DNA from: a virus | Lineage: Duplodnaviria; Caudoviricetes | IMG/VR virus record: IMGVR_UViG_3300036762_000065 | Coordinates: 1 to 64,000 of that record | Reading direction: 5' to 3' (one strand) | DNA: 64,000 bases | Part shown: positions 1-64,000 of the stretch, in pieces | How positions within the stretch are numbered: the stretch's first letter is position 1 | How the letters are laid out: each line of letters opens with the position of its first letter | Notes under the pieces: model-generated | The model's database searches: none | Seen by the model: the letters and a program-made list of their open reading frames with translations, nothing else | Told to the model about the DNA's origin: nothing | Made by a program: the position numbers and the translations under genes

Positions 1-126
1 CCTTCTTCATCACCACCTTCTTCATCACCACCTTCTTCATCACCACCTTCTTCATCACCACCTTCTTCATCACCACCTTCTTCATCACCACCTTCTTCAT
101 CACCACCTTCTTCATCACCACCTTCT
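1..126. repeat. Perfect 15-bp tandem repeat CCTTCTTCATCACCA x8 plus a partial copy (encodes GGDEE on the - strand)
   Basis: Read directly from the sequence. Confidence 0.97.
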
Positions 127-386
127 TTCTTTCCCTTGTCTCCTTTTAGTTTATCTAGTTGATCAGTGCGTTCTTGTTCTTGCTTTTCGACTTTTATATT
201 CTTCTTGTCTTTTTCAAACTTTTCTTTCTTGGCTTTTTCTTTATCTTCTAATTCTTCATCGGACGGTTCTTTTTGTATATGAGTTCCCATGTCAGGATTT
301 GAATATAACCCGCTAACAGAATCTAACGCTAAGGCATCATGATCTTCATGAGTTATGTGTATTTCTATAGGTATGCTTGTAGGCAT
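1..386 (-). CDS. Hypothetical acidic protein, 3' end outside the window; ends in (GGDEE)n repeats
   Basis: ATG at 386-384 just after the stop of 389..658; open frame MPTSIPIEIHITHEDHD...KGKKEGGDEEGGDEE running off the window edge. Confidence 0.75.
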   Translation of the reverse strand, partial: MPTSIPIEIHITHEDHDALALDSVSGLYSNPDMGTHIQKEPSDEELEDKEKAKKEKFEKDKKNIKVEKQEQERTDQLDKLKGDKGKKEGGDEEGGDEEGGDEEGGDEEGGDEEGGDEEGGDEEGGDEE

Positions 387-388
387 AA

Positions 389-658
389 TTAGTTCCTTGT
401 CTTGAACGTTTCTAGTACAACCCACTTATCTTTATCTGTAAAGGAACCAAAATAACGTAAGTGATTTTCTCTAACATCATAGTCGTGCATACGATCTTCC
501 ATAAAAGCATTTTTATGGTGTAGTAACACTTTAGGAATCGAAGGCTCTGTGTTAACGTTTTCAACTCCTAACAATACACAAAATCTAAAGTCTTTCAAAT
601 TATCCGGTATAGGTACTTTTACATTTATGCCTTTGGGGATAAAAATAAGCTTCTTCAT
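389..658 (-). CDS. Hypothetical protein
   Basis: 89-aa ORF coupled to its neighbours (4-bp overlap with 655..1704). Confidence 0.7.
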   Translation of the reverse strand: MKKLIFIPKGINVKVPIPDNLKDFRFCVLLGVENVNTEPSIPKVLLHHKNAFMEDRMHDYDVRENHLRYFGSFTDKDKWVVLETFKTRN

Positions 659-1704
659 ATATTTATGGCCTCAACTAATTTTTGTTTGGCTGCATCAGTA
701 TACTTAAATGTTCTATCTATGAGTTTAAGTTCCCTGTTTAGTTTTTCTTTGTTGAAGCAACTTTCGAGCATAGGGCAAGGAGAGTAAAAACCCATCTCTT
801 CTTCGTAAAACTTTCTAGTAGCACAAGGTTTCTGCTCAACGGCTATAGTGTAGTCGCGCTTATCAAAAGCCTGTACGCCAGCACTAAACTTTCTACGTTC
901 ATCTAGTATAAGTTTGCTTATGTTCGAGTCCCACTTGCCATTCCACTCACGGGAAACTTCAAGATAGTCAAATGGGTTGTCTCTGCTAAAATACAATAGA
1001 CTAAATCCGCGTACATCCAACTTATATTTCTTCTTAAGAACATAACAGTAAGTTGGCAATTGTTTTAAGTGTGATGGAACTGGCAGTTTACCACTATCTA
1101 GCTTATACTTAGTTGTGGTCTTGTAGTCAATAACCCAATATCCGCCATCAGGTAGCTTTATAATTCCATCTATATGTCCCTTCAATCCTCTAAAAACAAT
1201 TTCTTTCTCTATGTACTCCATACCTAGAGAGCACTCTGGACATAAATTATCTGTACTGTTCTTCCTTGTAATTTTACCCGGACGTACAAGCACACCTAGT
1301 TTGTTGTATATATCAAGTCCTTCATTACCTAAAGAACACGATCCGAAGTTGTTGCACTTCCAGTCTCCGAATACTTGACCAGTGTAACCCATGTGAAGTT
1401 GTATATTTTCGTGTGCTTTAGTACCTATAGAAGTAAAAAAATCAGATGCGGCAGAATTCTCTCCTTCGAAGTGTCCGCGCGAGGCGCCCATAACAAGCTT
1501 TCTATATACAAGTATACTACACATAGGAAACGAACTAGGTCTGAATTCCGGCCTACGCCCTTTAGTGTGTACTATATTATTCGCCATAGCTTGTTCGTAA
1601 AGCCGTCCGGCATAAGTAATTGGGTTTCGATCTTTACTTTTATTATTGCGTCTATATTCGGCTTTCATTCGTTCTTTAGGTTTTATTCTGGAGAATGCAC
1701 CCAT
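655..1704 (-). CDS. Cas4-like PD-(D/E)XK exonuclease
   Basis: GTKAHE, GHIDG, IDYKT and QLPTY motifs; Cys near the N-terminus (PMCS) plus C-terminal KPC...CPMLESC, typical of the Fe-S staple. Confidence 0.8.
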   Translation of the reverse strand: MGAFSRIKPKERMKAEYRRNNKSKDRNPITYAGRLYEQAMANNIVHTKGRRPEFRPSSFPMCSILVYRKLVMGASRGHFEGENSAASDFFTSIGTKAHENIQLHMGYTGQVFGDWKCNNFGSCSLGNEGLDIYNKLGVLVRPGKITRKNSTDNLCPECSLGMEYIEKEIVFRGLKGHIDGIIKLPDGGYWVIDYKTTTKYKLDSGKLPVPSHLKQLPTYCYVLKKKYKLDVRGFSLLYFSRDNPFDYLEVSREWNGKWDSNISKLILDERRKFSAGVQAFDKRDYTIAVEQKPCATRKFYEEEMGFYSPCPMLESCFNKEKLNRELKLIDRTFKYTDAAKQKLVEAINI

Positions 1705-1715
1705 ATTAATCGCCT

Positions 1716-1970
1716 TTATTGCTTTTCTAAGTGTTTTATATATCTATCGAGTAGTTTTCTTAGCTTCTTCATTTTATTTATAAAGGCTTTTCTGGAATCG
1801 CTGCCCATTATATGTAGACGAACTTTATTATGACAGTCGCTAATTTCGAGAAAAGCATCTTCGTCTTTATTCCACTTACCGTAACAAGCTACGGCTGTTC
1901 CTGTGCCAAAAGCTTTCTTGCTGTTTAAGAAAACCTGATCTTTATAAGAAACCTTATATTTCTTTTTCAT
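1716..1970 (-). CDS. Hypothetical protein
   Basis: 84 aa with AGGAG SD; TGTAAATA motif upstream on the same strand. Confidence 0.75.
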   Translation of the reverse strand: MKKKYKVSYKDQVFLNSKKAFGTGTAVACYGKWNKDEDAFLEISDCHNKVRLHIMGSDSRKAFINKMKKLRKLLDRYIKHLEKQ

Positions 1971-2040
1971 AGATTACTCCTGACTAAATAAACCTTTACA
2001 AGTTCTTTAAATTAAAGCCTGTTTACGTAGTTCAACGAGT

Positions 2041-2074
2041 TGTATTTACACTATAAATAGTAACTGTAAATACA
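2041..2074. promoter_or_regulatory. Back-to-back inverted TGTAAATA motifs (putative divergent phage promoters)
   Basis: TATTTACA at 2043-2050 and TGTAAATA at 2065-2072, between divergent genes 1716..1970(-) and 2104..3081(+). Confidence 0.6.
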
Positions 2075-2103
2075 CAACATAAATTACAAATGCAGGGCAT
2101 ATA

Positions 2104-3081
2104 ATGTCAGATTTTCAAGATGCTAGGCAAACAATATACGAGGAGCTGTCGAAACTGAGATTAAATCAGTTGGTACAAGGCGACTCCTATATGATCCAAT
2201 GTCCATTTCATGATGACAGTACTCCGTCATGCGGCATTAACATAGCTCTAGGAACAGATATACCACTAGGGTTTTTCCATTGTTTTGGATGCGGAACGAA
2301 GGGCGGTTGGAATAAAATAGCTGCCAAGCTGAATTTAAAACAGATTAAAGAATGGCAAACCTTCGAAGGTGAAGGAACTAAGAAACGTCACAATAAAAGA
2401 GATTTGTTAGGCACAACAAATAATAGTATTACAAGACTGCTTGATGAGATAGGAACTAAGCAAGCTATAGACTGGCCGGTATACATGGAGTGGAGAGGAT
2501 ATAAAGGAGATATAATTCGCAAACTTGGAGGTTTGTACTTCAACGATTATTTAACCGACGAACTTATGTTAGTGTTCCCTGTATATATAAACAAGCGATT
2601 TAAAGGAGGTGTTCGTGCATACTTAGAAAAACAAGTAACAGGAACTAGCTACATTACAACAAAAGGTCGCTGGGCTAAAAGTTACGGTCTATTAGGCTAT
2701 GAGTATGTCAAACGAATAATGCGTAAGTATAACTATAAGTCTATAGTTCTTGTTGAAGGACCGAGAGATTTCTTAAGGCTTGTCACTAACAACATACCCG
2801 CACTAGCTATATTAGGGACATTAAATTTCGATGAACGTAAACTACTGTATATAATGAATATGGTAAGTGACTTGGAGACAATTTATGTATTGTCTGATAA
2901 TGACGCTGCAGGAAAGAAAATGTATGGGAATATAAAAAAGACGGCAGCTAACTCAATAAACGTAAGGCGAATAAAACTGCCTAGAAATAAAGACAAGAAA
3001 GGACGTTTAATAAAGATGGATCCTGACAGTGCCCCACAAGATTTAATAGACGCCATAAAAGAAATAGTAGAATCTAACTAG
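2104..3081 (+). CDS. DNA primase (CHC2 zinc finger + TOPRIM)
   Basis: CPFHDD...FHCFGC zinc finger; VEGPRD and SDND TOPRIM motifs. Confidence 0.9.
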   Translation: MSDFQDARQTIYEELSKLRLNQLVQGDSYMIQCPFHDDSTPSCGINIALGTDIPLGFFHCFGCGTKGGWNKIAAKLNLKQIKEWQTFEGEGTKKRHNKRDLLGTTNNSITRLLDEIGTKQAIDWPVYMEWRGYKGDIIRKLGGLYFNDYLTDELMLVFPVYINKRFKGGVRAYLEKQVTGTSYITTKGRWAKSYGLLGYEYVKRIMRKYNYKSIVLVEGPRDFLRLVTNNIPALAILGTLNFDERKLLYIMNMVSDLETIYVLSDNDAAGKKMYGNIKKTAANSINVRRIKLPRNKDKKGRLIKMDPDSAPQDLIDAIKEIVESN

Positions 3082-3883
3082 AAACAAAAGCATCTGCTTT
3101 TGTCTTACAAGCCAAATAACCCATATTATGTAGTTTTGCAACATCCTTATCTGTCAACTTACTATCGAGTGCGCTGTATGATCCTTTGTCTATGAATACC
3201 ATTTCAGACAAAGGATCTAGTTCAGACAGCCTGTAGTGCAGCCTATCCATATTGTTCATCACCATAGATAATACCCTCATTGCAATATCCGGTATCCATC
3301 GTATTTCATTAAAATAATTCCTAGTATCTTTACTCGTTATTTGAAAGCCTAGTGTTTTATGCTCACTGCCTTTGAATACTTCAATCGGGGTGTTGGTATA
3401 CAACGCGCCATCCATCAACACACGCCCTTCGTAATGGACCGGGGTATATATAAAAGGTAACGATAAAGAAGCTCGCACAGCTAACCACAGCGGCATATCA
3501 GGACAACTCTCTTTGCACAACACATAACCTTCATTTTGATTTATATCAGTTGCTACTATATAAAGCGGTATGTCTAAATCAGAAAACGTGAGATTTGGGT
3601 CTATGACAAACTTAAGCCATTTTTCTACCTCTTTACCTAAACAAAAAGAAGAGCGTAATAGAGCCGAAGCATCGAACTTTATAAAATCAGTAAACCTAAG
3701 GTCCTGCACAATTTCCATCATTGTTTCACTACTTAGACCTATTGCAGCCATAGTAGCAATGATAGAACCTCCACTTGTTCCTGAATACCCTACAATTTTA
3801 GCATTTGTTTCTTCTACTGCTCTTAATGCACCTACATGTATAGGAAATAAAAACCCTGAACCAGAAAACGATAAGTTTATCAT
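3074..3883 (-). CDS. Patatin-like phospholipase
   Basis: SGSG oxyanion loop, GTSGG nucleophile elbow, ASLSLP, DGA catalytic Asp. Confidence 0.92.
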   Translation of the reverse strand: MINLSFSGSGFLFPIHVGALRAVEETNAKIVGYSGTSGGSIIATMAAIGLSSETMMEIVQDLRFTDFIKFDASALLRSSFCLGKEVEKWLKFVIDPNLTFSDLDIPLYIVATDINQNEGYVLCKESCPDMPLWLAVRASLSLPFIYTPVHYEGRVLMDGALYTNTPIEVFKGSEHKTLGFQITSKDTRNYFNEIRWIPDIAMRVLSMVMNNMDRLHYRLSELDPLSEMVFIDKGSYSALDSKLTDKDVAKLHNMGYLACKTKADAFVSS

Positions 3884-3898
3884 GTTACAAACTCCATA

Positions 3899-3935
3899 AA
3901 AAAGGTCGCAGGAAAAATTCCAATACGACCTTTTT
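3899..3935. terminator. Intrinsic terminator-like hairpin (T-tracts on both strands)
   Basis: AAAAAGGTCG...CGACCTTTTT inverted repeat downstream of 3951..4553(-). Confidence 0.6.
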
Positions 3936-3950
3936 GGTTGTTTTAGTCAA

Positions 3951-4553
3951 TTAACGCATAGCAGCCAGTGCCTCACCGGCCCAAGTTTTAATTTCGGCTT
4001 TTGAAGTGTTGTTCATCAACATTTCAACGTCTTGAATAGATAAAGTATCGAGCTTACCTTCGAGTTCTGTTATCAAATCGCCGTGCGGCTCTGAGTTACT
4101 ACGTAGGATAATGTTCTGTATGAAAGGAGAAGCTTGTGCTTGTACCTCTGCAGGTACCTGAGCGTTTATCTGCTTATCTATACTCGGAGCTTTTTCTTCA
4201 GGAGCGAGGTCAACATTGATATCAAGGATTCGATTCAATTCTTTTTCTGCTTTAGAGGAAGAAAGGAAAGCTTCTGCACTTGCAGCACTAACGATATGTA
4301 TCATATTCTTTGCTACCATACGTCGGAAATCCGGATTACGTATAATATCAGACTTTTGTCCGAAGTTAGTCAGGTCCAAAGGCACCCAAGTAACAGGTAC
4401 ACGCATACCAATACGCTGTCCACTAATATCAGTGATATTGAAATTAATATTACCTCTTGTAGGTGTGCTCTTATTTAAGACAAACAAGCGGCTATCTTTT
4501 TCCGCTTCGGCTTGAGGTACGGTTAAACGAACTAAATCTACTGTTTCTGACAT
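3951..4553 (-). CDS. Hypothetical protein
   Basis: 200-aa ORF with GGAG SD, followed by a terminator. Confidence 0.8.
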   Translation of the reverse strand: MSETVDLVRLTVPQAEAEKDSRLFVLNKSTPTRGNINFNITDISGQRIGMRVPVTWVPLDLTNFGQKSDIIRNPDFRRMVAKNMIHIVSAASAEAFLSSSKAEKELNRILDINVDLAPEEKAPSIDKQINAQVPAEVQAQASPFIQNIILRSNSEPHGDLITELEGKLDTLSIQDVEMLMNNTSKAEIKTWAGEALAAMR

Positions 4554-4572
4554 ATCAAACTACTCCGGTTGG

Positions 4573-5160
4573 TTAAATAATACTCTCGAATAAAGTTTTA
4601 CCGCTGCATAAAGTTTTTATTATGTTAACGATATTTGAGTACTCTTTTGTTTTAAGTCCTAAAAGGTGTCTTGTTTTAAATTTATTTCCTATTACTGATT
4701 CCACATACTTGTCATCGAAAACGAATTTAAGCATCCAAGGTTTAAATCCTAAAAGTTTTATTCTTAAAGGCTTTGAATTCAAGATATTATCAATAGCAGG
4801 TGAGACACCAATATCGTATTCAACACCAGATATTGGTGTCTCGTGTTCTGCTATATGTGATATAAGTTTATGTAGTGTCAATATGTGCTTAACATTATCT
4901 ACTGATTTTTTACGTATATAGGAAACATCTTTTATAGATACCTCCTTATCATTAAATTTATAATGAAGTAACTCTATGTCAGAAACAGGCTTGTCATCGC
5001 CTGCAAACTTAACATCTAGTCCTAAGCACCTATTTACTGTGAAGGGTGAGAAATTTTTACAGGATTTTATAGTACATTGCGTGAGAAATCTATAATCATC
5101 ATTAAGCGGACATTGTTTACACATTTGTTGTTTTATCGGAGACTGCATCATTACCCCCAT
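4573..5160 (-). CDS. Hypothetical protein with N-terminal Cys cluster
   Basis: 195 aa; CKQCP...C...C...C; AAAACTGTAAATA motif just upstream. Confidence 0.7.
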   Translation of the reverse strand: MGVMMQSPIKQQMCKQCPLNDDYRFLTQCTIKSCKNFSPFTVNRCLGLDVKFAGDDKPVSDIELLHYKFNDKEVSIKDVSYIRKKSVDNVKHILTLHKLISHIAEHETPISGVEYDIGVSPAIDNILNSKPLRIKLLGFKPWMLKFVFDDKYVESVIGNKFKTRHLLGLKTKEYSNIVNIIKTLCSGKTLFESII

Positions 5161-5180
5161 TATTGTATATACAACTGTAT

Positions 5181-5750
5181 TTACAGTTTTGGACTCTCCA
5201 AAAAGTGGTTCAAGAAAGATTGTTCTCTTTTGTATGTATTAACATTGGCAAAATAAGGCAGATTGTATAAGGCGCACAGTCTATATATACCCATAAGACT
5301 ACAATCAAGCTCATGAACTTGTTTTGGTCTTAGGCTTTTTTTAGTAGAAGCCATTGCGTCTTTTAAATCGTTATAAAGATCATTTAGGTCTAAACTGCTA
5401 TTGTACCTATTTTTCCACGTAGAGGCAGTTAAAAAAGTAACGTCCAAATCATTAAACTCGTTTAGCAGTATTCCCAACATTAGGTTTATACACTCAACAG
5501 TTTTACCTTTTATTCCTCTTGTTTGATACCTCTCTGCAACAATGTGTGTAAAATTATACTTGTTGTGGAGTTCTACTATCTCATTACAGAATGCGTTGGC
5601 TTGTTCTTGTGCCTTTAGAACGTTATTGATAGTGCTTATCATCTTAGTGCCGACGACATTAACAACCAACTTTCCGTCAATCACTTTAGCACGTAGTATA
5701 GAGGCTGCAAAATTAACAGAGCCTGGGTCTAAAGAAAGTATTGTTATCAC
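5181..5750 (-). CDS. RuvC-like Holliday junction resolvase
   Basis: LSLDPGSVN, AERYQ, TWK and HELDC motifs of the RNase H fold. Confidence 0.8.
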   Translation of the reverse strand: MITILSLDPGSVNFAASILRAKVIDGKLVVNVVGTKMISTINNVLKAQEQANAFCNEIVELHNKYNFTHIVAERYQTRGIKGKTVECINLMLGILLNEFNDLDVTFLTASTWKNRYNSSLDLNDLYNDLKDAMASTKKSLRPKQVHELDCSLMGIYRLCALYNLPYFANVNTYKREQSFLNHFLESPKL

Positions 5751-5846
5751 TATTTTTGCCTTTAATTACTGTGTAAAAATAAATTAGAATACAGAGGTTC
5801 AATATTGCTAATTTATAATTATCTATTTACATTATCAGGAATAGTT

Positions 5847-6974
5847 ATGAGTAGAGTAACGAGAGGACCTGCGACTATTAAGAGGACTCATGCCAAAAAC
5901 TACATACAGAGAGAAGCCCAAAAGCGGCTGAACGAAACTGTGGCCCCTTTTAATACACAAACACACAACGCACTGGCTGTAAATGCGGTCGAAGTAGACT
6001 TGTATCAAATACAAGACAGGACAGGATACCCTTGTTCTTGTGAAAAAACAGAACACTTGCCCCAATACGAAAACATACCCAATTCTAACGTACCTCCTGT
6101 AGTACCTACGCAAAATAACGACAGTTCCGAAGGCGTTAAAATAAGATTGAAAGATAACGACCTATTCGGAGATAGTCGTGCAGAGCATATAATGGATGCT
6201 TTGGAATTCGATGTTAGCGGAGAAGATCATCCTTTCACATCGAATGATAAAACGTCAAAAGAGCCTGAAGGTAACGTAGATTATGAAGACGGTTTATTTC
6301 TAGGCAACAACATACAATGCGGCATATGCTATAGAGCAGGATTTCAGCCAGGCTATAAAGCGTGGGGGAAACAACGCCATGTACTTACTCACAAAGATAT
6401 AGAAACCGCTGTTGATTATTGGGTGGACACAACAAAATCACCGCACATCATACGTAAACAAGTACAAACAACGAAACCCTTTGTTGAATTTAAAATAATG
6501 GTACCTAAGTACTTCTCTCATTTAGTGTTTAGTGTTAGAAACAATGAGAAGCTTATCCAAGGGGAAAAGCTCTATGATGAATTTAACGAACAATTAACTC
6601 TAGGCCATTTTAAGACACATGCAGGTCAAGTTATAACAGTGCGAACACGCGCTAAAGAATTCACACATGTGGTAGTAGAATTTGACTTAGGCAACCAAAA
6701 ACTGGTTGCTAATATAGGAGGAGAATCGCAAACACTGGATTACAGTATGTTGGAAACAATAGGCAACATGTCCGTAGTGTTGCCTCCTTCTGTAAACGAG
6801 ATTAAATCTAATGACGTACTTATTATAAAGAAAAGGAGACTCGCATTAAAAATAATCGACAAGGAGCGTAAGATAACTAGCGACCAACGTAGATTAGAGT
6901 GGATGGTTCAAACTAGAGTACTTCAACCTACCGAAGCATTAAAATACATAGCCGAAGGGTTTAAATTGTTATAA
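5847..6974 (+). CDS. Probable virion neck/head-completion protein
   Basis: ATG at 5847 with AGGA SD; CSC...CGICYRAGFQPGY motif seen in myovirus head-closure proteins; weak functional call. Confidence 0.45.
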   Translation: MSRVTRGPATIKRTHAKNYIQREAQKRLNETVAPFNTQTHNALAVNAVEVDLYQIQDRTGYPCSCEKTEHLPQYENIPNSNVPPVVPTQNNDSSEGVKIRLKDNDLFGDSRAEHIMDALEFDVSGEDHPFTSNDKTSKEPEGNVDYEDGLFLGNNIQCGICYRAGFQPGYKAWGKQRHVLTHKDIETAVDYWVDTTKSPHIIRKQVQTTKPFVEFKIMVPKYFSHLVFSVRNNEKLIQGEKLYDEFNEQLTLGHFKTHAGQVITVRTRAKEFTHVVVEFDLGNQKLVANIGGESQTLDYSMLETIGNMSVVLPPSVNEIKSNDVLIIKKRRLALKIIDKERKITSDQRRLEWMVQTRVLQPTEALKYIAEGFKLL

Positions 6975-6983
6975 GGAACTGTT

Positions 6984-7682
6984 ATGAATGAATTAGAAAG
7001 AGATATGGTTATAGCTAGAAACATGATGGCCGTAGCACGTAGATCACGTAAAGGGAAAAGCGCCAATATACGTAGTAAGATGCTTAAAATGATAATGCCT
7101 CATTTAAGTAGAGATACAGGAGACAGGCTTGCAGACGCTATAAGTAAAAACGACAGTAGTGAATTTTCTACTGTTTGGGATAAAATAAAACATGAAATAA
7201 GTGACAAATTAGGTAAGGGAAAGCACAGTGCAAATGCTTCTGCGGAAGTAGAAGGAGCAGTAACGCCTATAACAATAGATATATTAAAACAGTATGTAAC
7301 AGATTCGACTTCTGGAAATCTCACCGACTTTCTCACAGAGCTAGGAGAAAGTGTTGCAAGTGAAATGGAGAGTACTTCTACGGATTACGATTACCATGAT
7401 TACGGTAATGTTTTGCTAGGTAAAGGAAACAATGTAAAAACTAGAGAATTTGTTGCCAACGGCTCTTGTCAGATAGAAGGCAAAGAAGGTACACTTACTT
7501 TACTCACTACAAGCATAAAAGTATTGACCAATACAGACCTGCTAAAAAACATTGAATTAGAAGTAACTGCACAGCTATTGGACGTAAATAAAGTAGTTGT
7601 GAGAACATACAGAGAACGAGGTTGCATGGCAGTGGCCGCAACTGAAATCATATTAAAAGCGTTATCTTTAGCTAGATTATGA
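6984..7682 (+). CDS. Hypothetical protein
   Basis: 232-aa ORF with AAGGA SD. Confidence 0.8.
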   Translation: MNELERDMVIARNMMAVARRSRKGKSANIRSKMLKMIMPHLSRDTGDRLADAISKNDSSEFSTVWDKIKHEISDKLGKGKHSANASAEVEGAVTPITIDILKQYVTDSTSGNLTDFLTELGESVASEMESTSTDYDYHDYGNVLLGKGNNVKTREFVANGSCQIEGKEGTLTLLTTSIKVLTNTDLLKNIELEVTAQLLDVNKVVVRTYRERGCMAVAATEIILKALSLARL

Positions 7683-7683
7683 T

Positions 7684-8004
7684 ATGGAAATCTTGTTTGT
7701 ACTCATACTAATAGGAAATAATGGAACCTTTGAACAATTTGAGTACCCTGTAACTTCTTGGGAAGCTTGTTTAGAGAGCATACAGTTTACTCGAGGTGTT
7801 AATTTAAACACTGTAATTAAAGATAGAGTACCTAATATAAACAACGATGCCGGAGAGTATAGGGCAGTAGTGTTTTGCACTAGAAACGGTGAGGTTTATG
7901 AAGATATATACGAAGATGAAGAGGATTACTTAAGCAAGAATAGCGAGAATGATGCGGATTTTAACGATACTTTAAAAAACATACGTAATTCATTAGATTA
8001 TTAA
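7684..8004 (+). CDS. Hypothetical protein
   Basis: 106 aa, hydrophobic N-terminus, followed by a terminator. Confidence 0.7.
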   Translation: MEILFVLILIGNNGTFEQFEYPVTSWEACLESIQFTRGVNLNTVIKDRVPNINNDAGEYRAVVFCTRNGEVYEDIYEDEEDYLSKNSENDADFNDTLKNIRNSLDY

Positions 8005-8029
8005 GTCGGACTTGTTCCGACTTTTTTTT
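8003..8029 (+). terminator. Rho-independent terminator
   Basis: AAGTCGGA-CTTGT-TCCGACTT followed by a T-run. Confidence 0.85.
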
Positions 8030-8607
8030 GTTTCAAAATAACGTTAAACAGTGCTATTTTTGAAGTTATTGGGTAGTTTTTAGGTATATATCAAAAAGTT
8101 ATAAGCATTTCTTCCAACCTGTCGTTGAGGGTTTTACGGTTTTAGCCAAGTTTTAATTAAAACTTGTAAAAAACTATATAAACAACAATATTCCATACCT
8201 TTTTTGTTGTTTTATGTTCAGGGAAACCGAGCTATTTTCTATGCCTTTTTGATGTTTTTAAATAAAACAGGTTAAATCCAAAAAAAAGCAGCTCCAAGTT
8301 ATTGATTTATAATGTATATAACAAAAAAGTCTAACAAAAACGCCTAAAATCGAAAACCAATAGTGTAAAGTCTCTTTATCTTTTAAATGATTACATTTAG
8401 ATATGACTCATAGAGTCTCCTAAGAAAAAATAAAATAAAGCCGTGCGAAGCACTCCATTAAAGTAATATAAATTGTTTTTGTAATCAGACAGTAAAAAAG
8501 AGTATAGTAAATTGTAAAACAGGATAACCCTAACCTAATTTTTTAAGTTCTTCCAAGAATTAGTCTTACTACTTTCATTCTTACAGTAGTATTGGACTAC
8601 AAACAAT

Positions 8608-8655
8608 GTTTAGGAGTTTAGGAGTTTAGGAGTTTAGGAGTTTAGGAGTTTAGGA
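8608..8655. repeat. Six tandem copies of the 8-bp unit GTTTAGGA (iteron-like)
   Basis: Read directly; lies in the longest non-coding region of the window. Confidence 0.95.
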
Positions 8656-8656
8656 C

Positions 8657-8731
8657 TGTGGTCCTTCGGACCACACGTGCTTCGCACGGTTTTAATCTTT
8701 TCTTACCTACGGTACGGTTTCCTTCGGAAAC
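8657..8731 (-). other. Cluster of four short hairpins with C-GNA-G triloops on the - strand (candidate origin or ssDNA signal)
   Basis: + strand reads TGTGGTCC-TTC-GGACCACA, CGTGC-TTC-GCACG, TACC-TAC-GGTA and GTTTCC-TTC-GGAAAC. Confidence 0.6.
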
Positions 8732-8839
8732 AGGACATCTATGAACTAATGTTCCCAGCACTTTATTATGCGACTTTTTGTCGCATTTTTTATGCAAAAA
8801 TAAACTGTAAATTCTCTCTTAAACAGAGAGTGTTTTATT

Positions 8840-9019
8840 ATGATGAAAAAATTTATAGAATGGCTAGAGCGTTATTTTATGGCAGATATTTCTGAATACG
8901 AAGAATGTCCATATTGCACAAACGTTGAATTTGTAAGTTTCTGTTGCCACTGTTCAGGTAGCGGTTACGTTAGAATAGCAAACCAAGAGGAGATTGAAAA
9001 TGACACAACGCATGACTAA
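8840..9019 (+). CDS. Small zinc-finger protein (59 aa, below the ORF-track cutoff)
   Basis: MMKKFIEWLERYF...CPYC...CCHCSGSGYV; preceded by TGTAAATT and a GAGAG SD-like sequence. Confidence 0.65.
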   Translation: MMKKFIEWLERYFMADISEYEECPYCTNVEFVSFCCHCSGSGYVRIANQEEIENDTTHD

Positions 9020-9611
9020 AGGTGCTTCTACAGTAAAGGACTTAGCTAAAGCTAGTGCTGACTACAACCCGCGAACAATCACAGAAAGAGAACTAAACGG
9101 ACTTAAACATTCGTATGATACGTTTGGGGATTTGAGCGGTATCGTGTTGAACATACGTACAGGTACTCTTGTATCTGGACACCAGCGCATAAAAACACTT
9201 AAAGGAAAGAAAAGTCGTATTGAAAAACATCCGCACACAGATAGCTACGGTACGGTTGCCACAGGCTGGGTTGAATACAAATCTGCTAACGCTGACCATA
9301 TATCAAAGATTCCCTATCGTGAGGTAGACTGGTCTGACGGTAAAATGGAAAAAGCAGCTAACATTGCTGCTAATGCTCATGGAGGGCAATTTGATAAAGA
9401 CAAGCTCGGTGCTTTACTAGAAGAACTAGAGGATGCAACGTTCGATATAGAACTAACAGGACTAGACCCTTTAACCCTGCGTAGCCTTAGAACGGCCAAA
9501 TCTGAAGGCGATAGTGTTGATCGTGAAGAAAAGCACGAAGGCTTCAAAGAATACGATGAAAACAGTTTTGAACTTGATAATTGTTGTCCACGTTGTAAAT
9601 ATAAGTGGTAG
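9000..9611 (+). CDS. ParB/Srx-like domain protein with C-terminal Zn ribbon
   Basis: ADYNPR...LVSGHQR ParB-N motifs; terminal CPRCKYKW; GAGGAG SD before ATG 9000. Confidence 0.85.
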   Translation: MTQRMTKGASTVKDLAKASADYNPRTITERELNGLKHSYDTFGDLSGIVLNIRTGTLVSGHQRIKTLKGKKSRIEKHPHTDSYGTVATGWVEYKSANADHISKIPYREVDWSDGKMEKAANIAANAHGGQFDKDKLGALLEELEDATFDIELTGLDPLTLRSLRTAKSEGDSVDREEKHEGFKEYDENSFELDNCCPRCKYKW

Positions 9612-9614
9612 ATT

Positions 9615-11912
9615 ATGTCTAAATTAATAGAGTACAATAGCACTGAAATAAAAGCAGGTACTGGTGTTGCACGTAATCATTGTGCAATAGCAGAGCCTCT
9701 TGTTGGCGGGAAGTCTTTAGTTCCTTCAATGGAGCGTATTAACAAAAAGAAAAAAGACTTCACTGCAATGAGTTTTTTTGCAGGCTGCGGTGGTGCGTCT
9801 ATCGGAATGAAGATGGCAGGCTTTAATGTATTATACGCGAACGAGTTTATTCCTGCTGCGCAAGATACGTATAGACTAAATCATCCAGATACACTACTCG
9901 ATCCTCGTGATATACGAAAAGTGTGTCCTAAGAAACTGTTGAAAAAGCTTGGACTTAAGCGTGGAGAATTAGACCATCTCGATTTAAGTCCTCCTTGTTT
10001 TGCACCAGGTACAATGATACACACAAATCATGGATTTAAACGCATAGAAGATGTTGTTATAGGAGATAATGTTCTTACTCATACACAGGAGTTTCATCCT
10101 GTGTATGATACAATGGTTCGTAACTACTCAGGCCGCATGTATCGTCTAAAAACTATGGGCTCTATGACAACAGAGGTTACACCAGAGCACCCTTACTATG
10201 TGCGAAGAAAGAAAGGTATAAATAAATACTCATTAGATAAACCTATATGGGTAGAAGCGCAAAATCTACAGAGAGGTGATTATGTTGGTATAGCTGTAAA
10301 TCAGCTAAATGATAACAATCCTTGGTGTGGATTCTCAGACATACGAGAAAAAAGACCAGAACTTCGTGCATATAGATACAAATGGAAAAGTACTCACGTT
10401 GTATATAGGGAGTTAAATGCTTTGCCTATACATCTTAACGATTTTTGGTGGGTAGTAGGCAGATTTGTCGGAGATGGTTGGATAACACATAAAGATCAAC
10501 CAGAACATAGAAATCCAAGGAAACGTGTTAAGAGATTCGTTCGTATTTGTTGCGATAAAACAGACGGTGGAGTAGAACTTCGCGCTATAACAAGTCGATT
10601 GGACGCTTGTAATTTCTCCTATAAAATTTTGGAACGTAGAACGGCATATAGAATCTCTTTATTGAAATCCAGAGAGCTATGTGAATTTCTTTTGCAATTT
10701 GGACAAGGCGCTAAGAATAAGAGAATTCCAGGTTCAGTCCTCTCTATGCCTAAGAGTCTGCTATTGCGATTTATACAAGGTTATATATCTGCTGATGGTA
10801 GTCGACGTGGGTACGGTAAATTCAGATTCAATACTGTCAGTAGGGAATTAGCTATAGGCATAGTACACTGCATCAATAAAGTTTTTGGAAAATCTAGTGG
10901 GAAGATAGGATGTATATCGTCTGAAAAATTGATCAAATATGGATGCGGTGTAATAGAAGGTAGAAAAGTAAACGTATCCGATCGTTACGGTGCTTCATTT
11001 AACTTATTCTCCGATCCAGCGCGCGAACAGTTTATACAAGAAGAGGCTAATGGCATAATATGGGTTCCAGTACGCTCTATTGAGGAATTTCAATATAAAG
11101 GACGTGTATACAATATGTCTGTTGAGAACGATGAAACATACACGGCAAACAATTTAATTGTTCATAACTGTAAAGGCTTTTCTACAGCAGGTGTGCAAGA
11201 AGACGGTTGGAATAAAGAAGTAATGTATTCTGATGGTGTTTATCAACGAGTAGATGATTTGTTTGGTGAAGGCGTCAGGATGTTGATAGGACTAAAACCA
11301 AAAACGTTTCTTGCTGAAAATGTTGCTGGCCTTATCAAAGGTAGTTCGCGCGGTATGTTTATCGAAACACTTAACGATTTTAAAGCATGTGGCTATCGCG
11401 TTAAAGCAGCATTGATCGACCCTGTTGTGTTAGGAGCTCCACAGACGCGGGAGCGTATGATATTTATAGGAGTACGTAATGATCTAAAGATGGACCCTGT
11501 ATTTCCTACGTTGAAAAAACGCACTCCTGTTCGTGTTACTGATGTACTTCCGCATATACGTCTGATAAAAACAAAAGTTCGCAATATGCTAACATATGTT
11601 CCTGCAACAAGACCCAGCCCTACAATAGTAGCCTCAGATTTTGATACAGGGGAGAACGCTAGTTTTTCTTGTGGAGGTTGGTGCGAAGACGACCTAGGAC
11701 GTAGACGTAAATACAATCTATCTGAATTACGCAGATTGATGTGCTTTCCAGACGACTTCAAACTTAGCGGTACCCCTCGCCAACAGTGGGAAAGACTAGG
11801 TAGAAGTCATTTACCTCTTCAAGTATACCACTTAACAAAAGCTGTCCGCACAAACATACTAGAAGTTTACTACGACAGCAAAGGCGCGGATTATTCAGAC
11901 ACAATTAAATGA
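9615..11912 (+). CDS. DNA cytosine-C5 methyltransferase-family enzyme (probable carboxymethyltransferase), intein-containing
   Basis: Motif I FFAGCGG, IV PP|CKGFS, VI ENV, VIII QTRER, IX ELRRLMCFPDDF, and X LGRS in place of the usual GNS/GNA. Confidence 0.93.
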   Translation: MSKLIEYNSTEIKAGTGVARNHCAIAEPLVGGKSLVPSMERINKKKKDFTAMSFFAGCGGASIGMKMAGFNVLYANEFIPAAQDTYRLNHPDTLLDPRDIRKVCPKKLLKKLGLKRGELDHLDLSPPCFAPGTMIHTNHGFKRIEDVVIGDNVLTHTQEFHPVYDTMVRNYSGRMYRLKTMGSMTTEVTPEHPYYVRRKKGINKYSLDKPIWVEAQNLQRGDYVGIAVNQLNDNNPWCGFSDIREKRPELRAYRYKWKSTHVVYRELNALPIHLNDFWWVVGRFVGDGWITHKDQPEHRNPRKRVKRFVRICCDKTDGGVELRAITSRLDACNFSYKILERRTAYRISLLKSRELCEFLLQFGQGAKNKRIPGSVLSMPKSLLLRFIQGYISADGSRRGYGKFRFNTVSRELAIGIVHCINKVFGKSSGKIGCISSEKLIKYGCGVIEGRKVNVSDRYGASFNLFSDPAREQFIQEEANGIIWVPVRSIEEFQYKGRVYNMSVENDETYTANNLIVHNCKGFSTAGVQEDGWNKEVMYSDGVYQRVDDLFGEGVRMLIGLKPKTFLAENVAGLIKGSSRGMFIETLNDFKACGYRVKAALIDPVVLGAPQTRERMIFIGVRNDLKMDPVFPTLKKRTPVRVTDVLPHIRLIKTKVRNMLTYVPATRPSPTIVASDFDTGENASFSCGGWCEDDLGRRRKYNLSELRRLMCFPDDFKLSGTPRQQWERLGRSHLPLQVYHLTKAVRTNILEVYYDSKGADYSDTIK
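9996..11168 (+). mobile_element. Intein (391 aa) with LAGLIDADG homing endonuclease
   Basis: Begins CFAPGT; block B TPEHP; GRFVGDG and GYISADG LAGLIDADG motifs; ends VYNMSV...VHN|C. Confidence 0.95.
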
Positions 11913-11920
11913 GGTGATGT

Positions 11921-12187
11921 ATGGAAGCTTCATGCGTTGAGCAGTTTGAACTTTCGGAAATAAAGGATTTAATGGATCATATTGATCTGGTTGATAAACG
12001 AATTATCGCGTTGCTGAAAGTACGTATAGGTTTAAGTTTCGATATGGATGTAGCTAAAAAACAATTAGGAGTTAACTGTAACGATGTTAATCTAAGACAT
12101 ATTAAACTTAGAACGTATAGAAGCCTAGCCGTTAAATACGATATTGATCCTGATATAGTTGAGAGCGTATTTAAAGCATTAGTGTAA
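11921..12187 (+). CDS. Chorismate mutase (AroQ / CM_2)-like protein
   Basis: IDLVDKRIIALLKVR...AKKQLG...D...DPDIVESVF pattern; some catalytic positions diverged. Confidence 0.75.
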   Translation: MEASCVEQFELSEIKDLMDHIDLVDKRIIALLKVRIGLSFDMDVAKKQLGVNCNDVNLRHIKLRTYRSLAVKYDIDPDIVESVFKALV

Positions 12188-12190
12188 ATA
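12183..12190 (+). promoter_or_regulatory. TGTAAATA motif upstream of the cmoA-like gene
   Basis: Recurrent motif at gene starts. Confidence 0.5.
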
Positions 12191-12223
12191 AATAGTGTGT
12201 TAAATAATTCAGGTGATAGTAAA

Positions 12224-12976
12224 ATGACTGTATTCAATAGCAGCGAACTTTGTGATATAAATATTGATAAGGTTGTTCCAAAAGAAAAATGGGAATTTGA
12301 CGGTGCTGTAGCAGACTGTTTTGATAATATGTTATCTAGGTCTATTCCTCTATATGATCAGATGCGAACTCTGTGTTATAAAATAGGAAGACGCTTTATA
12401 ACAGAAGAGTCTGCTATTATGGATTTAGGTGCCTCACGAGGAGAAGCCTTACGTCCTTTTATAGAAGACAATACAGCCAAGTCTTTTATAGCTATCGAAA
12501 TAGCAGAGCCTATGCGTAAAGTTCTGATAGAGTTATACGGAAATAATGATAAGTTTGTTTTAGCCGACATACCTTCAAGTGATCTACGTTCGTTTGATTC
12601 CGCTAATTACAAAGGCCAACATACTAATTTAATCTTATCAATTTTAACATTGCAGTTTACTCCTATTGAATATAGGATGCATATTATTCAAGCTATTTAC
12701 GACTCTCTTGAAGTAGGAGGAGCTTTTCTTTTTGTAGAAAAGGTGTTAGGAACCTCTCCTGTTATTGACAAAATTTTAGTTGATAACTATTATGAGTTTA
12801 AGAATGCCAACGGATATTCATACGATGACATACAGCGAAAGAAAGCCAGCTTAGAGGGTGTGTTGGTTCCTGTGACAGCCTCTTGGAATGAGGATATCTT
12901 AAAAGGAGCAGGCTTCAAACACGTTGATTGCTTCTATAGACATTTGAACTTCTGTGGATGGATTGCTATAAAATGA
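12224..12976 (+). CDS. cmoA: Carboxy-S-adenosyl-L-methionine synthase (CmoA-like)
   Basis: WEFDGAVADCFDNMLSRSIPLY, DLGASRG, LTLQF, EK and FKNANGYS...KKASLEGVL match CmoA signatures; ATG 12224 with AGGTG SD. Confidence 0.88.
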   Translation: MTVFNSSELCDINIDKVVPKEKWEFDGAVADCFDNMLSRSIPLYDQMRTLCYKIGRRFITEESAIMDLGASRGEALRPFIEDNTAKSFIAIEIAEPMRKVLIELYGNNDKFVLADIPSSDLRSFDSANYKGQHTNLILSILTLQFTPIEYRMHIIQAIYDSLEVGGAFLFVEKVLGTSPVIDKILVDNYYEFKNANGYSYDDIQRKKASLEGVLVPVTASWNEDILKGAGFKHVDCFYRHLNFCGWIAIK

Positions 12977-13848
12977 GCAGGTCTGAAACTACCAATAAAA
13001 TTGGACAAATACGCAGACAAAAAGTCCTTGACTCTTATGCAAGGGAGCCTAACATAAGGCAAGCCCTTCTTGATACTATGGGATTTATACCGAAAGATCA
13101 GAAAGTGTGTGTCTTCTTGTCTGGAGGTATAGATAGTCATGTTATTCTTTTTGCAGCTATGGAGTCAGGACTCGATGTGAGCACTACGTCCTTTACACTA
13201 GACACTCACGATAGTACAGACTTTAAAATAGCGAAAGCGACCTCAGAAGAGTTCAAGTTAGACTTCAATCCTGTTCGTTTAGACTCATCTGAAAAGCACT
13301 TAAAGAAGTGGGTTCGTTACGCCACAGGTACTTTAGGACTTGATTCTAAAAGTTCTATAGAATGTACGTGGCCACTTTATGTAACCATTCTTGCAAACAA
13401 AGACAAGAAGCATTTGATGATGGGGCTTGGAGGCGATTCTTATTTCTTACTAGCCAAAGGCTACTCTATGCACTGTAGAGATATGGTTGCAGAAGTAAGA
13501 AATAAAGCATTCAGAAGATCATTGATACAGAATTCTGTCGTAAAGAATTTAGCTTTCCGTAACGAACAAGTTGTACATCTGCCGTTTTTTGAACTCGGTA
13601 GGGTGTATACAGAACTTGAAAACACAACAGATTACAGTAAACTTAATACGCCTCAAAAATCGTACTATCATAGTGCTTTTCCTGAGTTGCGTAAAAGGTG
13701 TAAAATAAGAGCACACCAGAACTTCCAGTTAGGAGATACCTGCATATCTAAAAACTTCAGCGATAAACTTCTCAACTCGGATTGGAATACTAGAAACAGT
13801 AAAGCAATTATAGCAATATATAATGATGTTATTGCTAATAAAGTTTAA
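12973..13848 (+). CDS. Asparagine synthetase-like ATP-dependent amide ligase (no glutaminase domain)
   Basis: PP-loop LSGGIDS, GLGGDSYF and LPFF; ATGA overlap with the cmoA stop. Confidence 0.82.
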   Translation: MSRSETTNKIGQIRRQKVLDSYAREPNIRQALLDTMGFIPKDQKVCVFLSGGIDSHVILFAAMESGLDVSTTSFTLDTHDSTDFKIAKATSEEFKLDFNPVRLDSSEKHLKKWVRYATGTLGLDSKSSIECTWPLYVTILANKDKKHLMMGLGGDSYFLLAKGYSMHCRDMVAEVRNKAFRRSLIQNSVVKNLAFRNEQVVHLPFFELGRVYTELENTTDYSKLNTPQKSYYHSAFPELRKRCKIRAHQNFQLGDTCISKNFSDKLLNSDWNTRNSKAIIAIYNDVIANKV

Positions 13849-13868
13849 ATTTATTTACAACTTAAAAC

Positions 13869-13876
13869 TGTAAATA
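13869..13876 (+). promoter_or_regulatory. AAAACTGTAAATA promoter-like motif
   Basis: Recurrent motif; inverted copy at 13852-13859. Confidence 0.55.
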
Positions 13877-13948
13877 ATTTAATAGATGCACATGCTTATG
13901 TGTGTTAACCTACCGCCACAATGTGGCTAACCTAAAGAGGAAACTCAA

Positions 13949-14053
13949 ATGAAAAATTATGAGCCAGAAATGACTTCTAAGTTCGATGAGCCAGAAGAGC
14001 CAGAAATGACTTCTAAGTTCGATGAGCCAGAAGAGCCAGAAGTTGTTGCCTAG
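13949..14053 (+). CDS. 34-aa acidic repeat peptide MKNY(EPEMTSKFDEPE)2EPEVVA
   Basis: AAGAGG SD, its own promoter-like motif and terminator; 36-bp direct repeat at 13961-14032. Confidence 0.7.
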   Translation: MKNYEPEMTSKFDEPEEPEMTSKFDEPEEPEVVA

Positions 14054-14073
14054 TTTTAATTAGACAACTAGCT

Positions 14074-14098
14074 AAGGCGGGCAATTGCCCGCCTTTTT
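14074..14098 (+). terminator. Rho-independent terminator
   Basis: AAGGCGGGC-AATT-GCCCGCCTT followed by TTT. Confidence 0.85.
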
Positions 14099-14115
14099 AG
14101 TTATATAGGTTTCTT

Positions 14116-14742
14116 ATGAAAAACTTAAACATAATACCTTTGATGTTAAAACCGAAATCAATATGTCTACGTGAAGGTGACGCTCAGATATACTCTTTAC
14201 AAAATTTTCTATCTGAAAAGGTGTGTAAAGAGCTTATAGAAGAGTCAAAACATTTTCTTACACCTAGTAAGGTAGGTTCGGAGTACGGGGTAATTGTCGA
14301 TAGTTCTGTTAGGACAAGCTCGACAGCAAAGTTAAGTGAGGTTTCTGATAATCCTATGATTGCCGAAGTTCATAGTATGTTATTCGACCTATACGGATAC
14401 TTTGAATTGCCTGGGGATCCTGTCTCTGTACATAACTATCAACTTGGCCAAGAGTTTAAAGATCACCACGACTTTCACGACACAGAAAAAAGAAAAGAAC
14501 GTATAGCAAAAGAAGGTCAACGTACTTGGACATTCGTTGTTTACTTAGATGAAGATTTCGAAGGCGGCGAGACTGTATTTCCAGAGCTTGATCTTACTGT
14601 AGTACCGAAGACAGGACAGCTACTTGCTTGGAACAACCTGTCTTCTACAGGTGAAGGTAATACAAAGACACTACATAGATCAAACCCTGTAACAAAAGGA
14701 GAAAAGAATATCATAACCAAATGGTTCAGATCGTTTATATGA
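14116..14742 (+). CDS. 2OG-Fe(II) oxygenase, prolyl 4-hydroxylase-like
   Basis: NFLS...RTS, Y.LGQEFKDHHD (HxD), RTWTFVVYL, GGETVFP, TLH and KNIITKW. Confidence 0.9.
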   Translation: MKNLNIIPLMLKPKSICLREGDAQIYSLQNFLSEKVCKELIEESKHFLTPSKVGSEYGVIVDSSVRTSSTAKLSEVSDNPMIAEVHSMLFDLYGYFELPGDPVSVHNYQLGQEFKDHHDFHDTEKRKERIAKEGQRTWTFVVYLDEDFEGGETVFPELDLTVVPKTGQLLAWNNLSSTGEGNTKTLHRSNPVTKGEKNIITKWFRSFI

Positions 14743-14758
14743 TGTTCGATAAAACACT

Positions 14759-15199
14759 ATGAATCCTTTTACGCAATTAAAAACACAAGTTAGAAGTGCG
14801 TTAGAGAAAGAAACTAAGCTTTCTCCAGAAGAACGAAAACAACACCAATGGCAATTCCTTACTACAGTAAATGGAGTCACTTATATTGTAGGTAAAGGCG
14901 GCGCTAATACAATGTTCTATATGATAGGCAAAGGCGAACGTAAGATATGTATGCCGAAAGAAATGCTCGATGTTATAGGAACATGGGGAACATCTAAGTA
15001 TCCTATGTACGCTATATGCAAGAAGAAAGGAAGATACACACATGGACCAAATCCTTCATTAGAAGCAATGTTTGATGAGGATCCTGCTGTAGGTAGTTTC
15101 CTCGTAGGGTTTACTAACGATGGGCGTGTTCATCGTCTTTATAAGTATGTTAGTGGACTTATGGGATCGGAATGGGTAGAATTTAAAGCGAGCAAATAA
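14759..15199 (+). CDS. Hypothetical protein
   Basis: 146-aa ORF, TAATG-coupled to the next gene. Confidence 0.75.
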   Translation: MNPFTQLKTQVRSALEKETKLSPEERKQHQWQFLTTVNGVTYIVGKGGANTMFYMIGKGERKICMPKEMLDVIGTWGTSKYPMYAICKKKGRYTHGPNPSLEAMFDEDPAVGSFLVGFTNDGRVHRLYKYVSGLMGSEWVEFKASK

Positions 15200-15948
15200 T
15201 GCGTATAATAACTTGGAATGTAAACAGTGTTAGGGCACGACACACTCATGTTGAATCGCTGCTACATAACGAGAAGCCTAGTGTTTTATGTATGCAGGAA
15301 ACCAAGGTTGTTAATAACGAATACCCGGACTTCCCTAGCTATTCAGGAAGCTGTGTTGCTAATGGGCAGAAATCATACAATGGAGTCTCTGCCCATTGCA
15401 TTAAGCCTCCGTCCGATGTTATTGTTTCTCCTTGGCAACACGGAGAAAAGAGAGTTCTTGCTTTCACATACAACAATATAAGATTTATAAATCTATATGT
15501 TCCAATGGGAGGCAAAGATGAAAACGCTTACTCTGAAAAACTATTGTGGTTAGACAACCTTACGTTTTTTATACTCGAACAAAAGCAAGTGTATAAACAT
15601 GTTTGTATTCTAGGTGATTTTAATATCTGTCCTACAGATGATGATGTTTGGGATCCTGTTGCATGGAAAGGCAGAGTAACCTGTACAAAACCGGAACGTG
15701 ATTGGTTTAAAAATATTATAGCCTGTGGTTTTAAAGACACTCTAAAAGAACACACGGATTCAAGTGACTTTACTTGGTGGAACTATAGACGTAATGGATA
15801 CCAGCGCAATCACGGCTTAAGAATAGACTTTGTTCTTATGACCGACGATCTTGCGTCTTGTGTTGTACGTGCGGAAGTGCTTACACAATATAGGGAGATG
15901 GAAAAACCTTCAGACCATGCGCCTGTACTCGTGGAGATACGAAAATGA
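15199..15948 (+). CDS. xth: Exodeoxyribonuclease III / AP endonuclease
   Basis: TWNVNS, QETK, GQKSYNGV, GDFN, FTWWNYR, GLRIDF, SDHAP. Confidence 0.95.
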   Translation: MRIITWNVNSVRARHTHVESLLHNEKPSVLCMQETKVVNNEYPDFPSYSGSCVANGQKSYNGVSAHCIKPPSDVIVSPWQHGEKRVLAFTYNNIRFINLYVPMGGKDENAYSEKLLWLDNLTFFILEQKQVYKHVCILGDFNICPTDDDVWDPVAWKGRVTCTKPERDWFKNIIACGFKDTLKEHTDSSDFTWWNYRRNGYQRNHGLRIDFVLMTDDLASCVVRAEVLTQYREMEKPSDHAPVLVEIRK

Positions 15949-16295
15949 CAATATTTGTACTTTATCTAAACCCTATTACCGCAAACGCTGAACGTTATAT
16001 ACCTGTTGTGTCGGCCCCTACTGCTGAAAAATTACAAGACTTGCTAGAAGGTGAGTTGTGCGCTGACTATAAAGAACCTGGAATTAATAGTAATGGAGAT
16101 AACGTTGTATTTTCAAAGTGTTTTAAGAAAGGCGGCTTACTTGAAAACTTTAACGCTCCTACACTTAACGGTAAGAATTGTTTTGACGTTAACGAAGGTA
16201 TAATAGAGTGTGTCAGTAGAGAAGATATCGTACAACAGCATTTAGCCGAGTTGCGTATGTATGATAACCATTTCCTTAATGTACCTTCTATATAG
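15945..16295 (+). CDS. Hypothetical protein
   Basis: 116 aa; ATGA overlap and GGAG SD. Confidence 0.75.
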   Translation: MTIFVLYLNPITANAERYIPVVSAPTAEKLQDLLEGELCADYKEPGINSNGDNVVFSKCFKKGGLLENFNAPTLNGKNCFDVNEGIIECVSREDIVQQHLAELRMYDNHFLNVPSI

Positions 16296-16304
16296 GGATT
16301 CTAT

Positions 16305-16457
16305 ATGCATTTTTGTACACAAGAGTTACAGGCATTATTATCACTACTACCTTTTATAAGTATTTTTTATTACTATCTTCTTATGTGCATTCAAGAAGTT
16401 TACGCGACTATAATTTATTGGATAGAACCTGATGACTCCGACTACGACAACCGATAG
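16305..16457 (+). CDS. Possible 50-aa hydrophobic peptide
   Basis: MHFCTQELQALLSLLPFISIFYYYLLMCIQ...; fills the intergenic gap and has an AGGGA SD. Confidence 0.35.
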   Translation: MHFCTQELQALLSLLPFISIFYYYLLMCIQEVYATIIYWIEPDDSDYDNR

Positions 16458-16761
16458 TACCGATATACCTGTAAAGCAAAAACTAAGCGACTTGTCTTGG
16501 AACACTAGGTGGAAACCTATATTCTCAATAGTGTACGTTGTTATTTGCTTGTTTGACTTTGTAGTAGTGCCTGCATTTATAGGAATGACAAGAGAACCTT
16601 ATAGCTCTTTAATACCTATAGTTAAAGACCTGGCGCCGGAAGCACAGTTGATGGTATTGCAGAGGCAAGCTTGGCAACCTCTAACCTTGCAAGGTAGCGG
16701 ACTTATTCATGTTGCTTTCGGAGCAATACTTGGTGTAGTTGCTTGGAAAAGTAAAGACTAA
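16432..16761 (+). CDS. Holin-like membrane protein (GTA 3TM holin family-like)
   Basis: WKP...YVVICLFDF and WQPLTLQGSGLIHVAFGAILG. Confidence 0.65.
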   Translation: MTPTTTTDSTDIPVKQKLSDLSWNTRWKPIFSIVYVVICLFDFVVVPAFIGMTREPYSSLIPIVKDLAPEAQLMVLQRQAWQPLTLQGSGLIHVAFGAILGVVAWKSKD

Positions 16762-16774
16762 TCGGAGAATAAAA

Positions 16775-17761
16775 ATGATTGCAGTAAAAGATGATGATTA
16801 TATTATTGGAGACCATAGAGGAAGAATGGCGTTGATGCTAGTACTTAACGCTAAGTCCGGACGTTGTGTTTTAGAAAAGACTTTAATAGCGGATGAACCT
16901 GAGCATGTTGTTGTAAAGGAAGAGCAAATATACTGTAATTTAGGTCAAGAGCCTCTTTCCGGAAAAGCGTTCGGAATAGATATTAAACCTTACATAAAGA
17001 CGATAGAAACAAAGAGTTACGGACCTATACATATATTTCGTAAACTAGAAGACGGCGATTTAACTGCCCTTAAAAAAGCACTTAAAGCCGTATACTCTTT
17101 GTTTGAGTCCAAAGCAACAGTTTCTTTTTTGCCTTTATACTCTACCAACATAGAGCCTGCTAAAGGTAAGTATGCAGGCAGTTACAAGTTCAAACAGAAG
17201 GGTCTTGAATCGTTTGATACTATGCATTTGCATCCTAAAGTATTAAACGATATAGAGTTTAATAAATACATAATTGCACATGAGTGGTCACACGGTATTT
17301 GGTACAGATGTGTCCCGTTCCAGTTACGTGCTAAGTGGCTAAATCTATATCAGAAGCGGCTACTGTTGTCCAACATATCAGAAAAAGAACTAGAAGAGTT
17401 GTGTATTGATGTTGTTAACTACGAAGGTGGACTTGGTGATTACTGCAAGGAGGTAGGTGATGATCATGTTAAATCTGTTATTAAAGAAGTTCTTATATAC
17501 TTTAAACGCTACCACCACATGGATCAACGTAGCGTTGAACTTATGTTACATGAAGATAGCGGCAAGCTTTCGGAGATTTGGCCTACAAGCGCAAAACTAA
17601 CTGAAGAACGTGCGGATATTTCTGAGTATAGTTTAAAGAATGTAGAGGAGTTCTTCGCAGAGTCCTTTGCAAATTACATTCTAGGGCGTATGTTACCTAA
17701 AGACGTACAAAAAGGAATTGATGCAACTGTTAAAAAACTAAGCTCTGTAACTTACGATTAA
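16775..17761 (+). CDS. Zincin-like metallopeptidase domain protein
   Basis: HEWSH (HExxH) plus EEFFAESF; ATG 16775 with GGAG SD. Confidence 0.7.
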   Translation: MIAVKDDDYIIGDHRGRMALMLVLNAKSGRCVLEKTLIADEPEHVVVKEEQIYCNLGQEPLSGKAFGIDIKPYIKTIETKSYGPIHIFRKLEDGDLTALKKALKAVYSLFESKATVSFLPLYSTNIEPAKGKYAGSYKFKQKGLESFDTMHLHPKVLNDIEFNKYIIAHEWSHGIWYRCVPFQLRAKWLNLYQKRLLLSNISEKELEELCIDVVNYEGGLGDYCKEVGDDHVKSVIKEVLIYFKRYHHMDQRSVELMLHEDSGKLSEIWPTSAKLTEERADISEYSLKNVEEFFAESFANYILGRMLPKDVQKGIDATVKKLSSVTYD

Positions 17762-17771
17762 GGAAAACGCT

Positions 17772-17963
17772 ATGCTTTGGCTATCGTTTGCTCGTTGGAA
17801 TTCAAAGTCAGGATCTATGTTTATTTCCGAACGTGTTTATGCTGATGGATATAGATGGACTCCGTTCATCTATATAAAACCACGATACTCGTTATCTACA
17901 ACGTATCTTGAATCGCCTTCTTGTGTGTGCAAGTGTAACACTAGAAGTACTATCAACAAATAG
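17772..17963 (+). CDS. Hypothetical protein
   Basis: 63 aa with AAGGA SD. Confidence 0.5.
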   Translation: MLWLSFARWNSKSGSMFISERVYADGYRWTPFIYIKPRYSLSTTYLESPSCVCKCNTRSTINK

Positions 17964-17974
17964 GAATCGTTATA

Positions 17975-18706
17975 ATGGTATCTACTTTCTATCTACGAAT
18001 GGTTAAGAAACACACTCCATTGTTTTCTGGATTAGATTCCGTCGAACGTCCTTTTTTGGTGTCTGTAAAACCGTTTGTTCCAAACAAACTAAAGTATGTT
18101 GTAGAACCTGTGCTAGAGTTTGATAATATTGATCACGGCATGTATTTTTTAATGCCTGAAGAGGAGCTTAGTTTTACTCAAATGGAGCTTATAGAGAAAG
18201 ACGTACTTAACTTTATGGAAACAGGTTCCAAAACGTCCTGCTCGTTAAAGCTTTGTAAATCATTTTCTAGTAAATTCCGTGATATGAAACAAAGCTTATA
18301 TTTCAATTCATTCTCTGTTAGAGATAGAAGATTATACTTGAATAACTTAAAACTTATTGTAGATAAAAAACCGATAAGTTTTACAGACTACCAAGTACTT
18401 ATTTCACACCTAGTTAATTATTACATAACCTGCACTAAAATAGGACACGATAGCCCTTTCTTTGCAAAAACACTGGAAAAGAATGTGGAGATATTAAACC
18501 TTAAATTTAAGTCCGATACTATTTCAGTTGAGTATACACATAATAGATTTTCAAACTCTCCTATTTTAAACATAAAGTCCGATATGTTTAATTACATGTT
18601 TGAAAGCAGTGATACAGATAGCTTGTTGGAATTTCTTATGCCTGTTTTGTACAGCATGTACAAAGAGGATACCGAAATATCCAGATACTTAGAGTACAAG
18701 AGCTAA
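17975..18706 (+). CDS. Hypothetical protein
   Basis: 243-aa ORF in an operon. Confidence 0.75.
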   Translation: MVSTFYLRMVKKHTPLFSGLDSVERPFLVSVKPFVPNKLKYVVEPVLEFDNIDHGMYFLMPEEELSFTQMELIEKDVLNFMETGSKTSCSLKLCKSFSSKFRDMKQSLYFNSFSVRDRRLYLNNLKLIVDKKPISFTDYQVLISHLVNYYITCTKIGHDSPFFAKTLEKNVEILNLKFKSDTISVEYTHNRFSNSPILNIKSDMFNYMFESSDTDSLLEFLMPVLYSMYKEDTEISRYLEYKS

Positions 18707-18903
18707 TGGCTAACTATTTAGGATTGCGCCGACATAAAGATGTTAAGTACCAGATCGTAATAAAAAACGAAAAAGGAGTTAACGTAGTAGTAGACGAGGA
18801 TGTTCGAAATTTAATTGTAGCCAGAGAAAGAGCACAGACCCTTACAGATTCCACAGGAATCCGACACTTTGTAAATACTGTAAATATAAGCAAATCACAG
18901 TAG
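18706..18903 (+). CDS. Hypothetical protein
   Basis: 65 aa, TAATG coupling. Confidence 0.65.
   Translation: MANYLGLRRHKDVKYQIVIKNEKGVNVVVDEDVRNLIVARERAQTLTDSTGIRHFVNTVNISKSQ
18870..18886 (+). promoter_or_regulatory. Tandem TGTAAATA motifs upstream of the clamp loader
   Basis: TGTAAATA-C-TGTAAATA. Confidence 0.55.
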
Positions 18904-18922
18904 ACAAAGTAGGAGATTTAAC

Positions 18923-20104
18923 GTGGAGAGAAGCCGTTCTTCTTCAAGAACTTCCAGGAAAACAGTACCGACACCTAAAGCAGAAGTACAGCCTATAAAA
19001 GCTGTACTTAGTGAATCGCTTGCCGTTAAGTACAGACCTCATAGAATAACACATCTTATAGGTCAACCTCATGTAGTAACCCAATTAAAAGGAATGTATA
19101 AATCAAAGAAGTTTCCTGCCGCCTTCTTAATTGAAGGACAATACGGCGGAGGCAAAACCACTGTAGCTCGCTTGATTCACAGTATGTTGAATTGCGAAAA
19201 AGGCACTATATGTGGTAAGTGTAGCAGTTGCTTGATGGGAACTAAAGGACACCCCGATTTAATTAACGTCAATGCAGGCAAAGACGGCAAAGTAGATGAC
19301 ATACGTAATCTTGTTCGAAGCGCGGAAGTTGCGCCTATGTTCAACAAGAAGATAATTGTGGTAGACGAGGCGCATAAGTTGACAGGTGCTGCCGCAGAAG
19401 CTTTGCTTGTTCCAATAGAAGAACCTACTCCGAATACAGTATGGATTCTTTGTACAACAAACCCAGAAAAAATGCTTAGTACGATACGCAGTCGTTGCCT
19501 AAAACTTTCTATGAAGCCTATAGAACCTTCCGATATAATTTCCAGATTGAGCTACATAGCACAACAAGAAGGACACGACCTTTCTGCTCTTCCCGACGCT
19601 AATGAAATTCTGGAGCTTATTGCCGACTTCTCCAACGGTAGTATGCGAGATGCTATAAGTCTACTTGAATCCGTATTATACGCTGTTGCATCAGGCGATG
19701 ACTTTACTAAAGAGAACGTACTCAAGTCCTTTGTAGAAAACACCGAGGTTGACCTAGATAAGGCCGCTGTTAGTCTTGTTGCCGCCTCACTAAACAACGA
19801 TATAAAAGGCGCTATACGTGCAATAAAGAAAACTGCTAATGTTCGCGGGTTAGTGTCTAAATCAAGGTGGCTTATAGATTATCTGGTTTGTAAAATAGTC
19901 AAGTGTGCCAAGTACACTCCATATAGCGGCAGACTGTTTGAAGCTATAGCTGAGAAAGAAGAAATAAAAATAAAATTCAGTTCTTTGTTGTTGTTACAGT
20001 CTGCCATAACAGATGCAGAAATGAAAATGAATAATACAAGTATAGATGAAGGTATTATTATGCAATCTGCAATCACTAAATATTTATTTGGATTGGAAGA
20101 ATAA
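18923..20104 (+). CDS. dnaX: DNA polymerase III gamma/tau-like clamp loader AAA+ subunit
   Basis: KYRP...IGQ, GQYGGGKTT, CEKGTICGKCSSC, DEAH, TIRSRC, GSMRDA. Confidence 0.9.
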   Translation: MERSRSSSRTSRKTVPTPKAEVQPIKAVLSESLAVKYRPHRITHLIGQPHVVTQLKGMYKSKKFPAAFLIEGQYGGGKTTVARLIHSMLNCEKGTICGKCSSCLMGTKGHPDLINVNAGKDGKVDDIRNLVRSAEVAPMFNKKIIVVDEAHKLTGAAAEALLVPIEEPTPNTVWILCTTNPEKMLSTIRSRCLKLSMKPIEPSDIISRLSYIAQQEGHDLSALPDANEILELIADFSNGSMRDAISLLESVLYAVASGDDFTKENVLKSFVENTEVDLDKAAVSLVAASLNNDIKGAIRAIKKTANVRGLVSKSRWLIDYLVCKIVKCAKYTPYSGRLFEAIAEKEEIKIKFSSLLLLQSAITDAEMKMNNTSIDEGIIMQSAITKYLFGLEE

Positions 20105-20105
20105 C

Positions 20106-20645
20106 ATGAAGAATTTTAAATACACACTATCTAATAACAGGCCGCTCCCTGTCTCGGAGCTTACTGAAGATATACTTGTTTCTTGTAGAGCTAAACGAGA
20201 CCTGGAATTGGATTCAGGTAATGCTAAATCGTATGTAATGAATGATTGCTTTATATGTACTCCAGGAACCTACAGGACACGCACCCAATTAACCACAGTA
20301 GATGATGTGTGGTGCTCTGCTTGCGGTAGAAACTATTTTGAAGGTCACGATTTAACCGACTACTCAAACTTTGTTACTTCTGTGGAAATACCCGATGTTC
20401 TTGTTACAGAAGAGACCTTAGAATCCATACACACAGGCATGACTGAATACGTTAAAACAAAAACTAATGAACACAATGAGGTTAGTTTTGAGCAGAAAAA
20501 AGACATATATGACAGTACGCAAATAACGTTTCCAGGCATTACGTTATTTGCGTTAGGTGTATCTGCTTTAGTAACTGTAATCATTGTTGTATTTGGAAAT
20601 CCTACTATCTACAGCATGATTGAACGTATCCTATCTATAGGTTAA
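20106..20645 (+). CDS. Hypothetical membrane-anchored protein with Cys pairs
   Basis: ATG 20106; CFIC...CSAC; C-terminal hydrophobic helix. Confidence 0.65.
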   Translation: MKNFKYTLSNNRPLPVSELTEDILVSCRAKRDLELDSGNAKSYVMNDCFICTPGTYRTRTQLTTVDDVWCSACGRNYFEGHDLTDYSNFVTSVEIPDVLVTEETLESIHTGMTEYVKTKTNEHNEVSFEQKKDIYDSTQITFPGITLFALGVSALVTVIIVVFGNPTIYSMIERILSIG

Positions 20646-20650
20646 TCTCT

Positions 20651-23062
20651 ATGTTGAACGTCACTGATTTGTGGTTAAAAGATGTTGTACTATATAAGAA
20701 AGTACACATCCCGATAAATAAGAATAACGGTTTTGTTGTTATAACAGGCCACAACAGAGACAGTAGAATATCAGGCGAACAAAATAACGGAGCCGGTAAG
20801 TCTCTGTTATTAAGTGCTATACCTAACTTGAGGTATGCATCAGCCCCTTTGTCTACAGCAAAGAACTCTAAAAAGGATATGCTTGATAGTACCCAGTCCA
20901 TGATTCGCATGGCTTTTGAAAATAACGAAGGTAATCTCGTTAGAATAACACAGAATCCTAAGAAATGGATTATAGAAGAGTATGATAGTAATAGGGAATT
21001 GTATGTAGATCAACAGGTACACAGGCTTATAGAACAACAATCTAAGTTAGAAGACCACTTCCCAATTTCCGAAAGCGAGTTTTATAGCTATGTGTACGTG
21101 CAGTCCCAATTAAAGCTAGATTTTCAAGTAGGTAAGCCTTTAGATAGGTTGAAGTTTATAACAGACGTATTCCATCTAAGTGAGTACGATGCTATTAAGA
21201 AGTACTTTACCCAGATGTTAGGAAGGATCAAAGACGAACAAACAAAGTTCGATGTTATACAGTCAAAACTAATCGGTGTAGTCACCACGTTAGATAAACT
21301 AAAATGGAATGACAAGAAACAAAGTGACTTAGAACTAGCAAAGGAAAGATTGGAATCGGTTAAAACCGCACATATAGATTTAGGTAGAGAGATATCAAAA
21401 GCCAAATCAACGTACAGAGGACTGAAGTCTTTAGTAGCTTTAAAGGAAGAAGAAAATAAGATAAAGGAAAAAGATAAATACATTACCGATTTCATAAAAG
21501 AAAAAGGAGGTGTTGATGCCGCAGTAGTGTATTTTAAACAACAGATAGACCTTTTGCACAAAACAGAAAACTACAGCATACAACTGGCTGCTGCCAAGAA
21601 ACAACGCCGCCGCGTACTAGCAAAGCTAGAGGAACTACGAGCACAAAATATACCTTCTTTAACTGTCCTTAAAAAAGAAAAAACAAAGTACCAAGATCAA
21701 CTAGATCAATTACAAGGCAATAAAAGGAGATACGAGTCACACCTTGAGAATATAGATCGGCTCAAAGCTAAGAAAGAGCGTTCCTTACAGTTATTGCAGG
21801 AATTAGGGTTTGATTCTATTGATGATGTTGATACAAAAATAGATATAGATGAGGACATGTCTATATGTAAAACCACAATACGTTTAGAGCGTTTGTTGAA
21901 TAGCGGCGACCACGTTTGTCCTACTTGTTTGCAAGATGTTGACATTGATACGATAGAATCAAACGTAAAAAAAGCTAATATAAAACTTACTAAGTTACGT
22001 ACACTGGAAAAAGCTAGGCAGTTCCGGGCAGATTATTTAGAATCTATGGAGACACTGGAAGAAGACAACACTGACCTTAGTGCAGAGTCCATAGCTCTTA
22101 TAGACAATAAGATAAAATCCAGTAAACGTAGACTAGAATCTATAGAAAAGCATATGGCTTTGTGCGGAAAAGTGAAGGATCTTGAAGAAGACCTTAAGTC
22201 GATAGAAAAACCCAAAGCACCTGCAGAGAATCCTGATGAGGGTATAGATTTAGTGAGTGCTAAAAATGCACTCGATGTTTGTAATCATCTAGGTAAGATT
22301 GCCCACAGTATTGCGAATGTATACCAAGCACACAACTCTCTAAAGAAACTTTTAAAAGAAAAAGGTATTGAAGCTGCTTTTGAGGAAATCCAGGAAGAAC
22401 TAAATACCAACATGTTGCACTACGACGACCTGTCTGAGGAGCAGACTGAACTTATTAGATATGTCAGTAAGATGGATATGAAGTTCGGAGAGTACCGTAT
22501 TCTCACTAAGCAAAGAACAGAATATGAAACAGAAATGGAGGAAATAAAACCACTTCTCGAAAAACGTGATATGTATAAAGCACTAGAACAAGCTTATGGT
22601 TCTAAAGGTCTTAAAGTCGAACGTGCCGATGAGATAGTTACAATACTTGAAGCCAATCTTAATCAGTACAGTCATTTTATATTCGCAGAACCTTTTTCGT
22701 TCCGTGTATATGCTAATGATAGCGGTATACATTGTGAAGTTGACAGAGGTAATGGAAAACCTAGCGATGTTAAACTACTAAGCGGCGCTGAATCTGATTG
22801 CTTCAGGATGTTATTTATGTTGAGTATGCTTGTTATGGTTCCTCATACCAGACGTACAAACTTTGTTGTTCTTGATGAGCCTGACAGTCATATGGATACA
22901 GCAACTAAAGAATTATTTAAAGATAGTTTTTTACCGTACTTACGCGAAGTCGTACCTCATGTGTTTTTAATAACGCCTTTAGACCCTCATTTCTATAGTG
23001 ACTTTGAACACTGGGAAGTTGTAAAAGAGAACGGTATTTCAACAGTCCGAAGAGCCGGTTAG
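20651..23062 (+). CDS. SbcC/Rad50-like ABC ATPase
   Basis: NGAGKS Walker A, coiled coils, CPTC zinc hook, LSGAE signature, LDEPD Walker B. Confidence 0.92.
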   Translation: MLNVTDLWLKDVVLYKKVHIPINKNNGFVVITGHNRDSRISGEQNNGAGKSLLLSAIPNLRYASAPLSTAKNSKKDMLDSTQSMIRMAFENNEGNLVRITQNPKKWIIEEYDSNRELYVDQQVHRLIEQQSKLEDHFPISESEFYSYVYVQSQLKLDFQVGKPLDRLKFITDVFHLSEYDAIKKYFTQMLGRIKDEQTKFDVIQSKLIGVVTTLDKLKWNDKKQSDLELAKERLESVKTAHIDLGREISKAKSTYRGLKSLVALKEEENKIKEKDKYITDFIKEKGGVDAAVVYFKQQIDLLHKTENYSIQLAAAKKQRRRVLAKLEELRAQNIPSLTVLKKEKTKYQDQLDQLQGNKRRYESHLENIDRLKAKKERSLQLLQELGFDSIDDVDTKIDIDEDMSICKTTIRLERLLNSGDHVCPTCLQDVDIDTIESNVKKANIKLTKLRTLEKARQFRADYLESMETLEEDNTDLSAESIALIDNKIKSSKRRLESIEKHMALCGKVKDLEEDLKSIEKPKAPAENPDEGIDLVSAKNALDVCNHLGKIAHSIANVYQAHNSLKKLLKEKGIEAAFEEIQEELNTNMLHYDDLSEEQTELIRYVSKMDMKFGEYRILTKQRTEYETEMEEIKPLLEKRDMYKALEQAYGSKGLKVERADEIVTILEANLNQYSHFIFAEPFSFRVYANDSGIHCEVDRGNGKPSDVKLLSGAESDCFRMLFMLSMLVMVPHTRRTNFVVLDEPDSHMDTATKELFKDSFLPYLREVVPHVFLITPLDPHFYSDFEHWEVVKENGISTVRRAG

Positions 23063-23081
23063 TAGTATAAGGAGATTAGTC

Positions 23082-23498
23082 GTGCCTATACAAATTGCAG
23101 GAGTGGCCAAATATAAGTGTATGTATTGCGGCTCTGAACATATGTCTTATGATGCTGCGTTAGATTGTGAACTGCACGGCCCTTCTTTTGATTTCGCTTC
23201 ACATAAGATAGGAGATACCCTATCGTTTGAGGTTGAGACTAACTTAGGGGGTGTACGTTGGTCTTACAGGAAAGTACATGCCGATATTATTTTTAAGTTT
23301 ATGTCTTACGACAGTAGTATCAATGCACACCGTACTATCTATGTTGTTGGATATGATGGCCAGGAGCGTTTTGTGTTTATGGGAGAATCCTCTTTTGGAA
23401 CCCGCTTGATCGCTCCTAGTGATCTAATATACAGGACAGGATTTGTGGACTCTGTATTAAAAGCCGAGTATTCTGACTTATTTACCGACTTATGTTAA
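23082..23498 (+). CDS. Hypothetical protein with N-terminal Zn-binding motif
   Basis: YKCMYCG...ALDCELH; AGGAG SD. Confidence 0.7.
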   Translation: MPIQIAGVAKYKCMYCGSEHMSYDAALDCELHGPSFDFASHKIGDTLSFEVETNLGGVRWSYRKVHADIIFKFMSYDSSINAHRTIYVVGYDGQERFVFMGESSFGTRLIAPSDLIYRTGFVDSVLKAEYSDLFTDLC

Positions 23499-23532
23499 TT
23501 TATGCTTCTGATGTAAGTCAACAAAGGAAGCA

Positions 23533-23865
23533 TTGTGTATGGGTAGTGCGGAAGGTACGGACATAGACGTTGTAAAGGAATTAAGTCCTAGAGTTAGAGC
23601 ATTTATTAACGAGTTAATGGAAGCACCTGCAGGTTGTGTTAGATATAGTCTTCAAGTTGCTACACTATTAGAAATGCCTAATAAGATGGCTAGATATACA
23701 GAAGATGAATTTGCTGCCTTTACATTGTTTGATGTATTTTGTGTAAAGGAGTTTAATTTGTCTAGGAGTAATAAAAAAGTACATTGTATTGCAGACGGTC
23801 ATTACTCCAGTGCGAAAACAACTCCTTTAGCTATTTGTGCTGTCATGTTGATGTTGAAAGGATAA
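23533..23865 (+). CDS. Hypothetical protein
   Basis: 110-aa ORF, start uncertain. Confidence 0.6.
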   Translation: MCMGSAEGTDIDVVKELSPRVRAFINELMEAPAGCVRYSLQVATLLEMPNKMARYTEDEFAAFTLFDVFCVKEFNLSRSNKKVHCIADGHYSSAKTTPLAICAVMLMLKG

Positions 23866-23946
23866 TACTATGAGTTTAATTTATGCAAATTAAATACAGC
23901 TACCTTTATAATTTAATAAATATTCAACATTAGTATAGAGGATTCC

Positions 23947-24297
23947 ATGAATATATATTCTAGGATTAGAACCAAAACTAAGTTTATGACAACAGAAGAA
24001 TTCGTTAAAAAACTGTTTGAACTTGCACATGTAAAACCTATTATTTCTTGTAAAGAAACTATAAAAGGTGAGGTGTTTTTAACAGACAACGCTTTTTCTA
24101 AGCTCGTAGCTGCGGATCATCTAGTTTCTTCAATATTCTCTCCTAACATATCGACTGAACATCCTGGTGTTATTGGAACATTGCATAATTCGGAAGGTAC
24201 AACATTTTTAATGCGTACAAACGCAATGCAGCGTTCCGTACACAGAGATTACGAAGGTCTCGGTGACGGTGATATGGAATTAAGACTTTTTGCCTAA
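23947..24297 (+). CDS. Hypothetical protein
   Basis: 116 aa with GAGG SD. Confidence 0.7.
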   Translation: MNIYSRIRTKTKFMTTEEFVKKLFELAHVKPIISCKETIKGEVFLTDNAFSKLVAADHLVSSIFSPNISTEHPGVIGTLHNSEGTTFLMRTNAMQRSVHRDYEGLGDGDMELRLFA

Positions 24298-24306
24298 GGA
24301 TATACT

Positions 24307-25077
24307 ATGCGAGTATTTGGTGTTTGTAATCATTGTCCAGACTACATGTTTGTGTGGCTGAAGAAGACTCTCTGTATAGATCAAGACAGTATACTGATAC
24401 TACCTGAACAGGCTTTTTTACCTAAAAGATTAAAATCCAATATACGTGTTATAATGTTCTTATCTAATAGGTCATTTCGTAGAAACCTAGATAAACTAAA
24501 CTCCGATAGATACAAAAAAGTAACAGGTATATTATTCGCAAGTCCATTAGACATAAACGAGTATAATAACATAGTACCTCTAGATTTTGAGGAATCTAAT
24601 GATATACACTTAGATGCCTTTATGTTGAAGTCTATTCAAGGTTCCGAGTTTCAGTTAGATAGCGACCTTACAGTAGTAAGCAAACGTAAGGTAGATTACT
24701 TGAATATTGTCATGGAACATATAAAATCTTTTGGCAGTCTGCTAAACCCGCTAATGTCTTTTATATACACATTACCTAACGGTACGCACCAAAAACCTTT
24801 AAAGGAAATTGTGTGTAGTTGTATATACAACAATGATACAGTTAAAAGCCTAGAGCGTATATTGAAAAGTAAAGAAAACTCTATGCCTCTTTCTGCTAAA
24901 CAAAAGCAGAGAATTATTGAATTAATGTCTTCCGACATTGCCAATAAATACAAAAATGCAATAGTTGCATACAGGGCCTCCGAAGTAAAAGATGAAGATT
25001 TGCTGAAACGCCTTGTTTCCGAATATGAAGTTTCAGCATATGAGTTGAGATACATAATATCTATAATAAACCAATAG
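24307..25077 (+). CDS. Hypothetical protein
   Basis: 256 aa with AAGGA SD. Confidence 0.8.
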   Translation: MRVFGVCNHCPDYMFVWLKKTLCIDQDSILILPEQAFLPKRLKSNIRVIMFLSNRSFRRNLDKLNSDRYKKVTGILFASPLDINEYNNIVPLDFEESNDIHLDAFMLKSIQGSEFQLDSDLTVVSKRKVDYLNIVMEHIKSFGSLLNPLMSFIYTLPNGTHQKPLKEIVCSCIYNNDTVKSLERILKSKENSMPLSAKQKQRIIELMSSDIANKYKNAIVAYRASEVKDEDLLKRLVSEYEVSAYELRYIISIINQ

Positions 25078-25086
25078 GAGGTTATT

Positions 25087-25395
25087 GTGTTAGACGACAA
25101 GGAAGACGGACTATTTGAATCACGAGCCTATGTGTTCCACATACATAAAAATAAACATTCTTTTGTACATGTTTTGCGACCTTCTCAACTGTTGATGAAA
25201 GGAGATACAATAATTGTAAGAATTAATGGTAGTAGGTACTACGGAAAGGTTGATAAACTTGTATTTTTTGAAAATAGGCAAGACCTGAATACAGATGTTG
25301 TTGTAGGAGTCCATTTTCAAAAGTTGGCACTCATTAAACCTAACCTGCTAAAGGAACCTGCTATGGATATTAGTGCGTTAGACGGCATTGATTAG
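25087..25395 (+). CDS. Hypothetical protein
   Basis: GTG start with AGGAGG SD. Confidence 0.7.
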   Translation: MLDDKEDGLFESRAYVFHIHKNKHSFVHVLRPSQLLMKGDTIIVRINGSRYYGKVDKLVFFENRQDLNTDVVVGVHFQKLALIKPNLLKEPAMDISALDGID

Positions 25396-25400
25396 TTAAG

Positions 25401-25408
25401 TGTAAATA
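25401..25408 (+). promoter_or_regulatory. TGTAAATA motif upstream of the SbcD-like gene
   Basis: Intergenic copy of the recurrent motif. Confidence 0.55.
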
Positions 25409-25436
25409 TATAAGAACAATAAATTGGTGTACTTAT

Positions 25437-26498
25437 ATGAAGTATCTAACAGGAATAGCTACAAGTGATTGGCACTTTGGCGGACTACAGAAGCATTTTT
25501 CAAATCATGTTGAACGTACTGTACATGAACTAGATAAAATTTACAGGTACGCTATTGATAACGGTATCAAGCATGTGTTTGTTCCAGGCGATATTTCAGA
25601 TTCTCCAAACATGCCGTGGGAAATTTATATACAACTTGTACTGTTTTTAAAGAAGTATGATGGTATTATTCACACTCACTATATATGCGGTAACCATGAC
25701 TTTTCCGACTTGTCGAAAACAAGTATGGATTTCCTAAGTGTGCTGCAACAGCAAAACTTCTTTAAAACATTCCATCTGTATTTACAAGCAGAGCAGGTAG
25801 TTATAGACGGAGTGACTGTAAATTTCTTACCGTACCCTTCCACAGAAAGCCTCACTTCAGAAAATCCGTGTTTAAACTTCTCTCATGTTACGTATAACGG
25901 AGCACTAGGAGACAACGGACGTAAGTTAAGAGTTAAAGATGAGTTCATACAAGACCCTCGTGATTATAACATTAGCGGTCATATTCATCTATACCAGCAT
26001 CTAAAATCCAAACGTGCTGTATATTGCGGCAACCCGTTTCAAAAGAACTTCGGTGAGAGTTTGCCAAAAGGATTCATACACTTCAGAGCGCGACAGTCTA
26101 GTAAAAGTGAAGTTTTGGAATTTAAACATAAGTTCGTCAACAACGAGCCTGATTTTGAACTCCGTAATCTTGTTATAAACAATACAAGTGACTTTGCAGC
26201 GTTAAAAAAATCAAACGGAATAAGATATAAGTTGTTTGTTGACCCTTCGGTGTTGGTGCCTAAAAATCTACTTATCGAGTATCCGAATATAACCGGCGGC
26301 ATATTTGATATTAAAGGTCAGAAGAAGGCACACGAGGATGATGTTGTTGAACGAACAGTTAGTTCAATAGATAAAGTTAGCTCTACTAATGTACGTAAAG
26401 GACTTACTTCTTTTATGCTTGAAAAAGGATTTGAAAAACTACACATAAAACAAGCACATTTAGAAGTTAAAAAAGCTATGAATGAATTGGGAATTTAA
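25437..26498 (+). CDS. SbcD/Mre11-like metallophosphoesterase nuclease
   Basis: SDWH, PGDISD, GNHD, GHIH, YCGNP..KNFGE. Confidence 0.92.
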   Translation: MKYLTGIATSDWHFGGLQKHFSNHVERTVHELDKIYRYAIDNGIKHVFVPGDISDSPNMPWEIYIQLVLFLKKYDGIIHTHYICGNHDFSDLSKTSMDFLSVLQQQNFFKTFHLYLQAEQVVIDGVTVNFLPYPSTESLTSENPCLNFSHVTYNGALGDNGRKLRVKDEFIQDPRDYNISGHIHLYQHLKSKRAVYCGNPFQKNFGESLPKGFIHFRARQSSKSEVLEFKHKFVNNEPDFELRNLVINNTSDFAALKKSNGIRYKLFVDPSVLVPKNLLIEYPNITGGIFDIKGQKKAHEDDVVERTVSSIDKVSSTNVRKGLTSFMLEKGFEKLHIKQAHLEVKKAMNELGI

Positions 26499-26642
26499 TG
26501 ATATATTTTCTGGCAGTACAACCAGTTAGTGCCTGATTTTAATAATTTAACTACGTAAGCATCCAGTTCAATGTCCTTTGGCGCTGAAGGTTGACTGGCT
26601 GTTACTTCAGTTCCAAAAGTTAACTTATTATGGAGAATTATT

Positions 26643-27644
26643 ATGGCTGTTTCTAAAAAAACAACCGCCGCAAAACCGGCAGCCAGTAAAGGTGCTAAGG
26701 TTAAAAAGGTCACTTCTGTAACCCAGAAGACTAACAAAGTAAAACTGGACATGAGTCCTGAAGCCGTTAAAGCAAGAAAAGAGGCTAAACTAGAGAGAAA
26801 AAAGCCGGCCGCTAAGGCAGCCGCTAAGCTTGCAAACAAGAAAAAAAGAGCTACTATGACGCCTGCTGAAAAGAAAAAAGAAGCAGAACGTAACGTTGTT
26901 CTTCGTGCTCGCCGTACAGGTAAGGACGAGAAGCAAGCTCTAGCCGACTTCAGAGCTAAGAAATCAGGTAAGCCCACTACAGCAGCTAAGAACCGTGCTC
27001 AACGTGTGGCTATTCGTAAGGCACATGCGGCAAAACGTGCAGGGTTTACAGAAGCACGTAAAAAAATTGCTGATGCTTATAAGGCAGCGCGTGAAAAGGT
27101 AAAAACACTGCCTGTTGAGAAACGCCGTGCGGCAAACGCAGCTTTGAAAACAAAGTATGTTAATGCAAAGCAAGCACTAGCTAAAAAACGTGAAGCGGCA
27201 GCGGCAGCGGCAAAAACTAAAGCAGCTAAGTATGCACGAACAGCACGTTCGTCTAAAGCTCCTGCTCCTGTTAAAGCCGCACCTACTACTGTAGCGAGAA
27301 AAGCTCGGACTCCTAAGGCAGCTCCAGCCGCAGCTCCTGCTGCGAAAGCTCCAAGAAAAGCTCGGACTCCTAAGGCAGCCGCAGCTCCTGCTGCGAAAGC
27401 TCCAAGAAAGGCCCGGACTCCTAAGGCAGCTCCTGCTGCTCCGGCAGCTAAAGCCCCAAGAAAGGCCCGGACTCCTAAGGCAGCTCCTGCTGCTCCGGCA
27501 GCTAAAGCCCCAAGAAAGGCCCGGACTCCTAAGGCAGCTCCTGCTGCTCCTGCTGCGAAAGCTCCAAGAAAAGCTCGGACTCCTAAGGCTGCTCCAGCCG
27601 CAGCTCCTGCTGCGAAAGTAGCAAGACGCGGCGCAAAAAAGTAA
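26643..27644 (+). CDS. Histone H1-like basic nucleic-acid-binding protein
   Basis: Extremely K/A/R/P-rich; about six KAPRKARTPKAAPAAPAA repeats; GGAG SD; followed by a terminator. Confidence 0.8.
   Translation: MAVSKKTTAAKPAASKGAKVKKVTSVTQKTNKVKLDMSPEAVKARKEAKLERKKPAAKAAAKLANKKKRATMTPAEKKKEAERNVVLRARRTGKDEKQALADFRAKKSGKPTTAAKNRAQRVAIRKAHAAKRAGFTEARKKIADAYKAAREKVKTLPVEKRRAANAALKTKYVNAKQALAKKREAAAAAAKTKAAKYARTARSSKAPAPVKAAPTTVARKARTPKAAPAAAPAAKAPRKARTPKAAAAPAAKAPRKARTPKAAPAAPAAKAPRKARTPKAAPAAPAAKAPRKARTPKAAPAAPAAKAPRKARTPKAAPAAAPAAKVARRGAKK
27295..27618 (+). repeat. About six tandem ~54-bp coding repeats (K-A-R-T-P-K-A core)
   Basis: Invariant CGGACTCCTAAGGC core in each unit. Confidence 0.9.
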
Positions 27645-27676
27645 AATTAGGTTAGATTCTTTAATTTTACAACTGG

Positions 27677-27712
27677 AATGCGAACCTTGCTTTAAGTTTG
27701 GTTCGCATTTTT
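27677..27712 (+). terminator. Rho-independent terminator
   Basis: AATGCGAACC...GGTTCGCATT followed by TTT. Confidence 0.75.
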
Positions 27713-27732
27713 CATTTATAGGTGTTTAAAAA

Positions 27733-28821
27733 ATGAATTATCTACAGTATATAGATGACGGCAGTAAGAACGTAGATTCTTTGCGAAAGGCACGTACCTT
27801 TAATGAACTTACAGGTATAGTAACATCTATAAAAGGTGCTGTGTCTCAAATAAAAAGTAAATTGGTACGCCAGTTGTCGAAACTAGGACAACAAGAAGTA
27901 CAAATAAACGATTCTCCTGTTGATTTTTCAAGCCTGTCATCTTTATATTCTGACATACAACATTTAAGGTGCTACAGCCTAGAGTTGGAGTACGCTAAAT
28001 CCATAGCATACAATATAAACGGCGAAAACAAGAAGCAAAAATTCGACAAGCTGGTTACAGAGCAATGTTCCGAATGTAATACTGTTTTGAACTTGGTATA
28101 TAAATACATAGACTCTGTAGGTTCGAGACAAGAGCCTAAAGCCCTTGTTCAATACTATACTGTTCTACAAAAGTATTTAGGTAAGCTTGTTAAGTATAGT
28201 ACTGTTAAAAGCTTTGTACTTCCTTCTCCGGACAAACACACTTCATTCAGTAGGCATATAATATTATTTAACGTAGTTACAGAAAAAGGCTTCATAATAC
28301 CTAATGTGATTATATGCATATCTGCCGAAACAAACTACGCCAACGGATTTTTCTATACCTTATCTTTTCCAAGTGAGGTTGAGGTTAAAAGCGTTTCATA
28401 CCCGTTCAATACAAAAGAAGAAATGTTGAGTTTGGTAGAAGATAAGCTAAGTTCCATCTTAGGCGCAGACTTAAAGCCGATTAACTCCATAAACGACAAC
28501 TTATATAAACTCGACGGAGTTAATAGTGTAAGAACCACAGACAGTTCATTACAGGTAGAACTTGATAGCGGCATATCTGCATCTGAGGTTAATAACGTAC
28601 TTACCAAACTGTTGCCTATGATGTATGCGTTAACAGGAGTAAGCAACACAAGAACCGACGTATTGCACCGTATGATACTAAGCAGTAGCGGCAATAGAAT
28701 AATCGAATTTGTTTTAAAGGGTAGAACGTTGAACGAGCGTAGTCATTTAACTAATTTAAAGAAGATATTACCGTTATCTAAAAAATCAATTTCCTCTATA
28801 CTGAATATGCTGGATGCCTAA
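27733..28821 (+). CDS. Hypothetical protein (probable paralogue of the next gene)
   Basis: 362-aa ORF; shares LDGV...TDS...V.L and terminal H...SSSG segments with 28814..30280. Confidence 0.75.
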   Translation: MNYLQYIDDGSKNVDSLRKARTFNELTGIVTSIKGAVSQIKSKLVRQLSKLGQQEVQINDSPVDFSSLSSLYSDIQHLRCYSLELEYAKSIAYNINGENKKQKFDKLVTEQCSECNTVLNLVYKYIDSVGSRQEPKALVQYYTVLQKYLGKLVKYSTVKSFVLPSPDKHTSFSRHIILFNVVTEKGFIIPNVIICISAETNYANGFFYTLSFPSEVEVKSVSYPFNTKEEMLSLVEDKLSSILGADLKPINSINDNLYKLDGVNSVRTTDSSLQVELDSGISASEVNNVLTKLLPMMYALTGVSNTRTDVLHRMILSSSGNRIIEFVLKGRTLNERSHLTNLKKILPLSKKSISSILNMLDA

Positions 28822-30280
28822 TATGAACTTCTTTGAAAAGCTAAAAAACTTAGGTAAAGCTGCTATAATCCGTCTTTTTTCTAAAAGACAGAAAAAATAT
28901 GACGAACTGATCGCCAGATTAAACTCCATATCCGAGATAAATGCCTCTACTTCTGCGTTCGTTGCGTTGTCTCAGGAAGATAGCGATTTCGGCGATGTGA
29001 GTGAAATAAATATTGAACAGGTTGATCACGTTCCAAGAAAACGGAATAAGAAAATTGCACCCGGCACTCTAACGATTAGTAAATTCGTTGCGCCTAATGC
29101 AAATGATTTGATTAAAAATACATCCGATTTTGTCGAGACAGAAGAAGCCTTGGCAGAAATAGAAGGTATGTATACAACATTAAAAGCTAAGTCAACAACT
29201 ACGTTGCTTACTGGAACAAAGCTGACCCGTAAATTAAAGTCCGTTGATTTAGAGGCGTTGAAGAAGATAGATGGCGTTTCTCAAGGTATTAATGGAGCTA
29301 CCTCAACCACAGACAGTATTATAGTTGTACTGAAGGCAGGTTCCGACAAAGCTGTTGTTAGTCGTGCTATTAGAGCGTACATTAAAAAAGCTATAGACGG
29401 TACAGGACTCTCGCCTGTCGGTAAAAGCAGCAAGGTAGGACGTAATGACGTACTTACAATTCAGTTTATGGAAGGTGATAAACTCGATCCTGCTTCCGTC
29501 AAGTTCTTAAACCAGATGATTGTGTATAAGACAGCCTTAGAAAAAGCTAGAGATGCTGCCGAGGATAGTTTGATAGCATTAGCAGAGAAGCACGTTCCGG
29601 ATGACGTTAGCGCATTATCACGTATTGCAATTAAACATATAAATGACACATTAGATGCCTCAGTATACGAGGACTTTCGAGAAACGTTATATTTAACTAC
29701 AGACAAAACCAGTTTATTTACGTTTACCTCATACATTGAAATACTTGGCCTTAATGCAGGTAACCCTCGTGAAAATGAGTTTCAAATAGCAATCACAAGT
29801 CAAGTACGTAATACAGGTTCTACCTACTCTATGAAATCGTATGTCACAGGACTAAATCAATTTACCAGGCCTGGTGATTTTAATGTAGGTACTGAAATAG
29901 ACAGTGCGGAAATAGACAGTGCCAATAAGAATAAAACAAAGTTTAAACGGGAACTTACAAAGATATTGTCTTTGTCCGGAATTCAATTTGCTTTAGAAGG
30001 CTTTAAGTTGAATATAAGCCCAACAGCGTTTAAAGCAAGTGGGATAAATGAACTTGACGGTGTTGTTACTTCCAGACTTCTTCCGGATAGGGTTATAGTT
30101 AAACTAAACAACGTGGACGATAGTATAATAGAGACTGAGATACTTGGAAAGATAATACTAATACTCAGGAAACTTATGCGTACTGTTAAAGGCAGGGACA
30201 AGTCTGTATTTGCCCATCAAATAAACAAGTCAAAGAGCGGCGGCAAGGTTTTAGTAGTAGCCAAAGTGCCGAATAATTAA
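28814..30280 (+). CDS. Hypothetical protein, possibly virion-associated
   Basis: 488-aa ORF. Confidence 0.75.
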   Translation: MPNMNFFEKLKNLGKAAIIRLFSKRQKKYDELIARLNSISEINASTSAFVALSQEDSDFGDVSEINIEQVDHVPRKRNKKIAPGTLTISKFVAPNANDLIKNTSDFVETEEALAEIEGMYTTLKAKSTTTLLTGTKLTRKLKSVDLEALKKIDGVSQGINGATSTTDSIIVVLKAGSDKAVVSRAIRAYIKKAIDGTGLSPVGKSSKVGRNDVLTIQFMEGDKLDPASVKFLNQMIVYKTALEKARDAAEDSLIALAEKHVPDDVSALSRIAIKHINDTLDASVYEDFRETLYLTTDKTSLFTFTSYIEILGLNAGNPRENEFQIAITSQVRNTGSTYSMKSYVTGLNQFTRPGDFNVGTEIDSAEIDSANKNKTKFKRELTKILSLSGIQFALEGFKLNISPTAFKASGINELDGVVTSRLLPDRVIVKLNNVDDSIIETEILGKIILILRKLMRTVKGRDKSVFAHQINKSKSGGKVLVVAKVPNN

Positions 30281-30281
30281 T

Positions 30282-31313
30282 ATGACTATAAAACACTATC
30301 CTGCAATAGCTAACTTTAGGCTTAACGAGTGGCCTAAAGCACAAGCCAGTTATACAATGTTTTTCAACAAACACATGGCTATTCATAATATGTCTGAGGT
30401 TGTTGATTTTCTTTCTGATGTTTTATATAGTTCAAGATGTTCACTCGTTAGATACAGTATTTTTACCTTAGTTAATGTGTCAATGCCTAAAGCCCATGTG
30501 TCTTACGGTACTATGCCTATATGCCACAATTCTTTATACGGACTTAGCGATGTAGTACTAACATTTGCGTATACCAATAAGGTAAGATATACACCAACAC
30601 TTAAACCTAAGTTTGTACTTAAAGTAGGACGAAACGCATATTTGTGGGGTACTAGACTACAGCACAATACAGATTATTTAACAATATTCTTACCTGCTAA
30701 TGTGTACAGAAGTATGAAGATAGGATCGTTAGTTTCTGATGTGGAATTCTTGTACTACGTGTTAGGTTCTTGGTCTAAAAACTTTGTGCGACATAATAAA
30801 TACTTCAGCACTATAGGCAATTATGCTTCGGAGCCTATCGCCCATAATATAGCGTATAGTACTATATATCGTAAAACCATTCCTGACTTGATGCATCGTT
30901 ACTCTTACGATAAGTGGATTTACAACAAAGAAATGTGGGAAAGGCTGCCTACTATGTTGAATCCTAAGTCTGTAGATGATTCTTTCTTGGATTACTTTTG
31001 CAGATACCTTACTGAGTACTATACAAAATCACAAGTGCCTAGTATAAAGCAGATAATGGATTCTGTATATGACTATTTAGAAGGCGCTGTGCTTGATTTG
31101 TTGGAGCTACTTCGAGGCACAAACTCTCCTTATATAAGCAGCGAGCTTAGTGGTAGTACATTAGTTTTTATGTTAAGTACGCAAGAAGGTTCATTGCCTG
31201 ACTTCGCAGCATCCTTGTCTTCTGATTCTATGAACGTAGAAAGGTTCATAAATAAACTGTCTAATGTTGATACGGTTGTCAAAGATTTACTGAACGGTAC
31301 GTTTAAGCTTTGA
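30282..31313 (+). CDS. Hypothetical protein
   Basis: 343-aa ORF in an operon. Confidence 0.75.
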   Translation: MTIKHYPAIANFRLNEWPKAQASYTMFFNKHMAIHNMSEVVDFLSDVLYSSRCSLVRYSIFTLVNVSMPKAHVSYGTMPICHNSLYGLSDVVLTFAYTNKVRYTPTLKPKFVLKVGRNAYLWGTRLQHNTDYLTIFLPANVYRSMKIGSLVSDVEFLYYVLGSWSKNFVRHNKYFSTIGNYASEPIAHNIAYSTIYRKTIPDLMHRYSYDKWIYNKEMWERLPTMLNPKSVDDSFLDYFCRYLTEYYTKSQVPSIKQIMDSVYDYLEGAVLDLLELLRGTNSPYISSELSGSTLVFMLSTQEGSLPDFAASLSSDSMNVERFINKLSNVDTVVKDLLNGTFKL

Positions 31314-31320
31314 GGTAGTT

Positions 31321-31698
31321 ATGACACATGAAGCTAATGAACATGCGTCCTATACCGGAGAGAATAGACGTAAGAGTAAGGATGAGACTAAGTTTACGGA
31401 TGTTGAGTGGCATGATAAATGGAAGCCTATTTTAGCTATTGTGTATGCCGCTGTAATTATTTTTGATTTCATTTTACTTCCTGCGTACAAAGTAGCAACG
31501 CAACCTAGCTTCTCAGACATCGTTCACCAAATTGCAGTGTTAGATGTAGAAGAACAGAAATCAGCATTAGCTGTAGCTCGTCCTGAGTGGCAACCTCTTT
31601 CTATGTTTGCAGGTGGTATGTTCCACATAGCAATGGGCGCTATTCTTACAGGAGCTGCTGTAGCCGGGCGTGGCGGATTGAGTAAGTTAGCTAAATAA
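31321..31698 (+). CDS. Holin-like membrane protein (paralogue of 16432..16761)
   Basis: WKPILAIVYAAVIIFDF and WQPLSMFAGGMFHIAMGAILTG. Confidence 0.65.
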   Translation: MTHEANEHASYTGENRRKSKDETKFTDVEWHDKWKPILAIVYAAVIIFDFILLPAYKVATQPSFSDIVHQIAVLDVEEQKSALAVARPEWQPLSMFAGGMFHIAMGAILTGAAVAGRGGLSKLAK

Positions 31699-31719
31699 TA
31701 TAAATGTGCGGAGAACGTG

Positions 31720-32943
31720 ATGAGCAACATCTTGTACGCGGTAGAAGGCGAAACGGCTATTGCTAAGGAAGTATTTGTCGATGAGTACAACGAACCTTAT
31801 GGTATAGCAAACACTGAAGAAGGCCCTGTAGTAAGACTGTTTGATACAGACAATGCGGTCATTGCCGAACAAGTCGCTATTCCAGACCACGAAGGACAAA
31901 TCGGAGAGTGGGCTGCCAATATACCTGTACCTAAGATGGGCCTTACAAATCGTGTTGAACTACGTCTTGTGTGGACATTTAAAACAGAAGAGAATGACAT
32001 ACATAGAAGTACACAGGTTTGTTTTGTAGAACCTTCTACAGAAGGCAGAGAGACAGATATCGTTGTTCTCGTAGGAAGAGACAGCACTATGCAAGTTAAC
32101 CTGCCGTTTGCTTTTCATCCTACAATTCCTGAGATTCCTGCAAATCTTGCTACAAACTCTCCTGCAGTACCTAGTGTAGTGAAAGACAGTGTTAGATTTT
32201 CTATGTATAGAAACAACACTGCCCTTTATGCTAATGAATATTTAGAGCATACCGACCCCTCCGTGTCGTTCAAAACCTCGGTCAATAAGACAACATTTAC
32301 GTTACCTGCTACAGTAGGTCAAGCAAAACTTGAGCCGGTTTTACTTATTGTTGAACTTACACAGCCTGGCCAAACAATGCCGCAAAACTTTTCTTTCAAG
32401 GTCTGGCCGATAACTCCGCAAATGTTGATTGCAGTTAGTCAGATAGAGGATTTTATAAACAAGGCTAGGCTAGAGAACGTAATTCCAGAACTTGAATACA
32501 CACAAGCCGATATACTACAGTATTTAAAACGAGGGTTGGATTTATTTAATTCCTTACCTCCTCAATTGACTGCATTCACTGGCACTAATATGCAGGGAAA
32601 CATAGCAGATAGCTGGTTAACTTGCGCATCTTACTATGCACTGGCATCACAGTTACAGGCAGAAGGCGCACTTGCGTTTGATTTTAGCGGCCAAACTGTA
32701 AATCTTAACATAGATAGAACCCCTGCTATTGAAAGTGCTTTAGGACGTGTGGAAGCAGCTATTGATAACATTGTTAAACCTTTCAAGAAACTACTTGCCA
32801 AAGCAGGGGTTCTTGGAGGCGACGGCTCTGTCGGCGGAGGTTTTATAAATGGAAGTACGGCACTTGGCACATTGAGTGTCATTAACGCACCTACTACAAG
32901 ACTGCCTCACTCAAGAAGAGGTTCTTGGTTTAGACCTTATTGA
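31720..32943 (+). CDS. Probable virion structural protein (neck/adaptor-like)
   Basis: About 407 aa; beta-rich N-terminus and helical C-terminus with FDFSGQTVNLNIDR; weak functional call. Confidence 0.45.
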   Translation: MSNILYAVEGETAIAKEVFVDEYNEPYGIANTEEGPVVRLFDTDNAVIAEQVAIPDHEGQIGEWAANIPVPKMGLTNRVELRLVWTFKTEENDIHRSTQVCFVEPSTEGRETDIVVLVGRDSTMQVNLPFAFHPTIPEIPANLATNSPAVPSVVKDSVRFSMYRNNTALYANEYLEHTDPSVSFKTSVNKTTFTLPATVGQAKLEPVLLIVELTQPGQTMPQNFSFKVWPITPQMLIAVSQIEDFINKARLENVIPELEYTQADILQYLKRGLDLFNSLPPQLTAFTGTNMQGNIADSWLTCASYYALASQLQAEGALAFDFSGQTVNLNIDRTPAIESALGRVEAAIDNIVKPFKKLLAKAGVLGGDGSVGGGFINGSTALGTLSVINAPTTRLPHSRRGSWFRPY

Positions 32944-32952
32944 TAGTGCAAG

Positions 32953-33309
32953 GTGAATATCATGTTGTCTGATTTTTACTTACTTACAGGAATGATAAAC
33001 GAGATCATAAGTATCTCCGTTTTACTCTATAGTGCTTACGCTATTTATAGGGTATTTACCTGCATACCTAACTCCAAACAGCGTAACTTAGCCGTACTTC
33101 CTTTAGTAGTTATATTTTTGCTATCTCTACACTATTCCTACGCGCAAATGCTTTGGGTACTAGAGTCTAAAGGCGCATCCGTAGGAGAATCAACAGAGTT
33201 GGAGTGGACAATACATGAGGCTATCAGTTTTGTGTTATATTTCCACTTCATTAAAGTATATACGGCTATTGCCGCACATAAAAAATTAAATTTAAGGAGA
33301 GGTATATGA
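32953..33309 (+). CDS. Membrane protein (about 3 TM)
   Basis: Three hydrophobic segments. Confidence 0.65.
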   Translation: MNIMLSDFYLLTGMINEIISISVLLYSAYAIYRVFTCIPNSKQRNLAVLPLVVIFLLSLHYSYAQMLWVLESKGASVGESTELEWTIHEAISFVLYFHFIKVYTAIAAHKKLNLRRGI

Positions 33310-34664
33310 GAGTGTTAGTATCGACAAGTGCAGCACTGAGTGCCGCTGCTAAAAACAAAATACAGAAAGCAGATTGGTTTGACTATAAAGGCAGAAAGGT
33401 ATTGTTTGATAATCACCACAAGTCTTATGATATAGACATAGCGAAAGGTGATAAAGTAGGGTTTATCCCTAATTCCAACGGCACTTACACTCTGTTGCAT
33501 TCAGACGATCCTGCAATCTATTTCAAAGTGTCTTCCGCAGAGCATGATGCGGTAGTGTTAAAATCTGTTCCTTACTACGGGCTAGTGCAAAAAGTACCGG
33601 TAATCTCTGATAAAAAACTTCTTACCTTAAGTTTTTCAGATAGGCATTCCGCAGTACTTTTAAATTCACTTACTGTAGCTAAATTGAAGCAGTTGTGTGA
33701 GTTGCGCGGTATTACAGGCATTTCTAAGAAACCGGAACTCGTTAGAGCCTTGGTCAAAGCAGACAAGACAGGCACTAAGAAAACTGCCGCAGCTCCTGCT
33801 AAAAAAGCCAACTCGACTCGAAGAGGAAACGGTAAAGTAGAGATAACTACACCGAAAGCACCTTTAACCAGACCCTCTAAACCTGTTCAACCTAAGACAG
33901 TTAAACCTAAGGTAAACCCTTCTGAACTCAAAGAAGGTGTTATTGTTAGTGTTAAGATAGAGGATGAAACTGTACAAGCAACCGTTGTAGAAGATGCTGT
34001 AGGAAGTAGAGTTCGTGTTGTTGCGAAAAAAGGTAGCACTAAGAATATGCCTATTTTTGTTGATATATCTAGTATCAATCGCATTGTTCCGCAAAAGGTT
34101 AAAGAACTAACACCGCTACAGAAAGAAAAAGCAGACTATGACACTATGCACGAATTAACAGGTGCCGGAACCGTTGTACGTCATAGAGGTGTGGAATATG
34201 TTGTTGTTTACAAACACAGTCGAAAGGCTACGAGTAAAACACCGTTCGACAATAAACTTGCCCTTGTTCCGATAGATGAAACTAAACCGTTGATAACATT
34301 GGACGTAAATAACTTAGAACACTTGCAAAGTATGTCTATTGATACTTTGAGTTTAGGTAAGTATAACGAGTACAAAGGAATTTTTGATAGGCGTAAATCT
34401 GAACTCGATGAAAAATCCAATGCCGCTGCCGCTATCAACAACGCACAGATTGCGAAGTTCGGTGTAAAAGAAGGAGATTCTACTTCATATCGCTTTCCAA
34501 ACGGTGCTGTGCAATTTGTTATTGTCCGAGCTATAAACTACGAAAAAGGTTTGATAGCAATAAGAGAAGGGTCTAAACTCAGATGGTTGCCAGGTAAGAA
34601 CATAGAGTATATTAAACGTACTGGTGACACTGAAATAAGCATGGATGGTAGCATGGGAAAGTAA
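33306..34664 (+). CDS. Multidomain protein with a SAP/Rho-N-like helix-extension-helix; 0-frame partner of a probable -1 frameshift
   Basis: LNSLTVAKLKQLCELRGITGISKKPELVRAL; AGGAGAGG SD; ends ATG GGA AAG TAA. Confidence 0.75.
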   Translation: MRVLVSTSAALSAAAKNKIQKADWFDYKGRKVLFDNHHKSYDIDIAKGDKVGFIPNSNGTYTLLHSDDPAIYFKVSSAEHDAVVLKSVPYYGLVQKVPVISDKKLLTLSFSDRHSAVLLNSLTVAKLKQLCELRGITGISKKPELVRALVKADKTGTKKTAAAPAKKANSTRRGNGKVEITTPKAPLTRPSKPVQPKTVKPKVNPSELKEGVIVSVKIEDETVQATVVEDAVGSRVRVVAKKGSTKNMPIFVDISSINRIVPQKVKELTPLQKEKADYDTMHELTGAGTVVRHRGVEYVVVYKHSRKATSKTPFDNKLALVPIDETKPLITLDVNNLEHLQSMSIDTLSLGKYNEYKGIFDRRKSELDEKSNAAAAINNAQIAKFGVKEGDSTSYRFPNGAVQFVIVRAINYEKGLIAIREGSKLRWLPGKNIEYIKRTGDTEISMDGSMGK

Positions 34665-34703
34665 GTCCCGCCTCTGAAGAACTAAAGCGTACAGACGGCG
34701 GGA
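34655..34703 (+). promoter_or_regulatory. Probable programmed -1 ribosomal frameshift signal
   Basis: In-frame G GGA AAG heptamer; hairpin TCCCGCC-TCTG...CAGA-C-GGCGGGA begins 4 nt after the heptamer; -1 frame is open from 34652 into the next ORF. Confidence 0.75.
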
Positions 34704-36490
34704 AGGTAAAAGATATAGTCGGGTTATCTTGGGAAGTGCATAACTACATTACACCCGGCACTAAGGAAGTCAGTGTACGTAAAGTAGAAGGAGTGCGTCC
34801 TGATGGTAAGTATTACGTTTCAGAAACAGGCACTAACGTACAAGATATCCTAACGTATGATTATATACTGGATATTAAGAAGAAAGATGAAGCTAATAAT
34901 GAGTACCGTGCTAAACAAGATGTCAAGAATGTTGCTGAGACTAAGCGCCTAGAACAAGAGTCCGTTAAACATAACGACATAGATGGATTTAAGTCTAATG
35001 CAGGAAAGTTGGAGTTAGGTAAAGCGTTGAAGGTACTAAACTCATTACGTAGGTTCAATGGCCAACCTTTGACTATAAAAGAATTTATACGTAATCGTAT
35101 TAAGTCCGGTAGCTATGTAGAGACTGACAGTAAAGGTAATCGCGTATTGATGAATAAAGATGATACGTTTATGGACATTAAAGGTACCACTAAGATAGGT
35201 ATGGATTACGCTGAGTATCTGTACAGCAAGACCGGTAGAGGAAAACAAGCACCTGATTCAGGATCGTTGAAAGGTTTCCTTGAAAGTAAGAATCCATTAG
35301 CACAGGAATATGCATATAACCAACTTACTAAGTCTGGTAAATTCTTAGGTAGAGAATGGGATTTAGTAATTGACTATATAAACGAAGCTATGAATAATCG
35401 TTTAGGTAGAGTTGAAGGTGAAGGTAATTCTCGTAAGTTAATTGTAGCTAAACGTAAGGAGCCTATAACTGTTGCCGAACTTGGTAATATAGGTATGGAT
35501 TACGCTGAGTATCTATACAACCTTACTGACAGAGGTAAGCAAGCTGCTCGCCTAAAAGAGAATAAGGATGCAACAGTACCTCATGTTGATCCAGCTAAAT
35601 CTACTGGTGAGTATATGTACGGGTTGTCCTTAAGACCATTCGGAATAGCAACTCAGCCTGCAGGGCAGACTGGTTACATACCGCCAGAAGAGGTTCCGCG
35701 AGACATTAAAGATAAGTTCGATGCTCGTACCTATCGTCACGGTATCGTAATATATCCGCAAAAGCTATCCGAAAGAGATGCTGATCGTTTCGACTTGATT
35801 GATTTCTCTGTAACCCCTTCTGATGAAAAGTGGCTTGCATTTGTAGAACTTATTAAAGACCTTAAGGAGTATGATTATACCATTACACAGTTTATTGATG
35901 AATTCATTAAACCTAATGGTGAGAGCGTTTCCGAGAACCCTCTTTATAAGAACACTAAGCCTAGTGTTACTATCATTATGGATTATCTGTCTAAGAATGG
36001 TTATCCTGGAAACATGAATGGACTTATCTCTCTCTTTACAAAGACCGGCAAGCAGACACAAGAAATGTCTATAGACGACTTTACACAACAAGTAAAAGAT
36101 GCTTATTACAAACAGTTTCCTAGAGGATGGATAAAAGGAGGACTCGAAAAGAGTATAGGACAGTACGTTGCACTAACGTTTGGTATACAACCGAAAGAGA
36201 AGTGGTTTAACGGATATGAGTCGAACGACCCTGCTCACCAATCTATCATTATACATGAGGTTAAAGACAGTAAGTTCTTGCCTAAGATAGTTGCTGACAA
36301 CGGAAGTACAGGAAGTACAATGTTGATTAAGCCTAAAACTCCTAATCTAGCTTACAGTAGAATAAAGCTTGGATACAGGAAGAAAACAGGAACCCCGGAA
36401 CAAGTCCTAGATCACATAAAGAAATACTTTGTACAAATGCGTAAAATAGTCGATCTAAATCGAGACAAATTAGCCCACGATATAGATTAA
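34661..36490 (+). CDS. -1-frame extension (or separate GTG-34736 ORF): polyvalent-type protein with an internal repeat and a DarA C-terminal-like domain
   Basis: IGMDYAEYLY...GKQA occurs twice; YGLSLRPFGIATQP...RHGIVIYPQKLS...FDL resembles the DarA_C pattern (from memory). Confidence 0.6.
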   Translation, partial: VSPASEELKRTDGGKVKDIVGLSWEVHNYITPGTKEVSVRKVEGVRPDGKYYVSETGTNVQDILTYDYILDIKKKDEANNEYRAKQDVKNVAETKRLEQESVKHNDIDGFKSNAGKLELGKALKVLNSLRRFNGQPLTIKEFIRNRIKSGSYVETDSKGNRVLMNKDDTFMDIKGTTKIGMDYAEYLYSKTGRGKQAPDSGSLKGFLESKNPLAQEYAYNQLTKSGKFLGREWDLVIDYINEAMNNRLGRVEGEGNSRKLIVAKRKEPITVAELGNIGMDYAEYLYNLTDRGKQAARLKENKDATVPHVDPAKSTGEYMYGLSLRPFGIATQPAGQTGYIPPEEVPRDIKDKFDARTYRHGIVIYPQKLSERDADRFDLIDFSVTPSDEKWLAFVELIKDLKEYDYTITQFIDEFIKPNGESVSENPLYKNTKPSVTIIMDYLSKNGYPGNMNGLISLFTKTGKQTQEMSIDDFTQQVKDAYYKQFPRGWIKGGLEKSIGQYVALTFGIQPKEKWFNGYESNDPAHQSIIIHEVKDSKFLPKIVADNGSTGSTMLIKPKTPNLAYSRIKLGYRKKTGTPEQVLDHIKKYFVQMRKIVDLNRDKLAHDID

Positions 36491-36560
36491 ACGTTTAACT
36501 GAAATTGTAATTTAACCATATGTCTATTTCGACACAAACAAAAGATTAGGAGATTAGTAA

Positions 36561-37442
36561 ATGGCTTCTTTAAAAAACGCCAGAAGTGCAGTGAATAATC
36601 TAGTAGCAGATTTAGGTAGAAGTAAGTCTGCCAACGTTATTGTTCAAAGTGCTGAAGAATTAAACGACGGGTTTGCTCGCGTCATTGCAACCGTAGCGCA
36701 TGTTAACGGGAGTCGCGGTACTAAGGCTTCTTTGATGGATGCACTACGAGCGAAGTTTGATAATAAACTTTTTCCTGTAGAGAACTCGTTTTCTGTATTG
36801 TCTTCCAACCCGGTTAGCGATACAGTTACAGGCATTCTTAGTGTTGCTCCGCAAGCAGTATCCTACACAGAAGACTTGCAAGGATTTAAAATACTTGCAG
36901 GTAATATGTTCATGGACGAAGAAGAAAACTTGTGGGCATTACGTAAGACAGAAGCCGGGGACATACTTGTTAAAAGCTTTGGTAAAGATGATGCAGAGGT
37001 AGTTAGCGGCCTTTTGAATTCCGTCTCTTCCTCTTACTCAGGAGCCTACGAGTCTGTAGCTAGTGTACAAAATACAAATAACATGTTAAATTCTATCTGT
37101 GGTGGTGATTACGTCACTTATGTAGAACCTCACAGTAGTAAGGTATCTTTCGGCGCTGTTGTTGCCTCTGTAGATAACGCAGACGGTACAGATAGCGGTA
37201 AGTTATATGTTGCTGATATAGATTGTGGACCAGCGCAATTTGTTGATAGGCGTATGGTACTTGCTTCATGGGACGGTGTTGAAGTAGAAGACGATGTTGA
37301 TGCCAATAGTGAAGTGGCCACTTCTTCTGCTAATGCGAAGAGTCCTGAGGAGATTGCTGCTTATTACCAGAAAGTTTTTCAGAGAAACGACGGTTATTTC
37401 CAGAAGTTTATGGAACGTTGGAAAAGTCACTCGTTCATGTAA
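36561..37442 (+). CDS. Hypothetical protein, probably virion structural
   Basis: 293 aa with AGGAG SD and its own terminator. Confidence 0.75.
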   Translation: MASLKNARSAVNNLVADLGRSKSANVIVQSAEELNDGFARVIATVAHVNGSRGTKASLMDALRAKFDNKLFPVENSFSVLSSNPVSDTVTGILSVAPQAVSYTEDLQGFKILAGNMFMDEEENLWALRKTEAGDILVKSFGKDDAEVVSGLLNSVSSSYSGAYESVASVQNTNNMLNSICGGDYVTYVEPHSSKVSFGAVVASVDNADGTDSGKLYVADIDCGPAQFVDRRMVLASWDGVEVEDDVDANSEVATSSANAKSPEEIAAYYQKVFQRNDGYFQKFMERWKSHSFM

Positions 37443-37468
37443 ACAATCAACCCTGTTCGTGTTTATTT

Positions 37469-37492
37469 AACAGCCCACTACGGGCTGTTTTT
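37469..37492 (+). terminator. Rho-independent terminator
   Basis: AACAGCCC-ACTAC-GGGCTGTT followed by TTT. Confidence 0.85.
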
Positions 37493-37507
37493 GTATCAAG
37501 GTGAATT

Positions 37508-38368
37508 ATGAGAAAACGTAGAGCTTCTGTAGGTAACGTCACTGTCTTTGATGTTAGCGGCGGTGCCGATGTTGATGATCGCGGTAGACTTGTGAATAGA
37601 GACATACCGGACGATGCTCGTAGGTCAGCAGGACACGCTAAATCTAAAGCACGTTCTCAAATGCGCAAGCAAAAGGAAGACGCCAAACAACTCATAGCTA
37701 AAGAAAAAGAATTGGAAGAAAAACCAAGAAGACGGAAACGTGTTGAAAAAGAACCTGAAAGCAAAGTAAGAACAAAACGAACAAGAAAGACAGTCGGCGA
37801 GTTAATTGCTTCCGATAAACCGAGAGACAAGAAACGCGCACAAAAAAGACTCACACGTTTAGGAAGTTCTGTATCCAACCTGGCTGCTGGACTTGATGAA
37901 GAAATCAATCTAAGTCCTGTATTTTTAGAACGTAGCGTTTCTGAGCAGGATTTCCAAACAGAGTATAACAAAATATTTAATACGTTAGGTTCATTGTGTA
38001 GAAAGCTAGAACTTAATATGAATGACCCCGATAGTAAAGTAGGCTCTAGGGATGTTTACGCATTAATGACAATGTATAGTCAAATGAGGGAGACTATCGC
38101 TGATCTACGTAGTATATCCGATGTTAATACCCAGTCCGAAATGTTAATTAATGAAGTATTTAATCCTTACCATAAAACTGTAGGTGAAATGCTGGTAAGT
38201 ATGCTTTATAAAATAATGACACATTTAAGACAATCTTTAAACGAGGCACAAGCTCACCACGTTGGTGAACGTTTAAAAGAAATCATTTCAGAAGAAGCTC
38301 AATCCTTACAGTCTCAATTTGAACATACTACGGAAAAAGTTGCTGTTGTTCTTAACGCGAGTAAATAA
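37508..38368 (+). CDS. Hypothetical protein (basic N-terminal half, helical C-terminal half)
   Basis: 286-aa ORF with AGGTG SD. Confidence 0.75.
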   Translation: MRKRRASVGNVTVFDVSGGADVDDRGRLVNRDIPDDARRSAGHAKSKARSQMRKQKEDAKQLIAKEKELEEKPRRRKRVEKEPESKVRTKRTRKTVGELIASDKPRDKKRAQKRLTRLGSSVSNLAAGLDEEINLSPVFLERSVSEQDFQTEYNKIFNTLGSLCRKLELNMNDPDSKVGSRDVYALMTMYSQMRETIADLRSISDVNTQSEMLINEVFNPYHKTVGEMLVSMLYKIMTHLRQSLNEAQAHHVGERLKEIISEEAQSLQSQFEHTTEKVAVVLNASK

Positions 38369-38694
38369 TGAAACGAATAGGCCCGCCTAAAGTAGGCGTA
38401 AAGCGCCCAAAGACAGTTGCTAAGATACGCCGCACTAAAATACAGTCTTACGGCACGTTCACTAATTGGATGGCTGTTCGTGCTCGTATTATAAAGCGTG
38501 ATGGTAATAAGTGCAGACGTTGCGGTTCCGCTGAACACCTGCAAGTAGATCACATTATACCTATTGCTAAAGGCGGACAGACTGTAGACGCTAATCTTTG
38601 GACGCTGTGTGATATATGCCACAGCAATCGCCCTGGACACAAAACTGCCAAGAAATTAATAATGCACAGTAGAAACAAAAAGCTACACAACTAA
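38368..38694 (+). CDS. HNH endonuclease
   Basis: RDGNKCRRCG...VDHIIPIAKGG...NLWTLCDICH. Confidence 0.92.
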   Translation: MKRIGPPKVGVKRPKTVAKIRRTKIQSYGTFTNWMAVRARIIKRDGNKCRRCGSAEHLQVDHIIPIAKGGQTVDANLWTLCDICHSNRPGHKTAKKLIMHSRNKKLHN

Positions 38695-38709
38695 GCCGAT
38701 GATACCATT

Positions 38710-39480
38710 ATGAAAATAAGCGTTATAGATACGGTAAGAAGCCTCAATAAGGAATTAGGTGTAGACAACTCTGCCGGCTTCCCTAGTATAGTGGATTCTG
38801 ATTATAGGCAGGTCTTTGATAAGTTTATCGACACAACGGTAGTCAAAGATATAAAGAAAAAGTGGCCTGCTGACACTGCGTCTTTATATGTTGCCATGGC
38901 TTTCGTAAATTACATTAGAGGCGTTGATAGTAAATCCGCACCAAGTATAAACTTATTTCAATGTAGTTTAAATCTAATCACGTTACTGCCTAACTCTGAA
39001 AGCATGTATAACTATTTATATTTAAACCGTTTTATAAATCACATGCGACAGTATACGCACACAGCAAGTATAAAGCATTTCGAATACAATGATTTTTTAG
39101 AAGCCTATTTTAATGTTAGTGTAGAAGGTTATATTGCGTATAAAACTAAAGGCAGATACACATTAGACGGACTTATCAATTCTGAAATTAAACCTCTTGT
39201 TTTTCCTCGCATGTTGCCTGACCAACTAAAGACAACGTACCGTGATAAGCCGCGTAAACTACTCGATTTACACCAGTTAAAGAAACGCCCCAACGATTGG
39301 TACAAACTAATACACGATAAGAAACTGGATTTAGTTTTGTATGTATCGAGAGCCAAATTCGGCACACTTGTTTTTAAGTACGAGTTTAATATTCCTAACC
39401 TTATATTCGCTAATGGTTCGAGTAAGCAAACGGTATTCAATACTATACTTGCACGTTGGGATAAAATACGAAAACTGTAA
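38710..39480 (+). CDS. Hypothetical protein
   Basis: 256-aa ORF. Confidence 0.75.
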   Translation: MKISVIDTVRSLNKELGVDNSAGFPSIVDSDYRQVFDKFIDTTVVKDIKKKWPADTASLYVAMAFVNYIRGVDSKSAPSINLFQCSLNLITLLPNSESMYNYLYLNRFINHMRQYTHTASIKHFEYNDFLEAYFNVSVEGYIAYKTKGRYTLDGLINSEIKPLVFPRMLPDQLKTTYRDKPRKLLDLHQLKKRPNDWYKLIHDKKLDLVLYVSRAKFGTLVFKYEFNIPNLIFANGSSKQTVFNTILARWDKIRKL

Positions 39481-39483
39481 ATA
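39476..39483 (+). promoter_or_regulatory. AAAACTGTAAATA promoter-like motif
   Basis: Recurrent motif, 26 nt before ATG 39510. Confidence 0.55.
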
Positions 39484-39509
39484 TGAGTAATAAATTAGGA
39501 GATTAAAGA

Positions 39510-40046
39510 ATGGCTATCAATTTAAAAGAAGCCTTGTTGTCTATGTCAGGCACTTCGAGGTTAGCTAGTACGCTCGTGGACCGTCTTAATGCACTAGATT
39601 ATAGTGAGTATCCTGTAATCGAGTCCACTTCATCTTCAGAGGAAGATGTTAATAATATGGTTGATACCATATTGAGTGAGTTGGAACGATCCGGTACAGA
39701 ATCTACTTACACTAGGATTTCAGAGGCTTTTGTTTATTTGCTGTCTGTGATTGATGATTTGCAGTCCGAGCTTACAGAGTTACGAAATTTATCCGAAACA
39801 AGTGCTATATATGAAGAAAGCACGGAAGAGCAGGTAAGCGACTTTAAATCAAATTTCTTGAAGTCCTTGCATCGCGGTCAAATAAGTTATTTAAAACAGT
39901 TCTATGATAGAAAACAATTCTTGGAAATGAAGCCGGCCACGAGAGCCGTTGTTGCAGACTGTTTATTGGAATACTGTAACGATTTAAATAAAAAACCCTC
40001 AGAACTCTGGGTATCACTCGCTGCGAATAACGGACATTTTAGTTAA
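39510..40046 (+). CDS. Hypothetical acidic protein
   Basis: 178 aa with AGGAG SD. Confidence 0.75.
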   Translation: MAINLKEALLSMSGTSRLASTLVDRLNALDYSEYPVIESTSSSEEDVNNMVDTILSELERSGTESTYTRISEAFVYLLSVIDDLQSELTELRNLSETSAIYEESTEEQVSDFKSNFLKSLHRGQISYLKQFYDRKQFLEMKPATRAVVADCLLEYCNDLNKKPSELWVSLAANNGHFS

Positions 40047-40057
40047 GAGGACATAAC

Positions 40058-46054
<5,997 letters not shown>

Positions 46055-46062
46055 GACATATT

Positions 46063-46707
46063 ATGAAAAACTTGCTGGTAATAACAGGAGCTTCCTGTAG
46101 TGGTAAGACAACTGTAGAATTAAAAATTCGAGAAGAGTTGGGTGTACGTCATTTAAGGACTACAACCACTAGACTGCCTAGAACGACAGATGCTAAAGGT
46201 TATTATCAGCATGTTAGTAAAAGCACGTTTCAAAAGCATTTAAAGTCTGGAGATTTTGCAGAGTATAATTGCTACGGAAGCTCCATGTACGGAGTTCTTA
46301 AGAGTTCATTGAATGATATACTTTCATCCGATGAAGATAACTGGTCAGTAGTACTAGATGTAAATGGAGCTAACGCAATATCAATGTACTGCAAACTACA
46401 TAACTTACCTATTAAATTATGTTGTATAGTTTTAGGAGTACCTACGCAAATTTTAATGCGTAGGTTATTTTCAAGAGTTCTTAGTGAGTACAAATCGGAC
46501 ATGTTAACACAGAGAGAAGCTGCGGATACATTAAATTTCAGGAATTCTGAGATAGTTGGATTTGACCATTTTCAATGTTATGAGACTTTGAATAGACGTA
46601 ATGAAGACGGCATTATTAAATACGCACAGATAAGCCTATTAGATAATGCTTCCGCTGAATCAATAGATAACATAATTTACATTGCAACTAAGTTTTTCGA
46701 GGAGTAA
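46063..46707 (+). CDS. Guanylate kinase-like NMP kinase
   Basis: GASCSGKTT, TTTRLPR, Y..VS...F, EY..YG..YG, LDVNG. Confidence 0.85.
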   Translation: MKNLLVITGASCSGKTTVELKIREELGVRHLRTTTTRLPRTTDAKGYYQHVSKSTFQKHLKSGDFAEYNCYGSSMYGVLKSSLNDILSSDEDNWSVVLDVNGANAISMYCKLHNLPIKLCCIVLGVPTQILMRRLFSRVLSEYKSDMLTQREAADTLNFRNSEIVGFDHFQCYETLNRRNEDGIIKYAQISLLDNASAESIDNIIYIATKFFEE

Positions 46708-46711
46708 CACA

Positions 46712-47224
46712 ATGCAACTTGGCAAAAAGCAACTACAGCGACAACAGGTTATCCTTGCACACTTGGGATTTTATAAACATAAATGTGACGGTATTTGGGG
46801 CCCGGACTCTATAGCTGCGAAGCGTAAGTTTGAGTCTAGTCCTTCTTTCATCCCTGCACTGCCTAATAACGGACTGCCCTTCGGAGAAAAAGAGAAGTAT
46901 CCTAAAGGTATTCGCATAGGAGCAGATCGTTTACTTACATACACTGACCCGAAAGGTAAAGTCGAAAATAACTTGACGCCTGAGCACATAAAGAAACTTG
47001 CAGGCGATTTGCTTATACTAGGTAAAGTAACGCAAGCAAATACACAAACACAGGCTCCTATTCTTATACCAAAACAAGAAGATGCTCCTGTTGTAACTAC
47101 AACTGAGGTTTTACCTCCTACTGCAACGTTAGAAAAAGCAGTTGAAGAAGTTAAGGCAGAGGAAAAGTCGAATCCTAACAACCAGAACAACCAGAACAAG
47201 CACAATCATAATCACAAAAAATAA
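46712..47224 (+). CDS. Peptidoglycan-binding-domain protein with a low-complexity tail
   Basis: QVILAHLGFY...DGIWGPDSIAA (PG_binding_1); ATG 46712 with GGAG SD. Confidence 0.7.
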   Translation: MQLGKKQLQRQQVILAHLGFYKHKCDGIWGPDSIAAKRKFESSPSFIPALPNNGLPFGEKEKYPKGIRIGADRLLTYTDPKGKVENNLTPEHIKKLAGDLLILGKVTQANTQTQAPILIPKQEDAPVVTTTEVLPPTATLEKAVEEVKAEEKSNPNNQNNQNKHNHNHKK

Positions 47225-47235
47225 GAGGTAGTATC

Positions 47236-47946
47236 ATGTATGACGTAAAGTTATCATACTCTTATTTTTTGAGAGGCGCGCACAAAGAACATCACATGTT
47301 CGCTTTTATGGATGGGCCTTTCACTATAGGAGAACACTCTTCTGACTTCTTAGGTTTCTTCGGGTTCGGAAGCTCTAACGTAGATGGGAATGCTGTAAGC
47401 CCTTTAATGAGAAAGACCGAGATGTTCTTTCCTATTAAAGTAAACCCTAATAAGACTTCAACAGAAAGACTAGCTGTTGTTGTTAAATTGCTAAATAAAA
47501 TATGCGATGTGTACGACGTAGGCGATCAAGAGCTTGAGACTGTTATCAGGTACTTCTTTATTGCAGAGGAAGATTACGAAGGTTATGTTATATCAGATAC
47601 GATGTTGTTGAAAGATATAGGCATAATTAATCCAACACATGCAGATAAGTACGTTAGACCTGTGCATCTTGGTGTGTGTTGTGGTGTAGATAGAAATGGT
47701 ATGAAGTTCTTTGGAATAGAAATACCTGACATCAATCTCATTTCTGGATATACAACGGAGTCTGTAGATAATTTCGATGAGTTCAATTGGGAGTTGTCTA
47801 CGCAAGTTAGTGTTTGGGATAACGTTAAAGGCATCCTTAATAAAATGATGAAACATAGATTCGGCTCAAAATCCTTAGAAGATCAAAATAATTACTTACG
47901 TACTCTTAAAGAAAAGATCAGCCACATATCAAACTATTCACAATAA
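47236..47946 (+). CDS. Hypothetical protein
   Basis: 236 aa with GAGG SD. Confidence 0.75.
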   Translation: MYDVKLSYSYFLRGAHKEHHMFAFMDGPFTIGEHSSDFLGFFGFGSSNVDGNAVSPLMRKTEMFFPIKVNPNKTSTERLAVVVKLLNKICDVYDVGDQELETVIRYFFIAEEDYEGYVISDTMLLKDIGIINPTHADKYVRPVHLGVCCGVDRNGMKFFGIEIPDINLISGYTTESVDNFDEFNWELSTQVSVWDNVKGILNKMMKHRFGSKSLEDQNNYLRTLKEKISHISNYSQ

Positions 47947-47963
47947 AGTATAATACTACACTC

Positions 47964-47990
47964 AAAAGAGCGGCAATTGCCGCTCTTTTT
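47964..47990 (+). terminator. Rho-independent terminator
   Basis: AAAAGAGCGGC-AATT-GCCGCTCTTTT followed by T. Confidence 0.88.
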
Positions 47991-48006
47991 GTTTCTATAG
48001 CAAAAC

Positions 48007-48032
48007 TGTAAATATGTTATATGTTATATGTT
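48007..48032 (+). promoter_or_regulatory. TGTAAATA motif plus (ATATGTT)x3 upstream of the DNA polymerase
   Basis: AAAACTGTAAATATGTTATATGTTATATGTT. Confidence 0.6.
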
Positions 48033-48056
48033 ATATATAGTTAAGGAAGCCTTATA

Positions 48057-51041
48057 ATGAAATTCACCAACGTTGAATTTTCGTATCCGCATTACAGCAA
48101 ACAGTTCGATGCTATTGATAAGTTTGATTACGTTCAATTAGCTAAACATAAAGGTAGTAATGGAAAAAAGATTTTACTTGTGTTGGACTATATGCCTCAG
48201 GAAGACCTTAATTCTTCGCGTTTGTTGAAAGGAGCTACCGGCACTCTGTTGAGTAGGTTGTTTGACTTAGCCTACACGTACTACGGCGCATCTAATACAA
48301 TAGATGAATACAGTTGGCTGGCCGTAACATATAACAGCTTTAAAACAGTACGTACAAGTGATGAGTTTAGATTGTCTGCGGATAAAGCGTTTCACAGTAG
48401 AATAGACCACATAATATGTGAATACGCCCCGGACTACGTTGTTACCTTTGGACCAGACCCGTTCAAAGCGTTAGGTTCTTCTGCGATAGATAAGTCTGAC
48501 GGTAAATACGGCAACTGGTACGGTGTACCTATAGAAACGTCCGCATCGTTTGAAGATAAAAGCCATTCTTTTACACTGTTCCCTACATTAAGTATAAACA
48601 CACTGGTAAATACAAACGCAAAAGGTGACGAAATATCATTAGCCGGGTATGTTGCTAGAAATCTCGTTAACGTATTAGAAGGGAAACTTAAATATAGTAT
48701 TCCAAAAGCACCCGAGTTTACTCCTGTGCTAATAGACAGTATACCAAAATTTAAAAAGATGCTTGTCCACATACGTAACAAAAAGCGTGTTGCTATTGAT
48801 ACAGAAACCGACAATCTAAACAGAATTAAAAACAGGGTACTTACAATACAGTTTGCGTCCTGTGTTAGCAGAGCATTCGTTGTTCCGATTTACCACAAAG
48901 ACAGTCCGTTTACTCCAAAAGAATTGAACTTTATTATACGAAATTTAAAGAACTTCTTTGAAGAAAAGAACAACAACGAGTACCATGTCTATACAAATGC
49001 AGTGTTCGACTTAAATGTTATGAGGCAGAACTTCGGCATTCGTTTTTATAAGAATAAAATATGGGATATGTTTGCAGGCGAGTTCGGCCACGATGAAAAT
49101 CTAAAGAACCTAAGCCCTATCACCGGACACTACTATTACAGTCTTTTAAACTTAAGTATGCAGTACGGCTCCACTTGCTACTACGATGCGGAGTTCGGTA
49201 AAAATAAACGTAAAACAATCGTTACGGCAGATTTGGATGAACAGCTTATTCACTATTGCTGTCTTGATGTTATAGTGCCTCTACTTATAATGACACAGCA
49301 AATAAAGCGAGGTCGTGACAGCAACTATGAGAAATATGAATCTATTGTAGGGGAGCAGATAAGCGATATGTTACAGATGTTCAGTACCCTTGAACACAAC
49401 GGTTGTCCGACAGACATTGACTACCTTTTCTTCCTTAAGTCCAAGCAAAGTCCTTTACGTATCAAACTCGAAACAATAATAGAGCAGATGAATAATACTA
49501 AAGGCGCCAAGACAGTCAATAAGATGTTGAATGCGCGTAGCGGTTGTCCTACTATAGGCTTGTTCGGCAAAACTAATGAACAGATGTTTAACCTACGTAA
49601 AGAAGAACATTTGCAAATGCTTTTCTTTGATGCCCTTAAACTAAAGCCTATATCTAATACAGTCAAAGGTGGTGGTAAGATAGATAAGAAATTCCAAGCA
49701 GAATATTCTGACGTACCTGAAGTTTCTTTATTTACAGACTTAGGCAAGCTTAAAAAGCTTATGAGTAGTTATGTACGCGCCTTTATAAAGCAGTGGGGTG
49801 CAGATGACGATATGCGTCACGATAGGCGTATACGGCCATACTTTCAGTTTTTGAAAGTAGTCACAGGACGAACGAGTGCGACAAAACCTTCTTTGCATCA
49901 AATTCCAAGTAGAGGCGAAGACGGTAAGCATATAAAACGTTTGTTTATTACAGAAGACGGCCGCATACTAATTAAAGTGGATTATTCAGCCCATGAGGTC
50001 CGTGGTTGGAGTCTAATAACAGGTGACACTAATATAGCGGCCGTGTTTGAAATAGGCAGAAGTTTACGAGAGAGATTTAAACTCGCGCCTAACGAACAAC
50101 TAGCAAAACGTATAGAGTATGAAGGTGACGTACATAAAATAAACGCAGCTTTTTTCTTTAGTATAGATATAACTAAAATAACCAAAGAGATACGAAACGC
50201 AGTAAAGCAAGTTGTTTTTGGATTGATCTACCAACAAGGAGACAGAGGTCTTTCGGAGTCTACCGGGCAAACTGTAGAAGCAATACGAAAATTGAAGAAG
50301 CAGTTTTTGGCACGCTTTCCCGTCGGCTCTAAGTGGTTTGATGAGATAAAGGCATTTGCACGTAAGCACTTATTTGTTGAAAGTCCTGTAGGAAGAAGAA
50401 GACACTTATGGCAATTCTTACTGCCGAAAAACGCAAAGAACGCTGATGCTGCACTAGCTAAAGCCGAACGGCTCGCTGTAAATAGTCCGGTGCAAGGACT
50501 AGGTTCAGACTATCTTGTACAAGGGTCAAGATGTATAGAGCAGTTGAAGTGGGACCACTTTAAAGCTACAGACCATTACCCTGATTTTTATCAAGCGAAC
50601 TCTGTACACGACTCGATATCTATATCATGTGCTTATGAAGATTTCTGGTTAGCTATACGAATAATAGAGCAGGGTTTAACTTCCGAAGTAGCTAAAGTGA
50701 ATGAAGAACGTCATGGAGTTAAATTCACTATACCTCTTGAGATTGATTTTGAGATAGGTTCTAACGAGCGCGATGCGAAATCCTGGGACTACTCTATAGA
50801 CCAGTTGTCCAATATCATAAAGCAAACAGTTAAGTTTCAGAAAGAGGAACTCGGACATAAGAAAGCTAATGTGTCTAAAGTCCACGATCAAATAATGAAC
50901 TGCCAATATGCTGACATGCCTCATTGGGCACAGAAGCAGTGTTGGAATCTAGGTCTTGAGTTGGAGGGAATGAAAGAAGACGTTAGACAACCTAATGAGA
51001 TACATGATATATCACAAAAACGCAGAGAGGAGGCAGCCTAG
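48057..51041 (+). CDS. polA: Family A DNA polymerase with a degenerate N-terminal UDG-like domain and a 3'-5' exonuclease
   Basis: IDTET exo I, NAVFD exo II, YCCLD exo III; TGRTS...PSLHQIP, DYSAHEVR (motif A), RNAVKQVVFGLIY (B), VHDS (C). Confidence 0.93.
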   Translation: MKFTNVEFSYPHYSKQFDAIDKFDYVQLAKHKGSNGKKILLVLDYMPQEDLNSSRLLKGATGTLLSRLFDLAYTYYGASNTIDEYSWLAVTYNSFKTVRTSDEFRLSADKAFHSRIDHIICEYAPDYVVTFGPDPFKALGSSAIDKSDGKYGNWYGVPIETSASFEDKSHSFTLFPTLSINTLVNTNAKGDEISLAGYVARNLVNVLEGKLKYSIPKAPEFTPVLIDSIPKFKKMLVHIRNKKRVAIDTETDNLNRIKNRVLTIQFASCVSRAFVVPIYHKDSPFTPKELNFIIRNLKNFFEEKNNNEYHVYTNAVFDLNVMRQNFGIRFYKNKIWDMFAGEFGHDENLKNLSPITGHYYYSLLNLSMQYGSTCYYDAEFGKNKRKTIVTADLDEQLIHYCCLDVIVPLLIMTQQIKRGRDSNYEKYESIVGEQISDMLQMFSTLEHNGCPTDIDYLFFLKSKQSPLRIKLETIIEQMNNTKGAKTVNKMLNARSGCPTIGLFGKTNEQMFNLRKEEHLQMLFFDALKLKPISNTVKGGGKIDKKFQAEYSDVPEVSLFTDLGKLKKLMSSYVRAFIKQWGADDDMRHDRRIRPYFQFLKVVTGRTSATKPSLHQIPSRGEDGKHIKRLFITEDGRILIKVDYSAHEVRGWSLITGDTNIAAVFEIGRSLRERFKLAPNEQLAKRIEYEGDVHKINAAFFFSIDITKITKEIRNAVKQVVFGLIYQQGDRGLSESTGQTVEAIRKLKKQFLARFPVGSKWFDEIKAFARKHLFVESPVGRRRHLWQFLLPKNAKNADAALAKAERLAVNSPVQGLGSDYLVQGSRCIEQLKWDHFKATDHYPDFYQANSVHDSISISCAYEDFWLAIRIIEQGLTSEVAKVNEERHGVKFTIPLEIDFEIGSNERDAKSWDYSIDQLSNIIKQTVKFQKEELGHKKANVSKVHDQIMNCQYADMPHWAQKQCWNLGLELEGMKEDVRQPNEIHDISQKRREEAA

Positions 51042-51373
51042 TGACATATTCTAGCGATAATACGCAACAGAAAAAAGACCTCATCCAGAGCGTTGTGGAT
51101 GAGCTAAATAGTGCTCTGGAGCTAGACAGAACGGCCCTGACCTGTTTGTTTAGTTCGTTAACAGCGTGTTCAATATCTCTAGGCAACTCAGATATTGAGA
51201 TAATACCCATATCAATATCTGATGGTACGTTTGCAGTAGGCACTCTTGGAATAATTAACGCTATAGTTAAAGCTTCAGGTAGTGAGCATAGAATAGCTTG
51301 TGTGTGCGGAGAGCACGGACTTATAGATAGATTTTTTATACATAAGTCCGTGCTCGTTGATACAAATGAATAA
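51041..51373 (+). CDS. Hypothetical protein
   Basis: 110 aa; GTG overlaps the pol stop; GGAGG SD. Confidence 0.7.
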   Translation: MTYSSDNTQQKKDLIQSVVDELNSALELDRTALTCLFSSLTACSISLGNSDIEIIPISISDGTFAVGTLGIINAIVKASGSEHRIACVCGEHGLIDRFFIHKSVLVDTNE

Positions 51374-51815
51374 AGACAATCCGACGGCAGGTCTTTATTT
51401 GGAGATAGCCGATAGATTTAAAACTGAGGTTATCTCCAACGGTTTAGAGTATGAAAAATATAGACAACTAATTAAAGTTATGGCCAAGAGTTCTAATTCT
51501 GCTGTTACTGTATCAAAAGGTAAATTGGTCATAGATACATCTGTACTGAATACAATTATCAGTAACGGGTACTCTAGTATTTATTCCAATATAGCCCGAG
51601 ATAAAGGATTCAACTCCATTGAGTCTCTTATAGATACTGTCGGGATAGACGGCCTTATAAAAGTAGATTTATTCTTCTACTCTCTAGTAAAGGACGGCTG
51701 GTATAATATTTACTTAATAGCAGACATGTACCCAATTTCAATAGGATATGTACCTCTATTGCAGAAACGTAATAGTCTTAAGTTTGTAGATAAGCCTGTG
51801 CGTTACATAAATTAA
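51366..51815 (+). CDS. Hypothetical protein
   Basis: About 149-aa ORF. Confidence 0.7.
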   Translation: MNKDNPTAGLYLEIADRFKTEVISNGLEYEKYRQLIKVMAKSSNSAVTVSKGKLVIDTSVLNTIISNGYSSIYSNIARDKGFNSIESLIDTVGIDGLIKVDLFFYSLVKDGWYNIYLIADMYPISIGYVPLLQKRNSLKFVDKPVRYIN

Positions 51816-51848
51816 GTGTAAAGATATAAAAACAATTTGGAGATTTTT

Positions 51849-53045
51849 ATGTTAAGGTGCAAGGTCACAGAATCAGGTCCTTCTTTTTCTTTTATTAGTG
51901 ACACTTCAAAAGTCACGAACGCAATAAACAAAGTTGTAAACGTTACTTCGTTTTCAAAATGTTCCGAAAATGAAAAGCAACATTTAATCGTAGCTTACAA
52001 TTCAGAGTTGTTTATCTTAGGATATTCTCCGGAAACTTTTGTAGTTGTGAGAGTGGAAGGAGTTGTTACAGACAAAGATGCGTCTTTTGGTTTTGTACCG
52101 AAGACAGTTTTAGGACTTATTAAAAATAGAAAGGAATTATCCTTTACTTATGACGGCAGTAGATTAACATTGAAAGCTATACAAGGGCAGTATAGTGCAG
52201 ACCTTACAACAACAGAAATAACATCCTCCCAGTTGCCTTTTATAAACGCTAAACTTAAACCTAAGAAGGAAGCTGAACAGTCGTTAGATGCCAACACTCT
52301 TGCTAAGATTCGCACAGGCGTAAATTATGCAGATATCACGAACGCTTACAACAAAGATGAAAAACCTTTATGCCACATAAAGTTAGAGAAGAAGGAACTT
52401 AAAATAGGCGCTTTCGACAACCACCATTTTGTGCAATATACAACTAAGGTAAATTCGACAGACAGCTTTAAAATTTCTATGTCTACCGAAGTATTTAAAC
52501 TTGTCGATAAATTTATTGCAGATGAAAAGGATACAGATTCCGATTTTTCTATACGTAGTAATTCTTTTGAAGTAAGAGGAACAAACTACACAATAAGTTT
52601 GCCTCCTATTCAGGTTGAAGACAGTGCTTTCAACACTATAGACATATATGTTAAAGGTCTTAAGGCACCTGTTGGTAAATTGAAGTTCAACTCTAGTGGT
52701 ATAGATACAGTAGACAATATGTTTACTTTAGCTAAAACTGATTCCAGACTGACGATGTGTGTATATGACAACAATAAGGTAAGTATATCGTTAAAGACAG
52801 AAGAAGGCAGTATTTCAGATGCCTTTAAATCTAGCCTAGTAGAATTAACAGGTATGGATAAATTTCAGTTTATGGTTAACCCTACTATATTCTCCGATCT
52901 ATTTAATAAGATCGACAAGAAGCAAGATTTACCTATTCAATTATACGCTAAATTAAATAACGGCACTTCTTCTTGTTTCATCATACGCAATAGGCCGGAC
53001 GAAGACAGTAAGTTGCTGTTATTAGGTACTTACTATGAGCAATAA
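51849..53045 (+). CDS. Probable sliding clamp (DNA Pol III beta-like)
   Basis: About 398 aa with three repeated alpha/beta segments; GAFDNHHF resembles beta-clamp ATDGHRL; replisome context. Confidence 0.55.
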   Translation: MLRCKVTESGPSFSFISDTSKVTNAINKVVNVTSFSKCSENEKQHLIVAYNSELFILGYSPETFVVVRVEGVVTDKDASFGFVPKTVLGLIKNRKELSFTYDGSRLTLKAIQGQYSADLTTTEITSSQLPFINAKLKPKKEAEQSLDANTLAKIRTGVNYADITNAYNKDEKPLCHIKLEKKELKIGAFDNHHFVQYTTKVNSTDSFKISMSTEVFKLVDKFIADEKDTDSDFSIRSNSFEVRGTNYTISLPPIQVEDSAFNTIDIYVKGLKAPVGKLKFNSSGIDTVDNMFTLAKTDSRLTMCVYDNNKVSISLKTEEGSISDAFKSSLVELTGMDKFQFMVNPTIFSDLFNKIDKKQDLPIQLYAKLNNGTSSCFIIRNRPDEDSKLLLLGTYYEQ

Positions 53046-53484
53046 AACAAGTTTGATATTTTCACTGGCTGATTCTTTTGAGTATCAGCCTTCAGACTTA
53101 AATGTTTTTATTGAACTAGGGCATGCTGCGTTAGGAACTTACCATATTGCTATATTCAATAAAAATGTGGTAAGTTCAATATTGAATATAGAGTATGATA
53201 ATGTTGTTGAGTTAAACAAATTCTGTTCTGCTTACAATATCATAAACAAAAGAGGGTCAGTTTACGGAACGTTATTTTCTGTCGATATACGCAAAGTGAC
53301 ACTTAATACTAAGCACCTTATTATACATAATGTTGAAACCCCAGTACACGACTACAACGTTTATCCTTACGCTAATGAGAAGTCAAATCTTCTATTCTAC
53401 AAAGACAGCGTAGATACCGTACTTGTGATAACTTCGGTTCCGGAAGAAAATCCTTTCATTGTATTGGACGAAAAAAATGGCTAG
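53035..53484 (+). CDS. Hypothetical protein
   Basis: 149 aa, overlapping both neighbours. Confidence 0.7.
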   Translation: MSNKTSLIFSLADSFEYQPSDLNVFIELGHAALGTYHIAIFNKNVVSSILNIEYDNVVELNKFCSAYNIINKRGSVYGTLFSVDIRKVTLNTKHLIIHNVETPVHDYNVYPYANEKSNLLFYKDSVDTVLVITSVPEENPFIVLDEKNG

Positions 53485-54016
53485 TAGAGAGCAGTTGCAG
53501 TTACTAAAAAGAACTCTGTATAAAGATGAGCGGTTATTGAGGCTCAAGGAAGCCTTCAATAATTTGCCTGAATATAGAATGGACTTCAAGGACTTGCACG
53601 ATGAAATAGATACTATGATGACTACAAGACCTTTGCGTTCTTTAAACAGGAAAGACAACTTCGTTGACAATCTTGTTGAGGCGATGATGGTAGATCAACA
53701 GTATAGAACCCGCGTTACTGAAATCCTTATGTCTTGTGTCAAAACTGAAAAACACTTATCTAGGTCTGTAGATCACCTTAGCGATTACTTAAAGACAGAA
53801 TACCACAGTAACATCTACAGTCTGTATAAAACAAAAGCAGACCGAGAGTCTTTTGTTGATTATGTACTTAGGAAGTTCATTGTTTATTTAGACAAGATAG
53901 ATGAATTAAAGCAAAGATGCGCTTTACTTACAGGAGATATTGATAAAGCGGGTTACATGTTTAAAGGACTCTTGGAAAGTGTCCAAATAAGCGCCCGTAA
54001 GACAGTGGAGTACTAA
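53477..54016 (+). CDS. Hypothetical helical protein
   Basis: About 179 aa, coiled-coil-like. Confidence 0.7.
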   Translation: MASREQLQLLKRTLYKDERLLRLKEAFNNLPEYRMDFKDLHDEIDTMMTTRPLRSLNRKDNFVDNLVEAMMVDQQYRTRVTEILMSCVKTEKHLSRSVDHLSDYLKTEYHSNIYSLYKTKADRESFVDYVLRKFIVYLDKIDELKQRCALLTGDIDKAGYMFKGLLESVQISARKTVEY

Positions 54017-54017
54017 C

Positions 54018-54338
54018 ATGAGTAATGAAAATCGTGTTGATGTGCAGTATTTAAAAGAAACTACAATAATTGAGCCTTATCCTCAAACGCTACTACGTAC
54101 TGTTGATGGTATTATATGTGTAACCAACACCGAACATTCTGTCCGCATCTATATAAATACAAGCCAAAATATAAATGATGCGGAATTGCTTGTAGAGGTA
54201 TTACAGAATAGAGTAGTTGCAACTCGTATCAACGGATTTGTTTCAACCTGTACTATTTACGAACAAGGTACACATGTTTGTGTTGAGTATGGCGAGGAGC
54301 AAACTTGTATTTTAGTACCTACAAATTACTGGAAATAA
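54018..54338 (+). CDS. Hypothetical protein
   Basis: 106 aa with GGAG SD. Confidence 0.7.
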   Translation: MSNENRVDVQYLKETTIIEPYPQTLLRTVDGIICVTNTEHSVRIYINTSQNINDAELLVEVLQNRVVATRINGFVSTCTIYEQGTHVCVEYGEEQTCILVPTNYWK

Positions 54339-54342
54339 AACA

Positions 54343-55020
54343 ATGACTGTAAAAATTAAAAATAAAATTGTAAGTCAGAGAGTGGTGGTCGAGGAAGATC
54401 AAGCGCCGTCTAATGTTGTCGAATTTAATCCTATTGTCATGCACGAAGGAATAGTACGTCCTGATTTACTTCTCGGCACAACGTATAAGATTAAACCTCC
54501 TGAGCACATATCTCCTCATGCTATGTATGTTACAATAAATGATATGTTGTTGAATGAAGGTACGGATCACGAGAGGCTTGTTCCGTATGAGATTTTCATA
54601 AACAGTAAAGCCATGAATCACTTTCAATGGATTATAGCCCTCACTCGCGTTATAAGTTCCGTGTTTCGTAAAGGTGGTGACGTTACGTTCTTGATAGGTG
54701 AGCTAGGTTCTGTGTATGATCCTAATGGAGGGTATATGAAAAAAGGCGGTATCTTGATGCCTTCGCTCGTAGCAGAACTCGGAGGCGTTATTAAAAAGCA
54801 CATGAAACGTTTAGGGCTTGTCGAAGATGAGGAACTTAGCGAACACACTAAGAAAATTCTTGCTGAAAAGCGCGCCGCTTTCGATAAGCAAAATGCTAAC
54901 GCTACAGATAGTGATTATCCTGCCAACGCAACCGTGTGTAACAAGTGTAACGTTAAAGCAATGATACGCATGGACAATTGCGATACTTGCTTAGAGTGCG
55001 GAAACAGTAAGTGTGGCTAG
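54343..55020 (+). CDS. NrdJb-like / TSCPD-domain ribonucleotide reductase C-terminal subunit
   Basis: GTTYKIK, YVTIND, PYEIFINSK, ALTRVISSVFRKGG, PSLVAE; terminal CNKC...CLECGNSKCG. Confidence 0.85.
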   Translation: MTVKIKNKIVSQRVVVEEDQAPSNVVEFNPIVMHEGIVRPDLLLGTTYKIKPPEHISPHAMYVTINDMLLNEGTDHERLVPYEIFINSKAMNHFQWIIALTRVISSVFRKGGDVTFLIGELGSVYDPNGGYMKKGGILMPSLVAELGGVIKKHMKRLGLVEDEELSEHTKKILAEKRAAFDKQNANATDSDYPANATVCNKCNVKAMIRMDNCDTCLECGNSKCG

Positions 55021-55056
55021 TAAACAAACATACCTTGTGCTTCCACGGAGCCTAGA

Positions 55057-56097
55057 ATGTACGACGACAGTACTATTATACTAAGGGATAAGATATATAT
55101 TCCTGCTCTTACACTGGACGAATCTCTGGTAGAGAAGAAATATATCCATTATATTTATGACCATAAGACTTGCGCCAGATGTGAGAACAAACCGGAGAGA
55201 CATAATTATATTTGCGATCAATGTCCAGCGTTTAAAGGACGTGTATCTACGTGCAATAGGGTCGTCAAAAACGATGTTGATTATGTGGGTGTGCCGATAG
55301 GTGATAGGCTTATTGTCGAAAAGAAACTCGGTATAGATTTAGATGACTATACTGTGGTTGATAAGAGGGTTAAGGCAAAGTTTAGATATCCTGTAAAGAT
55401 GGTTAAGTCGTTTAAGCTTAGAGACTATCAAGAGAAAGCTGTTAATGAGTGGTGGGAGTATAAACACGGTCTTATAGTAGCACCTCCTAGAAGCGGTAAG
55501 ACACCAACTATGCTTGCCATGGCAGTTGAATTAGGATATAGAACTATACTGCTTGCACACCAGCATGATTTCTTAACTCAATTCATAGATCACATAGAAC
55601 AGTATACGAACTTGCCTGCATTGTCTGAGAAAGCCGGTAAGAAGTTGTACGGCTTTCCTAAAAAACTAAGTGACTTCGATGATTTTGAAATATGCGTGTG
55701 TACGTACCAGCAATTCATTACAGAAAATACAGGAGTTAAGAGGTTTAAAGCAGCTAGTCCGAACTTCGGTACCCTTCTTGTTGATGAGTGTTTTGTTTAT
55801 GATACTTTGGTCGTTGTAGACTTTGAAGGTCGGACTGAAAAAATTGGAGATATTGTAGAGCATGGCGTTGCTAACGAGGTAGTTAGTTATAACCACGAAT
55901 CCGAGTCGTTTGAACTAAAGCCTATAGAAAGTTGTACGAAGAAAGAGGCTGAAGAATTATACGATGTTGAATATGAAGGCGGCTCTTTTCGATGTACTGG
56001 CAATCACGAGTTTTGGTGTGTTAATAGAAATTCGTATGTGGCTGTAAAAGACTTGTCTGAGGACGACGAGCTTTTATTAGGGCCGCGCGAGGAATAA
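55057..56097 (+). CDS. SF2 (UvsW/XPB-like) helicase N-terminal half fused to N-intein
   Basis: LRDYQ, APPRSGKT, LLVDE|CFVYDT; intein block B CTGNHEF. Confidence 0.9.
   Translation: MYDDSTIILRDKIYIPALTLDESLVEKKYIHYIYDHKTCARCENKPERHNYICDQCPAFKGRVSTCNRVVKNDVDYVGVPIGDRLIVEKKLGIDLDDYTVVDKRVKAKFRYPVKMVKSFKLRDYQEKAVNEWWEYKHGLIVAPPRSGKTPTMLAMAVELGYRTILLAHQHDFLTQFIDHIEQYTNLPALSEKAGKKLYGFPKKLSDFDDFEICVCTYQQFITENTGVKRFKAASPNFGTLLVDECFVYDTLVVVDFEGRTEKIGDIVEHGVANEVVSYNHESESFELKPIESCTKKEAEELYDVEYEGGSFRCTGNHEFWCVNRNSYVAVKDLSEDDELLLGPREE
55789..56094 (+). mobile_element. Split intein N-fragment (102 aa)
   Basis: Starts CFVYDTLV after DE; TGNH block B; acidic end DLSEDDELL, then stop. Confidence 0.9.
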
Positions 56098-56103
56098 ATT
56101 AAA

Positions 56104-57699
56104 ATGCAAGCTCACGTTAAACATTTGGCTAATAACATTACACCTATTGTATTAGAACCGGGTCAAACATGGAAAAATAAATCTACTATATATTCATACA
56201 GATGTACAAAACATAATAGTGTCGGACTCGTTGCAGGTAGACGTGCGTTACGCACAGGGACGAAAGCATTTTGTGAAGACTGCGTATTTGAAGATCGTCC
56301 TAAACATACTAAGTGGTTGAATAGGTTGAGAGCAGGACTAGACACTAAAGGAAAAAAGTCTGGAAAATATATATGTACGGAACACCTTATTGAAAATGTA
56401 AAACCTGTTAAACATATTTATCAATACGGAACATTAACGTTCTGCCGCGAGTGTGAAGAAGAGAATATAGAGAATATTGTAAATCGTAAATTAGAAGCGC
56501 ACACTGATAGGGTACTTAATAAATACCCGCACATTAAAGTAAAACGTAACCAAAAGTTTGATGGCCGTAATAGCATTATATATAAATGCACCACTCATGG
56601 AATTGTAGGTTATGCTAAGCCTAATTACGCATTAACTCATGGTTCGTATTCGTTTTGTTCAGCATGTAAAGAAGAATACTCTAACAGACCTGATAAACCT
56701 ACTAGAAAGAAAAGAAAGAAAGTAAGCATACCGGACTTGCATAATGTTATTTTGAAAAGGGAAAAGTTGGATGAAACCGACTTAGAGCGCATTAGGTTAT
56801 GTGCCAACAAAAACTGTCTTTGTATTAGATACCAATTTCTAAACAATTTAGCAAGGCTTTCGAAGAAAACGACTAAACGTTTTATGTTGTTCGAAGCTAA
56901 ACATAATTACGGAATTAAAAAGACTATTGCATTAGCCTTAGGTGAGTTAGATTTTAAGTATTGCGAAGTATGTAAATCTGACATAACAAATAAAAAGAAG
57001 TCTTTGTTATTCTGTAGCCGTCATTGCGCACACAATTCAAAACAGATAAAAGATAAAAAGAAACAGACCACTTTTAGTAGATATGGTGTATTATGTCCTA
57101 CTAAAAACCCTGTTATATATAAAAAGATGATAGAAAATAATATTCGTAAATACGGAGTAGAGAATCCAGCACATTTAGACTCTGTTCGAGACAAGGCTAG
57201 GAAAACTAATATGGAACGTTATGGCGTTCCTAATCAGATGCAGAACGCAAATGTGTTTGAAAAAATGCAGAGAACTAGCTACGCTAGAAAACGCATTACT
57301 ATTAAAGGCATTGATTTTGACGTACAAGGTTACGAAGGATTTGCTATAAAAGGTATTGTATGTGCTGGCGTTGATCCAAAAGATATTTTATGCGGTGTAA
57401 GTGACGTGCCTCATATACAATACAAACGTAAAGGTATATATAGAGTGTATTTTCCGGATCTTTTTTTACCAAAAACTAATCATTTGGTTGAAGTAAAATC
57501 AACACATACGTTCGGACTATCAGAGTCATCTTACGCAAAAAATTGGTTTGTTACAACAAAACAAAAAGCAAAAGCTGCAATATCGTGTGGATACAAGTTT
57601 TCACTTGTACTTTTACGTGCTGATGGTACTAGAATAAAGTTACCTAAAGATTGGTATAAAATGAAACATGCTCGTATTATTTCTCTAGGACTATCTTAA
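56104..57699 (+). CDS. Free-standing putative homing endonuclease (Zn-binding repeats + YG repeats + PD-(D/E)XK domain)
   Basis: Three CxxH...FCxxC units; RYGV/KYGV repeats; YFPDLF...VEVKS; sits between the two intein halves. Confidence 0.78.
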   Translation: MQAHVKHLANNITPIVLEPGQTWKNKSTIYSYRCTKHNSVGLVAGRRALRTGTKAFCEDCVFEDRPKHTKWLNRLRAGLDTKGKKSGKYICTEHLIENVKPVKHIYQYGTLTFCRECEEENIENIVNRKLEAHTDRVLNKYPHIKVKRNQKFDGRNSIIYKCTTHGIVGYAKPNYALTHGSYSFCSACKEEYSNRPDKPTRKKRKKVSIPDLHNVILKREKLDETDLERIRLCANKNCLCIRYQFLNNLARLSKKTTKRFMLFEAKHNYGIKKTIALALGELDFKYCEVCKSDITNKKKSLLFCSRHCAHNSKQIKDKKKQTTFSRYGVLCPTKNPVIYKKMIENNIRKYGVENPAHLDSVRDKARKTNMERYGVPNQMQNANVFEKMQRTSYARKRITIKGIDFDVQGYEGFAIKGIVCAGVDPKDILCGVSDVPHIQYKRKGIYRVYFPDLFLPKTNHLVEVKSTHTFGLSESSYAKNWFVTTKQKAKAAISCGYKFSLVLLRADGTRIKLPKDWYKMKHARIISLGLS

Positions 57700-57700
57700 T

Positions 57701-57835
57701 ATGAATACAGTCAAAGTAAAATCAATAAAACGGGTGCAACTTGAGCAAGGGCATCCTGTATACGATATAGGCGTATCAGACAATCATAACTATCTAGTTT
57801 CATCCGATGGTGAGTGTTCCGTACTAACACATAAT
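57701..57835 (+). mobile_element. Split intein C-fragment (45 aa)
   Basis: Blocks F and G ending HN, followed by +1 Cys. Confidence 0.9.
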
Positions 57836-58831
57836 TGCCATAAAGCGAATAGTAATACTTTCGCACAAGTTGTTTCTAAGTGGCCTTCTCGTATTAAGCT
57901 AGGCGTTACTGCCACAGAAAAAAGAAAAGATCAACGCGAGTTCTTGATAAAAGAGTTGGTCGGACCTGTTGTGTCTAGGGTTGAAATACCACAGTTGCAG
58001 GCTAGAGTCATATTACATGATATGGATTATGTTAAACCAAAATCTGCTTATAAAGGACCTGCTGGTTTTGTCTATGCTACTAAGTTTTTGTCTAAGCACG
58101 AAAAACGCAATAACACCATCTTAGAGTATGTGCTTAAAGATATTGCCAAAGGTCATTGTATTATAATACCTACACACTTTAGGGAGCATGTATCGTTTCT
58201 TGTTGCTGCAATAAACGAATTAGCAGGACATAAAATAGCAGAAGAATTTGTAGGCGGTTCTGGTAAGAAGAATAAAGAGCATAGAGAAGGCGTTTTAGAA
58301 CGTGCTAAATCAAGGAAGACTCGTGTTGTTGTAGGAATAAGAAGCTTGTTGCAGCTAGGACTAAACGTCCCTGCATGGAGTGCATTGTATTATATAATGC
58401 CGATGTCAAACGAGCCCAACTGGAAGCAAGAGTCTAGTCGTATACTAACACCTGACGACAGCGGCCTAAAGCGAACTCCTATAATTAGGATGTTTGTCGA
58501 TAAGCACATGGGGCTTTCGTTAGGGTGCTGGTCTAACACATACAAACAAAGCTTGAAGTTTAAACATGTGCCTACAGAAGGTGCTCGCAAACTAGCTCAC
58601 GACTTCTTTGAAATACAAGGAAGCAATACTAGAGGTAGCTACAACGAAAGCGATCCTTACGCAGAGTCTTCTAGTCCTGTACGTGCTAAAAAAGCAAAAC
58701 ATAATGCAGACGATCCTTATTCAGGAGAAGCCGTAGCTACAATGAAACACGGTAAGACACCTCGTGAACGTCACAAGTCTTTAAAAGACAGAGCGAGTAA
58801 AAATGCACCTTCCGGTTTATTTAATAGGTGA
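57701..58831 (+). CDS. C-intein fused to SF2 helicase C-terminal half
   Basis: MNTVKVKSIKR...VYDIGV..NHNY...THN|CH; TAT motif III, LGLNVP, QESSRILT. Confidence 0.9.
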   Translation: MNTVKVKSIKRVQLEQGHPVYDIGVSDNHNYLVSSDGECSVLTHNCHKANSNTFAQVVSKWPSRIKLGVTATEKRKDQREFLIKELVGPVVSRVEIPQLQARVILHDMDYVKPKSAYKGPAGFVYATKFLSKHEKRNNTILEYVLKDIAKGHCIIIPTHFREHVSFLVAAINELAGHKIAEEFVGGSGKKNKEHREGVLERAKSRKTRVVVGIRSLLQLGLNVPAWSALYYIMPMSNEPNWKQESSRILTPDDSGLKRTPIIRMFVDKHMGLSLGCWSNTYKQSLKFKHVPTEGARKLAHDFFEIQGSNTRGSYNESDPYAESSSPVRAKKAKHNADDPYSGEAVATMKHGKTPRERHKSLKDRASKNAPSGLFNR

Positions 58832-58848
58832 ACTCTAGGAGAGTATAC

Positions 58849-59445
58849 ATGTCCAGTTACATATTAAACATAATAGGTTCTGATGACGATCTTCAATTGT
58901 CTGTACCTATAAAAACACCTTCTAATGTCGCAGAGTGGTTGTACACTATAAAGCAAGATATGGAAGTTGATGTACATCTTTCTGTGACAAAGAACAACGT
59001 TAAGGGTATATCGTTTAGTGAACTTATATCTTTCTTTGTGTCTTGGAGTGACTCCTACGTAAAACATTCAGAAACAAATAAAAAGTTTGAAATTCAAATA
59101 GTCAACTCCGATACGAACCAAGTACGTATGATTGCGGAATCAATGTGTGTGTCTTTTGACAAGTCAGAGAAGCTTGTATCCTTGTATTTAACTAGCTGTA
59201 AGTTGGGCGCAAATGCTAATGTCGTATACCTCGACGGAAGCGAGTATTTATCTGTACCTACTTTGCTAGAAGAGGCTTCAGAGGCAACGGCAGTCATTAT
59301 AATAATGCAAGAACGTAGCGGTCGAATCACCCATTCTGTTTCTGAAGGTTGGAAAAAAGAAACATTGACATATGCGTTTAGGAAGACTAACCGGCATATT
59401 GAAGATACTTTGTTTGACAATGACCTGTACGATTTTGAGGATTAA
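58849..59445 (+). CDS. Hypothetical protein
   Basis: ATG 58849 with AGGAG SD. Confidence 0.75.
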   Translation: MSSYILNIIGSDDDLQLSVPIKTPSNVAEWLYTIKQDMEVDVHLSVTKNNVKGISFSELISFFVSWSDSYVKHSETNKKFEIQIVNSDTNQVRMIAESMCVSFDKSEKLVSLYLTSCKLGANANVVYLDGSEYLSVPTLLEEASEATAVIIIMQERSGRITHSVSEGWKKETLTYAFRKTNRHIEDTLFDNDLYDFED

Positions 59446-59447
59446 GC

Positions 59448-59912
59448 GTGAAGTACTTACATGTGACACTCGGCTTAGAAGATTCGGAAAAGATAGACTA
59501 CGATGCTGCTTTAAAGTTTTTCGTAGATCAAGGCCTTACTGTAACATCAAAAAGAAACTCTATAACGTGTTGCTTGGTGTTTATCATAGAGTTACAGGAT
59601 AAGAAAATACAAAAATTATTCACTAATGTCGATCTAATGTTGGTAGACAGTGAAACACAAAGCATGGTGTCCTATAAATTAGACCCTGCTGTAGAACTGC
59701 ATGACTTGCCTACGAAATTTCCAAAACAGAAATCTTTATCTAATTTCTGTAAGAATGATGAATACGGTACCCACTCTAATTTTGAATATAATTCAGGAAT
59801 AGACGCTACGGTAACTTTAAACTTACCGGACGGTCCTTTAGACGTACCTTTAAACGACTTCGTTATACTAATTGCAAGTAAGATTAGAGACTTAGAAAAC
59901 GGTATAGTGTAA
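59448..59912 (+). CDS. Hypothetical protein
   Basis: GTG start with GAGG SD. Confidence 0.7.
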   Translation: MKYLHVTLGLEDSEKIDYDAALKFFVDQGLTVTSKRNSITCCLVFIIELQDKKIQKLFTNVDLMLVDSETQSMVSYKLDPAVELHDLPTKFPKQKSLSNFCKNDEYGTHSNFEYNSGIDATVTLNLPDGPLDVPLNDFVILIASKIRDLENGIV

Positions 59913-59915
59913 ATA
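59908..59915 (+). promoter_or_regulatory. TGTAAATA motif
   Basis: Recurrent motif, 31 nt before ATG 59947. Confidence 0.55.
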
Positions 59916-59946
59916 TATAATAACATTAAGAATAAGGTTTACTACA

Positions 59947-60603
59947 ATGACCGACTCAAAAATTAGATTGGATTTTCAGTTCGACACAAAGCGCCAAGCT
60001 ATATTAAAATCCAGAGGTGTTGACGGTAATTTGTTTGCTAATACCAGAAATAAGTTTGAGTTTGAAGAAGCTGTTTGTAGAATGAAGCCTGAGATTCGCA
60101 ATGTAATGAACAGAGGCATACCTGTTAAACGTCAAATACGACAGTTGAATAGTATGTTGGAACATCCTCTTAGAAGTAATGTTGTTGTCGGTATTGGAAG
60201 TTTCCCCAGTGACAACAGGGCTAAGATAATAGCTTTAAATATAATGAATCGTGCAGTAGACATGCAAATTGCTAACACTAAATCTAGCAGAAAAAACAAA
60301 CGTCTAGCAGGCAAGAACTATCCTTTGTGGCATAAGGTGTTTGGCGGATTCGGAGATGAATTGCGAGACAACGGTAAGTTCGACAATCCTAGTATGTTGA
60401 TCATATCAAACATAGGTATAGATTCCACACCTATGAAAGTGGAAAAAGTTAGGGATATATTAGAAAAGTACACCGCAGTGCCAAGAATAGTAATCGTAAA
60501 TGGATGTTGTCCGATGAAATTTTTTGCAACTAAATTATTTTTACCCATGAACTATGGGTTTTATGTAGGGTCAGACAATAAAACAACCGTTTTAGAGTTC
60601 TGA
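59947..60603 (+). CDS. Hypothetical protein (possibly a degenerate P-loop fold)
   Basis: 218 aa; alpha/beta pattern without an intact Walker A. Confidence 0.7.
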   Translation: MTDSKIRLDFQFDTKRQAILKSRGVDGNLFANTRNKFEFEEAVCRMKPEIRNVMNRGIPVKRQIRQLNSMLEHPLRSNVVVGIGSFPSDNRAKIIALNIMNRAVDMQIANTKSSRKNKRLAGKNYPLWHKVFGGFGDELRDNGKFDNPSMLIISNIGIDSTPMKVEKVRDILEKYTAVPRIVIVNGCCPMKFFATKLFLPMNYGFYVGSDNKTTVLEF

Positions 60604-60618
60604 TCTACGGAGGTTATC

Positions 60619-61146
60619 GTGATTTATGAAACAATATCTTATTTCTTATTTACTGATGTTATAAATTCAAACTACAAAGAAGAGCCTGCAAGATTAAACA
60701 ATGATATTTATTGCAGTATCTTCCAACCGATGTTTTCTACTATTGTTCGTAAATATTTAGACGATAAAATTTGTTACATACCCACGTACAACCAATATCA
60801 AACAGATAAGATTTTAAAGGCATTAAAGCGAGGCGTAGGTTACTCAGGGTTTTCTACAAAACATATTGTTACTATAGACGAACACTATAGAAAGACAGGA
60901 GGCCCTTTGATAATAGTAGGAGAGGCGTCAAGGACAAAAGAATTAACACTCAAGGTAGACTGGAGTTTTTTGTATCCAATGCTATCCCATCCTGAACTAC
61001 AAACACTGTTACATATTTCAAACAGTGTTTGTTTTCCTGTACCTTGTAATACTATACCTTGGTACAACACATACATGAATTGGTTTTTAGCAGAACTTGA
61101 TAGGAGCACACAACATGATTATTTTAAAACAATCTCGCAGTATTAA
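60619..61146 (+). CDS. Hypothetical protein
   Basis: GTG start with GGAGG SD. Confidence 0.7.
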   Translation: MIYETISYFLFTDVINSNYKEEPARLNNDIYCSIFQPMFSTIVRKYLDDKICYIPTYNQYQTDKILKALKRGVGYSGFSTKHIVTIDEHYRKTGGPLIIVGEASRTKELTLKVDWSFLYPMLSHPELQTLLHISNSVCFPVPCNTIPWYNTYMNWFLAELDRSTQHDYFKTISQY

Positions 61147-61363
61147 CGAGTGGCATAAGGTCTTTGCTTGGAAGCCTGTACGTATATCGAGAGTCGAACT
61201 TGTGGACGGAACTAAGGTCGAGTCCTCGGAGTTTGTTTTTCTATGCAATGTTGAACGTAGAACCACCTACACATCTGGTGTACGTCAAGGTGTTGAGTAC
61301 AGGCATTGCGTTAAACTTAAACAAGAGCTTGGTAATGTTGTGTCTAGTAAGGTACCAGAATGA
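61115..61363 (+). CDS. Hypothetical protein
   Basis: ATG 61115 with AGGAG SD; WHKVFAWKPV motif common in small phage proteins. Confidence 0.65.
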   Translation: MIILKQSRSINEWHKVFAWKPVRISRVELVDGTKVESSEFVFLCNVERRTTYTSGVRQGVEYRHCVKLKQELGNVVSSKVPE

Positions 61364-61647
61364 GTATTATGAACAACACTATGGATATGTTTGATTCTAT
61401 GTTTGCACAAAAGCGTATCTATACTGAAGTCTTTTTCTTAAACAAGCGAATAGAAGGTAATAATTACGTATTAACCTTACCTTCTATTTTAAACAAAAGC
61501 ATAACTGTGTCTGTTTCTATTTCTATGTGCTGTGAAACCCGTGTTAAGGAAGGCTTTGTAGAAATAGAGCAATGTCACTATGTTGAGGCATTACAGTTGA
61601 CTAAACTTAAAGGATATCTCGATGAACCAGTTGTGTCTGATTGTTGA
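61360..61647 (+). CDS. Hypothetical protein
   Basis: ATGA overlap with the previous gene. Confidence 0.65.
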   Translation: MSIMNNTMDMFDSMFAQKRIYTEVFFLNKRIEGNNYVLTLPSILNKSITVSVSISMCCETRVKEGFVEIEQCHYVEALQLTKLKGYLDEPVVSDC

Positions 61648-62383
61648 AGAGCCTTCGTTAGTAGATAGTTCGGTATTGCTCAAGATAGAAGAATACCGAA
61701 CTATGTTGGTACAAATGAATTCACTCTTAGATCATTTAACGGAATCTTTAGCTACAGTAGATTCCCTATATAGACTAAAGCATACTAAACTTATTTCAAC
61801 CATGTCGGAGTTGATAGCGCAATTAAATTTAATTGACTACGCCAACGCAGTGACTCCAGAACATGCCGAGCCTGAAAGAAAGTTAACAGAGGAAGAAGTT
61901 AATTCCGGTATAAGCCTACTTAAAAAACGTCTAAAGAAACAAGCTGTTAAAACTTACAGGCGCATATGCAACCTAACACACCCGGATAAGACAAAGCGAA
62001 AGTCCTTTTCTCAAGAGGACTTTAATGTACTTACAGGATTGTATCACGAGGCACAAAAAGCGTATGCGTCTCTGGATTTAATTACACTTAGGTTTATATT
62101 AGGCAAAGTTGCGGAAACCTACGGAACCTGCGTCACTAAGCTTGTGGAAGCTTACGACAGTGTAGAGGATTCCCTTGATTTAGAAACAGAACTTAACTTA
62201 ATACAAGATAAAGTTAAGGAAACGGATTCTAAAATACGAGACTGTTATGGCAGTGGATTATATACTGTCTTGCGTATGCATGTTTCCAATAACTCTTTAG
62301 GCGCATCTTCCGTTTATAGAACAATGCTAGAAAGTAAGATTGCCCAATTAAAGCAACAAATAAAATTATCCCTTTCTAAATAA
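61622..62383 (+). CDS. J-domain (DnaJ-like) co-chaperone protein
   Basis: KTYRRICNLTHPDK (HPD motif)...EAQKAY, flanked by coiled coils. Confidence 0.8.
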   Translation: MNQLCLIVEEPSLVDSSVLLKIEEYRTMLVQMNSLLDHLTESLATVDSLYRLKHTKLISTMSELIAQLNLIDYANAVTPEHAEPERKLTEEEVNSGISLLKKRLKKQAVKTYRRICNLTHPDKTKRKSFSQEDFNVLTGLYHEAQKAYASLDLITLRFILGKVAETYGTCVTKLVEAYDSVEDSLDLETELNLIQDKVKETDSKIRDCYGSGLYTVLRMHVSNNSLGASSVYRTMLESKIAQLKQQIKLSLSK

Positions 62384-62469
62384 GCGCGAGCATAACTTAA
62401 TAATTTAAGAGTGGAAGTAGTTGTTTCGATAACTACTAAATAAGAAACTCTTTCTTTCGAGGTTAAGTT

Positions 62470-64000
62470 ATGCCTGCTACATCTGTACATCCTAGTGCTG
62501 GCGTATACACCAATGAAATCGACTTATCGCAGCGTGTTCGTGCTGCAAGTACTTCCATTGGTGCTATAATTGGTGCCGCTCCAAAAGGTCCTGTAGGTGA
62601 ACGAACTTTAGTTACTGATAAAGAAGAACTAAGGTTGAATTTCGGCTATGGCGATGCAAAAAAATACGGGTATATGTTATTCTGCGCTGAGCCTTTTCTA
62701 GCTCAAAGTAGTCAACTGTATGTGACTCGCCTAGTTAACGGTGCGTTAACTGCCGGAGCCTACTTAACTGTTGATAACCCTGCTGCCGCAGTTCCCCAAT
62801 TATCTTTGACAAACTTTGATGATGGTTCCAACAATCCGCTCGGTATTGTTGATCCTATGAACAATCTTGCGTTTGATCCTAGCGACCCTTCTATTACAAA
62901 CACATTAATGTTCTTCGCTGCCGCTAATCCTGGTGAGTGGAATAATAAAATTGCAGTTAAATTGCGCCCCTCTAACCCTAAAGGGTTGCCTGTAGGGCAG
63001 GGTCATGATGTTAACCATTTTTATATTGATGTGTTTTACGACTACACAGGTCCAAATAACATGCCTGTGGAAAGCTTCCTTGTAAGTAGAACCCATGAGC
63101 TTGACGGTGGCGGTCGCCAGATGTTTGTTGAAGATGCAATTAATGGTTCTTCTAATTACATAAGGGTTAAAAACAATCCACTATGTCCTATTGTAGGCGT
63201 ACTATCCGAGGTGTTTGAGTTTCTTGACGGAGGAACTGACGGAGATGCAGTTACAGCCGATCAAGTTGCCGTTGCTTGGGATTTATATGACGATCCTGAA
63301 ACACTAGACGTTAATCTACTTATCTCTAGCGGATATGATGTTCCTGTAGTACATAGAAAGATGGATCAAGTAGCCCGTCTACGTGGCGATGCCATTGCTA
63401 TACTGAACGTTCCAGATTCTGAGTTTGAAGTGTCTAGTGCTGTAAACTACAAGCGAAACACGTTGAACTTAAATAGTAGTTATAGCGCACTGTATGGACC
63501 TTTCATACAAATCAGAGATACTGCTAATAATAGGCTTATCTATATTCCGCCTTCTGGACATATTGCGGCAGCGTATGCATTTACAGACACAAATAGAGCG
63601 GTTTGGTTTGCACCCGCCGGTTTGTCTCGTGGACAGGTTCGAGTTCTCGGTGTGCGTAAGAAGTACAACCAAGGAATGAGAGATGCACTTGATAAAGCAC
63701 AAGTTAACGTAATTCGTTTCTTTCCGGGAAGAGGTTATGTTATTTGGGGGCAAGAAACTTGCCAATCTCATGCTAGTGCCTTCTCTAACGTTAACGTTAG
63801 ACGTTTGATAAACTTTATGAAAAAGTCTATTGCTACAGCCGCACTTGTTGGAGTGTTTGATCCGAATGATGCGTTTTTACGATTACAGTTAAAAAGGCTG
63901 GCAGAAGATTTCCTCAAGCCTATAAAACGAGGTCGTGGTTTGTACGATTTTGATGTTATTTGCGATGAGCGTAATAACAAGAATGACACTATTGCAAACG
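62470..64000 (+). CDS. Contractile tail sheath protein (3' end outside the window)
   Basis: MPATSVHPSAGVYTNEIDLS...GAAPKGP; PPSGHIAA; WFAPAG..RG; IWGQET; NVRRL; FDPND; DVICDERNN. Confidence 0.93.
   Translation, partial: MPATSVHPSAGVYTNEIDLSQRVRAASTSIGAIIGAAPKGPVGERTLVTDKEELRLNFGYGDAKKYGYMLFCAEPFLAQSSQLYVTRLVNGALTAGAYLTVDNPAAAVPQLSLTNFDDGSNNPLGIVDPMNNLAFDPSDPSITNTLMFFAAANPGEWNNKIAVKLRPSNPKGLPVGQGHDVNHFYIDVFYDYTGPNNMPVESFLVSRTHELDGGGRQMFVEDAINGSSNYIRVKNNPLCPIVGVLSEVFEFLDGGTDGDAVTADQVAVAWDLYDDPETLDVNLLISSGYDVPVVHRKMDQVARLRGDAIAILNVPDSEFEVSSAVNYKRNTLNLNSSYSALYGPFIQIRDTANNRLIYIPPSGHIAAAYAFTDTNRAVWFAPAGLSRGQVRVLGVRKKYNQGMRDALDKAQVNVIRFFPGRGYVIWGQETCQSHASAFSNVNVRRLINFMKKSIATAALVGVFDPNDAFLRLQLKRLAEDFLKPIKRGRGLYDFDVICDERNNKNDTIAN

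Follow-up and report, generated by a model that had tools for sequence, protein, structure and literature searches.

A Probable Programmed −1 Ribosomal Frameshift at the Junction of Two Reading Frames in an Uncultured Jumbo Phage

Introduction

How is a long reading frame translated when it follows directly on another gene, is displaced from it by −1 and has no usable start codon of its own? The question is raised by two frames, ORF1 and ORF2, in a 64,000-nt window (positions 1 to 64,000 of IMG/VR record IMGVR_UViG_3300036762_000065) from an uncultured jumbo phage with a 242-kb genome. All features described here are on the + strand of this window. A head-tail connector gene lies 360 nt upstream of the ORF1/ORF2 cassette, and the other neighbors are head-region genes. 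Through the connector gene, PaBG and Lu11 are syntenic relatives of the phage; both lack the cassette and thus give no comparison for it.

ORF1 ends in a slippery site followed by a hairpin, and ORF2 is without a usable start of its own, which together make slippage of ribosomes into the ORF2 frame likely. We put the probability that the ORF1/ORF2 junction is a programmed −1 ribosomal frameshift at roughly two in three. The predicted fusion would comprise 452 + 609 = 1,061 aa. Below, we set out the features of the junction together with the other explanations that they could bear.

Results

ORF1 (33,306–34,664) is preceded by a strong Shine-Dalgarno (SD) sequence (taaggagaggtatATG) and encodes 452 aa. 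Its product starts with a KMPT-N domain (residues 23–86), followed by a SAP-like DNA-binding motif (119–153) and a K/P/T-rich linker, after which the C-terminal part consists of three small, uncharacterized β-rich segments. A repeat comparison of these segments with the N terminus of ORF2 gave nothing significant, and AlphaFold run on ORF1 alone returned an unusable model (pLDDT 41).

The last codons of ORF1, read from the sequence, are ATG (34,653), GGA (34,656), AAG (34,659) and TAA (34,662). The heptamer G_GGA_AAG (34,655–34,661) is therefore in X_XXY_YYZ register, as the sequence-only reading had noticed, with GGA and AAG as the last two sense codons and the 0-frame stop TAA (34,662–34,664) directly 3′ of it. 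The same reading held that the −1 frame is open from 34,652 into ORF2, and we find it open up to 36,490. The last −1-frame stop, TAG at 34,649–34,651, sets the upstream limit of the window for a productive shift, so that such a shift is possible only within ~3–4 codons, and the heptamer fills that window. G_GGA_AAG has been termed highly shift-prone in E. coli (PMC5009743). Genome-wide, the heptamer by itself is not significant in permissive −1 overlap windows (~1.6 expected, 2 observed), while the combination of heptamer, correctly spaced strong hairpin and long −1 ORF is expected by chance only ~0.005–0.01 times per genome.

A weak SD-like hexamer, GGATGG (34,643–34,648), is located 6 nt 5′ of the heptamer. 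It had been pointed out as an SD-like element and is indeed present, but it matches the anti-SD poorly and may be no more than a chance occurrence. SD stimulators of the dnaX type have an optimum spacing of 10–14 nt, longer than that of GGATGG here. Given the weak match and the short spacing, a role of GGATGG as a frameshift stimulator is unsupported.

Downstream of the heptamer, an 11-bp bulged, GC-rich hairpin had been proposed at 34,666–34,703, and folding bears it out. The candidate stimulatory hairpin has seven G/C-rich pairs, a bulged C, four more pairs and a 15-nt loop, with a calculated energy of −17.6 kcal/mol (z = −3.1 versus shuffles), and it still forms in a 161-nt folding context. 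Equally stable folds occur in only 0.28% of the 45-nt windows of the genome. The spacer between heptamer and hairpin is 4 nt, or 5 with the terminal U-A pair open, so that the hairpin starts at +11 when counted from the first nucleotide of the P site; a stable RNA structure would be looked for ~5–9 nt after such a heptamer, and the candidate lies at 4 (5) nt. With 4 nt, the spacer is among the shorter ones of known signals. Among the 318 in-frame heptamers of the genome, only that at 34,655–34,661 has a strong structure 4–5 nt downstream. Furthermore, the stem uses the rare codons CCC, GCC, GGC and GGG, three of which have low shares in this phage (CCC, 4% of Pro; GGG, 8% of Gly; GCC, 14% of Ala), and this composition suggests that selection acts on the hairpin as RNA. 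A terminator was considered and rejected: the hairpin has no T tail, and its 15-nt loop and bulge differ from the terminators of the same phage. An Rfam search at the junction gave no match, and inspection by eye for a pseudoknot pairing the loop with downstream sequence revealed nothing convincing.

These features bear on the possibility that a continuous ancestor of ~1,062 aa was recently shortened by one base (an A of GGGAAAAG, for instance), leaving ORF2 silent or made solely by adventitious slippage at what remains of the run, and the hairpin a coincidence. Short homopolymer runs, which indels prefer, themselves look like slippery sites, and "compensatory" leaky frameshifting on indels is documented (PMC5009743). 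A disabling indel would nevertheless require a chance hairpin of top-0.3% stability exactly 4–5 nt past the site, which 0 of the 317 other in-frame heptamers possess, with a stem that happens to be composed of the rarest codons, and runs of just 3 nt are poor hotspots for indels. The relatives of the cassette speak to this explanation on both sides: distant homologues hold the first ORF2 module within continuous ORFs, and all known copies are ~99% identical, so the split may be young, whereas ORF1 and ORF2 have each stayed intact in two lineages that differ slightly. On balance, we consider a recent indel unlikely.

The −1 frame displays coding sequence 5′ of its first canonical start codon. 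The extension that would be appended to ORF1 runs from Val GTA at 34,661 to 36,490 (609 aa plus stop). The first canonical −1-frame start, GTG at 34,736–34,738, had been judged to have no convincing SD; indeed, an SD core is absent at −17 to −5 of both this GTG and the next, at 34,793, whereas a core in this interval is present in 161 of 262 crude gene calls of the genome. The leader of ORF2, counted back to the TAG, comprises 28 codons without ATG, GTG or TTG and is the fourth longest among 262 genes. Immediately 5′ of GTG 34,736 lies VGLSWE (34,718–34,735), the conserved N-terminal motif of the first module of ORF2, module A, whose homologues share [IV]GxSW[ED], in which Trp is nearly invariant; the GTG itself falls inside the predicted β-strand 1 of this module. 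Because the motif and the predicted first strand are coded before and across GTG 34,736, the sequence supports entry into the ORF2 frame from upstream of that codon.

Two separate genes, with ORF2 initiating at ATA 34,715 or GTG 34,736/34,793, perhaps by translational coupling, and the heptamer there by chance, would nonetheless account for part of this picture. A gene caller chose GTG starts, and the 71-nt gap that would result is an ordinary intergenic length in this genome; however, a GTG start would cost the module its nearly invariant Trp as well as half of predicted β-strand 1, and both GTGs lack an SD. The ATA (34,715–34,717), the sole table-11 alternative start in the leader, would keep VGLSWE, and stand-alone homologues of module A begin just a few residues ahead of [IV]GxSW[ED]. 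It also has AAGG at a usable distance, 9 nt upstream and overlapping the 3′ end of the hairpin; in a coupled scheme, the hairpin would mask this AAGG until melted by ribosomes that stop at TAA. ATA starts are, on the other hand, very rare and weak. The −1 frame is, moreover, open through the entire "intergenic" stretch, and a proven slippery heptamer would fall in exact register within the 3-codon window by chance with a probability of only ~0.0015–0.013. Together, these points make two independent genes quite improbable.

Four modules can be distinguished in the extension. Module A (34,700–35,251; P0002 residues ~17–200) comprises a small β subdomain, a long helix and an α/β subdomain ending in KIGMDYAEYL, and is followed by module A′ (35,252–35,551), a partial duplicate of its C-terminal half with a second NIGMDYAEYLY. 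Homologues of module A are either stand-alone proteins of 165–180 aa or parts of polyvalent proteins of 900–4,400 aa, which also carry DarA_N, DarA_C, InPase and DUF6908. Across 19 IMG/VR loci and numerous proteins from databases, the module sits within a long continuous polyvalent ORF or stands alone with an ATG, and it is never startless. Foldseek found no match for module A in the PDB at E < 0.1. Scores from the ESM Atlas were below 0.8. Module B (35,603–36,046; P0002 residues 318–465), whose homologues include stand-alone proteins of ~156 aa, contains the DarA_C-like domain predicted for the extension (residues 320–383), with a Pfam match well above cut-off (E 6e-9; 36.7 bits versus 27). 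Module C (36,059–36,487; P0002 residues 470–612) corresponds to phrog_21515 and has many stand-alone homologues of 140–165 aa. An orthologue of P1 DarA was considered for this protein: only DarA_C was detected, and the solved P1 DarA was matched no more than marginally (E 0.89). As DarA_N is absent, the protein is not a DarA orthologue.

A single continuous ORF broken by a sequencing indel had been named as the finding that would speak against a frameshift. Logan and ENA assemblies, with 4 and 2 amino-acid differences, repeat these ORF ends (452 aa, to SMGK; 584 aa from the GTG), and such recurrence in independent, ~99% identical assemblies excludes an indel from assembly or sequencing. Neither for an artefact nor for other forms of recoding did any supporting evidence emerge: polymerase slippage needs longer runs than G3 and A3, and reading TAA as sense would meet the next 0-frame TAA 7 codons later, in a genome where TAA ends many genes. 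Together with the identical ORF ends in the JGI, Logan and ENA assemblies, this makes an artefact or one of these other recoding events highly improbable.

Three copies of the cassette are known, and at ~99% identity they may share one recent mutation. No diverged orthologue of the cassette emerged when phages were queried with megablast and tblastn, when IMG/VR and JGI metagenomes were scanned for peptide patterns, when gapped DNA anchors spanning the junction were used, or in a word-based protein search that included "longer" forms. Between them, these searches and a full HMMER search of 1.84 billion representatives returned only the ~99% identical cluster and single-module homologues.

Discussion

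The anatomy of the junction suggests how a programmed frameshift would proceed. A ribosome translating ORF1 would arrive at G_GGA_AAG with its P-site tRNA-Gly paired to GGA and its A-site tRNA-Lys to AAG, while the GC-rich hairpin, with its base at the mRNA entry channel (+11), would resist unwinding. Some ribosomes would then slip back by one base to GGG_AAA, tRNA-Gly re-pairing from GGA to GGG and tRNA-Lys from AAG to AAA, and would continue via GTA into the −1 frame; unslipped ribosomes would terminate at the adjacent TAA. Both the occurrence of the shift at G_GGA_AAG and its efficiency are inferred. Two products with identical 452 N-terminal residues (KMPT-N, the SAP-like motif and the small β domains) are expected, of which the long form, of 1,061 aa, would add modules A, A′, the DarA_C-containing B, and C.

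In dnaX (tau/gamma) and in orfA-orfB of IS911/IS3, an XXXAAAG-type heptamer is followed by a stem-loop a few nucleotides downstream. The phage junction has the same bacterial signal architecture, and in IS3-type elements the result is likewise a fusion of two ORFs, whereas the dnaX shift yields a shorter product. The phage junction differs from both in having no convincing upstream SD stimulator, and the proteins are unrelated.

The −1 frameshift of the lambda gpG/gpGT tail assembly chaperone was reportedly described by Levin, Hendrix and Casjens in 1993. Lambda G/GT is not known to need a downstream structure, whereas a strong hairpin follows here and the 0-frame stop is directly adjacent to the heptamer. 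Similar to gpG/gpGT, a fixed ratio of a short form and a C-terminally extended form sharing the N-terminal part would arise, the shifting being predicted here. The phage protein is, however, not a chaperone and has no sequence relation to gpG/gpGT; at 452 + 609 aa, its two parts exceed those of the lambda pair several-fold, and its genes do not lie between those for tail tube and tape measure. Indeed, the Pfam and PHROG results contain no tail assembly chaperone family (KMPT-N, SAP and DarA_C were found instead), and the neighbors are the head-tail connector and head-region genes. The heptamer used by lambda G/GT is itself G_GGA_AAG (reviewed in PMC5009743).

Capsid proteins are extended by −1 frameshifting in T7 (10A/10B) and in phiEco32-like phages such as Privateer, the latter at GGGAAAG (PMC7881722). 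These share with the cassette a non-chaperone gene of the structural region and a minor, longer −1 form, predicted here, and the Privateer heptamer is identical, but their extensions are small additions that decorate the major capsid protein, whereas here a four-module, polyvalent-type payload would be placed on an accessory protein. The sequence-only reading had called the frameshift unusual for not involving tail-assembly chaperones. While the proteins are indeed not chaperones, the claim is overstated, since capsid proteins extended by a −1 frameshift, also at GGGAAAG, have been published (PMC7881722). What is unusual is the payload, a 609-aa polyvalent-type module; extension by frameshifting itself has precedents among the capsid and tail proteins of phages.

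Polyvalent proteins of phages and conjugative elements, including P1 DarA, have been described as single continuous ORFs, in a paper that leaves frameshifting unmentioned (Iyer et al., 2017, PMC5512222). KMPT-N and DarA_C belong to that repertoire, and the neighborhood of head genes is a further likeness. Measured against the at least two conflict-related repertoire domains expected of a polyvalent protein, ORF2 alone carries A, A′, DarA_C and C; KMPT-N and SAP would be added in the fusion. The difference here is that coding of the polypeptide is divided between two frames.

Polyvalent proteins are regarded as a first-strike kit of the phage, carried inside the capsid and entering the cell together with the DNA. 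The likely logic of the junction would resemble that of Gag-Pol or T7 10A/10B: of a DNA-binding protein associated with the head, a fixed minor fraction would bear the payload. More tentatively, it is possible that the frameshift serves as a dosing device, mirroring Gag-Pol, in which the bulk of the protein is a DNA-binding head "carrier" and a fixed minority is armed with a polyvalent anti-defence payload; the ORF1 and ORF2 products would then be packaged in the capsid and may act against host defences. If so, synthesis of the payload would be tied to that of the shorter carrier form, giving a simple stoichiometric rule for its copy number in the capsid, by way of a compact recoding cassette of ~50 nt. 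Gene callers would mis-annotate such payloads as separate, GTG-started genes, as in the present case, where the GTG call drops a nearly invariant Trp. Furthermore, −1 frameshifting in tailed phages would extend beyond chaperones and capsid decorations.

Anatomy of the ORF1/ORF2 Junction

ORF1 (33306-34664, + strand; 452 aa) terminates with the codons ATG GGA AAG TAA, which places the heptamer G_GGA_AAG (34655-34661, + strand) in the X_XXY_YYZ register, and after its last stop, a TAG at 34649-51 (+ strand), the −1 frame is open as far as 36490, the end of ORF2, both as claimed in the sequence-only reading. A productive −1 shift is possible in only about four codons, and the heptamer occupies them; tandem slippage here is predicted to yield a 1061-aa product (...SMGK-VSPASEELK...). 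The 11-bp bulged GC-rich hairpin described after the heptamer is recovered by folding (34666-34703, + strand; 11 pairs, one bulged C, a 15-nt loop, −17.6 kcal/mol, z = −3.1) and is retained within a 161-nt context. Only 0.28% of 45-nt genome windows (∼60 loci per strand) fold as well, and among the 318 in-frame XXXYYYZ heptamers in our 262 crude gene calls, which cover 92% of the genome, the 45 nt downstream of the candidate are the second most stable, the single more stable case having its stem 21 nt away. Furthermore, in the −1 frame the stem is spelled with the rarest codons of the phage: CCC accounts for 4% of Pro codons (1.7 per 1000), GGG and GGC for 8% and 21% of Gly codons, and GCC for 14% of Ala codons, a pattern expected if the RNA structure is under selection.

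The hairpin was rejected as a terminator: it is absent from a consensus terminator scan, and the phage's own terminators combine a perfect stem, a loop of 4-6 nt and a T tail. Rfam gave no match at the junction. The hexamer GGATGG, reported as an SD-like element just upstream, is present (34643-34648, + strand) and weak; because its match to the anti-SD is poor and its distance from the heptamer is shorter than the 10-14 nt optimal for an SD stimulator, it was given no weight. A second, 7-bp stem (GUCGGGU...ACCCGGC, 34718-34760), with GTG 34736 inside its loop region, is predicted in the 161-nt fold only.

ORF2 Is Entered Upstream of Its Annotated Start

Between TAG 34649 and GTG 34736, the −1 frame contains no ATG, GTG or TTG, which leaves a startless leader of 28 codons, exceeded in length in only three of the 262 genes. 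The doubt raised earlier about the SD of GTG 34736 is justified, since no SD core precedes either this codon or GTG 34793, the start used by the IMG gene call; neighboring genes typically have AGGAG 6-8 nt upstream. The strongest evidence that the annotated start is wrong comes from homology. Module A, the first domain block of ORF2, has in its alignments an N-terminal motif [IV]GxSW[ED] with a nearly invariant Trp, and the phage version, VGLSWE, is encoded at 34718-34735, directly 5′ of GTG 34736. AlphaFold modeling of module A from an alignment of 15 sequences (mean pLDDT 86.8, ∼70 in the N-terminal sheet) puts the first β strand on S-W-E-V-H, spanning GTG 34736. The stretch before this GTG thus encodes protein, or did so until very recently, and the ORF2 frame must be entered from further upstream. 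In each of 19 IMG/VR loci that contain module A, it forms part of a long uninterrupted ORF or is a stand-alone gene starting at an ATG of its own.

Initiation of ORF2 on its own could keep the motif if it used ATA 34715, whose AAGG, 9 nt upstream, is partly covered by the 3′ arm of the hairpin and might be exposed by terminating ribosomes. We regard this as rather improbable, since it would depend on a start codon that is very rarely used, on a heptamer arising by chance (p ∼0.0015-0.013) and on a leader that is open by chance.

Probable Programmed Frameshifting and Chance

The −1 frame is open for at least 50 codons beyond the stop in 60 genes, mostly ordinary ATGA-type overlaps, and these overlap windows hold two heptamers where ∼1.6 are expected, so genome-wide the heptamer alone is no more than chance. 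A heptamer combined with a correctly placed strong hairpin and a long −1 ORF is expected only ∼0.005-0.01 times per genome. The second overlap heptamer, A_AAT_TTA (33288-33294), lies four codons before the stop of a 118-aa ORF (32953-33309), and a −1 shift there would enter ORF1; it is probably a chance occurrence, since it falls within the SD region of ORF1 (taaggagaggtatATGA overlap), which has a strong SD and ATG of its own.

The 452-aa and 584-aa ORFs occur with identical ends in JGI, Logan and ENA assemblies in the protein collection, including a relative on a 246,623-nt contig whose two proteins differ from ours by 4 and 2 residues. The split is thus not an artefact of a sequencing indel, and artefact, transcriptional slippage or stop-codon reassignment together are very improbable indeed. 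No diverged orthologue of either ORF was found in phage records, IMG/VR, JGI metagenomes, a 5.8-billion-cluster collection or a 1.84-billion representative library. Such shallow sampling would agree with a recent one-base deletion in a formerly continuous gene, leaky at best, as would the continuous homologues; this is nevertheless unlikely, for the well-placed, rare-codon hairpin would have to be a coincidence.

Together, the signal anatomy, the startless leader and the upstream-coded motif support the original interpretation, and programmed −1 frameshifting at G_GGA_AAG is the most likely explanation (probability ∼0.68). When GGA occupies the P site and AAG the A site, the hairpin base lies at +11, the position where the ribosomal helicase meets mRNA. 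Ribosomes that do not shift would stop at the adjacent TAA, so that residues 1-452 would be common to both products and modules A-A′-B-C confined to the long form.

Domain Content and Genomic Setting

A full HMMER search resolves ORF2 into four modules: A (∼residues 17-200 of the 612-aa frame), its partial duplicate A′, B (318-465, containing DarA_C) and C (470-612). Homologues of each are small stand-alone proteins or parts of 900-4400 aa proteins carrying DarA_N, DarA_C, InPase or DUF6908. Two near-identical copies of [KN]IGMDYAEYLY..RGKQA (35170-35230 and 35490-35550) form the ends of A and A′ and indicate a recent internal duplication. ORF1 contains KMPT-N, a SAP-like DNA-binding motif and small β domains; its last segment (residues 380-452; 34443-34661) is weakly similar to the KMPT-N region (33363-33575; z 3.5 versus shuffles), possibly as a degenerate duplicate of that fold.

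The window comprises the initial 64 kb of an IMG/VR record of 241,706 bp with direct terminal repeats and ∼38% G+C. The head-tail connector gene of this phage (31717-32943; phrog_17327, E 3e-146) shares 45-53% identity with its counterparts in the jumbo phages PaBG, Lu11 and HRDY3 and in Erwinia/Dickeya jumbo phages. In PaBG and Lu11, homologues of 36561-37442 and 37508-38368 follow the connector almost directly, with an endolysin gene (PaBG) or nothing (Lu11) at the site where our phage has the block 32953-36490 (118-aa ORF, ORF1 and ORF2), which is therefore an accessory insertion within the head module. ARAGORN found a single tRNA gene in the whole genome, an unusually long (95 nt) tRNA-Ile (anticodon GAT; G000:C1:176958-177052, − strand), and no tRNA-Lys or tRNA-Gly; ATA is the commonest Ile codon (53%).

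Relation to Known Frameshift Systems

The heptamer is, as first stated, that of lambda G/GT, where the site works alike; it is described as highly shift-prone in E. coli and yields gpG:gpGT at ∼30:1 (PMC5009743). The dnaX and IS3 signals likewise combine a heptamer with a stem-loop. ORF1/ORF2 are not a tail chaperone pair, as was recognized, but the surprise expressed at this is only partly valid, since C-terminal −1 extensions of non-chaperone virion proteins are published for T7 10A/10B and phiEco32-like phages, GGGAAAG included (PMC7881722). Our literature search found no published −1 frameshift that appends a polyvalent, DarA_C-bearing payload, and the polyvalent-protein paper, which predicts that such proteins are packaged and injected, does not mention frameshifting (Iyer et al., 2017; PMC5512222). 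The −1 extension itself is thus the known part, and the polyvalent DarA_C-bearing payload as the extension is the new part. Judged by its domains and its setting among head genes, the long form appears to be a polyvalent protein sensu Iyer et al. (2017), and we infer that it would be packaged and act in anti-restriction.

Follow-up and report, generated by a model that had tools for sequence, protein, structure and literature searches.

In a 242-kb uncultured wastewater phage, a repair-type helicase is encoded in two pieces, each carrying one half of a split intein, and the locus is very probably a fractured gene, in which a trans-splicing split-intein cassette with a homing-endonuclease gene is situated in motif II of a jumbo-phage SF2 helicase. 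This reading is carried by the anatomy of the locus, the conservation of the catalytic residues, the colinearity of the joined exteins with uninterrupted homologues and the replacement of the cassette at its exact borders in a sister phage. The locus is another example of a layout known since 2009 and not a novel type of element: in the fractured genes of Dassa, London, Stoddard, Schueler-Furman and Pietrokovski, split inteins such as gp41-1, NrdJ-1 and IMPDH-1 flank a free-standing homing-endonuclease gene (Dassa et al., 2009; PMC2677866). A preliminary description of this DNA had already recognized such genes as known from phage and metagenomic DNA, and its suggestion that the pair may be uncharacterised applies to these two intein halves but not to their arrangement, which is common and well known (PMC2677866).

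Organization of the locus

The window, a stretch of 64,000 nucleotides (positions 1 to 64,000 of IMG/VR record IMGVR_UViG_3300036762_000065), contains the following features.

55057-56097, + strand: ORF1, 346 aa, consisting of helicase residues 1-244 (ending GTLLVDE), the 102-aa IntN and a TAA stop codon
55057..55788, + strand: N-extein, with a 4-Cys zinc finger at its N-terminus, then Walker A (APPRSGKT) and motif II up to its second residue (LLVDE)
55789-57835: mobile cassette of IntN, endonuclease gene and IntC, 2,047 bp, occupying the codon after Asp-Glu of motif II
55789-56094, + strand: IntN DNA, with its TAA stop at 56095-56097
56089..56093, + strand: Shine-Dalgarno-like GAGGA in the final codons of ORF1, 10 nt upstream of the ORF2 ATG
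56104-57699, + strand: ORF2, the free-standing homing-endonuclease gene, 531 aa
~57283-57696, + strand: PD-(D/E)xK nuclease domain of ORF2 (aa ~394-531)
57687..57690, + strand: Shine-Dalgarno-like AGGA, 10 nt upstream of the ORF3 ATG (57701)
57701-58831, + strand: ORF3, 376 aa, consisting of the 45-aa IntC and 331 extein residues
57701..57835, + strand: IntC, 45 aa, starting with MNTVKVKSIKRV, with VYDIGVSDNHNYLV as block F and VLTHN as block G
57836..58831, + strand: C-extein, 331 aa, with Cys+1-His first, followed by motif III (GVTATEKRKD) and a C-terminal RecA-like domain

The preliminary description had given the three ORFs with these coordinates and with the junctions LLVDE/C and THN/CH, together with the lengths of IntN (102 aa), the nuclease ORF (531 aa) and IntC (45 aa); all of these were confirmed in the sequence, and each of the three proteins has profile matches. 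The GAGGA and AGGA sequences, both read from the DNA, are putative ribosome-binding sites, and the TAA of ORF2 (57697-57699) ends 1 nt upstream of the ORF3 ATG, a spacing that would be compatible with translational coupling. Promoter and terminator scans returned nothing above shuffled controls, none of the sequencing runs listed was an RNA run carrying the locus, and no GenBank phage among the records available matched the locus in Megablast. RNA splicing is unsupported because an Rfam scan of 54500-59500 (E<=1) matched no group I/II intron model; it matched no other RNA family either.

ORF2 follows ORF1 in frame after one TAA plus two codons (ATT and AAA), while ORF3 is in the +1 frame relative to ORF2 after a 1-nt gap. 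The common frame of ORF1 and ORF2 may point to an IntN-nuclease fusion, either as their ancestor or as a readthrough product, and the frames speak for an explanation that we consider extremely improbable, namely that a contiguous bifunctional intein with a nested nuclease seems split through an assembly error, stop-codon readthrough or a frameshift. Against it, positions 54500-59500 were reproduced without any difference in contigs of two wastewater runs (identical 26-kb contigs, ~30x), though these runs are possibly the window's own source, and a Shine-Dalgarno-like site precedes the ATG of both ORF2 and ORF3. The two halves are also separated at the same points in relatives: IntN is followed by a stop (56095) and IntC has its own ATG (57701), both positions being conserved, with the N-halves of 13 relatives stopping within a few residues of a common DDELxL motif and the C-halves of relatives beginning with a common MNTVKVKS-type N-terminus. 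The nuclease gene is encoded by the opposite strand in the Yersinia, Dickeya and L034/L062 loci, so a contiguous intein that has simply been broken is ruled out.

For the fractured gene, we infer co-transcription, trans-splicing and homing with its nuclease target as follows. The three tightly packed, co-directional ORFs are probably carried on one transcript. IntN, the acidic 102-aa tail of ORF1, would pair with IntC, the 45-aa head of ORF3, to form a class-1 Hint fold, and trans-splicing would follow through an N-S acyl shift at Cys1, transesterification to Cys+1, cyclisation of Asn45 and an S-N shift, yielding a 575-aa helicase with DECH as its Walker B. The zinc-ribbon and PD-(D/E)xK protein ORF2 would cut intein-less DEVH-type alleles in co-infection, and repair after the cut would copy the entire cassette along with a short flanking stretch of extein.

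The intein halves and the host helicase

IntN clears the threshold of NCBIfam TIGR01445 (intein_Nterm), 24.5 bits, with a score of 38.4, and IntC clears that of TIGR01443 (intein_Cterm), 15.6 bits, with a score of 26.3; both halves also match Pfam Intein_splicing, each under the family cut-off. Together they hold the full set of splicing residues, Cys1, TxxH, His-Asn and Cys+1, in the arrangement of a class-1 intein, in which blocks A and B contain Cys1 and TxxH and blocks F and G lead to HN followed by Cys+1. IntN starts with Cys1-Phe, has CTGNHEF as its TxxH block and ends with DDELLLGPREE, and C245, F246, T314 and H317 of ORF1 are nearly invariant in alignment A1. IntC, with VYDIGVSDNHNYLV as block F, ends with VLTHN, after which the C-extein continues as CHKANSNTFA. 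The same Cys1, TxxH, HN and Cys+1 are kept in 13 allelic N-halves (DE/C) and nine C-halves (HN/CH) with ~40-70% intein identity. Of the solved inteins, NrdJ-1 (8ubs), itself split, is closest to IntN (E 1.4e-4). The charge complementarity claimed in the preliminary description is borne out in part: IntN is acidic (net charge -16) and the first ~15 residues of IntC are basic (~+3), but the net charge of the entire IntC is -1, and electrostatic steering would therefore fall short of that in DnaE-type split inteins. The best-supported reading of these sequences is a naturally split intein whose two halves enclose a free-standing endonuclease gene.

It is conceivable, if quite improbable, that the intein halves would serve as a non-splicing clasp, docking the helicase halves non-covalently in a heterodimer that would keep IntN and IntC at the ATPase site. 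Non-covalent assembly of this sort is reported for the "genes in pieces" of Aeh1 NrdA (PMC3045599) and provides a precedent. However, no splicing residue is missing, and all are conserved between alleles whose inteins share only ~40% identity, and a 147-residue Hint domain retained in motif II (DE/CH) would occupy the site of ATP hydrolysis.

The host protein is the XPB/UvsW-like helicase found in PaBG/Lu11-like jumbo phages. The N-extein matches Pfam ResIII (E 2.7e-12) and XPB-II in the PDB (E 3e-7), and its C39, C42, C53 and C56, as well as GKT, are invariant in alignment A1; the C-extein matches Helicase_C (E 5.8e-4) and PHROG 16, "DNA helicase" (E 3e-25), and aligns colinearly with PaBG gp210. 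Motifs I, II (DExH) and III and the C-terminal RecA-like domain, which define an XPB/Rad25-UvsW-like SF2 helicase, are all found. The homologous loci were gathered with an alignment query, a single-protein query having yielded only two distant loci. As the preliminary description had proposed, the joined exteins make up a 575-aa SF2 helicase with a DECH box (244 + 331 residues): their order and extent agree with those of more than 70 uninterrupted homologues, and in more than 70 IMG/VR loci the second C-extein residue is one codon beyond residue 244 of the N-extein. The intein-less relative P0004, itself 575 aa long, reads LLIDEVHKANSNTF, with DEVH at the insertion site, while six uninterrupted homologues have DECH there, which indicates that Cys is tolerated at this position.

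The endonuclease gene

In profile searches ORF2 hit Pfam DUF7487 (E 1.7e-36) as well as two PHROGs that carry the label "homing endonuclease", 3339 and 12131. Its N-terminal part consists of Cys-rich, zinc-ribbon-like modules, assigned from Cys patterns and from Pfam DUF4379 matches in relatives, and of "YGVxNP" helical repeats, and a PD-(D/E)xK domain forms the C-terminus. E411, D452 (in FPD452) and E463-V-K465 are invariant across 43 homologues of ORF2 (alignment A2). In the AF2 model, pLDDT is mostly >90 from about residue 320 to 500 and <50 in the N-terminal 300 residues. The fold was placed by a VIA-align wide search, in which the nuclease domain matched SfsA (Z 9.8), TnsA (8.7), Vsr (8.2) and I-Bth0305I (6.3); Foldseek of the model gave weak matches only (E>=0.02), phmmer of ORF2 against PDB sequences, 3r3p and Vsr included, gave no match, and one relative of ORF2 has a weak Pfam TnsA-like match.

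Both a restriction-endonuclease-like alpha/beta core and the E...(P)D...(D/E)xK signature are thus found in the C-terminal domain, as in the PD-(D/E)xK superfamily. An assignment to the EDxHD/Vsr-like enzymes was considered and rejected, there being no conserved His among the invariant columns and a match at the level of fold only (Z 6.3-8.2). ORF2 is accordingly predicted to be a canonical PD-(D/E)xK enzyme of DUF7487 and not a member of the Vsr-like family of the 2009 paper. Like the EDxHD/Vsr-like homing endonuclease I-Bth0305I (PDB 3r3p; PMC3239194), it has a restriction-endonuclease-like fold (3r3p, Z 6.3; Vsr 1cw0, Z 8.2) and is free-standing in fractured genes; unlike I-Bth0305I, it has SfsA and TnsA as its best structural neighbours, and zinc-ribbon modules and YGVxNP repeats in its N-terminal DNA-binding part. 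No close homologue of ORF2 was found, the best having 33-36% identity in the nuclease domain only, and comparison therefore lends no support to a specificity for the helicase site. A literature search on DUF7487 found no papers. DUF7487 is a large family. ORF2 is a worthwhile candidate for a nuclease of programmable specificity.

Cassette mobility and related loci

Among the homologues retrieved, about one in four is split, and the splits fall at either motif II or motif III. Compared with the sister phage P0002/P0221, the exteins of the window are 98.0% and 96.7% identical, but IntN and IntC are only 41.8% and 39.5% identical; conversely, the IntC of P0222 is 91% identical to that of the window, with an identical start, at an extein identity of only 69.6%. 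Intein identity is thus decoupled from extein identity. In activated-sludge contigs from another study (runs X4 and X5), the flanks differ from the window at 31/1294 nt and 74/1672 nt, and 780 other letters replace 55794-57828; the sister phage has a different split intein (~40% identical), exchanged exactly at the intein borders. Mobility of the cassette is further indicated by the empty allele P0004 in addition to this replacement at a fixed site. Five of the 11 C-extein differences between the window and the sister phage fall within the first 25 residues (binomial p 8e-4), a cluster that looks like a co-conversion tract. The exchange at the intein borders together with this tract offers an unusually clean view of split-intein turnover.

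In the sister phage, apparently only ~360 nt lie between the intein halves (this spacer, like the empty-site DNA, was deduced from proteins and read data only), suggesting ongoing decay of the endonuclease gene and, by extension, that the cassette may have inactivated the helicase at a locus now being lost, with ORFs intact only through recency. Such inactivation and loss of the helicase is very improbable: split homologues account for about a quarter of those retrieved and occur at two sites, with halves intact across deep divergence, and the N-exteins of the window and the sister phage differ by at least 16 nucleotides and only five amino acids, which points to purifying selection.

The fractured genes of Dassa et al. 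(2009) and the present locus have an identical order of N-extein-IntN, endonuclease gene and IntC-C-extein, and the free-standing endonuclease gene here has its catalytic residues intact; they also share a phage or metagenomic origin, a host enzyme of DNA metabolism and a Hint fold split where an endonuclease is canonically inserted. The hosts named in that study are gp41, IMPDH, DnaE, NrdA, NrdJ, ligase and terminase (PMC2677866), whereas the host here is an XPB/UvsW-like SF2 helicase split in motif II, which is absent from those named. The present locus further differs in that ORF2 is a predicted E..PD..ExK enzyme (DUF7487), neither Vsr-like nor GIY-YIG, and in its IntC, which at 45 aa is longer and carries no net basic charge. 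In the relative L062, a true Vsr-like gene (FEFHGDIWHGN) is found in the position equivalent to ORF2. The catalogue of naturally split inteins is extended by a new host, the jumbo-phage SF2 helicase, and by two new insertion sites in it, one at motif II and one at motif III; the understanding of how fractured genes and split inteins work is unchanged. The several diverged allelic pairs are candidates for orthogonal protein-ligation tools, of interest because the closest solved relative is the fast NrdJ-1 intein.

A more speculative proposal, which we think rather unlikely, is that the helicase locus of PaBG/Lu11-like phages may be an arena of competing split-intein cassettes and, besides harboring a selfish element, a determinant of hybrid incompatibility or superinfection competition. 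If the sister inteins were orthogonal or poisoned each other, mixed infections would give unsplicable or mis-paired halves. Were this proposal true, it would provide at least two naturally orthogonal Cys/Cys split-intein pairs and an uncharacterised PD-(D/E)xK (DUF7487) family of homing endonucleases.

PaBG gp210 ("UvsW-like ATP-dependent DNA repair helicase", KF147891) is an ortholog with 46-50% identity across both exteins, and the Lu11 helicase and the Erwinia Yoloswag/Alexandra-type helicases are uninterrupted orthologs. The neighbourhood in PaBG matches that in the window, with a sliding-clamp-like gene and two small ORFs upstream, but the PaBG helicase gene is continuous (531 aa), to which the window adds the 2,047-bp cassette and two upstream ORFs (54018-55020). 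In Yersinia phage fHe-Yen9-02 (gp061/gp060/gp059) the helicase is split by an intein at the identical DE/CH site, and in Dickeya phages JA11/JA33 (gp156/gp155) by one at motif III (RKD/C), in each case with a DUF7487-type nuclease gene between the parts, which is unannotated in JA11/JA33. Both nuclease genes lie on the opposite strand and are shorter than ORF2 (352 and 375 aa, respectively). A search of the literature on jumbo-phage split-intein helicases and on fHe-Yen9-02 or JA11 inteins found no description of this split helicase. An intein is annotated in neither the fHe-Yen9-02 nor the JA11/JA33 records, and the GenBank entries of fHe-Yen9-02, JA11 and JA33 can be re-annotated from the present analysis.

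Organization of the fractured helicase gene

In the virus record that holds the window (241,706 bp with direct terminal repeats and a completeness rating of 100%, the window being its first 64 kb), the three co-directional ORFs placed by the preliminary description were confirmed exactly in their coordinates, and reading of the sequence also bore out its IntN of 102 aa, nuclease ORF of 531 aa, IntC of 45 aa ending THN-CH (intein borders are written here as hyphens) and rejoined helicase of 575 aa, which is the total of the two exteins.

55057-56097, +, ORF1, 346 aa: helicase part to residue 244 (...GTLLVDE), then the 102-residue IntN and TAA
56104-57699, +, ORF2, 531 aa: endonuclease, in the same frame as ORF1 and two sense codons (ATT, AAA) after its stop
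57701-58831, +, ORF3, 376 aa: the 45-residue IntC ending ...VLTHN, then CHKANSNTFA... and 331 helicase residues in all

Both exteins are assigned to ResIII/DNA helicase by Pfam and PHROGs, and the intein spans 55789-57835. IntN, which starts after residue 244 with Cys-Phe-Val-Tyr-Asp-Thr..., matches intein_Nterm of NCBIfam with 38.4 bits (curated cut-off 24.5) and contains the block B TxxH (CTGNHEF), while IntC matches intein_Cterm with 26.3 bits (curated cut-off 15.6) and contains the block F motif VYDIGVSDNHNYLV, the terminal His-Asn and Cys+1. The charge complementarity suggested earlier holds for the acidic IntN (-16) but only partly for IntC, which is basic in its first ~15 residues only and has an overall charge of -1.

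The absence of any promoter or terminator excess between the three ORFs, the GAGGA and AGGA sites found 10 nt ahead of the ORF2 and ORF3 starts, respectively, and the single base between the ORF2 stop and the ORF3 start (TAA-T-ATG) are consistent with a single transcript on which translation of the ORFs would be coupled. The Rfam scan of 54500-59500 matched no group I or II intron or any other Rfam family. We propose that the products of ORF1 and ORF3 may associate via IntN and IntC and that standard class-1 trans-splicing would then yield a 575-aa DECH helicase. A clasp that holds the halves together without splicing is a weaker explanation and fits poorly, since the nucleophiles are fully conserved, as are TxxH and HN.

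The locus is a fractured gene in the sense of Dassa et al. 2009 (PMC2677866), and the ATPase motifs of SF2 helicases are already known to hold inteins (PMC4760082). The earlier suggestion that the pair may be uncharacterised is apt for this particular pair, but the arrangement itself is well known. For this jumbo-phage helicase family, our literature search found no publication describing split inteins.

Orthologues of the two exteins exist as single-ORF helicases in PaBG (gp210, 531 aa, annotated as UvsW-like), in Lu11 and in many jumbo phages of Erwinia and Dickeya, with which upstream neighbours are shared. Among solved structures, archaeal XPB helicases are nearest to the exteins. Tblastn identified more than 70 IMG/VR loci in which N-extein residue 244 is followed after one codon by C-extein residue 2, showing that the halves abut perfectly after intein removal. 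The relative P0004, which is uninterrupted and has a length of exactly 575 aa, shows ...LLIDEVHKANSNTF... at the site; the counterpart in the spliced product of the window would be ...LLVDE-CHKANSNTF.... Most uninterrupted homologues have V or A as the x of DExH. Cys is nevertheless tolerated at this position, as six of them show DECH, and one has Cys after the RKD of motif III. The Cys in these homologues may be a trace of the precise loss of an intein or may mark sites pre-adapted to invasion. Immediately upstream of the helicase are two ORFs that are missing from the syntenic PaBG region.

54018-55020, +, two ORFs: one of 106 aa without a Pfam match, the other of 225 aa with a TSCPD domain (class II ribonucleotide-reductase C-terminal-like) and a CxxC...CxxC...C tail

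Split sites in relatives and exchange of the cassette

Among the 100 best ORF1 homologues, 25 are N-halves with a terminal IntN and a length of 339-388 aa. Thirteen proteins, including that of the window, are split at the DE-C(H) position of motif II (site a), as is the helicase of Yersinia phage fHe-Yen9-02, while 11 proteins, Dickeya phages JA11 and JA33 and locus L034 are split after motif III at T(A/G)T..RKD-C (site b). Matching C-halves with ...HN-CH (site a) and ...HN-C(K/R)H (site b) were recovered with ORF3. P0100, which is similar in length to the N-halves, has a contiguous mini-intein at the DE-C site of another helicase.

L001:1730-4827, site-a fractured helicase of Yersinia phage fHe-Yen9-02 (OR620964): gp059 ("hypothetical"), gp060 ("hypothetical") and gp061 ("DNA helicase")
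L002:4045-5172, -, nuclease gene of Dickeya phage JA33 (MH460462; same in JA11): 375 aa, DUF7487, not annotated
L062:3222-7657, helicase with two inteins on a 260-kb contig (IMGVR_UViG_3300011693_000001)
5562-6602 of L062, opposite strand, gene between the site-a halves: Vsr-like endonuclease (…FEFHGDIWHGN…)

The Yersinia and Dickeya phages are cultured, and none of their records has its intein annotated. In these phages, the gene between the halves lies on the strand opposite to the helicase halves and shares a homologous C-terminal domain with ORF2. In L062, a full LAGLIDADG intein in Walker A (SGK-C...SHN-T), a third intein site, accompanies the site-a split intein. A decaying locus is a weaker explanation that fits poorly with the deep distribution of intact halves over two sites. 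An artefact or readthrough fusion is likewise weaker: the contigs are reproducible, stop and start positions are conserved, and relatives carry their nuclease genes on the opposite strand.

The exteins of the closest relative, P0002 (N-half) and P0221 (C-half), share 98.0 and 96.7% identity with those of the window, while its IntN and IntC are only 41.8 and 39.5% identical, respectively. P0222 is the converse case, with an IntC of 91% and an extein of 69.6% identity. Contigs of the activated-sludge runs X4 and X5, which come from a different study than the wastewater runs holding the window, align to 54500-55793 with 31 differences and to 57829-59500 with 74, and between these flanks 780 other letters replace the 2,035 of the window. 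As the intein spans 55789-57835, the replacement follows its borders exactly. Both comparisons are evidence that the cassette moves as one unit. Should the contigs represent the P0002/P0221 lineage, only ~360 nt would lie between the IntN stop and the IntC start, probably too short for an endonuclease of ORF2's family.

Five of the 11 C-extein residue differences between the window and P0221 fall within the first 25 residues (p about 8e-4), and residue 242 is the only N-extein difference close to the site. Such clustering beside the junction is what a co-conversion tract would be expected to produce. The N-extein differs from that of the sister lineage by at least 16 nucleotides but only five residues, indicating that the halves are under purifying selection.

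The endonuclease between the halves

ORF2 matches DUF7487 (Pfam, E 1.7e-36), for which no mentioning paper was found in the literature, and "homing endonuclease" PHROGs. Close relatives were not found; the best matches, all PF24308, are 33-36% identical and confined to the C-terminal ~38%. Invariant in the 43-sequence alignment are E411, D452 (in FPD), and E463 and K465 (in EVK), which as predicted catalytic residues form the canonical PD-(D/E)xK signature. Confidence in the AlphaFold model is high between about residues 320 and 500 and low in the N-terminal part. This part has Cys-x2-(C/H)...Cys-x2-Cys modules, which resemble the treble-clef DUF4379 matches of the Dickeya and L062 genes, and after them YGVxNP helical repeats. 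Although Foldseek returned only weak nuclease matches, residues 394-531 superpose on SfsA (Z 9.8), TnsA (Z 8.7) and Vsr (Z 8.2), and more weakly on I-Bth0305I (Z 6.3). Together with the signature, these superpositions place ORF2 in the fold superfamily of the Vsr-like/EDxHD endonucleases described with fractured genes (PMC2677866, PMC3239194), yet outside that family. We propose that, in mixed infections, ORF2 would cleave alleles without the intein and thereby drive gene conversion.

Related split inteins and other inteins of the phage

Searching the whole library with IntN alone (phmmer) yielded 390 representatives. In 98 of the best 150 of these (P0301-P0448), the match ends at most 15 residues from the C-terminus, identifying them as N-halves of split inteins. 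Their extein contexts vary (…VDE-C, …AGE[YF]-CF[HD] and …QILTKE-CF), and in many IntN follows a ...VDE- Walker B motif. Among solved inteins, IntN is nearest to NrdJ-1, which belongs to the fractured-gene inteins of 2009 (PMC2677866). The search results suggest a large, mostly unexplored set of naturally split inteins across several host proteins. At the helicase locus, the points of comparative interest are the two split sites together with a third intein site, the two endonuclease families and the exact cassette swap between sister phages. This locus may also provide new orthogonal split-intein pairs.

In contrast to the split helicase intein, the intein of a C-5 cytosine DNA methyltransferase (Pfam DNA_methylase, E 1e-35) of the same phage is contiguous. 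Two more contiguous inteins lie outside the window, one with a LAGLIDADG domain in an ORF of >1,080 aa and the other in a 577-aa ORF; Pfam did not identify their host proteins. A second, short DUF7487 match also lies outside the window, in a 172-aa frame.

9615-11912, +, C-5 cytosine DNA methyltransferase
about 9993-11168, its full, LAGLIDADG-type intein in the catalytic Pro-Cys motif (DLSPP-CFAPGT ... LIVHN-CKGFS)
G000:C1:203439-203738, -, contiguous intein (G000:C1 being the full virus record)
G000:C1:217847-218758, -, contiguous intein
G000:C1:125789-126118, -, second DUF7487 match
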